Origin: a virus
Taxonomy: Duplodnaviria > Caudoviricetes
Length of the DNA: 37,839 nt
Virus record (IMG/VR): IMGVR_UViG_3300032254_000015
Location: 1-37,839 of that record
Direction: 5' to 3' (one strand)
In this document: positions 1 to 37,839 of the stretch, piece after piece
Numbering within the stretch: position 1 is the stretch's first letter
How the letters are laid out: every line of letters starts with the position of its first letter
The notes under the pieces: model-generated
Database searches by the model: none
Seen by the model: the letters and a program-made list of their open reading frames with translations, nothing else
What the model was told of the DNA's origin: nothing
Translations under genes and position numbers: made by a program

Positions 1-48
1 TGTAGCGCGACAATCATTTTGCGACAAACTGACAATCATTTTGCGACA
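1..48 (+). repeat. Terminal end with two tandem transposase-binding sites (Mu attR-like, methylase side)
   Basis: 5'-TG terminus; identical 18-mer GACAATCATTTTGCGACA at 9-26 and 31-48 (22-bp period). Confidence 0.88.
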
Positions 49-114
49 CGATTTTAGCCTCGTTTTACAGTGAGTTTGAATCAACTTTAAATCCGCTTCA
101 AACTCACTTTACGG

Positions 115-879
115 TCACTTCCAACTTCTTATGATTAGCTCCTTTTTGGGTGTTCGACCTTGCTTGCCTCCAACAGTGTAGGTGATGGGGACGGTCTTCA
201 TTCTAAGTCCTTTGAACACCTTCCTGATGTCGGGGTGGTCGTTTATGCTGATGATCATCTTGCCTTTGATTGAGCGTGCCAGGCTGGCCATCTGTTCGTA
301 TTGTTCCAAGCCAAATTCATTGCCGTACCCTGCTGTCTGCCAGTAAGGTGGATCAAGGTAGAACAGGGTGTGGTCTCGATCATATCTCTTAACAATATTA
401 ACCCAGTCCAGGTTCTCGATGTTGGTGCGCGTCATACGCAGGTAAGCCTGGCTTAAATCTTCTTCAATGCGCAACAGGTTAAAGCGTGGTGGGCTGGTTG
501 TGGCGGTGCCGTATGTCTGGCCATCTACCTTGCCACCGAAGGCCAGCTTCTGGAGGTAATAGAACCGTGCTGCACGTTGGATATCGGTGAGTGTTTCTGG
601 TCGCTTTTCTTGTTCCCACTGGTATATTTGTCGACTACTTAAAGCCCATTTAAACTGCTTTATAAACTCTTCTAAATGGTGCTGAATAACCCGATATAAA
701 TTAACGAGCTCGCCATTGAGATCATTCAGCACTTCAACCTTGCTGGGCTGCTTTTTAAAGAAGATAGCACCTGCACCAGCGAATGCTTCCACATAACATG
801 TATGTTCAGGGAATAATGGCAATATTTTATCTGCCAAGCGTGACTTTCCACCCATCCAGGGTATAAACGGTTTGGTCAT
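115..879 (-). CDS. D12-class N6-adenine DNA methyltransferase, in the mom position
   Basis: N-terminal PWMGGKS, SAM-binding EAFAGAGA, catalytic DPPY; last gene before the end. Confidence 0.93.
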   Translation of the reverse strand: MTKPFIPWMGGKSRLADKILPLFPEHTCYVEAFAGAGAIFFKKQPSKVEVLNDLNGELVNLYRVIQHHLEEFIKQFKWALSSRQIYQWEQEKRPETLTDIQRAARFYYLQKLAFGGKVDGQTYGTATTSPPRFNLLRIEEDLSQAYLRMTRTNIENLDWVNIVKRYDRDHTLFYLDPPYWQTAGYGNEFGLEQYEQMASLARSIKGKMIISINDHPDIRKVFKGLRMKTVPITYTVGGKQGRTPKKELIIRSWK

Positions 880-907
880 TTTATGAGCCTTTTTATTTTA
901 AGGTTTA

Positions 908-1028
908 TGGTAAAGTCACCTTACCGTGATCGCGGTGGAAGGTGCCTTTGCTGGCTCACAGTACTCGTTTACTGTTTGCTGGGGCTGGGTTGATGTTGAA
1001 GCATCATCCCAGCCGCCCTTTCTTTTTT
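908..1028 (+). ncRNA. Candidate structured antisense sRNA / structured leader upstream of the methylase
   Basis: Extended -10 TGgTAAAGT (908-916); stems at 917-944, 959-974, 983-1014; T-run to 1028. Confidence 0.45.
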
Positions 1029-1031
1029 ACT

Positions 1032-1502
1032 TTAAGCGACGATACCTGCATTGGTTAAAACAGTTCGTAAAGCTGTTTCATTGGCTGCATTATCAATGTC
1101 AGTTTGAACCGTGGCGTTTGCGTCTAAAATTGCATTTTTCTCGGTGACTATTTCAGACTTTCGTGTCGAAGTAGTGGTTGCATATCCTTCTTCTCTATCT
1201 AGCGGCACAAGCTTGTTCTCACGATCAACGCGACGAATATCGTGTGCGATTAATTTAGCTTTTGGAAGATCAATTCCAATAAAACTTTCTGGATTTGAGT
1301 CATCCCACGCATAGCGAAAGACGCTATCTTCTGGCAGGTCAGCATCGGAAATTTCACGCACGTTGGTTGCATTAGCTGGCACTACTTTGTCAATTAAATC
1401 TGCAGCCGTGAATCCTAACTTAATTGCTTTAGGTGTTAATGTGCGAATGCGAACAGGAACATTATCATCCAGGAGCGTGAAAACTATTGAGGTGTTTTTC
1501 AT
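1032..1502 (-). CDS. Tail-fibre-associated protein (putative assembly factor)
   Basis: Directly after the tail fibre gene; KVVP..LPED..FRYAW motif; AAGG SD. Confidence 0.6.
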   Translation of the reverse strand: MKNTSIVFTLLDDNVPVRIRTLTPKAIKLGFTAADLIDKVVPANATNVREISDADLPEDSVFRYAWDDSNPESFIGIDLPKAKLIAHDIRRVDRENKLVPLDREEGYATTTSTRKSEIVTEKNAILDANATVQTDIDNAANETALRTVLTNAGIVA

Positions 1503-1518
1503 TTTTATTTACCTTTAT

Positions 1519-2046
1519 TTAATTTGCGTATACACAAACATCAATGTATTGCATGTCTTCAGCCGTTGAAGGTTGAAGCTGAGTTATTATTTGAACAGAT
1601 GATACTGTTCTAGTACCAGCACCAGCACTTCTAGGATCTCCGCCCGCTTTCATACAACTAACAGTCGCCGAAAAATTAAGGTTAGGCATATCATTTATAA
1701 AATTAATAGTGTGAATTCCTACACCATCATCACCTAAACTTAAAACATTAAAGCTATCTCGAATCACACTATTGGCACCGTCATAGTTTATCCATGCTTT
1801 CGCCGCACCTGGTTGCCCTGTGATTGCTTTTGACAACAAAGACAAATCCGCATCACTGGGTGCTAAGCCTTGGTTAGTAATTACCTGGCGTAATGCCTCA
1901 CCAATTTTATAAAACCAATGTGGCCCTGGTATGGTTGCTTCCTGACCTGCACCTGGGTCAGCGGCACGCGGGTAACCATTCGATGGGACACCTGGTGCAG
2001 CGGGTGGTGCAGCATTAGCATTAGCAGCATAGTTACGTGGTTCCAT
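1519..2046 (-). CDS. Short tail fibre protein
   Basis: After gp48; N-terminal ATIPGPHWF..IGEAL..VI baseplate-anchor motif; C-terminal AKAWINYDG..IRDSFNV domain. Confidence 0.75.
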   Translation of the reverse strand: MEPRNYAANANAAPPAAPGVPSNGYPRAADPGAGQEATIPGPHWFYKIGEALRQVITNQGLAPSDADLSLLSKAITGQPGAAKAWINYDGANSVIRDSFNVLSLGDDGVGIHTINFINDMPNLNFSATVSCMKAGGDPRSAGAGTRTVSSVQIITQLQPSTAEDMQYIDVCVYAN

Positions 2047-2057
2047 AATACTTTCTC

Positions 2058-2648
2058 CTATACGTATTCAAAAATAATAACGCAATGAGCTGGAGCCATT
2101 TTATTTATGGCGCACTCTATTTGTGTTCGTGGTAGTTCTTGCCCGAGCGATTCGTCCACAGCGCTTTCAACCGTAAAAGCAATCACTGGTTGATCTTTAG
2201 CTAATAACTTAATGGCAAAACGCCAGTCTTCACCATAAATTGGTTCATCAACTGCGCTATCAACTGAATGTGATTCATATTCAGTAATGCTTGCTGGTGC
2301 AAAGCCTAAACGTTCTGCGATATCAATTAACTCTTGATTATTATCACCAGCTTGTTCTGTGACCTTGGCTGTTAAATTTAATTGACGCTCTGCAATGGTT
2401 GCGCCTAAGTAACCGCATACGCCAGGGATACCAGCGGCAGCTTCGTGTTCGGGTAATAACTCAACCGTGCTACGCGGATCAGTCTCATCAATTAAGTTGG
2501 TAGCGCGTTCATCGATATACGCAAACCCTTTGGCAAAGCCCATTAATAATTTGCTGTAAAATGAATCATCACGCAGCAACGAAGTCCACAACTTACCGCG
2601 TGGGTGAAGTTGTTTGAGTTGATGTTGATAATCTTCAACCGTTGCCAT
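2058..2648 (-). CDS. Baseplate protein, Mu gp48-like (DUF2313/YmfQ)
   Basis: L..LHPRGKLW, E.DPRST.ELL and PAH motifs; synteny. Confidence 0.88.
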   Translation of the reverse strand: MATVEDYQHQLKQLHPRGKLWTSLLRDDSFYSKLLMGFAKGFAYIDERATNLIDETDPRSTVELLPEHEAAAGIPGVCGYLGATIAERQLNLTAKVTEQAGDNNQELIDIAERLGFAPASITEYESHSVDSAVDEPIYGEDWRFAIKLLAKDQPVIAFTVESAVDESLGQELPRTQIECAINKMAPAHCVIIFEYV

Positions 2649-3740
2649 TTACAACGCACTCCACGTGAATATACCTGGTGTTAATAACTCACCTTTATTT
2701 AACGTTACATCGGCAGCGGGTGAAGTAATGACATGATCTTCTTCATCGGTTGCCGTACTGATTGCTTCACGAATGTGTGACACGGGTAGTGTTGCATTAC
2801 CGGTACCGTCTTCGACTTTGGATTCTCTGAGCAACAAGGCTTTAATGGCAGACTCTACGGCAGCTTGAACAGCGGCGGTGTTTGGTTTGAGTTGAATAGT
2901 AAAGTTTAGTTGTACTTCAGTCGGTGCAATGGCGCTAAAACCTTTCATACCTGAAGGACGTAACACATCAATATAGTCTTGTACCGTTTGAACTTCTGCC
3001 GCATCAGGAATTAGCGTGGCATCGTCATCCCGCACAAAGAATAAACCGACCGTGCCATAACCTAGCCAGTTACTATAAGACCAGGCGCGAGTAACACCCG
3101 CTACTTCACGTGCCCATACTTCATATTGATCGTTGTTTGAGCCATTTGGATTTTTTTGCCGACGCTCACGAATACGCTGGTTAACTTGTTCCCAGGTTTC
3201 CTGATCAGTGCCACCGGTTAAGCCACCGGTAGCAACGGTTGCATTACTATTAATGCCCGCGATCGGGACCGTTAATACTAACGTCACACCTTCATCTGCA
3301 TTGCTGTCTTGACCGGCACCATCAATCTCAACAGTGCATGTTACCGCAACGGTGGCCACACCTGCTGCAATGGTGGCATCACTATCGGTCACATACTCAA
3401 AACCCGCACGCTGAAAAACTGAACCTGCCACCAATGTTTTACCATCGGTACCTGCAAGGTCAACATTACCAATTGCACCTTTCGCTTCTTTTCGGCCCTT
3501 ACTTAAAAACAACGTTGCATCACGTTCAATCACAAGAGAGTCAGTGGCATAGCCTGCAACCACTTGTTTTGAAATATGCTGAAGGTGGCCATGTAGCCCA
3601 TGTGTTACTCCTGCCACCGCTTTACCCAGTGCCGCTGTTAAACTATTGCGCAGCCAGCCATAAACGTTGCCGGTTTCGCTTTCAACATCTGAGCGGAAAA
3701 ACTTTTTTAACTCTGGAATAGACCGTCTGTTAAACGACAT
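2649..3740 (-). CDS. Baseplate J-like protein, Mu gp47
   Basis: GGTDQET, Y..WAREVAGVTRAW, GTV motifs; synteny. Confidence 0.92.
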   Translation of the reverse strand: MSFNRRSIPELKKFFRSDVESETGNVYGWLRNSLTAALGKAVAGVTHGLHGHLQHISKQVVAGYATDSLVIERDATLFLSKGRKEAKGAIGNVDLAGTDGKTLVAGSVFQRAGFEYVTDSDATIAAGVATVAVTCTVEIDGAGQDSNADEGVTLVLTVPIAGINSNATVATGGLTGGTDQETWEQVNQRIRERRQKNPNGSNNDQYEVWAREVAGVTRAWSYSNWLGYGTVGLFFVRDDDATLIPDAAEVQTVQDYIDVLRPSGMKGFSAIAPTEVQLNFTIQLKPNTAAVQAAVESAIKALLLRESKVEDGTGNATLPVSHIREAISTATDEEDHVITSPAADVTLNKGELLTPGIFTWSAL

Positions 3741-4178
3741 TTAAGCAGCCCTCTGTAATTCATAATCAATCAAATCTTCATACGTGGTGTCATCCGGCAA
3801 CGTCATTACAATCGCAATAGCCATCACACCTTTACGGTGCCAGTACGTTTCAACGTTTATTGTTTTTGCAATGCCGTCTTTAATAAACCAGCGTAATGCT
3901 TCGGTGGCATATTCTTTGCCCCGGTCTAACGTGTTTTGTGTTTCTTTTGCGCGTTCGAGTAACCAGAGTCGTGAGCCTATGCTGTCTTCTTCATAGCTGT
4001 CCGCCCAATGGCCACGTTTATCATTTGAACCGTCTGGAATCTCATCATCATCACGTGCACGGGCATCGGTAAGCAAACTGATCATCACCGCTGTGCGTAA
4101 ACCTAAGTCATGCTCTAAGTCATCCTGGCCAACACCAATATCAAATTGTTTGCCGTCAAAGTTAAGTGCTATGTCCAT
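3741..4178 (-). CDS. Baseplate protein, Mu gp46-like
   Basis: LRTAVMISLLTD, RGHWAD, GSRLWLL; start moved to ATG 4178, which overlaps the upstream TAA. Confidence 0.9.
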   Translation of the reverse strand: MDIALNFDGKQFDIGVGQDDLEHDLGLRTAVMISLLTDARARDDDEIPDGSNDKRGHWADSYEEDSIGSRLWLLERAKETQNTLDRGKEYATEALRWFIKDGIAKTINVETYWHRKGVMAIAIVMTLPDDTTYEDLIDYELQRAA

Positions 4179-4348
4179 TACCATTTCCACCAAATTAGCC
4201 ACGCCAAACCACTAACGCCTGTCGCCAACAACAAATTTCTGCTCCACCAATTTGGATGATATCTACATGCTTCGAAGGCATCCCAAAAGCAGAACAACGT
4301 AACAAATAAAGGTATTAACCAACTCAATTGTGTAATGCTGATATTCAT
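4178..4348 (-). CDS. Small 56-aa Trp-rich two-TM protein (not in the ORF track)
   Basis: MNISITQLSWLIPLFVTLFCFWDAFEACRYHPNWWSRNLLLATGVSGLAWLIWWKW; TAATG overlaps with gp45 and gp46 at both ends. Confidence 0.72.
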   Translation of the reverse strand: MNISITQLSWLIPLFVTLFCFWDAFEACRYHPNWWSRNLLLATGVSGLAWLIWWKW

Positions 4349-4959
4349 TAGTTCATTTTCTCAGTTGGTGGTGTATTTAAGTCAGGGTGGCCATGACTAT
4401 CATAAATATCACGCATACTTTGCATCGAACCTGTTGCGTCACTCATTTGAGCCGCGCTAGAAACATTACCAACGGCTGCAATGGTTTCGCCGACGGTTAA
4501 CTTTCCGCTGATGTCACAATGTGGTGTGGTCATCGTCACTTTCGTGTTGGCAATAATGTCCACGTTAGGCGCTTTGGCCGTTATTTTAGTCATGGCATCA
4601 ATGAGAATATGATTACCGCGCTTAAAATGAATCACGTCACCTTCATCGGTATTAATAGCAATTTCACCATTGGCTAATCCTTGCAAACGAAAAAGACGGT
4701 TGGCCACTACAAGGGCAATCGTGTGTGAACGTTGTCCGTTTAATGAGACGGTGAGAACTTCTGGCTCACCCGGTGCGTGTGACGTAAAACCATAAGGCTC
4801 AAAGTGCTCAACATCATCAAGAACTTCACCTTTAAGCAGCTCGACTTGCAGTGTTTGCATTAACTGATTTGGGTCAATCAATGTCACAACACCACGAGAA
4901 ACCAACTGGCGTACTTTCCGGCGAAGGGGTTTTAAGGCTATGTTAATGAGTCGCATCAT
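4348..4959 (-). CDS. Baseplate spike, Mu gp45-like
   Basis: VEHFEPYGFTS, GEIAI..DEG, C-terminal H-x-H tip (SHGHP). Confidence 0.92.
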   Translation of the reverse strand: MMRLINIALKPLRRKVRQLVSRGVVTLIDPNQLMQTLQVELLKGEVLDDVEHFEPYGFTSHAPGEPEVLTVSLNGQRSHTIALVVANRLFRLQGLANGEIAINTDEGDVIHFKRGNHILIDAMTKITAKAPNVDIIANTKVTMTTPHCDISGKLTVGETIAAVGNVSSAAQMSDATGSMQSMRDIYDSHGHPDLNTPPTEKMN

Positions 4960-5990
4960 TATAAGGTGTCCTCATCTTGTTCTTCTTCTGGTACCGGAAT
5001 GAGATCTAATGCTTCAGGTGGCATAACTTCTAACTCAGCAAGTTCACCATCCTCATTAATGGTGAGTGTGGTATGAACAAGCAACAAGTCGGCATTGAGT
5101 TCGTTGTATGCGTCAATGACAGGGACTAATTTATTGGGCACCCATAAGCCGTCATCATGTTTCCAGCCATTAACAGTGTACGTCTTTGCTTGTGATTCTC
5201 CGAAACGAACATTGCGGTCATTTTCTGCAATCACTTTTGCATCATTCAACGTAAGGTCATCAGGAACGATAACAATGGTGCGCGCTTTTCTAATATTTTT
5301 ATCTATAGCCTTCCCTGAAACATGTGCAGCTGCTGTACCGTTGAGAGTATCGTTGCCTGACTGTTGGCCGGACACGATATAAGTACGATAGCGTTCTCGT
5401 TTACTGCGCGTGCTAGTGGCACCAAGAATATTTTCACCAAGAATTAATGATGTACCAAGACGTTCTTTGCTGGCACGTGTAATTACTAAATCACCTGAAG
5501 GATTGCTGGTTAAATGAACGGCACGATAGGATGCTAATTTTGCTAAAAACTCATAGTGCGTTTCGCCTACATCACGCGTTGCTTTTTTAAACGCTTCGCC
5601 AACATCACATTCAACAACCACATTAATGCCGAAGGGGGCACATTCTTTTTTTGCAATGGCAACCAGGTCTAAATTTGGGTAATCAATCTTTTCACCAGAA
5701 CAGTCAACCAGATCACCCGTCTTTGAACGGCCTACAACAGTCAATGTATGATTAGTAGCATCATAGTCTGCACTCACATCATCAACATAACCGGTGATAA
5801 CAGTTTCACCATCAATCTCAACAACACATGGGCTGTCTTCTTTAATAGGACGGCGCTCTTTCGAGTTCGCCCATTTATCAGTAAGCGTTAAATCAAACGT
5901 GTCAGCAAAACGACGCATACCACGCTGGATTTTAATTTCTTTCCACCCCCCGTAAATTTGACTATCCACTTTAAGCGCTAACTCAGACAT
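4959..5990 (-). CDS. Baseplate hub, Mu gp44 (gpP)-like
   Basis: GW..I.I.R, TGYVD, GRSKTGDLVDCS, LGENI, W.PN motifs. Confidence 0.92.
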   Translation of the reverse strand: MSELALKVDSQIYGGWKEIKIQRGMRRFADTFDLTLTDKWANSKERRPIKEDSPCVVEIDGETVITGYVDDVSADYDATNHTLTVVGRSKTGDLVDCSGEKIDYPNLDLVAIAKKECAPFGINVVVECDVGEAFKKATRDVGETHYEFLAKLASYRAVHLTSNPSGDLVITRASKERLGTSLILGENILGATSTRSKRERYRTYIVSGQQSGNDTLNGTAAAHVSGKAIDKNIRKARTIVIVPDDLTLNDAKVIAENDRNVRFGESQAKTYTVNGWKHDDGLWVPNKLVPVIDAYNELNADLLLVHTTLTINEDGELAELEVMPPEALDLIPVPEEEQDEDTL

Positions 5991-7140
5991 CAGTTAATAC
6001 CTCCAGCGGTTGGCCACCTTGTACAAAGCCCGGGTGCGCAATTTTATTGCGTGTGACTAACTCTTCTTCACGCGTGGCATCACCATATACCTGGTGTGCA
6101 AGCACTAAAGCCGGTAACCTGGTTAACGGTGTATGTTGTTTAATTTTAGGTAGCCTGGCAGCACGGGTGCGTAGGTCAGCAATAATGATGGCGCGTAATT
6201 CAATGAGGCTAAAATACATGTCATCGTTAATCGGTGAACCATCGACCACATCAACCTGTTCAATTTGTGCATCCAACGCATCGACCAGGTCTTGTTGAAC
6301 GGCAACAGCATCGTCACTTGTTGCAAATGAGGTGCGTGTGGTGGTTTTCGCAGCTTCGGCAATGGACACACGTTTCGTTAATGCAACAACGGCCTGTTTA
6401 GAACGGGCGGCTTGTCTACCTTGTGGTGTATTTGTATTACCCGCAGCTGGATCGTCTTTATCAAATACCCCCTTGTATAAATTTAAGGCATTACCGGGTT
6501 CATCTAATAAAGTTTGAACGCGAGATAAAGAACCCGCCAACGCACTACCAAAATTAAAGGGTACGCGAATCAAGCCAGCGAGTGGTTGGGTAACAGCCCC
6601 CACCGCGTTATCAACAGCCCCTAAAATGTTGTCAACTTCACCGAGTATGTCATCTACATGATCTTGCGCTAAACCAATCACATCAAAAACTTTGGCAAAG
6701 TCATTAATGCTATCGGCAATTGATTTTTCAGCCTGCTTGTTAACACCCGCTGCAGTGTCATAGGTTGAGTTGGGGTAGCGCGGTTCAGATTCAGCTTCAA
6801 TATAAGTGAGAGTAAACGTCACCTTGCCATGAGCACGAGAAGACTCACTCATCCGTGCGTTGATAATGGTCACGGTCAGCATGCCATATTTCGGATGCAG
6901 CAAGGTACCGTCACCTGGTAACTCAATGGCATCAATCAATTTATCGCGGGCTTGCTCATAGCCTTCGCCCATTACCGTGACTTGAATATTGTATTTGCGG
7001 ACTTTTTTACCCAAATCTTCAGCATAAGCATCATCTCGCATTGGATACTCATGCACTTGAACACGACGGCCAAACTCTAAATCCTCACCGGTAACAATGA
7101 ATTCCGCATCACGGAACTGGCCAATCACATCGTGGCTCAT
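5983..7140 (-). CDS. DNA circularisation protein, Mu gpN/gp43-like
   Basis: GRRVQVHEYP..D..AEDLG, G.LLHP.YG, C-terminal RN.I.HPGFV. Confidence 0.92.
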   Translation of the reverse strand: MSHDVIGQFRDAEFIVTGEDLEFGRRVQVHEYPMRDDAYAEDLGKKVRKYNIQVTVMGEGYEQARDKLIDAIELPGDGTLLHPKYGMLTVTIINARMSESSRAHGKVTFTLTYIEAESEPRYPNSTYDTAAGVNKQAEKSIADSINDFAKVFDVIGLAQDHVDDILGEVDNILGAVDNAVGAVTQPLAGLIRVPFNFGSALAGSLSRVQTLLDEPGNALNLYKGVFDKDDPAAGNTNTPQGRQAARSKQAVVALTKRVSIAEAAKTTTRTSFATSDDAVAVQQDLVDALDAQIEQVDVVDGSPINDDMYFSLIELRAIIIADLRTRAARLPKIKQHTPLTRLPALVLAHQVYGDATREEELVTRNKIAHPGFVQGGQPLEVLTDV

Positions 7141-7673
7141 ACGAAGCCCCCATGCTGTGCTATACTCATTTCATTATTAAAGTCACAAAGGACAGTGTTA
7201 TGAAAAAGGTGTTTCTTGTTTTGATGTTGTTGCCGAGCTTTGTATTTGCCGAGGATATGGCCAAGCTTGTCATTAAAGGTGTTTCTGAACATAACCAGCC
7301 CATCGTTATAGAAGCCATTGAAGAGGTGCGCAAAGTTTGCCCAGGGTTTGATAAATACTGGGGTGATGTTGAGTCGGCAACAGCTGCTGTATGGAAAGGC
7401 CAAGACTGGGACTATCGCCGTAAAGAGTTTGGTTGGAAAAACTACCTTATGCTGAGAATAAAAATTAAACACGACACCAAATTTATTCCGCTCCAATACA
7501 GCGTGTTTGGACATACACTTCAATATGATATTGGTGGTGGCAATCATTCGAGTATGTTGACTAAAAAAAGAGCTGCTCAATATTTTTGTGGCGGTTATAA
7601 AATTAATGATGAGGGTGGCGACACGCATTTGTATAGCCCAGCCTTTGTTATATTGGATAAATTGAAATAGCAT
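7137..7673 (-). CDS. Possible 178-aa coupling ORF overlaying the moron
   Basis: Start overlaps the tape-measure stop (TAATG); stop overlaps the gpN start (ATGA); product resembles no family I recognise. Confidence 0.4.
   Translation of the reverse strand: MLFQFIQYNKGWAIQMRVATLIINFITATKILSSSFFSQHTRMIATTNIILKCMSKHAVLERNKFGVVFNFYSQHKVVFPTKLFTAIVPVLAFPYSSCCRLNITPVFIKPWANFAHLFNGFYNDGLVMFRNTFNDKLGHILGKYKARQQHQNKKHLFHNTVLCDFNNEMSIAQHGGFV
7158..7192 (+). promoter_or_regulatory. Extended -10 promoter and SD of the antisense moron
   Basis: TGcTATACT at 7158-7166; AAGGA at 7188-7192 before ATG 7200. Confidence 0.6.
7200..7670 (+). CDS. Exported hypothetical protein (antisense moron in the tail operon)
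   Basis: Signal peptide MKKVFLVLMLLPSFVFA; own promoter and SD; two Cys in the mature part. Confidence 0.8.
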   Translation: MKKVFLVLMLLPSFVFAEDMAKLVIKGVSEHNQPIVIEAIEEVRKVCPGFDKYWGDVESATAAVWKGQDWDYRRKEFGWKNYLMLRIKIKHDTKFIPLQYSVFGHTLQYDIGGGNHSSMLTKKRAAQYFCGGYKINDEGGDTHLYSPAFVILDKLK

Positions 7674-9196
7674 TATTGCATCCCACCCACAGCTAATCCG
7701 CTGTCCACATCAACCTGCATATTTTTACTGCTTACTTTTTTGACGGTAGCCTTGCTGCCGCCTTTAGGTTCAACAGACACAGTGAGCTTCGCTTCTTTAT
7801 TATTTAATTCTCTACCAACAGCAGCACCAATATCATTAGCTAAGCTACTCTCTTTTTTACCATTGATAGATTTAGTTGGAACAACACCAGGTTGAGGACT
7901 GTCATCTGTAAATAAACTTTTAATACCACGCCGCGCATTACCTACCGTTAACTCTGCCATATCATTAAAAACATCAACGGTGAATCTTTTTACAACAGCA
8001 CCAAGCGCATAATCAATCGCTTTAACGTTTGTCCATGTATCTGTAGCTTGAAAATTATCCATTGCGTTTGCGATATCTTTTGAAGGTTGGCTTATAATAG
8101 AATTCATTATTTCAGAAGTTTTGTTACTTATACTTTGCTGTGCTGCTTTTGCAGTACTCGCATTAATACGTGCATCACCTCTTACTAAACTGCCATCTGC
8201 AGTCATTGCCGCTAACTCTTTAAGACGATCTCGACCGCTCGAAACACCTGGGCCGGCAGGCTTTGCGAAACCCTGAAATACCTTTACTGCAGTTTCACCA
8301 AAATATTTATTCAGCGTAGTAAAATCACCTTTTGTAACATCAAATATTTCAGGTATTAGTTTTGATGGCTTTCTTAGCATTTTGCTATTAGGCTGACGAA
8401 ACTCTACGCCAGCATTACGAAATTTCTCCTGAACTTCTTTTTTATTAAGAACAGACATAAAGGCTTTAAGCGTTTCAGCAGTTATGTCAGCATTTTTTGT
8501 TGCATCAATAATGATTTGGGCAACTGCAGTTGCATCTGTTAATACATCCGGTGTTGAGCCTACAACAGAGGTCACAGGAGAAATCAAGCCTTTACCCGTT
8601 CTGGCTAACTCGCGAATAGGAACAGCACCCGTTAAACTTTGTTTATATTGCACGCCGAGCAAGTTTAAAACTTCACTTGCTTCGGTTGTGCCATTTTTAA
8701 AAGCAATGCCAATCATGGTGCCTGCATCTTCACCGGCCGTCTTTGTGGCTTGCATAAACAACGCCATATTACGAAGGTTTTTCATGGCGTTTGACTTATC
8801 ACCTGTCATTGCAATAACTTTATCGAAACCTGAAAGAATGTCTGTTTTGTCTAATCGAATATTCGGATCATTAGCCAGTGAAATAAGTTCTTTTTTGAGT
8901 ACGGCAATTTCCTCTACGGTCATGCGAGCATCTGTTTGCATGCGAGTTAAATTCGCATCAAACTCAACAACTTTATTTACAGAGCGTATAGCAGCGGCGG
9001 CTGTTGCGATGGCCGCTATTTTTTTACCCATGCCGCCGAATGATTTATTTAATTTAGTTGTTGTTCGACCGAGCCCTTTTAAGTTCCGACTGCTTGTTCT
9101 TGAAAAACGCTGTATATTTTTTTCGTTGCGCTTTAGTTGGCGATCAAGATTTCCTTTGAGGTCAACAACAATAGAAGTTTTAATTTCATTCTGCAT
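7673..9196 (-). CDS. Tail tape measure protein
   Basis: Between chaperone and gpN; helical, Ala/Lys-rich; 507 aa. Confidence 0.88.
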   Translation of the reverse strand: MQNEIKTSIVVDLKGNLDRQLKRNEKNIQRFSRTSSRNLKGLGRTTTKLNKSFGGMGKKIAAIATAAAAIRSVNKVVEFDANLTRMQTDARMTVEEIAVLKKELISLANDPNIRLDKTDILSGFDKVIAMTGDKSNAMKNLRNMALFMQATKTAGEDAGTMIGIAFKNGTTEASEVLNLLGVQYKQSLTGAVPIRELARTGKGLISPVTSVVGSTPDVLTDATAVAQIIIDATKNADITAETLKAFMSVLNKKEVQEKFRNAGVEFRQPNSKMLRKPSKLIPEIFDVTKGDFTTLNKYFGETAVKVFQGFAKPAGPGVSSGRDRLKELAAMTADGSLVRGDARINASTAKAAQQSISNKTSEIMNSIISQPSKDIANAMDNFQATDTWTNVKAIDYALGAVVKRFTVDVFNDMAELTVGNARRGIKSLFTDDSPQPGVVPTKSINGKKESSLANDIGAAVGRELNNKEAKLTVSVEPKGGSKATVKKVSSKNMQVDVDSGLAVGGMQ

Positions 9197-9329
9197 TTAT
9201 TTGTCGCCAGTATGTTATTACTTTATAAATTGGAAACTGATGTACGTCGTTTAAGTTCAAACCAGTAACAGACGAAACCCCAATACAGATGCTTTCAATG
9301 CGAGGCAGTATCCCCGCTAAGACTTTCCC
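9186..9329 (-). CDS. -1 frameshift extension of the tail assembly chaperone
   Basis: G GGA AAG at 9329-9323; -1 frame open for 47 codons to TGA at 9188-9186. Confidence 0.8.
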   Translation of the reverse strand, partial: GKVLAGILPRIESICIGVSSVTGLNLNDVHQFPIYKVITYWRQINAE

Positions 9330-9694
9330 TTTGCTGTTACCGCCTTGGTTGTTGATTTTGCAATCGAAGCTTCATCAAGCTCTTCTGTTTTTTGTTGCAG
9401 CAAAACAAAATCTTCAAGATGCAAGTTTTCTGTAAGTTCATCAATGGTAAACGGGCCACTCAGATCATCAATGCCTACAACTTGTCGGCGAAAAATATTG
9501 CGACCATACAAAGCAGGGCTTAATACCAGTTTGTGTTCAATCTCACCTTCTGCATTGGTTGTAGCAATTAATTTTTCAGACTCTTCTTCAGCATCCATTA
9601 AGTCGGCAGCACTATAAGGGCGAATGAAAGCATTTTTTAATGTTCTTTCACCGAGCTTGTAGCCGTGGATTAAAGTGACTTCAATTTTACTCAT
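9317..9694 (-). CDS. Tail assembly chaperone (Mu gp41-like)
   Basis: Between tube and tape measure; L.HG...G motif; slippery site at the 3' end. Confidence 0.85.
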   Translation of the reverse strand: MSKIEVTLIHGYKLGERTLKNAFIRPYSAADLMDAEEESEKLIATTNAEGEIEHKLVLSPALYGRNIFRRQVVGIDDLSGPFTIDELTENLHLEDFVLLQQKTEELDEASIAKSTTKAVTAKGKS

Positions 9695-9697
9695 GCC

Positions 9698-10048
9698 TTA
9701 CACCTTTTCTGGCCGTTGGCCGCTCATCTGCATTGGTGCTTTTCCGTCGCCGCCAAACTCAACTGGTTCAGCAGTATATGCTTCACGCATCGAATATTTT
9801 TGGCCTGTATCTGCCTCAAATAAAACGGTTACTCCTTCGATATCGCTCAACTCAATTGCATCAAAATCTTTTGTTTGCAGAACAGTGAATTTAAGCATAG
9901 GTATTTCATTCTTTTTGGTGAAATAGTTCACTTCGCCATGCATTTCACCGTCTCTCTTGTAACCACCAACATTTAGCGTTGCTTGATTTTCTGTTGGTAT
10001 TTTTTTTCCGTCGATACGGATATCGACTTTACCTGTGATTTGTCCCAT
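9698..10048 (-). CDS. Tail tube protein
   Basis: G...IRIDG, TVLFEADTG..Y; follows the sheath gene. Confidence 0.88.
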   Translation of the reverse strand: MGQITGKVDIRIDGKKIPTENQATLNVGGYKRDGEMHGEVNYFTKKNEIPMLKFTVLQTKDFDAIELSDIEGVTVLFEADTGQKYSMREAYTAEPVEFGGDGKAPMQMSGQRPEKV

Positions 10049-10067
10049 GTTTATTTCTCCTTATCGA

Positions 10068-11549
10068 TTAACGACGGAATTCAAGATGGCCAGCGGTAAC
10101 CCGATGCTGCCCTATAAGTTTTGGTGAGCCATACCAGTTAAGTCGCGCACGATCTCCACCACCAATACCATCACCTATTTCAGCAAAGAGGGTTTCTTTA
10201 TAGCTCGCATAATCTTGAACCCATCCTTTGGCTTGCATCTCTTTATACAGCGCTAACAGCTCAATGATGGCTATTTTCGGTTGCATAATGGGCTGCCCTG
10301 CAGCAACTTCCTCCGTGTCTTCAGCTAACTTATGACGTGGATACTTACTACCAAACATGGAACGCTGTTCATAACGAACACGGTCTAATGTTTCTGGTGT
10401 GTTGATGTCTAGGTAACTGTCATCAGCTAAACCAGCGGCATTTAATTGATACATGGTGATTTGGCGTTCAATTTGTACGCTGCCATCACTGGCTACGGTG
10501 TACGTTGCAATACCGTCATATAGCAACTGGTTACGCTCAGTGTCTTCCCAGCGGATTTCTTTAGCCGGCGCTTTTAAACCTGGGAGCGTTAATGTTTGCA
10601 ATGGACGAGCTGGATCTATCGCTAAACTTTTAGCCCCAATAATCCCATTCACCGCAGCCCAAATGTAAGGTGGTTCTGGCGAAAGGTTTGTCCCCATACT
10701 TGTGATATGTGGACAATTACGACTATTACCGTATGTACCTGTTGCCGCATGCGTTCCCTTATAAGCAGCAAAAGCACGGCAACCCATTTGTTGCATAGGC
10801 CCAAACCGTTTAATGAGTTCATTTTCTAGCGCCACTAAGTTTGCTGTGTCGGTAAACGGCATAATGATCCAGTTGTACCATTCGCTGCTAATCGCTGCGA
10901 TAACCGCAGTGATATCTGGGTTAGTGGTACCACCGGCCATATCGCCAAAGCTCATGACAACACCGCTTGGTGTTTTTTCACCGTAGTAGTTCATGCGAAG
11001 GTCAATATCGTTACCGGTTTCACCTTTCCACTTGCAGATAAGGTCAACTTGATTAGTTATCACGCCATTTACAACCGCATCAACCGATAAGGTTTTGTCT
11101 GCAGTAATAGCAGCAGCAATGGCGATTGCAATTTCATCATCCGTGTCACCTGAAGCGATACCCACCAATACTTTTTTACCGCCAATATAAATTGCCAAGG
11201 TACCTGAACCGGTTGCATCCCCCGTTGCGGTAATGGTTCCAGCCGCGGCAGCACCAGCAGCATTTTCATCTAAGGCAATGCCCCACGTTTCCATAAACTG
11301 TTCAGCATATTTAATGGCTTTAACTTCTTCAGCCAACATCGCACCGCGTCCCCAATACTCTTCAGCCTGGTCATCTGTGTTAACACGTGTGGCCACCGCC
11401 TCAGCAACGGTACCGGTGGCTAAGCGTTGGCCTATGACTAATACTTTAAAGTTTGGAGATGCATTATTGGCAAGACTATTATCAAATTCTATAAAAGTAC
11501 CGTTGATGCGCAAGTTGGCAGGTACATCATTAAATGGAATGGGTGGCAT
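10068..11549 (-). CDS. Tail sheath protein (Mu gpL-like)
   Basis: FIEFDNS.A, DPARPLQTL.L, ERNQLLYDGIAT, KYPRHKL. Confidence 0.95.
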   Translation of the reverse strand: MPPIPFNDVPANLRINGTFIEFDNSLANNASPNFKVLVIGQRLATGTVAEAVATRVNTDDQAEEYWGRGAMLAEEVKAIKYAEQFMETWGIALDENAAGAAAAGTITATGDATGSGTLAIYIGGKKVLVGIASGDTDDEIAIAIAAAITADKTLSVDAVVNGVITNQVDLICKWKGETGNDIDLRMNYYGEKTPSGVVMSFGDMAGGTTNPDITAVIAAISSEWYNWIIMPFTDTANLVALENELIKRFGPMQQMGCRAFAAYKGTHAATGTYGNSRNCPHITSMGTNLSPEPPYIWAAVNGIIGAKSLAIDPARPLQTLTLPGLKAPAKEIRWEDTERNQLLYDGIATYTVASDGSVQIERQITMYQLNAAGLADDSYLDINTPETLDRVRYEQRSMFGSKYPRHKLAEDTEEVAAGQPIMQPKIAIIELLALYKEMQAKGWVQDYASYKETLFAEIGDGIGGGDRARLNWYGSPKLIGQHRVTAGHLEFRR

Positions 11550-11561
11550 AATTGTTTACTC

Positions 11562-11840
11562 CTAGTTCTTTTCTGGATTAGTTGCTGTCTTAGCACTAGC
11601 TTCTTCGATTACCTTAGCTTCTTTTTTTGCTTTCGCCTTAGCGTCTGCAATTTTTTTCAGCAAAGCTTTAAGCGCATCACCTTTTATTTCATTAACATCA
11701 CCATCTTGAATACGACGGAACCAATAAGCATCCTTAGTGACAAACTCACCTGCAACTTTTAAGTGACGGTTACGTTCAGGGTTGCGCACCAGCACTTCTT
11801 CTTTGGCTGGCTTTACAAAAATCTTAATTACTTCACTCAT
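11562..11840 (-). CDS. Mu gp38-like protein (DUF2635)
   Basis: VKPA...LVRNPE...YWFRRIQDGDV. Confidence 0.85.
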   Translation of the reverse strand: MSEVIKIFVKPAKEEVLVRNPERNRHLKVAGEFVTKDAYWFRRIQDGDVNEIKGDALKALLKKIADAKAKAKKEAKVIEEASAKTATNPEKN

Positions 11841-11852
11841 GATTAAAGCTCC

Positions 11853-12389
11853 TTATTGTGGTAAATTTACTTCATCAACGGCAGCAGGTTCATCGTCACC
11901 AGGTACGATTGAATGTTCTGCGCGATACGTTTTAAAATTACTTAGTGCATCTAAGTCCATCGTGTATTCAAATGCAAAGTTAGGGATGGTTAAAGTAACG
12001 GCATGAACCCGAGCACCTTTTTTATCTTTTTTAATTGAAAATAAATTATCAATTCGATTTGCCCTTAACGTGCCAACATCTTGAATAGTGTTGTCGTGCA
12101 ATTGCGGCACAATCACATTTAAAATATCATCCGGGCCAATAACTCGCGCATCGTTTTTCGGATCGGTTACAACATAAACAACCCAGCTTGCATTAAAGGT
12201 GGCATCTTGATTGTTGCCCGATTCACGGCCACCCACAAAGGCAACATAAACAGCCGGTGTTGTGGTCATCCAACGGTTTAAAATTTCATCGGTTAATCGA
12301 CCAGGCAATTCATCCACGTCGCGCAAGTTTTGAGCAATTGCGCTGGCCTTAATTAAATCAATAATTTTTTGTGTTGTAGAAACAATCAT
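11853..12389 (-). CDS. Mu gp37-like tail terminator (DUF1834)
   Basis: PAVYVAFVGG motif; synteny. Confidence 0.8.
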   Translation of the reverse strand: MIVSTTQKIIDLIKASAIAQNLRDVDELPGRLTDEILNRWMTTTPAVYVAFVGGRESGNNQDATFNASWVVYVVTDPKNDARVIGPDDILNVIVPQLHDNTIQDVGTLRANRIDNLFSIKKDKKGARVHAVTLTIPNFAFEYTMDLDALSNFKTYRAEHSIVPGDDEPAAVDEVNLPQ

Positions 12390-12832
12390 TAGCCGTTCAC
12401 CACCGAGCGATAAAAGTCATCAACAATATGATTGATTTCATCTTCATCATTGTCATTAATTCCCATAACTGGTCGCGCAGGTAACTCAACTGAATGATTA
12501 CGACCTGTCTTTCCACCGAAGTGTTGAATGGCGGCATAGACCATGTTTGAACCATGCTCAACACCGGAACCATCCATGAAAACGTTGTGTGTATATGAGT
12601 CACGCAAATGTCCACGATCAACTAAAGTTTTACCGCCTTCGTTTAATGCACGTTGGCTGGGTATTAATGCATTACCTTCAAAGTCCACACCTTCGATAAA
12701 ACGAAGCTCAACTTCACTATCGAGATAACCACCAATTTCATCAAACATTGGGCGGGTATCAACATCACCAAGTCGAGATAAAAATTCACGAGCGGCAACG
12801 TCATCAATTTTATGTACAAGACGAACACCCAT
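12389..12832 (-). CDS. Virion morphogenesis protein (Mu gpG / P2 gpS-like)
   Basis: LVDRGHLRDS, GSNMVYAAIQHFGG, LPARPVMG. Confidence 0.9.
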   Translation of the reverse strand: MGVRLVHKIDDVAAREFLSRLGDVDTRPMFDEIGGYLDSEVELRFIEGVDFEGNALIPSQRALNEGGKTLVDRGHLRDSYTHNVFMDGSGVEHGSNMVYAAIQHFGGKTGRNHSVELPARPVMGINDNDEDEINHIVDDFYRSVVNG

Positions 12833-13320
12833 TAATAAGCACCCCAGTCAGTATTGCTTTGACCCTGACCTGTTTTAATTCGGCCTTGCGGTGTTGCTGT
12901 TCCGGTGTCTTGTTCACCCAGGCTGGCTTTGTTCATAGAGATATCGCGCAACCATGTGCGTGCCTGGGTAAAACGATTTTCAACTTCTTCAGTCGCCCGA
13001 TCATCACTTAAACGGTGGCGGGTAATATCAGCGCATACATCAGGCAACGAACTGCTATCAATTAACACTTGCGCTAAAGGCAAGGTGTATCGAGGACTGA
13101 TGTATGAGTTAATAAAATGGGTTGCACTTGTTATTGCATTATCGATTTTTACTAAAGCCTGATCAGCTGCGGCAATATCCGCTGCGGAATAAGCAGAACG
13201 ATCACCAACCTCAACCGTTAAACGAAGTAATGCGTCTGTGACAGCAGCTTCTTCAGATGACAATAAGGCGACCTCCTTGTCGCCAAATGTGTCGAGTAAC
13301 TGTGGTGCCGTTAAATACAT
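12832..13320 (-). CDS. Head-tail adaptor, Mu gp36-like (DUF1320)
   Basis: MY.T, INSYI..RY.LPL, CADITRHRL, A..WL..I. Confidence 0.9.
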   Translation of the reverse strand: MYLTAPQLLDTFGDKEVALLSSEEAAVTDALLRLTVEVGDRSAYSAADIAAADQALVKIDNAITSATHFINSYISPRYTLPLAQVLIDSSSLPDVCADITRHRLSDDRATEEVENRFTQARTWLRDISMNKASLGEQDTGTATPQGRIKTGQGQSNTDWGAY

Positions 13321-13324
13321 TCAG

Positions 13325-13729
13325 TTATGCCTTAGACTCTTCAGCAAGCATTTCCATCCATGCCTGGTTACGTTCATCTGCTTTCACTTTCCAGCCAAGC
13401 ATTTCAGTTAAGACATTTGCATCTGGCATTCCATTACTTGTCCATTTTGTTTTGTCTTCTTTATCGAGTTTGCTTACAGCACCCTTGATAGCAGAAAGAC
13501 GATCTTCAAGTTCTTCTGGTGTTGTTTTTAAATTAACAATATTAGAACTTTTGTTTGTTGGTTCGTCTTCCGGCTCATCTTCGCTTGGTTCACTGATGGC
13601 ATTTAGTGCCAATAATGGTTTCGCTTCTTTTTCAGATAATTCGATAGTGTTGTTTTCTTTATCATCAGGATGATATTGAGTACCGCTAAACTTCACTGGT
13701 GAATCAACATTGTAAATACGTTTTGCCAT
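13325..13729 (-). CDS. Mu gp35-like protein following the capsid gene
   Basis: GGAG SD favours ATG 13729; WT..G.P..L..LG..V...ER motif. Confidence 0.7.
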   Translation of the reverse strand: MAKRIYNVDSPVKFSGTQYHPDDKENNTIELSEKEAKPLLALNAISEPSEDEPEDEPTNKSSNIVNLKTTPEELEDRLSAIKGAVSKLDKEDKTKWTSNGMPDANVLTEMLGWKVKADERNQAWMEMLAEESKA

Positions 13730-13754
13730 GTTCATTTCTCCGGTTATTGGCTCC

Positions 13755-13782
13755 CTGGTCATGTGGGTACCCACATGACCAG
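13755..13782. repeat. Perfect 28-bp palindrome downstream of the capsid gene
   Basis: CTGGTCATGTGGGTACCCACATGACCAG. Confidence 0.85.
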
Positions 13783-13819
13783 ATCATCACCTTTTCTCTT
13801 GGGTTTTTGTATTCAGTTC

Positions 13820-14749
13820 TTAATTGATAGCAGTTTGTAATAAGAAGCCACTTGTGACACCGGTTAACAATGGTGCACGTTCATACTGCGTGCCATACAC
13901 CCAGCTCTTAATGCTGCGCTCGTAATATGGATCTTCTACGTGCGGGTTATTCTTCATTGTGTAGGTATAACCAAAACTAGGTTCTTGAATTGTTGAAGCC
14001 ACTGTTGGCACATAAGCTAAAACAACATCTTTGCCCCAGATATCAATAGGGGCATCTGCATCATCAAAGGCAATCGCTTTACCAATAATTACCTTATCAA
14101 TTTCAAAAACAGCTGCCAGAATTTCTGCTGTCACGATGCCGCGCTCTGAATATTTGATTTTTTCAATAATGCTTGGATGATTTTTAAGCTTACTAAGAAC
14201 CAATGATGGAATTTCGATAACGTTTGGATACGTACCTGTTGATGAACGAATCGCTTCCCGTGCCGCTGTAACATCGGCAATAGGATCTGAATTCACATAA
14301 TCATCCCACCGATCAGTTCCGGCTAAAATGTTCTTATGATTTGCATCATACTTAGTGGCATCACGTGCAAGGTCAGCTTGTTCTTTTTCAATAACTAAAG
14401 ACTCAATTCGCATAACACCATTTACTGCACCTGTTCCTAGATCGATGCCAGGAACAATTTCAGCTTCACGTTGGTGCTCAATTGGAACGACACCTTCAAG
14501 CGCATGGTTAGTTAAGCCATAAGAACCTGCTGCGTAACCAAACTGAACACGTTTGGTTGCAGTACCCGGTGCACGTGCAGTGTTATAAAGACGGAAACCA
14601 TCTTTATTGAATTGGATTATTTTTCCACCTGATGTTTCTACTGGTACGCGAGGAAATAATTCCATACCGATATGGTCTGGGTGTTTATAACCAAGTACGA
14701 CGTTCGATAAAATTGGGTCGATGACTCGACGCTGGGCAGAGTTAGGCAT
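13820..14749 (-). CDS. Major capsid protein
   Basis: DPILSNVVLGY, RAPG, PSFGYTY; after protease and cement genes; strong SD. Confidence 0.88.
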   Translation of the reverse strand: MPNSAQRRVIDPILSNVVLGYKHPDHIGMELFPRVPVETSGGKIIQFNKDGFRLYNTARAPGTATKRVQFGYAAGSYGLTNHALEGVVPIEHQREAEIVPGIDLGTGAVNGVMRIESLVIEKEQADLARDATKYDANHKNILAGTDRWDDYVNSDPIADVTAAREAIRSSTGTYPNVIEIPSLVLSKLKNHPSIIEKIKYSERGIVTAEILAAVFEIDKVIIGKAIAFDDADAPIDIWGKDVVLAYVPTVASTIQEPSFGYTYTMKNNPHVEDPYYERSIKSWVYGTQYERAPLLTGVTSGFLLQTAIN

Positions 14750-14781
14750 TTGTATATCTCCTGATTAAATTAATGGCCGTA

Positions 14782-15201
14782 TTAACGACGCAGTAGAACT
14801 TCAATAAAGTCGCCTGCAGCTGCTGCAGCTTCAAGCGCATCGGCAAAAACGTATTCAGGCATTTCACCACCCGACATAATCGCACCGTTTGCCGCCGTAC
14901 TGGTGACAGCGGTTGCACCGGCATCTAGTGTGATTTCACCCGCAGTTGGAATAGCGCGACCGGTAGCATCAATAATCAGACCATCGCCTACCGCAATTAC
15001 GGCACCAGCTTCAATGGTGACCGAACCGAGAATACCCACGGCCATTGCATCACCGATTTCGGCATCGTGCTTAGCAACACCCACCACCTTTTGGCCTTGT
15101 ACCGTTGCTTGTGCGCCATCAAAACCAACTGCGCGAAATTCAGCGACAGCAGTGGTTGCAATAACTGCTTCATCTCGTAATGAGTGTGCTTGCTTGCTCA
15201 T
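14782..15201 (-). CDS. Capsid cement/decoration protein (DUF2190-like)
   Basis: Ala/Gly-rich; GVA, EAG..I.VGD, ALEAA..AGD.IEVLL. Confidence 0.8.
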   Translation of the reverse strand: MSKQAHSLRDEAVIATTAVAEFRAVGFDGAQATVQGQKVVGVAKHDAEIGDAMAVGILGSVTIEAGAVIAVGDGLIIDATGRAIPTAGEITLDAGATAVTSTAANGAIMSGGEMPEYVFADALEAAAAAGDFIEVLLRR

Positions 15202-15238
15202 GATTACTAATCTCCTGTTTAATATTCTTTATGTATTG

Positions 15239-15781
15239 TTAAGAGTTTTGTTTTTCGACCGCTTTCACAGCAGTGACATAATCCACGCCTTCGTGTGAAT
15301 CCATATACTCAGATGCTTTGTTATGTAGCTCCAAGCGGTCAGCGTTTACGTCAGCACCTTGCACTGAAAAATCACTAGAACCATTTGGGCCATCATCATC
15401 ACCGGCATCACTTTCTTTAAAGTCAATTTGCTTGCCGAGTGCTGCAGTGAAATCGTTAAACCATTTGAGCGGTGATTTTTTGAGTTTTTCTTCTTTGCCT
15501 TCTTCACCTGCAGAGAATTCAAAGTTGGCTTCATCTGCATCTGATAGTTGCAGCATGAATTCAGCCATACCTTCAGCTTGCGCAGGAAGTAACTTGCCTT
15601 CATCAACCAGGGCCGTAATGTTTTTACTGAATTCAACAGCCAATCGTTTGTTACGTTCAGCGGTTAATTCGTTTTTATGGTTATCTTCTTTTTTAGAAAA
15701 TTCTGCTTCAGCATCTTCTTTAGCTTTTTTTGCTGCTTTTTCTACAGCGGCATCCATTTGTTCTTGTGAGAACTCAGTCAT
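15239..15781 (-). CDS. Nested in-frame scaffold protein (Mu gpZ-like)
   Basis: AGGAG SD before in-frame ATG 15781 (MTEFSQEQ); coiled-coil, acidic. Confidence 0.65.
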   Translation of the reverse strand: MTEFSQEQMDAAVEKAAKKAKEDAEAEFSKKEDNHKNELTAERNKRLAVEFSKNITALVDEGKLLPAQAEGMAEFMLQLSDADEANFEFSAGEEGKEEKLKKSPLKWFNDFTAALGKQIDFKESDAGDDDGPNGSSDFSVQGADVNADRLELHNKASEYMDSHEGVDYVTAVKAVEKQNS

Positions 15782-16459
15782 GGGTTCGGCTCCTGTTTTT
15801 TTAGGTTCGGGTTTTGAATAAGATGTGGGGGTATCGCTATCTTCATCACGCAAACTGTTTGCATGGTCAGATAGACTTTCAATTTCATAATCAGGCATAA
15901 CACTGTCGGCTGTTTCAACATCGAACTTGTTAATAATGAATTCACGTATCCGGCGCATCATTCGACCTAATACGTTGGGTGTGTAGCTATCTGATGAATA
16001 ATCAAAACACTCATCATCAGTGGCTGCATTGTAGATAGAGTCCATGCCCTCAATGGCGGGAGGTACAGCACCTAAGAAACCAATGTGCTTTAAATAAAAA
16101 CCATCAGCACCTTTACCAATACGAATAGAACGGTTTGGCCATAATCCCTTTTCAACGCCCTGGGCAAACTCATCATGAAGCTTGTCACCTTTAACAGATA
16201 AGACTTTTCCATCACGCTTTAAGTCTTGAACCCAACCATAAGCCGGTGCATCTGTTTTAGGGTGGCCAACCACCATTGGGGCACCACTAAAGATATTCTT
16301 ATCAATAAGCTTCTTGGTGTTGGAAACAATTTGGTCTAGCTCATCATCAGTCCAAACTTTCTTTGTGCCGTTAGAGTCAACTTGTTCACCGCCTACAAAA
16401 GCAGGAAAGAAGTCATCGAGACCTTTGAAGTCGTGTGTTTTTATATTTGATTTGTCCAT
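15239..16459 (-). CDS. Prohead protease/scaffold (Mu gpI-like)
   Basis: APMVVGHPKTDAPAYGWV, RSI, LKHIGFLGAVPPAIEG; start placed at ATG 16459 from the promoter position. Confidence 0.9.
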   Translation of the reverse strand: MDKSNIKTHDFKGLDDFFPAFVGGEQVDSNGTKKVWTDDELDQIVSNTKKLIDKNIFSGAPMVVGHPKTDAPAYGWVQDLKRDGKVLSVKGDKLHDEFAQGVEKGLWPNRSIRIGKGADGFYLKHIGFLGAVPPAIEGMDSIYNAATDDECFDYSSDSYTPNVLGRMMRRIREFIINKFDVETADSVMPDYEIESLSDHANSLRDEDSDTPTSYSKPEPKKTGAEPMTEFSQEQMDAAVEKAAKKAKEDAEAEFSKKEDNHKNELTAERNKRLAVEFSKNITALVDEGKLLPAQAEGMAEFMLQLSDADEANFEFSAGEEGKEEKLKKSPLKWFNDFTAALGKQIDFKESDAGDDDGPNGSSDFSVQGADVNADRLELHNKASEYMDSHEGVDYVTAVKAVEKQNS

Positions 16460-16466
16460 GCCGTGA

Positions 16467-16520
16467 AGCATGAGGGAAAGGCGGGATTGGATATAGATGG
16501 GAAATGTTTCCCCTCTATTA
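16467..16520 (-). promoter_or_regulatory. Activator-dependent late promoter of the head-tail operon
   Basis: Dyad GGGAAACATTTCCC (16512-16499), 26 nt, then CATGCT; same design as 30221-30266. Confidence 0.8.
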
Positions 16521-16605
16521 GTTTCAGCTGGTTTTTATATGCTGCAGGTTCTTGAAGACAAACGCAAGCAATAAATTTTAACTATATAACAAGAGGAAAA
16601 TAATT

Positions 16606-17013
16606 ATGCTTGGTTCGATGAAGTTTACACATATCATTATGGCATTACTCATGAGTATGGTGATGATGTTTAGTATGACCGGCGCTGCTACTGCAGCAGG
16701 TTGTTCTAACCCAACACATCAACATTACTTTATACAAAACTCAACTGAAGCAACGCCTATGGCAATCGCATCCACTGGAAAGATGACTCAAGCAGTTAAC
16801 TTGGACAGCGTTTCAGTTGCCAATAAAGAAACCGATAATATTAGTTCATATAATAAGACTAGCTCTCACCGCTTAATTGCAGATGGTGGTCCAGGCTATT
16901 TATATAAACGAAGTCATTCGGGAACAGTACAACACAGTAATCGACATGTTCTGGCAGTGGCCTTTAAACATCGGTCGCCGACTGTTGGTTGGGAAGACTC
17001 CCGAAGTTACTAG
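16606..17013 (+). CDS. Hypothetical exported protein (moron)
   Basis: AGAGG SD; hydrophobic N-terminus ending ATAAG; followed by a terminator. Confidence 0.65.
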   Translation: MLGSMKFTHIIMALLMSMVMMFSMTGAATAAGCSNPTHQHYFIQNSTEATPMAIASTGKMTQAVNLDSVSVANKETDNISSYNKTSSHRLIADGGPGYLYKRSHSGTVQHSNRHVLAVAFKHRSPTVGWEDSRSY

Positions 17014-17030
17014 TTGATTGCAGTAAATAG

Positions 17031-17063
17031 AAAAAAGAAAGGCCGCTTGAAGCGGCCTTTCTT
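17031..17063. terminator. Bidirectional intrinsic terminator
   Basis: AAGAAAGGCCGCT-tga-AGCGGCCTTTCTT between convergent genes; A-run on the left gives a U-tract on the minus strand. Confidence 0.85.
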
Positions 17064-17078
17064 GTGGGGGGGAATGAC

Positions 17079-17564
17079 TTAGTTGCTGGAATCATTTCTT
17101 TCGTGACTAGCTTGATATGCAAGGTTAATTATAATTAATGTAATAATAGTAATTTCAAACAAATTAGCAGAAAAAGATAAAAGCATAAATCTAAATGGCC
17201 AGACAAAAGCCATATTGGAAAAACCAATAAAAGATAAACCCGCCGTTGTTAACAAGTTTACTATTGTGAACCCATAAAAATAAAAAAAGACGCCTAAATA
17301 ACCAACCCGCCTATACCTAATAAATGATTGACTATTAATAAACCCAAATAGAATTGTAATGATAGCGGCCAAAAATCCTAGCATTGAAAATGAAAAAACA
17401 GCTATGAGATTTGAAATATCAATCCGAGATGTAAATAGTGCTAACGTATATTCATCTGTTTTAAAATGGCTATATATCAGATACACGGCTATGCCAGGTA
17501 TCCACGCTATGGAGATCAGTAATGCTAGCAACTTTATTTTTTGTGTATTTTTCATCTGACTCAT
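17079..17564 (-). CDS. rexB: RexB-like multi-TM exclusion effector
   Basis: About 4 hydrophobic segments; YRRVGY loop like lambda RexB IREYGY (recalled); directly after the rexA-like gene. Confidence 0.72.
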   Translation of the reverse strand: MSQMKNTQKIKLLALLISIAWIPGIAVYLIYSHFKTDEYTLALFTSRIDISNLIAVFSFSMLGFLAAIITILFGFINSQSFIRYRRVGYLGVFFYFYGFTIVNLLTTAGLSFIGFSNMAFVWPFRFMLLSFSANLFEITIITLIIINLAYQASHERNDSSN

Positions 17565-18399
17565 ATTCTTTTACCTTTTCAGATAATACAGCATTTGCTT
17601 TAATCTTTCCTATGATTTCATCATGTAAAAAACGTTCGTCTCGGGTTTTTATTATATCTGCAACTCCACCCGAACCTGCAATATACAAATCGATTAAGCT
17701 ACCTTGTAACTCTTCTTTAGCACGTATCAGCATTTTGTCCAGTCCATTACTTGGAACTTTGTTGATGAATTTTTGAACAGCACTTTTAATATTTCTTCTT
17801 GTACGTGGTTTAATAGTGATGTCGAATGAATCAATATCAGAGAATTCTTCAGTTGTTCCACCTACCATTTTTCTTAAATGATTAAAGGCATCGTTCTCAC
17901 TATTTACTGTAATAACAGATCTTCCAATAAACCCCATTTTAAGAGCTTCAGCTTTTGTACTTTCATGCATAATAGGATGAGTGACGAACCAATAATCATC
18001 AATCCCAATTTCCGTAAATATATCATTAACAAAATCCACGAAAGATTTTGATTTAGGTGCCATCATTGTTGACGCAAAACCAAAATAGTATTTATCAACA
18101 TAAATATAAGATGCAAAACCAAGGCTTTCATCTTTATCCAGAAGATCATAAATTTCATCCACTTCTAAATCAGTAGAACGAATTGTCTTAATTATTTCAT
18201 GGCTGCGCGTAGTTAAAAATAAATATAAATTTAGTCCGGCAGACAATAAGTAAACATTTTCATCATTATGTAAAAATTTATTTTTAAAGGCTGGATTATC
18301 GTAATCACAAAATGCTTTAAAGAATGGTCGCATGTCCATTATAAAATGCTGTTTATTAGAATCATGCTCTAATGAGTATGTGTGGTAATTAAGCTTCAT
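17470..18399 (-). CDS. rexA: RexA-like exclusion sensor
   Basis: Motifs collinear with lambda RexA as recalled: DESLGF.S, GFA, M.FIGR, DS.DI.IKP, RAK[DE]E; GGAGG SD. Confidence 0.82.
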   Translation of the reverse strand: MKLNYHTYSLEHDSNKQHFIMDMRPFFKAFCDYDNPAFKNKFLHNDENVYLLSAGLNLYLFLTTRSHEIIKTIRSTDLEVDEIYDLLDKDESLGFASYIYVDKYYFGFASTMMAPKSKSFVDFVNDIFTEIGIDDYWFVTHPIMHESTKAEALKMGFIGRSVITVNSENDAFNHLRKMVGGTTEEFSDIDSFDITIKPRTRRNIKSAVQKFINKVPSNGLDKMLIRAKEELQGSLIDLYIAGSGGVADIIKTRDERFLHDEIIGKIKANAVLSEKVKEYESDEKYTKNKVASITDLHSVDTWHSRVSDI

Positions 18400-18417
18400 G
18401 GTAAACCTCCAATGTTT

Positions 18418-18501
18418 TTATGTATTATTTTGGATAAGGAAAGTTGAAGACGTTAATTGTAATAATACTGCCGAAAACATCCCAATTATGACTTTCTTCA
18501 T
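18418..18501 (-). pseudogene. 27-aa signal-peptide-like remnant or leader peptide
   Basis: GGGGG SD then MKKVIIGMFSAVLLQLTSSTFLIQNNT*. Confidence 0.35.
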
Positions 18502-18517
18502 GAATTCCCCCAGTTAT

Positions 18518-18640
18518 TGTTCTTTAAACATCTTCAAAACCCCTTCAAAAACGCCACAGTGGCGAAATTGTATCTTGGGTAATAACATCATGGCGGTATG
18601 GGGGGAATACCGGCCTTAAAACGGCTCTCAGGGCGAGAAC
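18518..18640. promoter_or_regulatory. Candidate strong gyrase site
   Basis: Intergenic, about 300-400 bp from the midpoint (18920); phased TTTAAA/TTCAAAA tracts about 11 bp apart. Confidence 0.45.
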
Positions 18641-18647
18641 CAAATTA

Positions 18648-19034
18648 TCAGAGTTTTATTAATTCATAATCTAAATTTGGCGACAAGGATTCCTCTGTTT
18701 GAGATTTTTCAAGAGAAGGAGGAAGTTCTAATAACTTGCTGTCGTAATTGTTTTCCTTCTGACAAAAGCTGGAGTTATTTACTGCCTTAGTGAATACAGC
18801 TTCTTTGAATGGTGTCGCTATCTGTCGTAACTCGGCTCTGAGCAATCTGTTTTCCTGGACTGTGTCGAAAAAAACACTGATGAATATTGTTGTAACTAGG
18901 CCTAGTAACATCCACCAAAATGGATGGCGGGATTTTTTTCCTTCAAGACCTTCTAATGCAATGGCCGTTGTTATTTTTTTGCTTTCTGCATTATGTTTTA
19001 TATTTTTTAACCACTTTCGCCTTTTGTTGCTCAT
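18648..19034 (-). CDS. Single-TM hypothetical protein co-oriented with the repressor
   Basis: AAGGAG SD before ATG 19034; basic N-terminus; TM segment FWWMLLGLVTTIFISVFF. Confidence 0.65.
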   Translation of the reverse strand: MSNKRRKWLKNIKHNAESKKITTAIALEGLEGKKSRHPFWWMLLGLVTTIFISVFFDTVQENRLLRAELRQIATPFKEAVFTKAVNNSSFCQKENNYDSKLLELPPSLEKSQTEESLSPNLDYELIKL

Positions 19035-19740
19035 CGATATCTCCTTGTTCTTGAACTTCTTCAGCAAGTTGAAGTAAGTCGATTAAATTATCAGGAACTT
19101 CATTATCATCGTCATCGCGAATGAGAGGGTAAAGCATTCGGATCACCTTAGCTTTTTTGGCGGGGTGTACCTTTAAACCAAGTTCTTTAATATATAACTC
19201 TACACATTCTATGGCAATTTCTAGTGATTCTTGGTCTAAGGGTTTAGTTTCATTTTTTAGACTAACTATGATCTGATATAAATTCCGGGCATATTCATCT
19301 ATCTTTTTTACCCATTCATGCTTTATTTCTGGTTCTAACAGAATCTGCTTTAAACCTTTTATTACACAGTTAGCATAATATTCAGCCTGAGAACCCATAT
19401 CCTGATGCTCGTACTTTAATTCAACAGGTTCCCTAACAGCAAAAGAAGACAAGTTATCTGAAGAGTCCATTTGTCTTTTGGAGTAATTGAGTGGGCTGCC
19501 AGTATCATCGTCAAGCATCATTGGCGGGAAGCCATGATAAATCCAGTTAAGAGATATCCCTTTATCGATTGCCCAACTATCAATTTCTCTGTGTGGGATC
19601 GCGTCCTTTTTTTTCCATGTGGAAATGTTGCTTCTAGACACACCTAGCTCCCTAGCCACAGCGGCATCTTTACTTGTACCAATAAACTCTTTAAGCCTAT
19701 TAAAGACAACATCAAAATAATTGTCGTTATTCTCGGACAT
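18991..19740 (-). CDS. Phage immunity repressor (CI-type N-terminal HTH)
   Basis: RLKEFIG...DAAVARELGVSRSNISTWKKKDAIP...SLNWIYHG; divergent from ner; GAGG SD before ATG 19740. Confidence 0.85.
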   Translation of the reverse strand: MSENNDNYFDVVFNRLKEFIGTSKDAAVARELGVSRSNISTWKKKDAIPHREIDSWAIDKGISLNWIYHGFPPMMLDDDTGSPLNYSKRQMDSSDNLSSFAVREPVELKYEHQDMGSQAEYYANCVIKGLKQILLEPEIKHEWVKKIDEYARNLYQIIVSLKNETKPLDQESLEIAIECVELYIKELGLKVHPAKKAKVIRMLYPLIRDDDDNEVPDNLIDLLQLAEEVQEQGDIDEQQKAKVVKKYKT

Positions 19741-19852
19741 TTTTGTTGACTTCCTCGTACATATAGCTAATATGTTTATTAACTCGAACATATACGCTTA
19801 ATTTATCGAACAAAAAGGCCAAGCTTGGCCTTACATATATATAGGTACCTAT
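19733..19852. promoter_or_regulatory. Lysis-lysogeny switch: early promoter and operator repeats
   Basis: TTGACT-N16-TAATAT (19746-19773); four TCGnACA repeats; palindromes at 19815-19832 and 19841-19852. Confidence 0.7.
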
Positions 19853-19853
19853 T

Positions 19854-20096
19854 ATGCACCACGCAGACATTTTCTGCCTCTTAATGAAGAAAAACGTGAC
19901 GCTCACAGCACTCGCTAAAGAAGAAGGTGTTGGGGTCAGCGTTGTTTCTGAAGTCATCCGTGGCAAAAAAGCCAGTTTTGCTGTCGCAACGGCCATTGCT
20001 GCCAAGGTGGGTAAAAGCCTCAACACCCTGTGGCCTGACAAGTATGACCACGCACCACGTCCACTTCGTCGACCCTCGGCACAGGCGGTAGCATGA
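19854..20096 (+). CDS. ner: Ner-like transcriptional regulator
   Basis: MHHADI...L....TL..LA, IA..VG.....LWPDKY. Confidence 0.88.
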   Translation: MHHADIFCLLMKKNVTLTALAKEEGVGVSVVSEVIRGKKASFAVATAIAAKVGKSLNTLWPDKYDHAPRPLRRPSAQAVA

Positions 20097-20551
20097 AGCT
20101 ATTTTCTCTTAAGTGCTTGTTCAGCAAGTTCAAGATGTTCATCAGCACATTTAGGGCAAAGAGTGAGATCCCAGTCGATCACTCCTGTGCCGGTATAAAC
20201 CTGAGTAAGACCAGTAACCCAACCATCAAAGAGCATTTGCCAAGACAAAGAGTTGCTCGGGTCGATTTCCGTCGGTGGACATTTTTCTTTAACAAAGTCG
20301 GTAATCTCAACGTTCTCCGTTTTCCCACAAAAATGACATTGAGCAATACCGGAATCAATAATTCTTTTTTTAGGGCCAGAGCTAATGGCCTTCATAAACC
20401 GGTTGCGATAGGTGAAACGTTTTCTGGGGTCACTCATTATTTATCTCCATCTTTAATTTCATCAGCAACAAAAAAACGAAAGCGGGCGCTGATTGCACGC
20501 CTCAGTCGAAGCGCGTTATTTGAAAATAAATTTAACAGCCAAGGGGGATGA
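20093..20551 (+). CDS. Possible 152-aa coupling ORF overlaying an antisense gene
   Basis: ATGA overlap with the ner stop and ATGA overlap with the next start; no recognisable family. Confidence 0.4.
   Translation: MKLFSLKCLFSKFKMFISTFRAKSEIPVDHSCAGINLSKTSNPTIKEHLPRQRVARVDFRRWTFFFNKVGNLNVLRFPTKMTLSNTGINNSFFRARANGLHKPVAIGETFSGVTHYLSPSLISSATKKRKRALIARLSRSALFENKFNSQGG
20099..20437 (-). CDS. Antisense C4 zinc-binding hypothetical protein
   Basis: CHFC...CPKC; GGAGA SD upstream. Confidence 0.7.
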   Translation of the reverse strand: MSDPRKRFTYRNRFMKAISSGPKKRIIDSGIAQCHFCGKTENVEITDFVKEKCPPTEIDPSNSLSWQMLFDGWVTGLTQVYTGTGVIDWDLTLCPKCADEHLELAEQALKRK

Positions 20552-21030
20552 TGTCAGTGGAAAATAACGATAAAAAAATTACCACCATTCAGCCGGATCT
20601 TTTCCAGCAACTTGAAAATCATGAACCTGAGTACCTTTCGGACAATGCGCCCGACTTAGATATCGAACAGGAATTCATGGGACAGATTAAATATGTCTTG
20701 CGCACAGCAAAGAAACGAGGACTTGGTCGGGAACGCATTATTGAACGAATGAATTTATGTTTACCTGAAGAGCTTCACATCACCAAACGTCAGCTTGATG
20801 CCTGGTGTGCTGAGTCAAAAGAATATCACCACTTCCCCGCGATATATTTACCGGCCTTTATATGGGCTGTGCGCGGAATTATCACACCACTCGAAGTGTT
20901 AACCGAAGTGCTTGGTCTTTACGTATTAGATGAACATGAACAGATGGCTGCCGAACTTGGCAAGACCGCAATGGTAAAAGCAGAAGCGGTAAAAATGGAA
21001 CGATTATTAAAACGAAAGTTAGAGCGATAA
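20548..21030 (+). CDS. Early regulatory-type hypothetical protein
   Basis: RE.I..RM....IT..QLDAW.AESK..H.FP motif typical of Mu-like early regions. Confidence 0.7.
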   Translation: MMSVENNDKKITTIQPDLFQQLENHEPEYLSDNAPDLDIEQEFMGQIKYVLRTAKKRGLGRERIIERMNLCLPEELHITKRQLDAWCAESKEYHHFPAIYLPAFIWAVRGIITPLEVLTEVLGLYVLDEHEQMAAELGKTAMVKAEAVKMERLLKRKLER

Positions 21031-21043
21031 GGAGAAAAGATAA

Positions 21044-21433
21044 ATGAACCTCACACTTGAAGACCTAAATAAGGTTGCGACACAAGCAGCAGAAAATGCA
21101 AAAGGTAAAACTGCTGATGAATTACTTGAAGAAGCAGTAAAGCATCACCGAGAAAATATTCAGTCTGCCGTTCAACAAGGATACATATATAAAACCGTGT
21201 TGATAAAAGAAGGTAGCGAAGTGCTGGCTGACTTATCTGCAAAACACGGCATATCAATTATGTATGCTCATGCGGCCATCAAAGTTTTTGACGTTGCTAT
21301 CACTCTAGCAGAAACGATTCAAGATAATAATGAGCTACTCAAACAGGTTGGCCTGTCTCCTGAGTTTGATCATTATGACGCTCTTTTTCATCAAGAAATT
21401 TTAGCCGAAATAGAGGGGATGATTAATGAGTAA
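21044..21433 (+). CDS. Hypothetical early protein
   Basis: AAGGAG SD; overlaps the next gene. Confidence 0.7.
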   Translation: MNLTLEDLNKVATQAAENAKGKTADELLEEAVKHHRENIQSAVQQGYIYKTVLIKEGSEVLADLSAKHGISIMYAHAAIKVFDVAITLAETIQDNNELLKQVGLSPEFDHYDALFHQEILAEIEGMINE

Positions 21434-22412
21434 AAAATTAATTGTACCAAAGCATATTGCCAACTTTATTGGCGGACTTAAGCTTAAACCTATTTCTGAG
21501 GTCTTGGCCTCACCTGAAGAAGAACGATTTGACTGCGCAGCTATTGGCGACCAACTAGAATTAACGGGCGTTTTATATAAAGGTTTTTCTTTGATGGGGC
21601 TCAAGGAAACCCTTGGTCACGGTCATTACAGGGCGGAACTATTAAGTAGAAACATAGATCCGACGGGGGCATGGCGCGCACAAAGCATTGCAGCATTAAG
21701 TCTTCGTGTAGATGCATCAAATTTTTCAGCGCTGAAACATTTGCCTCCTACCAAACTTGCCATGATGGTGAAATGGACTAATGAAGAATTAAATGCTTTC
21801 TTTGCTGGTAACGAGGTTCGAGGCATTACTTATGATGATGCAGTTGATTTACCCAGCCGTGAATTAGAGCGTCGCCTTAAAGAATCTCAACGCAGCAACA
21901 ATGAACTTGAACAGGCACTGGATAAAGCCAACCAGGAAAACTCCAAACTGCAAGATCAAATAAAGCTTCACCGTAAAAAACAAAACAGTCTTGAAGGATT
22001 TAATTATCCACTATCTATTGAGCGTGTTCGCATTGAGTCATCTGTTTTATCTGCTCAAGCAGTACAGTTTATTGATGACATGGAACAGCTTGCGGTTGAA
22101 CTCACTCAAGCCTCTGACCTTAGCAAAGAAACTAAAAAGCAAGAAGCTGAGTTCTCAGCAGGGGCATCTTCTTTATATTTAAACCTTAAAGCGATCCATT
22201 CTAAGGCAGCTTATTTAATGAAGTCATTTGCTGACACCATTGGTGAAGACTACTTACCAGACAGCCCTGAAGACGTGCCAACGATGTCACAAGAAGAAGC
22301 GGAAAAAATATTTTCACTGCATCGTTTGTTATTGGCTGAATCACGTCTTGATAAGCAGTCTCGTGAAAGCCAACGCAAAACAAATCGTAAAAATAAAAAG
22401 GCTAAAAAATGA
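21426..22412 (+). CDS. Pre-transposase coiled-coil protein (DUF3102-like)
   Basis: G..L..LKE.L.HG motif; coiled coil; immediately upstream of the transposase. Confidence 0.65.
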   Translation: MSKKLIVPKHIANFIGGLKLKPISEVLASPEEERFDCAAIGDQLELTGVLYKGFSLMGLKETLGHGHYRAELLSRNIDPTGAWRAQSIAALSLRVDASNFSALKHLPPTKLAMMVKWTNEELNAFFAGNEVRGITYDDAVDLPSRELERRLKESQRSNNELEQALDKANQENSKLQDQIKLHRKKQNSLEGFNYPLSIERVRIESSVLSAQAVQFIDDMEQLAVELTQASDLSKETKKQEAEFSAGASSLYLNLKAIHSKAAYLMKSFADTIGEDYLPDSPEDVPTMSQEEAEKIFSLHRLLLAESRLDKQSRESQRKTNRKNKKAKK

Positions 22413-24097
22413 ACCTCTCGCCAAACCTTAACGTTGTGAGTGATAGCACGGAAATTGTAACCGCTGATGATGCGTGGCAGCGTCTTCCTGAAAGTAAGCA
22501 GTTGATTGCGAGTGATCGAGGATTAGTTGCTAAAGAAGTAAAGCGTGTTATGGAAGAAGGTTATGCGCAACGACGCGCTATTGAGTTACTGCTTTTGCGT
22601 TTAGAGACCGAAGATGGTGTTGATACCAACCTTATTAACGCAGCTAAAAAATTAGGCAAGAAAGGCAAGTTGCCCAGCTATTCGACCATTAACCGCTGGG
22701 TGAATGATTTTGAAAAACTTGGTTTGATTGGCTTAGCTCCAAAACACAAAGGCAGCGAACAACAAAATTATGGTTGGGAAACACGTGCCATGTATTTATA
22801 TAGCTTGCCTAGCAAGCCTTCGATTAATGCGGTTGCCCGTAAGTTGATATCAGAAGGATTTGAAAACGTAACTTATGATCGTGTTTATCGTTTTATTGAC
22901 TCTTTACCATCGCAACTAGGTGACAAGAGCAAAGGCAGAATGGGTGCGCGTCTTTACACTAACACGCAAAAATCATTTATACGACGCAGCACAAAAAACT
23001 TACCGGTTGGCGCTTGCTTTCAAGGTGATGGTCATACGCTTGATGTCTACTTACAACACCCTACAGGTAAAAAACCGTGGCGTGCTGAACTCACGCTTTG
23101 GTTGGACGTTTCAAGTCGGCATGTTGCTGGTTGGTTTTTGAGTGATGCGGAAAGTGCGCATTCAACTTTATTTGCTTTGAGTCACGCTATTTTAACACAT
23201 AATCATATTCCAACAATGTTACACATTGATAATGGCAGTGGTTATAAAAATAAAATGATGAGCGATGAGTCTACTGGATTTTATTCACGACTTGGCATCG
23301 ACATTATGCACTCACTGCCATACAACGCAAAAGGCAAAGGCCATGTTGAACGTTTCTTTAAAACGATGGAATGTGACTTTAATAAATGGTACCCAAGCTA
23401 TTGCGGTGCCGACATGGCCGATGAAGCCATACAGCTTTTATTAAAGAAACATAAAAAAGGTGAAGTAAAGTTACCCACGGCTGAACAGTGGATGACGGAC
23501 TTTAATGAATGGTTAGTGGAATACCACAACACGGCTCATACTGGTTTGAACGGTAAAAAACCTGCTGAACTTTGGGATAACCTTGAAGCCTTTCCGCTCG
23601 AAAACAACATGCAAAGCCAGGCATTATTTTGGCCGCGTAAAACACGCATGGTTAAACGAGAGTCTATTCGTTTAGATAATCGTGAATACATGTCACCAGA
23701 GCTTGTGCAGTACAACAATAAAAAATTAAAGGTTGAATACAACCTTCACAACGACGCATTCATTCGTGTTCTTGATGACACGGGGCGATGGATTTGTGAT
23801 GCCAAGCTGGTTCAAAAAGCTGATTACATTCCTGTTTCTCGCTTGAAAGAAGCAGAGCAAAAGAAATTAGCAGCATCGGTTAAACGTTTGGAAGTACATA
23901 TTCAAGAAAAACATGATCGCGCTGGTTCAGCTATAACACACGATCAAATTATTGATGATGTTGAAGTGCTTACACAGCAGTGTGATTCAACGTTATTAGA
24001 AAAGACAACAGGAACCGAAGTTCCCGTTGACACCAACCTCGGTTTGCAGACCGAAGATGATATTGATTTTTTAGCTACCGATTATCTAGATGACTAA
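22409..24097 (+). CDS. DDE transposase (MuA-like)
   Basis: Catalytic GDGH, IDNGSGY, KGHVERFF; Mu-type C-terminal domain. Confidence 0.95.
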   Translation: MNLSPNLNVVSDSTEIVTADDAWQRLPESKQLIASDRGLVAKEVKRVMEEGYAQRRAIELLLLRLETEDGVDTNLINAAKKLGKKGKLPSYSTINRWVNDFEKLGLIGLAPKHKGSEQQNYGWETRAMYLYSLPSKPSINAVARKLISEGFENVTYDRVYRFIDSLPSQLGDKSKGRMGARLYTNTQKSFIRRSTKNLPVGACFQGDGHTLDVYLQHPTGKKPWRAELTLWLDVSSRHVAGWFLSDAESAHSTLFALSHAILTHNHIPTMLHIDNGSGYKNKMMSDESTGFYSRLGIDIMHSLPYNAKGKGHVERFFKTMECDFNKWYPSYCGADMADEAIQLLLKKHKKGEVKLPTAEQWMTDFNEWLVEYHNTAHTGLNGKKPAELWDNLEAFPLENNMQSQALFWPRKTRMVKRESIRLDNREYMSPELVQYNNKKLKVEYNLHNDAFIRVLDDTGRWICDAKLVQKADYIPVSRLKEAEQKKLAASVKRLEVHIQEKHDRAGSAITHDQIIDDVEVLTQQCDSTLLEKTTGTEVPVDTNLGLQTEDDIDFLATDYLDD

Positions 24098-24126
24098 ACA
24101 AAAAACCAACAAGAGGAGTATAGCAG

Positions 24127-25179
24127 ATGAGTAAAGCCATTCAACACCAGCAAAGTATGCAGGACTATCCTGAAAACTGGCACAAAAATTATAGCGAGGA
24201 TGATATCCAGCAGTGTTGCCAAATTATCGATTGGATAAATGATGGTCAGACGCATGAGCCAGGTTATCGCAACCAACGTTCACAAACTAAGTTGAGTAAA
24301 GCGGCTGCAGTTAATGACTCGACTTTAAATACCGTTCTTCGTGGCAAGTATGTGAGCTCTCCAACAAAGTTTATTAAGAAAATGTTAGATGCCATTCGGT
24401 TGTGGGACATGCGTGAAGAAGAAGGTGTGCATGATTGTCCTTTTGTTGAGACCTCAGTTTATCGCACGGGAATTGCGGCGTGTAAGCGTGCGCATTTATA
24501 TAGAAACTTTTCTGTATTAAGCGCATTTGTTGGTACGGGTAAAACCCGAGGTTTAAAACGTTATGCCGCGAGTAATTCAAATGTTATTTTAATTGAAGCC
24601 ACGCCTGATATGAATGCTTCTGTATTAGTTTCTGAGTTAGTTCAACAAACGGGGGCGGTGGTACATAAAACAAACAAATATTCTGCTGGCACCAAGGCTG
24701 AAAAAACAGCGGCCATTATTAATGCACTTAAAGGTTCAGACAGCTTATTAATATTAGATGAGGCCGATACCGTCAGTACGGCCACATTGGAATATGCTCG
24801 CCGCATTAGTGACAAGGCCAATATTGGTGTTGTGCTCTCTGGCACTGAAAAACTTCAACCTCTCATTAAAGACCCTCAAGGACGCTTTGGACAGATTAGT
24901 TCACGCGTTGGGTTCTGGCCGCCGGTTATTAAAGGTATTACTCAGGGTGATTCAGATGCACTTGCAACAGCAGCATTGAGTGACTTTGACATCGAATTAT
25001 CTGAAGAGGTGCTTGATGCCTTTTGGCAAATGTGTGATGGCTCTGCCCGTGTTCTAGTGTCTGCTCTTATTCCAGGTATTAAAGATTATGGTTTGAAAAA
25101 GAAAAAAGAACTCACGCCTGAACTTATTTTCACTGTAGGGCAAAAATTATTGGGTTTTAAAAAAGCGCGGAGGACTTAA
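24127..25179 (+). CDS. Transposition ATPase (MuB-like AAA+)
   Basis: N-terminal HTH, Walker A variant AFVGTGKT, Walker B LILDEAD, QISSRVG arginine finger. Confidence 0.92.
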   Translation: MSKAIQHQQSMQDYPENWHKNYSEDDIQQCCQIIDWINDGQTHEPGYRNQRSQTKLSKAAAVNDSTLNTVLRGKYVSSPTKFIKKMLDAIRLWDMREEEGVHDCPFVETSVYRTGIAACKRAHLYRNFSVLSAFVGTGKTRGLKRYAASNSNVILIEATPDMNASVLVSELVQQTGAVVHKTNKYSAGTKAEKTAAIINALKGSDSLLILDEADTVSTATLEYARRISDKANIGVVLSGTEKLQPLIKDPQGRFGQISSRVGFWPPVIKGITQGDSDALATAALSDFDIELSEEVLDAFWQMCDGSARVLVSALIPGIKDYGLKKKKELTPELIFTVGQKLLGFKKARRT

Positions 25180-25181
25180 CC

Positions 25182-25544
25182 ATGCAAACGTATAGCGATG
25201 AATATATTGATTATTGGGCCGAAGTTTATTTGGCGTGTGATGGCTTACAGGATGCAGTTTACTTTGAAGGCTTTTTGTATAACCCACAAGCCTTTGTTGA
25301 TGCCGTTAATGCAACAGCACAATTGCATGAGTCATTGGATGAGTTAGAAACGTTTATGCCATCGAATCAACATGATGATGTAAATGATGGTGAGGCTTTG
25401 CAGGAAGAAATGGAAGATAAGTATGAGCGCGAAGGTCATGTACTTGAAATGCAGGGCGATAAAACTATTGAGCGTTTTAATCACCACGATCCGGCAAAGA
25501 AGTGGAAAACAAATGTGTGCAACAAATCAAGGAGAATGTCATGA
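25182..25544 (+). CDS. Acidic hypothetical protein
   Basis: GGAGG SD; operon position. Confidence 0.7.
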   Translation: MQTYSDEYIDYWAEVYLACDGLQDAVYFEGFLYNPQAFVDAVNATAQLHESLDELETFMPSNQHDDVNDGEALQEEMEDKYEREGHVLEMQGDKTIERFNHHDPAKKWKTNVCNKSRRMS

Positions 25545-25729
25545 GTGAATCGATTGGTTATTGTGAATGCTGCGGTATTTTAGATCATCATCGTATTGAA
25601 GGGTTGTGTGCTGGCTGTATTAAAAATGCTGTTAACTATGATGAAATAAAAGATGATATATCGCTCGGCATGGAAGCGGCTGACACATCAACTATCGATG
25701 GTTTTAACGAGGTTGATTATGACGCCTAG
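25541..25729 (+). CDS. Small CxxC..CxxC protein
   Basis: AAGGAG SD; CECC...CAGC. Confidence 0.65.
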   Translation: MSESIGYCECCGILDHHRIEGLCAGCIKNAVNYDEIKDDISLGMEAADTSTIDGFNEVDYDA

Positions 25730-26321
25730 CATTGAAACACACTCAGGCCGCAACGTGCATTTTATGTACCCGCAACTTGATCAAATTACTTTTGGTGATA
25801 TTGCATGGGCATTATCTCGCACATCACGTTATAACGGACATACACAGGGAGAACACCCATATTCTGTTGCGCAGCATTCTGTTTGGGTAGCATTTGTTGC
25901 TCAATACTTTTTTAGGGCCGACAAGATGACAACGTTGCAAGCCTTGTTTCATGATGCACATGAAGCGTATACCGGAGATATTGCGACACCTTTAAAATAT
26001 TTACCTGCAATAAAGAAACACATCAAAGCCATTGAGTATCGTTTACAACGTGCTATTCATACATCACTTTATATTCCCGAAGTGTTGGACTCTTCTTTGG
26101 ATATTATTAAACAATCAGATCAATTTGCCCTCGCTGTAGAAGCGCATCATTTAATGTATTCAAATGGTGATGAATGGGCTGGCAAAGAAAACGTGCCGGA
26201 AGAATTGTTTGGTTTATTTTGGCGTACATTGCCTTCTCAAGAAGCACACGAATTATTTTGGCTGGCTAAAAATTATATTGACCGTGACATTAGCCTGGAG
26301 GAACTATGGCGCTCCATTTAA
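25719..26321 (+). CDS. HD-domain phosphohydrolase (YfbR/YfdR-like)
   Basis: RYNGH, YSVAQHS, LFHDAHEAYTGD, D..AL..E; GAGG SD before ATG 25719. Confidence 0.9.
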   Translation: MTPSIETHSGRNVHFMYPQLDQITFGDIAWALSRTSRYNGHTQGEHPYSVAQHSVWVAFVAQYFFRADKMTTLQALFHDAHEAYTGDIATPLKYLPAIKKHIKAIEYRLQRAIHTSLYIPEVLDSSLDIIKQSDQFALAVEAHHLMYSNGDEWAGKENVPEELFGLFWRTLPSQEAHELFWLAKNYIDRDISLEELWRSI

Positions 26322-26857
26322 GTTGCCCTGAGTGTGGTTCAGCGTTCGATCTTTTCCAGGCAATGGAAAACACCGATGGTCGACGCTTGTTGGATTTATT
26401 AAAAGATATCCAACCTGTTGTGATTCGACCTTACTTTCGTTACTTGAAATTATTTAAGCCACAAAAACAGGGGTTGCGTTGGTCGAAGATGTTAACGCTA
26501 ACGAAAGAGTTAGCACCGATGATTAAGGATGCTCAAATAAAGCATAACCATGCAATGTATGCCGTACCACCAAGCGCATGGGCAGATGCAATGAATGACC
26601 TGGTAGACAACCCACCAGCGACATTAAAGCTGCCACTTAAAGGGCATGGTTATTTGTTGAGTATTTTATCGGCCAATGCTGAAAAAGTGGCGGCGAAGAC
26701 AGAGCGAAAAACAGAAGAGCATAAACAACGGCCACGTGAAGGTGTTGAACAACAACCAAGCCAAGTTTCAGAAGTCATTAAAAAAGCAAAATCTAAAATG
26801 CCGAAAGATTATTTAAAAAACGCAGTTTACGGTAATAAAAATAATAGCGAGGGATAA
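26306..26857 (+). CDS. Hypothetical protein with N-terminal CPEC
   Basis: CPECG, YL.LFKP....L.W, LPLK.HGYL motifs typical of Mu-like phages. Confidence 0.75.
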   Translation: MALHLSCPECGSAFDLFQAMENTDGRRLLDLLKDIQPVVIRPYFRYLKLFKPQKQGLRWSKMLTLTKELAPMIKDAQIKHNHAMYAVPPSAWADAMNDLVDNPPATLKLPLKGHGYLLSILSANAEKVAAKTERKTEEHKQRPREGVEQQPSQVSEVIKKAKSKMPKDYLKNAVYGNKNNSEG

Positions 26858-26859
26858 GT

Positions 26860-27333
26860 ATGGATGTTCAATCTGAAGAGAGACTAGAAATAAAATATAA
26901 AGTTGACGCTTTATTAAAAAAACACATGGGGCCTGAAGACTGCATTTTAATGAATGAGATTTTTGTTGACGTAACAGGCAGTCATATTATTCCTAATCGT
27001 CGTTTAGACCAGACACGTTTTATTAGAACAATTATTAAAGAGCTTCGTGAGCAAGGCAGGCCCATTGGTATTAAAGGTGGGAAAAATGGTGGTTACTTTA
27101 CAGCGCGTAATGATGAAGAGCTGAAGAAAACAATTGAAACCTTTCATTGTCGAGCAATGAGTTCACTCAAGCAAGAAGCAGCTTTAAAACGCATTAGCTT
27201 TAACGAATTACTAGAACAATATGAACTTGAACTTTCACAAGAGCAACACAGGAGAAAAAAGCATCATGAGCAACGCAGCAAAAAAAATCCCCGAGGGGTA
27301 TATGCAAGACCAACAAGGCAAACTGGTACCTGA
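26860..27333 (+). CDS. Putative winged-helix DNA-binding protein
   Basis: R.IR..I.ELR.QG.PI......GYF. Confidence 0.7.
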   Translation: MDVQSEERLEIKYKVDALLKKHMGPEDCILMNEIFVDVTGSHIIPNRRLDQTRFIRTIIKELREQGRPIGIKGGKNGGYFTARNDEELKKTIETFHCRAMSSLKQEAALKRISFNELLEQYELELSQEQHRRKKHHEQRSKKNPRGVYARPTRQTGT

Positions 27334-27889
27334 AGATATGGTTAAACCGATTGACATTGAACGTAACGACATGGTTCTTAATTTGGTTGACCAGGCAAAA
27401 ACAAAAAGTGTCGAGTTGGCCGCCTTTAAACAGAACGCAATGGAGGCCATTGAAAAATTCATTTTGTCTTCAGGTAAAAAATACCAGGTAAAAATGGGTG
27501 GCAACAAAGGCAACGTCACGCTCATGAGTTATGACGGTCGTTTTAAGATTCAACGTGCCATTGGTGAACACCTGGTATTCGATGAACGTCTACAAGTGGC
27601 CAAAGAACTGATTGACCGATGCCTTAACGAATGGTCAGAAGGCAGTCGACCAGAAATTAAAGTATTAATCAACGATGCGTTTCAGGTTGATAAACAAGGC
27701 AAGGTCAGTACGGCACGTATCTTTGGTTTGCAACGGCTGGACATTAAAGATCGCAAATGGAAGAAAGCCATGAAGGCAATTAGTGATTCTGTTCAGGTGG
27801 CCGGTAGTAAGTCATATATTCGTATTTATGAACAGATAGGTGATACGGATGAGTACAAACCCATTCCATTGGATGTGGCTTCGTTATGA
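27266..27889 (+). CDS. DUF3164 family protein
   Basis: G.KGNVTL.SYDG, FDERLQ.AK.LID, AFQVDKQG, SK.YIR.Y; AGGAG SD. Confidence 0.9.
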   Translation: MSNAAKKIPEGYMQDQQGKLVPEDMVKPIDIERNDMVLNLVDQAKTKSVELAAFKQNAMEAIEKFILSSGKKYQVKMGGNKGNVTLMSYDGRFKIQRAIGEHLVFDERLQVAKELIDRCLNEWSEGSRPEIKVLINDAFQVDKQGKVSTARIFGLQRLDIKDRKWKKAMKAISDSVQVAGSKSYIRIYEQIGDTDEYKPIPLDVASL

Positions 27890-28158
27890 ATGCGCCAAAA
27901 TTCGTGGAGGCTATGAACATACTCGCGCACGATAATAATCTGCCGCTAAAAAAACAAGATGAATGGCCTGATTTTATTAATTATGAACTTCTTGAAAAAC
28001 AGGCATCTTCTTTTACAAAAGAAGAGTTAAATATTTTCGTTGCTGGAGAAATAAGTGAGATGAACGCTTTAGCTAAAAAGAATGAGTGCGTAATGTTGCA
28101 CATGTTTTTAAATGAAGCGTTTGATGGTTCATTGAGCGGGTATTTTTTCTACCCGTAA
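27886..28158 (+). CDS. Hypothetical protein
   Basis: ATGA coupling to the upstream gene. Confidence 0.6.
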   Translation: MNAPKFVEAMNILAHDNNLPLKKQDEWPDFINYELLEKQASSFTKEELNIFVAGEISEMNALAKKNECVMLHMFLNEAFDGSLSGYFFYP

Positions 28159-28171
28159 CAGAGGTTAAATT

Positions 28172-28420
28172 ATGAGCACACCAAAAATAGAAATTGAATT
28201 TTGTGTTTTCAAACTTGCAAGCTGGGCACCGCATTTGCCTGATCAACGTTTTGACTGGGCATATCGAGTGACATCACAAACTGGTAACCAGGTAATCGGG
28301 GTTTGTAATGGTAAAAAAAAGGTTGCAAAACAAAAAGCAAAAGCCGTGGCTAATAAAATGAAACTTTTAGCAGTGAATGGTCGTGATAAGTATAAGTTCA
28401 GTATTGCAAAGCCACATTAA
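28172..28420 (+). CDS. Basic hypothetical protein
   Basis: GAGG SD; operon position. Confidence 0.6.
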   Translation: MSTPKIEIEFCVFKLASWAPHLPDQRFDWAYRVTSQTGNQVIGVCNGKKKVAKQKAKAVANKMKLLAVNGRDKYKFSIAKPH

Positions 28421-28679
28421 CAATGCACCTGATTGGGTATGCTGGGTTGCACAAGATAGTGATGGGTGGTGGAGAGGTTACGACAAATGCCCTGTGATTG
28501 GATTAATACCTTCTGGTATTCCTGGCAACCACCAGATGTATGAAAGCTGGGAAGCAGATATCGACTCAGGAACATTAAGTATTACATCAACACCTCTATT
28601 TCAGGCAGCACCTAATGTTGGCTGGAAAGAAACACGTAAACGAGTACGGAGAAGATATGACAAGCAAAAATGTAATTAA
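28377..28679 (+). CDS. Hypothetical phage protein
   Basis: APDW..W.AQDSDG.W..Y motif; start uncertain. Confidence 0.55.
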
Positions 28680-28824
28680 ATATTGCTCATTTTGTGACAA
28701 GAGTGAAAGCGAAGTAGAAGTCCTTATAGCGGCGAATACAGGGACATTTATATGTGAATCGTGTGTTGAGCACTGCACAAAACTAATCAACGAACATGAA
28801 GAAAATAAAAGCAATGAATCCTGA
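28657..28824 (+). CDS. ClpX-type C4 zinc finger protein
   Basis: [15 protein letters not shown].....FICESCVE.C; GGAG SD. Confidence 0.85.
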
Positions 28825-29086
28825 TCTCATTAATGGCATGTTTGAATTGGTTGGCAGTTACTTCACCTGGATGAACGCCTGGACTCTCTTCAATCAAAAA
28901 GAAACCAAAGGCGTGTATTGGCCAACAATGTTTTTCTTCAGTGTGTGGGGGTTATGGAATCTTTACTACTACCCAGCACTCGGGCAAAGCTTTAGCTTTT
29001 ATGCCGGTATTGTTTTGGTGATGGGAAATATCGCTTGGGTAGGTTTAGCGGTTTACTACAAGAAAAAATATCGGGAGGAATTATGA
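28814..29086 (+). CDS. Small three-TM membrane protein (PQ-loop/SemiSWEET-like)
   Basis: Three hydrophobic helices; K.TKGV, WG.WN.YYY. Confidence 0.65.
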
Positions 29087-29295
29087 GTGATTTAGCAATA
29101 TATCTTGAGTGGGTAAAAAATATAGAAAGAAAAGGAATCGTCTTAACTGAGTATCCGTGCCCTGACTGTAACTGTAACTTAAAAACACCAACCCCCGCCG
29201 AAGGTGATATTTATGACAGCATGACAACATGTCCCTATTGTGATGAGCATCATTTTAAATCTGTGAATAGTGACGGAAGTGTTGATGTCACCTAA
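29083..29295 (+). CDS. Zinc-ribbon protein
   Basis: CPDC...CPYC; GGAGG SD. Confidence 0.7.
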   Translation: MSDLAIYLEWVKNIERKGIVLTEYPCPDCNCNLKTPTPAEGDIYDSMTTCPYCDEHHFKSVNSDGSVDVT

Positions 29296-29749
29296 ATCTA
29301 AAAAATCACCTCGCGCTAAATGTTATACCTTGCTGGCTGTTGGTAAAAAACAGTTAGGTTGGGATGATGACTTTTATCGTGATGTGTTCCTGGTTAAGTT
29401 TGGTGCTACAAAAGTGAACGGTCGGGTTTCGGCAAGCACTCTTGAATTTGGTAAGTTACATGAAGCGGTTGAAGCGATGAAACGTTCTGGCTTTAAACCC
29501 GTAAAGAAAAATGCCGCTTCTCGTATGAGTGATTGGCGAGTTCCCCGCATTAAAAAAATTACCGCAATGTGGTTTGCATTGCATAAGGCCGAAGTGATCA
29601 ACAACCCCAGTGAAGTGGCTATGCAACGATGGTGTGCCAGCATTACTAAAAAAGCCAAGCTTGAGTGGGCGACTGCAGCAGATCTTAATCATTGTATCGA
29701 AGCCTTAAAGTCCTGGGCACATCGTGAGCACGTTAAACTTGAGCACTAA
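29285..29749 (+). CDS. gemA: GemA / Mu gp16-like regulator (DUF1018)
   Basis: KKQLGWDDDFYR, GFKP, KI.AMW..L, IEALK.W; upstream of mor. Confidence 0.9.
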   Translation: MSPKSKKSPRAKCYTLLAVGKKQLGWDDDFYRDVFLVKFGATKVNGRVSASTLEFGKLHEAVEAMKRSGFKPVKKNAASRMSDWRVPRIKKITAMWFALHKAEVINNPSEVAMQRWCASITKKAKLEWATAADLNHCIEALKSWAHREHVKLEH

Positions 29750-30170
29750 TCACGACATTGAACATGAAGATCTTGCGTTGGTAGACCCAAAATTGTTACC
29801 GCCGCAGATTCGCATTTTTATTCAAACCGTTGGGTTACCCGACACGATTATTTTTCTCAAAGAAAAAGGTGGAACAGTGTTTCGTTTCCCCTTTGAAGCA
29901 AAAGGAACCAAGCTCGAACGAATTGTTGGTCGTGATTCTGCCTATAAGCTATGTCAGGTTTTTGGCGGTAAAACAATTGACTTACCTAAAGCAGATAAAA
30001 TATTAATGCAGATACGCAATATTGCAATTAATAATGAAAGAAGTCATCCGGATTTAGATAAGCGATTATCTTTGTCTCAAGCCGCTTTAAAATTTAATTT
30101 AACAACCCGCCAAATAAAAAATATTTCACATAACAACAATGAAAACACAACCGGCGATCTTTTCGATTGA
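29724..30170 (+). CDS. mor: Mor/C-family late transcription activator
   Basis: GG....P, FGG..I.LP, RN..I, C-terminal HTH (A.KFNLTTRQI..I); start uncertain. Confidence 0.85.
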   Translation: MSTLNLSTNHDIEHEDLALVDPKLLPPQIRIFIQTVGLPDTIIFLKEKGGTVFRFPFEAKGTKLERIVGRDSAYKLCQVFGGKTIDLPKADKILMQIRNIAINNERSHPDLDKRLSLSQAALKFNLTTRQIKNISHNNNENTTGDLFD

Positions 30171-30214
30171 CATAAATTATTATTGAGCACATCATAATAG
30201 CGACTCTCCTCCCT

Positions 30215-30266
30215 TAATAGGGGAAACGTTTCCCATCTATACTCAATTTATTAATCCCGTCATGCT
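30215..30266 (+). promoter_or_regulatory. Activator-dependent late promoter of the lysis-packaging operon
   Basis: Perfect dyad GGGAAACGTTTCCC (30221-30234), 26 nt, then CATGCT (30261-30266). Confidence 0.8.
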
Positions 30267-30272
30267 CCATTC

Positions 30273-30800
30273 ATGGGATTACAAAATACAAATGAAATAG
30301 ATACGTTAATTATTCATTGTGCAGCTACGCCTAACGGTAAGCACTTCACAGTTGAAGATATTGATCGTTGGCATGGTGAGCGCAACTTTAAACGTGATAA
30401 AAAGTTAGTTGGCGATTACGCGGCCCACTTAAAACATATTGGATATCACTTAGTAAATTATATTAATGGTGAGATATATGTTGGGCGTTCGCTGCGTGAA
30501 ACAGGTGCTCATGCTAAAGGCCACAATAAGAACTCCATTGCGCTGTGTTTAATCGGTACAGATAAATTTTCAATTGAACAGTGGGATTCACTTTCTTATC
30601 AAGTTCAATATCTCAAACAAGAACTGCCCAACCTAAAAAACATCATTGGACACAATGAAGTTAACTCACACAAAACGTGCCCAGGATTTGATGTGCAAGC
30701 ATGGCTTGCAGGTGGCATGGTGGCATTAACTTCTCATGTTTTAGCTGATGATTTGCCTGAACCTTTTGATGATGGTGATGACGATGAGGAAAACGAATAA
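30273..30800 (+). CDS. Endolysin, N-acetylmuramoyl-L-alanine amidase (T7 lysozyme-like)
   Basis: IIHCAAT, IGYH, GAHAKGHN, GH....K.CPGF. Confidence 0.93.
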   Translation: MGLQNTNEIDTLIIHCAATPNGKHFTVEDIDRWHGERNFKRDKKLVGDYAAHLKHIGYHLVNYINGEIYVGRSLRETGAHAKGHNKNSIALCLIGTDKFSIEQWDSLSYQVQYLKQELPNLKNIIGHNEVNSHKTCPGFDVQAWLAGGMVALTSHVLADDLPEPFDDGDDDEENE

Positions 30801-31390
30801 TGGCGCTCGGCACAATTATGGCTTTGGCAGAATTTGTTCCAACTATTGCAGGTTGGCTTGGCGGTGATGATGCAGAGGAAACAACACAACAAGTTGTTGA
30901 TGTTGCTAAATCTGTAACCGGTTTGGATAACGAATCCGATGCTATTGCCGCCATAAAGAAAGACCCTTCGTTGCAGATACAATTTCAACAAGCTATGAAC
31001 CCAGTGATCATTGCTCGACTTGAGAACGAAACTAAACAGCAAGCCGAAATCAATGCCACCATGCGCGCAGAGATTAACTCTAACGATAAATTTAAAAGCT
31101 GGTGGCGTCCCGCACTAGGTTGGACGGTTGTTATAAACTTTGGTGCGCTTATGTCTTCTATTGTTGTCGTTATATTAGTAGCTGCGTTTAAAGACGATCC
31201 CAAACTTATTACTACTTTTATTACTGCTCTTAGTTCTCTAATGGGAACACTGACCGTTATTTGGTCAATGGCTCTGGCGGTTCTGGGTGTAAACATTAAT
31301 CGTCGTAGTGATGATAAAGCACTTGCTGCAGGTCACCCGCCAAAACCAAAATTATTAGGTTCGCTCGCAAGCAAATGGTTGGGTAAATAG
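30800..31390 (+). CDS. Putative holin (GTA 3TM holin-like)
   Basis: After the endolysin; W.WRP..GW followed by two TM segments. Confidence 0.72.
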   Translation: MALGTIMALAEFVPTIAGWLGGDDAEETTQQVVDVAKSVTGLDNESDAIAAIKKDPSLQIQFQQAMNPVIIARLENETKQQAEINATMRAEINSNDKFKSWWRPALGWTVVINFGALMSSIVVVILVAAFKDDPKLITTFITALSSLMGTLTVIWSMALAVLGVNINRRSDDKALAAGHPPKPKLLGSLASKWLGK

Positions 31391-31395
31391 TAAAA

Positions 31396-31614
31396 ATGGA
31401 TGAAGCAGATCACGCTCAAATTTATGAAGAGCAAACAAGGGAACGCGGAATACATAATGCAAGGCTGCAACATAAAGAACCTGCATTAATAATAAATGGA
31501 AAACGAATGTGTGTTGATTGTGAAGAAGAAATTAATCCAAAACGTGTTGAGTCGGTCAACGCCATTCGTTGTTCAGAATGCCAACCCTATTATGAAATGC
31601 GGAGTAAACGGTAA
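31396..31614 (+). CDS. TraR/DksA C4 zinc finger protein
   Basis: MDEADHA (DxxDxA), CVDCEEEI..KR......RCSECQ. Confidence 0.9.
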   Translation: MDEADHAQIYEEQTRERGIHNARLQHKEPALIINGKRMCVDCEEEINPKRVESVNAIRCSECQPYYEMRSKR

Positions 31615-31823
31615 TGGCTGATCAAGAAGACATAATGCTTATGCTGGGTGAAATCAGGGGAGAATTAAAGGGCATGAATAAAAAGTTAGACTCAATCGAC
31701 GGGATTGATGAGCGCCTAAGACAAAATGAAGTTAAAGCTTCTAAGAATGGTGCTGCTGCTGGTGGATTCATGGGTATCGGCATAGCAATTATTTCTGAAG
31801 GTGTAAGACATGCGTTTAAGTAA
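31614..31823 (+). CDS. Small coiled-coil protein with C-terminal TM segment
   Basis: TAATG coupling; heptads followed by a Gly/Ala hydrophobic tail. Confidence 0.7.
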   Translation: MADQEDIMLMLGEIRGELKGMNKKLDSIDGIDERLRQNEVKASKNGAAAGGFMGIGIAIISEGVRHAFK

Positions 31824-31839
31824 TGTGGCTTGATATTAA

Positions 31840-32337
31840 ATGGCTCATAAACCAGAAACACGCAATGCTGTTCGTTCCTCTTATGTTCATGAACACTTAC
31901 CTCTTGATGCAGCATGTAAAAAACATGACGTCAGCTTTAATACTGGACGCACATGGAAAAAACGTGCAAAAGAAAATGGAGATGATTGGGACAAAGCTCG
32001 TGCTGCCAATCAAATGGCTAAGGGTGGCTTGGGTGACATTACGACACAACTACTCGAAGATTTTACATTGTTGTTTAAATCAACAGTTGAAGATATCACC
32101 ACCGGCGAATACGACGGTTTAAAAAAAGCAGAAGCGCTATCACGATTAAGTGATGCTTACACTAAAACAATGAAAGCCGCTGCCGGTGGTGACCCTAAAA
32201 TTGCCAAGCTTTCTACCGCATTAGAAACACTGCAACTATTGGCTAACTACATCAAAGAAGAACACCCGGACGTGTTGGAACGATTCAGCTTAATACTTGA
32301 ACCCTTTGGCGCTAAAGTGAATGAGGCATTTAGTTAA
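31840..32337 (+). CDS. DUF1804 family protein, probable terminase small subunit
   Basis: MAH..ETR..VR..YV, WK..A...GDDWDKARAA; upstream of terL. Confidence 0.88.
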   Translation: MAHKPETRNAVRSSYVHEHLPLDAACKKHDVSFNTGRTWKKRAKENGDDWDKARAANQMAKGGLGDITTQLLEDFTLLFKSTVEDITTGEYDGLKKAEALSRLSDAYTKTMKAAAGGDPKIAKLSTALETLQLLANYIKEEHPDVLERFSLILEPFGAKVNEAFS

Positions 32338-32341
32338 TGCC

Positions 32342-34072
32342 ATGAAGGATATTAAAGAAAAACAGTTCTTAAATGAACTTCAGGATTTAACTGTCAGTCT
32401 CCGTAAGGAGATTGAAGCGTTTCAGGTTGGGCTGGATTCTTCTAAATCCGCTATTGCTGAACGTCGCAGTAAAGTGTTGAATGGTGACTTCCAATTTTTT
32501 GCTTACACTTATTTTCCGCATCATGTTCGTGGTGAGCCTTCTGTTTTTCAGGCGCATTTTTGTAATCGTTTTTCAAAGTTATTGTTACAACAAGCTGGCT
32601 GTCGTGAATGGTGGGTGGCTCCTCGTGGTGAAACGAAGTCCACGTTACTCACTAAAATTGGCCCTTTGTTTATTGCCGTGTTGGGTTTGTTACAACAAGA
32701 AAGTATTCGTCGAGAAGTTAAATGGCAAGGTGATGCTCCTCCTTATCTTGACTATGTGACTTTTCTGGGCGCTGAAACAAAGCTACCGACTAAATTAATT
32801 GAAGTGGTTAAATCTGAACTCACTATGAATTCCATGTTAGAAATGGATTTTCCTGAAGTCACGGGCCGAAGCGTTAATTGGAAAATCGGAGAATTCACCA
32901 CGGCGAATGGCATTAAGATGGAATCCTTCGGTGCAGAGCAAGCGGTGCGTGGTACCTTCCACGGTTCATCACGACCAAAGGTTTTATTGGGTGATGATCT
33001 CATTACCGATAAAGAAGCCAAGTCACCTACTGAGCGTGAGAACCGCTGGAGTTGGCTAGAAAAAGCCATTGATTATCTTGGCCCACCTGATGGTTCAGTG
33101 AAGTACCTGGGCGTGGGTACCATTTTAAATAAAGATGATCCTATCTCTCGTGCTAAGCAAGCCATTGGTCATATTGTTCATCATTTTAAAGCCATTATTA
33201 AATTACCCACCTTTATGGACTTATGGGATCAATGTGAAGAGCTCATGCGCAATGACGACCCTCGCTTCGAGGAAAAATATAATGATAAGGGTGAAGTGGC
33301 ACCACCGGAATTAATGCCTTCGTATAAATATTATTTGAAGCATAAAAAGAAAATGGATAAAGGTGCAGTAACTTCATGGCCTGCTGTGCGCAGTCTTTTT
33401 TGGTTAATGCATCAACGCGCTAAAAACAAACGTGCCTTTGGCACTGAGATGCAAGGTGAACCACTTACTGATGAAGACCTGGTGTTTACTAATTATCAAT
33501 TCTGGGTATCTCGTTTATCTGACTGGATCATGTTTGGTGCCTGTGACCCATCAATGGGTAAAGGTGAGTCATCAGATCCAAGTGCCATATTAGTGGGTGG
33601 CTTTAATGTGCAAAAGAAAAAGCTGCATGTTATTGAAGCGGATATTAAACGTCGTGTGCCATCTAAATTATCTGCTGATTTAATCAATATGCAAAGAGAG
33701 TATGGCTGCCAGGCGATTGGCTTTGAAAACAATAATGCTTATGAGCACATGCGTAAAACGTTTATGGATGATGCTATTTCAAAGAATGTTGTATTGCCTT
33801 TAGCGGCTATAACAGCAACGGTTCCACCTGAGGTTCGTATTGATTCTTTAGAACCGTTCATTAATGACATTGACCCGAGTATTTTATTTCATTCCACATT
33901 GACACGCTTAATTGATGAAATGAATACCTGGCCAGAAAAACAATCACACCACCATTACGATGGATTAGTGGCATTACATATTCTTTGGTATGTGGCCGTT
34001 ACGCGTGCTGGTGGTCTCCCTAACATTGCAACACGCAAACGCAAAGATAGTGTCAACACGTCACGCTATTGA
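32342..34072 (+). CDS. Terminase large subunit
   Basis: APRGETKST Walker A variant, RGTFHG..RP, GACDPSMG nuclease motif, HYDG; start tentative. Confidence 0.92.
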   Translation: MKDIKEKQFLNELQDLTVSLRKEIEAFQVGLDSSKSAIAERRSKVLNGDFQFFAYTYFPHHVRGEPSVFQAHFCNRFSKLLLQQAGCREWWVAPRGETKSTLLTKIGPLFIAVLGLLQQESIRREVKWQGDAPPYLDYVTFLGAETKLPTKLIEVVKSELTMNSMLEMDFPEVTGRSVNWKIGEFTTANGIKMESFGAEQAVRGTFHGSSRPKVLLGDDLITDKEAKSPTERENRWSWLEKAIDYLGPPDGSVKYLGVGTILNKDDPISRAKQAIGHIVHHFKAIIKLPTFMDLWDQCEELMRNDDPRFEEKYNDKGEVAPPELMPSYKYYLKHKKKMDKGAVTSWPAVRSLFWLMHQRAKNKRAFGTEMQGEPLTDEDLVFTNYQFWVSRLSDWIMFGACDPSMGKGESSDPSAILVGGFNVQKKKLHVIEADIKRRVPSKLSADLINMQREYGCQAIGFENNNAYEHMRKTFMDDAISKNVVLPLAAITATVPPEVRIDSLEPFINDIDPSILFHSTLTRLIDEMNTWPEKQSHHHYDGLVALHILWYVAVTRAGGLPNIATRKRKDSVNTSRY

Positions 34073-34079
34073 GGTAGAC

Positions 34080-35744
34080 ATGGATAAATCTGATATTAAA
34101 AAAGCATCGAATAAAAAAGCACTTAGTCAGGAGATTGCAACGCGACAGTCTGATCCAAATTTTTATGGTGCTTTATCTTATTTACCCAATCCCGATGAAA
34201 TACTTCGTAAACTTGGCCGTTCACAAGAAGTGTTTGCTTCTATCATTGCTGATGCTCATGTTATTGGTGAAATGCGCTCTATTCGTTCTGGTTTGATAAA
34301 GTATGAATATCGCTTACAAGCTGGTGGTGACTCACCTGCAGATATACGGGCTTTGGAATTGTGCCAGCAGGTAATGAAAAATAAACCAGCCAAAGGTATG
34401 CAATGGATTGATACCTTCTGGAATATGGCGCAGGGTGTATTTCGTGGACACCAAGTTCATGAAGTGGTTTGGAAACGTGAGGGCCAGTTCCTGGTACCAG
34501 ATAAAATTGTTGATCGGCCACAACGTCGATTCTTATTTTCACCGGATAACGACTTACGTTTAAAAACTAAACAATCGCCTAATGGTGAAGAGTTAGGTGA
34601 TTATAAGTGGCTGATGACACGGCACATGCCAAGTTATGAAAACCCGTATGGTGTAGCATTGCTTTCATCGTGTTTCTGGCCTTATACCTTTAAGCATAAT
34701 GGCTTTAAATACTTCGCGAAGTTTTGTGAGAAATACGGCATTCCCTGGGCTATTGGAAAATACCCACAAGGCACTCCACCAAAAGAACAAGATGCGCTGC
34801 TAGATGGTTTAGCCAATATGGTTGAAGACGCGATAGCAGCAATACCTGATAGTGGTGCCGTCCAGTTATTAGAACACAAACACTCAGGTTCATTAGTGCA
34901 AGAAAATTTAATTAAAACTTGTAATAGTGAAATGAGTAAAGCGCTCACATCACAAACACTGGCCACTGAAATTCAAGGCGAAGGTTCGCGTGCAGCAAGT
35001 GAAACACACCGTGGCCGTGAAGAAGATGTTAATGAATCTGACCGTGTCATCATAAGTGCAGCAATGAATGAACTCTTTACCTGGATAACCGAAATAAACA
35101 TCAAAGATGCCAGGCCACCTACCTTTGAGTTTTACCAGGAAGAAGAAGCCCGCCAGGAATGGGTGGATGTTTTCAAAGACTCGCGTGAGTTTATGGATAT
35201 CCCTAAACAATTTGCACATGCCCGTTTGCAAATTCCAATGGCAAAAGAAGGTGAAGATGTCTTACCCCGTACTGGTAGTGCAACACCTGGGGCGGTAAAT
35301 TTCAGCCAATATGATAAAGCAGTAGAAAATAAGGCCGATGAGATTAGAGATATATTTTTTTCTAATTCAAGTGCTAGCTTCCGGGAAAATGTACTTAATT
35401 TATTTCCAGATATATGTGGTGACGAGCAAGATAAATTATATGCAAACATACTAGCCAACGATTCATTGTATGTTAAAAAATCATGCCCTAGTTGTAATCA
35501 TGATTTCAACGAACACGATGACCCGCTTACTAAGTTAACAGACCAGGCAATGGGCCAAGCTGATGAATTAATCGAAGGCATGATTGATGAAGTGCGTGAC
35601 TTATTATTCAATGCAAATTCACTTGAAGAGTTCCGTGATGGCCTTGTGAAAATTTACCCAGATATTACAGAAACCAAGCTTGGTGAAATGACCAGCATGG
35701 CATTAATGACTGGTTCACTACAAGGTACGGAGGATGCAGAATGA
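34080..35744 (+). CDS. Portal protein (Mu gp29, DUF935)
   Basis: NPD.ILR, NPYG..L, F.EKYGIPW.IGKY, GSRAASETH; GAGG SD before ATG 34080. Confidence 0.93.
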   Translation: MDKSDIKKASNKKALSQEIATRQSDPNFYGALSYLPNPDEILRKLGRSQEVFASIIADAHVIGEMRSIRSGLIKYEYRLQAGGDSPADIRALELCQQVMKNKPAKGMQWIDTFWNMAQGVFRGHQVHEVVWKREGQFLVPDKIVDRPQRRFLFSPDNDLRLKTKQSPNGEELGDYKWLMTRHMPSYENPYGVALLSSCFWPYTFKHNGFKYFAKFCEKYGIPWAIGKYPQGTPPKEQDALLDGLANMVEDAIAAIPDSGAVQLLEHKHSGSLVQENLIKTCNSEMSKALTSQTLATEIQGEGSRAASETHRGREEDVNESDRVIISAAMNELFTWITEINIKDARPPTFEFYQEEEARQEWVDVFKDSREFMDIPKQFAHARLQIPMAKEGEDVLPRTGSATPGAVNFSQYDKAVENKADEIRDIFFSNSSASFRENVLNLFPDICGDEQDKLYANILANDSLYVKKSCPSCNHDFNEHDDPLTKLTDQAMGQADELIEGMIDEVRDLLFNANSLEEFRDGLVKIYPDITETKLGEMTSMALMTGSLQGTEDAE

Positions 35745-35941
35745 CTATTGAAATAGGTCTATGGATAATTCCAACATTAATTACAGTTATATCTATTCTG
35801 GCTGCTTGGTTTATAGCTCCAGAATCAGATTCTAGTGGTCGATATCCTGACTTCGGCTCTCTATTTTGGCTGGGTATAAACTTAATCGTGGCACTAATAA
35901 TTTCATTATTGTCATGGATTGTTTTTGCGATTTTCGCATAG
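35741..35941 (+). CDS. Small two-TM protein (moron)
   Basis: ATGA coupling; GGAGG SD; two hydrophobic helices. Confidence 0.75.
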   Translation: MTIEIGLWIIPTLITVISILAAWFIAPESDSSGRYPDFGSLFWLGINLIVALIISLLSWIVFAIFA

Positions 35942-35950
35942 GTTTGAATT

Positions 35951-36211
35951 ATGGCTGTATATGTAGATGCTGCAATTTACCCATATGGAAGAATGCTGAT
36001 GTGCCATATACTGGCCGATACGCTAGATGAATTGCATGAAATGGCTGACAAAATTGGTGTTGCACGAAAACATTATCAAGGGCCACCAAAAACTAAAAGG
36101 CCACATTACGATATATGCAAATCAAAGAGAGCCATTGCAGTAAGTCATGGTGCTATTGAAGCAGACAGGAAAACAATAGTAGCTGTATCCAGGAGAATAA
36201 AAATTGGCTGA
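35951..36211 (+). CDS. DUF4031 family protein
   Basis: VYVD, MCH..AD..DELH.MA..IG, HYDI. Confidence 0.88.
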   Translation: MAVYVDAAIYPYGRMLMCHILADTLDELHEMADKIGVARKHYQGPPKTKRPHYDICKSKRAIAVSHGAIEADRKTIVAVSRRIKIG

Positions 36212-37448
36212 AATTAAAGCAGACAATATTCCCTTCAAAGAAGCCATTGATCACTTCCAGGGCAAACTAAAAATACCATCCCAGCATTGGGATGACATGC
36301 TGGGTGAAGTGCATGCCAAAGCATTCACTGTTGCCGGTGCAACTAAAGCCGATTTATTAACTGACTTTCATACCGCAGTAACTGATGCCATTAAAAATGG
36401 TACCACCATCACTGACTTCAGAAAGCAGTTTGATAAAACGGTAGCTAAACATGGCTGGTCTTACAAAGGTAAACGTGGCTGGCGTACCCGTGTTATTTAC
36501 GATACAAACTTACGCACCGCACATGCCGCTGGTAAGTGGCAACAGTTCCAACGATTAAAAGACCGTCGACCATTTTTACAGTATTTCACTGCAGGTGATG
36601 AAAATGTCCGGCCACAGCATAGTGAGTGGAATTTAATCGTTTTGCATATAGATGATCCGTGGTGGTCATCGCACTATCCACCCAATGATTTTGGATGCCG
36701 TTGTGGTGCTCGTTCTCTGTCCCTTAGACAGATAAGAAAAGAAAAACTAGATATCTCTCAGGCACCAGCTCTCGATCCAACTGAACGTATAAACATTGCT
36801 TCAGGTGAGATTTATGGCGATGTTCCCAAAGGTATAGGTGTTGGTTGGGACTACAATGTTGGCAAAGCTTGGCTGGGCCCAGATATCGCTTTTGGTGAAA
36901 AGATTATGGCCATGCCATCACCACTCAGAACAGCAGCATTGAACAACGCAAAAGACCTTGCACCGCATCTTGAAAAAGCGTTCAGTCCGTGGGCAAATAA
37001 ATTGTTAACACGTAAAAAAACACTCGGTGAAATTAAGACAGTTGGCTACCTTTCACCACGCATTGTTAATGAATTAATACGACGAAATCAAGCACCCACC
37101 ACCGCTGTGATCACCACCACTGACCGTGACGTAATGCACATGCTTCGTAGTGCTAAAGATGGCAAACATTTACCCGTGGATATGGTGCGCTCACTACCCG
37201 ATCACATACATAATCCAAAAGCCATTTTGTGGGATAAAAGAGATCCTGGACTACTCTATGTTTTCGATATGCCAGGCGAAAAACGTGACGGAAAAATAGT
37301 GGTGCGAGTGAACTATAAAACCAAAGCCAGAGCAGCTGATGGTGGCCGCCACGCGGTACAAACGAATAGCCTTAGAACCGGCGGTTTAGTTGAGGTGCAA
37401 AACTTAAAAGAAAAAAAGGTTTATGAAGTATTAGAAGGTGAATTATGA
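36204..37448 (+). CDS. MuF (gp30) head morphogenesis protein with C-terminal extension
   Basis: AFTVAG, IYDTN..TA..AG, D..VRP.H, DPWW..HYPPN.FGCRC, GWDYNVG, plus about 190 extra aa; TTG start after AGGAG. Confidence 0.9.
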   Translation: MAEIKADNIPFKEAIDHFQGKLKIPSQHWDDMLGEVHAKAFTVAGATKADLLTDFHTAVTDAIKNGTTITDFRKQFDKTVAKHGWSYKGKRGWRTRVIYDTNLRTAHAAGKWQQFQRLKDRRPFLQYFTAGDENVRPQHSEWNLIVLHIDDPWWSSHYPPNDFGCRCGARSLSLRQIRKEKLDISQAPALDPTERINIASGEIYGDVPKGIGVGWDYNVGKAWLGPDIAFGEKIMAMPSPLRTAALNNAKDLAPHLEKAFSPWANKLLTRKKTLGEIKTVGYLSPRIVNELIRRNQAPTTAVITTTDRDVMHMLRSAKDGKHLPVDMVRSLPDHIHNPKAILWDKRDPGLLYVFDMPGEKRDGKIVVRVNYKTKARAADGGRHAVQTNSLRTGGLVEVQNLKEKKVYEVLEGEL

Positions 37449-37452
37449 CCAT

Positions 37453-37606
37453 CATGGAGGGGCGCTATCCTGGAACTCACCAACAGGCTTATCCAGTATC
37501 CCTCATGTATGAATCTCTCGAATCAAGCGAGCAGCCCAGCGTCTTTCTGTCGTCACAACGGCCACAATCCACAACCTAATAATAGCTTGAATATGAATAA
37601 AAACAA
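37453..37606 (-). ncRNA. Candidate structured RNA convergent on muF
   Basis: Minus-strand TTGTTT-N16-TATTAT (37606-37579); stems at 37453-37507, 37517-37531, 37549-37562. Confidence 0.35.
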
Positions 37607-37661
37607 CCTTAAAACATCTTTAAACGACATTTTAAAGCTATTTTACTGACAATTTATGGAT

Positions 37662-37705
37662 CGTTTTTTACCAGTATTGTGATCATTTATTACTGGTAAA
37701 AAACG
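37662..37705. repeat. Perfect 15-bp inverted repeat near the right end
   Basis: CGTTTTTTACCAGTA-N14-TACTGGTAAAAAACG. Confidence 0.8.
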
Positions 37706-37720
37706 TTTTTCTGATAATTT

Positions 37721-37839
37721 TGTTTCAAAATGATTGTAAACTAAATTTTCACGAAAAATCACCTAAGTATTTGTTTTCGTTTTTTATTTTTCTTTTTTTC
37801 TTATTTTACTATTTGATTCATTATCATCATCACCCCACA
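37721..37839 (-). repeat. Terminal end with spaced transposase-binding sites (Mu attL-like)
   Basis: Inverted copy of the 18-mer at 37721-37738 (15/18); degenerate copy at 37814-37831 (10/18) in the same register from the end; ends CA-3'. Confidence 0.82.

Follow-up and report, generated by a model that had tools for sequence, protein, structure and literature searches.

Stop-free operon-strand reading frames across antisense genes in the tail operon of Mu-like phages

The stretch of DNA analysed here (in the following referred to as the window) comprises the 37,839 nucleotides of the virus record IMGVR_UViG_3300032254_000015 and has a GC content of about 42%. Genes predicted to encode the transposase A/B, the Mor/C activator, gpN and the gp41 chaperone (PHROG 310, 296, 836, 184; PF07157, PF23746) identify it as a Mu-like (transposable) phage. 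In its leftward tail operon a gene on the opposite strand, termed cargo 1, is located between the co-oriented genes for the tape measure protein and for a gpN-like protein (Table 1). The operon strand across this gene forms an ORF of its own, the bridge, which overlaps the tape measure stop codon at its 5' end (TAATG) and the ATG of gpN (7140) with its TGA at the 3' end (ATGA). An earlier note on this DNA had described the operon strand as stop-free between these two junctions, and both were confirmed by reading the letters. The last codons of the tape measure gene carry an SD-like GGTGGGA serving the bridge start (duplex -6.3 kcal/mol).

Table 1. Coordinates of the features at the tail operon locus and at the second locus in the window.
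Feature	Position	Strand	Description
Tape measure protein gene	7673..9196	-	PHROG 973/794; stop TAA (7675-7673) overlaps bridge ATG
Bridge ORF 1	7137..7673	-	178 codons, stop-free, coupled at both ends, codon-aligned antisense to cargo 1
Cargo 1	7200..7670	+	156 aa, predicted exported, two conserved Cys, unnamed family; without TTA/CTA/TCA
Extended -10 motif TGcTATACT, predicted promoter of cargo 1	7158..7166	+	sequence motif
SD AAGGA of cargo 1	7188..7192	+	7 nt 5' of ATG 7200
G-run SD-like site of gpN	7147..7151	-	within the end of bridge ORF 1
Mu gpN-like gene (DNA circularisation protein / baseplate hub)	5983..7140	-	PF07157, PHROG 184
Bridge ORF 2	20093..20551	+	152 codons, ATGA-coupled to ner-like gene and next early gene
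Cargo 2	20099..20437	-	112 aa, two CxxC pairs, SD GGAG, without TTA/CTA/TCA

The location of cargo 1 inside the leftward operon and its own SD sequence were as proposed earlier, whereas the promoter likewise attributed to it is a sequence motif: the extended -10 site has no -35 match and is therefore not among the promoters listed by a sigma-70 scan of the window. A terminator search for cargo 1 yielded one weak hairpin (7744-7760) inside the tape measure gene, which corresponds to chance level (1 found, 0.8 expected). The tape measure gene also contains a 256-codon antisense ORF (8484-9254, + strand) without any family match that is probably a shadow ORF.

Cargo 1 belongs to a family of 497 representatives at E<=0.001 (about 500 clusters) with conserved Cys, GW and GH motifs; it has no match in Pfam or PHROG. 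Its structure model, which is a confident one (pLDDT 80), has no Foldseek match at E<=0.001, the best VIA match (Z 5.1, rmsd 3.3-3.9, 85-101 aligned) is too low for naming a fold, and the matches in the ESM Atlas are all below 0.9 and all unnamed. Based on the gene layout and its signal-peptide-like N-terminus, cargo 1 is likely to encode an envelope protein expressed in the lysogen, such as a superinfection-exclusion or defence factor.

In order to compare the same junction in relatives, 139 tape measure/gpN loci were collected from viral genomes, of which 120 could be resolved. Both genes abut in 87 of them (gap of -4 to +17), two show a short spacing of 92 and 122 nt, and 31 carry inserts of at least 175 nt, all of which, as well as that of the window, hold an antisense gene. 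A locus was regarded as bridged if an operon-strand ORF starts at -4 to +2 of the tape measure stop and ends at -3 to +14 of the gpN start. This applies to 31 of the 32 antisense inserts (31 viral and the window), counting L121, in which the open coupled frame was read and the cargo start was not located. In a second set of 83 loci (77 GTDB, 6 metagenome) 18 of 71 resolved loci are bridged, seven of them repeating viral loci; the 16 bridged GTDB loci, 11 of them new, confirm together with the viral set the expectation of the earlier note that the operon strand stays open and coupled in relatives with different cargo. The second set includes the genera Vreelandella, Halomonas, Billgrantia, Marinobacter, Pseudomonas, Bordetella and Pusillimonas. 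The viral and GTDB loci combined amount to about 41 distinct bridged loci, and at least nine unrelated cargo families occur (nine among 39 distinct bridged loci). Since the letters of the junctions vary among the bridged loci (TAATG, ATGA, GTGA, TTGA, TAG-ATG), it is the arrangement rather than the sequence that has been kept.

The sole miss, L012, is a Mu-like locus with Mor present, in which all three operon-strand frames contain stops over an antisense cargo of 75 aa. This cargo, a small membrane protein of a family that is bridged elsewhere, has five TTA/CTA/TCA codons. L012 possibly represents the loss of a bridge, a fresh insert or a decaying prophage, and it demonstrates that an insert of 240 nt can exist without a bridge. 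In a gpN tree of 170 sequences the bridged and direct labels change 15 times compared to 34 times in shuffles; as three bridged rows are labelled direct in it, the tree was not used for counting bridge origins.

According to a scan of the whole window, the two loci in Table 1 are its only doubly coupled ORFs holding an antisense ORF. A 135-aa gene at 16606-17013 (+ strand), which lies where the lysogeny region meets the head region and runs opposite to the adjacent genes, is unbridged with six stops in its aligned antisense frame. Apart from one candidate in G020, a genome-wide scan of six relatives gave no additional junctions at which a clear cargo with an SD is present, and in GC-rich genomes such a scan returns ordinary genes with shadow ORFs. 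The G020 candidate (C1:11304-11693, - strand) is a doubly coupled 129-codon ORF over an SD-bearing ORF of 116 aa in the lysis region and probably represents an ordinary gene's shadow.

As cargo 1 and the bridge are codon-aligned, stops on the operon strand can arise only from the cargo codons TTA, CTA and TCA. TTA or CTA is used in none of the 13 leucine codons of cargo 1 and TCA in none of its seven serine codons (0/20 combined); phage-wide, TTA and CTA account for 46% of leucine codons, with TTA being the commonest (40%), and TCA for 25% of serine codons. The earlier note had suggested a codon-shuffle null model. When cargo 1 was resampled synonymously with the phage codon usage, the frame stayed open in 1 of 20,000 trials (P about 5e-5), which excludes chance at this locus; with the base composition of cargo 1 itself it stayed open in 0.002 of trials. 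None of the 47 other genes of the window is open in the aligned antisense frame. Thus, the open frame is not what the codon usage of the genome would produce, and the bridge is almost certainly a real and selected feature.

It might nevertheless be argued that the bridge is a shadow ORF, its aligned frame being open through codon bias and its overlaps coming free with the ATGA and TAATG junctions; the 5' start of the bridge may indeed be the old gpN start left behind by the insertion. In GC-rich relatives many tape measure/gpN control windows contain an open antisense frame, and chance often suffices for an open frame in GC-rich members (per-locus P 0.07-0.9). For the low-GC members, however, this explanation is largely refuted, the per-locus P of an open frame being 0.002-0.011 (window, L001, L002, L005, L017), and neither the GC content of the window nor its commonest leucine codon favours an open frame there. 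Moreover, the GC content of the cargos is below that of their backbones (0.40 vs 0.43 in the window; 0.47-0.49 vs 0.61-0.62 in L094, L019 and L020), yet only TTA, CTA and TCA were lost. In 24 cargo clusters (<50% identity), which were chosen as bridged with unbridged misses such as L012 counted separately, all aligned frames are open compared to 2.3 expected from their own base composition. Taken together, we consider a shadow ORF extremely improbable.

Searches for homologs of the cargos outside phage operons, intended as a control, gave hits in 0 of 401 genomes, in 1 of 401 (the known locus) and in 2 of 342 (one of them L236). Searches for cargo homologs gave no match in the phage collection and one match among plasmids, so the outside-operon control rests on one gene; in this single case the plasmid homolog contains two codons of the avoided kind. 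When the three closest cargos were used to scan viral sequences, no locus could be confirmed. L236 carries a cargo-family gene (1483-2106, + strand) behind a tape measure gene, with an open, 5'-coupled frame and gpN missing, as the prophage is truncated.

The codon tally was extended to 28 cargos, including L012 and leaving out L074. TTA occurs 0 times compared to 71 times TTG, CTA in 3 of 185 and TCA in 2 of 71 cases, and GTA, CCA, ACA, GCA, CGA and GGA are used at least as often as in the backbones. The loss of TTA, CTA and TCA, which costs the cargo no amino-acid change, goes along with a codon-aligned reverse frame as in ambigrammatic sequences. The aligned frame accommodates both junctions in 27 of 29 loci, compared to 0 and 1 for the other two frames.

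An alternative function would be that of a working protein, for instance a late-expressed inhibitor of the cargo similar to anti-Tab or Ith. There are precedents in anti-Tab, which is coupled to terS beside the antisense gene tab (PMC10884400, accessible part), and in Fc02 gene 10, which overlaps olg1, both products being described as excluding phages in the available text of PMC9936078. The bridge, however, is less conserved than the cargo in 11 of 11 aligned-frame pairs (24-43% vs 45-73%), and likewise in the L143/L144/L146 family (75-81% vs 91-93%). In five non-overlapping pairs cargo-changing sites differ at 0.12-0.17, whereas sites that are silent in the cargo and change the bridge differ freely, at 0.495, and doubly silent sites, of which there are only 18, at 0.436. 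The NN/NS ratio of the bridge (0.7) is similar to that of a meaningless antisense frame of gpN (0.6; L001/L002). These rates and ratios indicate that the cargo is conserved and the bridge peptide is not, while stops are kept out; purifying selection on both proteins, as in a two-protein overlap, was not observed with these 18 doubly silent sites. Furthermore, the peptide of bridge ORF 1 has no PHROG match and no Pfam match above the cut-off, its exact sequence is absent from the protein collection searched, and it is not predicted to be exported, unlike the cargo. A working protein therefore seems highly improbable. Very probably it is the presumed translation of the bridge, and not the resulting peptide, on which selection acts.

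Start sites were analysed in the 39 distinct bridged loci; L032, L114 and L121, which are bridged with an upstream-extended bridge, are outside this set and inside its 'direct' control. An SD sequence is present at the bridge start in 87% of the 39 loci compared to 27% of background starts, and gpN has its own SD (below -4 kcal/mol) after the bridge in 95%. Close to the start of gpN, 31 of 39 bridged loci have the motif TGnTAnnnT on the cargo strand, compared to 6 of 107 directly joined loci, three of these six having later been re-classed as bridged. This motif often shares bases with the SD of gpN. In L007, L018 and L023 the gpN SD (GGAG) and the -10 of the cargo share bases on opposite strands, with GGAGTATAGCA reversed reading TGCTATACTCC; in the window, L001, L002 and L005 both elements have moved apart.

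The earlier note had also pointed to a recurrence of the design at 20093-20551 (bridge ORF 2 and cargo 2). This was verified, as ATGA overlaps are present at both ends and the P of an open frame is 8e-4 if the aligned frame alone is considered and 0.045 if any frame is allowed. A homolog of cargo 2 is present in L145. In a comparison of the ner junction in seven phages (the window and six others) one is without insert and six carry antisense cargos of three families. Each of the six inserts is crossed. Two have one codon-aligned ORF that overlaps the genes on either side, three have an ORF that lies outside the aligned frame and ends 2, 14 and 24 nt short, and one has a relay of two overlapping ORFs.

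The tight junctions raise the question of whether the bridge serves translational coupling only, handing ribosomes over to gpN in order to maintain the proportion of tail proteins, with no involvement of Rho. Of 28 bridged loci, 27 have a bridge ending at +4 or +14 relative to the start of gpN, and the direct contact of tape measure and gpN in most resolved viral loci (87/120) would be in line with such a role. On the other hand, gpN nearly always keeps its own SD, the bridges at the ner junction may stop short or consist of two ORFs, and Q-type prophages tolerate uncoupled gaps at the tape measure/gpN junction. Coupling as the only function therefore seems unlikely. Since gpN keeps its own SD, covering the RNA with ribosomes may outweigh strict coupling.

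Rho loads on untranslated RNA that contains more C than G, and gpN, going by Mu, is not known to have a promoter of its own. The C-minus-G skew is +0.052 for the bridges compared to -0.021 for gpN, and +0.157 for the bridge of the window. According to the accessible parts of the respective reports, ribosomes on uORFs shield Rut sites and Q-lambda has been proven to suppress polarity (PMC12360218), and the late genes of Mu depend on the activator C at four promoters (PMC12867686; PMC4461284). No sign of an antiterminator was found in Mu-type phages.

In 28 genomes searched for regulators, Mor/C was located on the same contig 16-22 kb from gpN in 13 bridged GTDB loci, with Q nearby in none, and Q-type genes were detected 12-20 kb upstream in seven unbridged enterobacterial loci; the remaining loci are truncated by the ends of their contigs or lack both regulators. 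L207 is bridged, and neither Mor/C nor Q was found. The enterobacterial loci with antisense genes at the tape measure/gpN junction are unbridged in 5 of 5 cases, with stops in every operon-strand frame, and lambda bor and lambdap78 likewise have stops in all three. A resolved Q gene and an antisense gene are combined only in L180 and L205 (Q with an internal stop), L172 and L187 being unassigned and L198 lying outside the search. The contrast between Mor and Q is essentially one between two clades and thus confounded by clade.

Based on these sequence comparisons, we propose that the bridge is probably a translated spacer whose ribosome cover would keep Rho from ending the late transcript before gpN. 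The cargo, with its promoter motif and SD, sits backwards between two normally abutting genes. Ribosomes finishing the tape measure gene would restart on the bridge, probably at the SD and start once serving gpN, cross the C-rich antisense RNA, thereby shielding it from Rho, and be released at gpN with its own SD. In Mu-type phages, in which the late genes are switched on by the C/Mor activator, such a cover would be needed in the absence of an antiterminator, and Q-antiterminated phages would not need it. The late transcript would furthermore shut the cargo off during lysis. Both the C-rich bridge strand and the lack of bridges in Q prophages fit Rho polarity.

The earlier note had likewise explained the bridge as ribosome-covered, preserving coupling and avoiding Rho polarity. 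The open frames of the relatives, the unconstrained peptide and the C-rich strand are consistent with the cover; strict coupling is the weaker part in view of the SD of gpN. Several observations argue against the proposed role in Rho polarity. L012 possesses Mor and is nevertheless unbridged, the exact -4/-1 and +4/+14 junctions fit plain translational coupling as well, and this reading gives no account of how a fresh multi-stop insert survives until it is recoded.

The ribosome cover might instead prevent decay of the operon RNA or its hybridisation to the transcript of the cargo (RNase E or RNase III). The sense and antisense transcripts would overlap fully, and for the narnavirus reverse ORFs, which are required, ribosome-protected RNA has been proposed (PMC8316113, available part). 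This would not predict the bridge-free Q-type phages, however, and RNase III was not the principal mechanism in the 80alpha noncontiguous operon as far as described in the accessible text (PMC11087260), so we regard RNA protection as improbable.

A literature search for stop-free bridges over antisense genes, with subscription papers and supplements largely outside its scope, found none. The closest known systems are noncontiguous operons, gene 10/olg1 of phage Fc02 and the ambigrammatic narnaviruses. In the noncontiguous operon of S. aureus and phage 80alpha (tha/ith) an antisense gene is also located inside an operon, with its own promoter there and a promoter motif here, and the expression states would exclude each other; the accessible part of the report describes no stop-free doubly coupled frame, whereas here the antisense gene is recoded for one (PMC11087260). 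In the transposable Pseudomonas phage Fc02 an operon-strand ORF following ner lies over an antisense lysogen-expressed gene, corresponding to the place of bridge ORF 2. As far as the available text goes, both products exclude and no bridging or polarity role is offered; here, in contrast, the operon-strand peptide is unconstrained (PMC9936078). The narnaviruses, according to the parts accessible, keep a codon-aligned reverse ORF open by avoiding the same three codons, with translation itself proposed as the function, but they are eukaryotic RNA viruses with a genome-long reverse ORF, unlike the short operon piece joined to flanking genes over many cargos described here (PMC6884476; PMC8316113). 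The shielding of Rut sites by uORFs (tnaC, speFL, cruR) is similar in that a ribosome occupying an ORF prevents Rho from reaching the RNA; judging from the available part, these are short signal-sensing leader peptides, in contrast to a long, sequence-free, intra-operon frame shared with an antisense gene (PMC12360218).

Morons, as conceived for HK97 and HK022, are extra genes with an own promoter, an own terminator and lower GC between genes that abut in relatives. The cargos resemble them in their insertion between genes adjacent in relatives, the promoter motif, the GC content below the backbone and the swappable gene content, but they are oriented backwards in an essential operon, recoded at synonymous sites and devoid of an intergenic terminator, the stop of the cargo being 2 nt from that of the tape measure gene.

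The findings may hint at a more general rule, which we put forward tentatively and with some doubt: a phage lacking an antiterminator could carry a backward gene in an operon only if the gene is recoded for both strands. The ribosome-binding region of gpN, doubling as cargo promoter, would then represent a standard slot for any cargo that has lost TTA, CTA and TCA, and the junk frames, translated at the level of tail genes, could be a nursery for overprinted genes including counter-defence proteins. If this holds true, a bacterial frame would be selected for being translated and not for its protein, recognisable by the three-codon signature, and the occurrence of defence and exclusion genes of temperate phages inside essential operons would be explained. 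The signature could separate real antisense cargo from mis-annotation, find slots of defence genes without homology and provide a design rule for backward cargo in engineered operons. The question of translation-transcription coupling would become testable by one silent base change.

The idea of the earlier note that bridges are a source of overprinted genes is reflected in suggestive cases only, in Fc22 and JBD26. In Fc22 (L233) the low-complexity C-terminal half of gene 17 (10496-9874, - strand) covers an ORF of 74 aa on the opposite strand (10001-10225), which probably corresponds to olg1. Gene 17 is followed by an ORF of 42 codons that overlaps the gene 16 start, and the bridge is provided by the extension of a real gene. 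The Mu-like late operon of JBD26 (L232) harbours, like the loci described here, an antisense cargo, tab, which is self-promoted; in the accessible part of the report anti-Tab is, by contrast, a working protein overlapping only the 3' end of tab (PMC10884400). An unannotated 77-codon ORF with a TTG start (13625-13858, + strand) overlaps the anti-Tab stop in the sequence TTGA, crosses the rest of tab and ends 5 nt before terL. It possibly represents a bridge in a laboratory phage; it is not codon-aligned and could be due to chance.

Downstream of the repressor gene, the window contains a RexA-family gene (PF15969, E 3e-62) followed by an ORF of 161 aa without PHROG match (17079-18399, - strand), which likely encode a RexAB-type exclusion pair in a Mu-like phage. 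A further ORF with a predicted membrane segment (18648-19067, - strand) is read in a different frame from the repressor gene, whose 3' end it overlaps.
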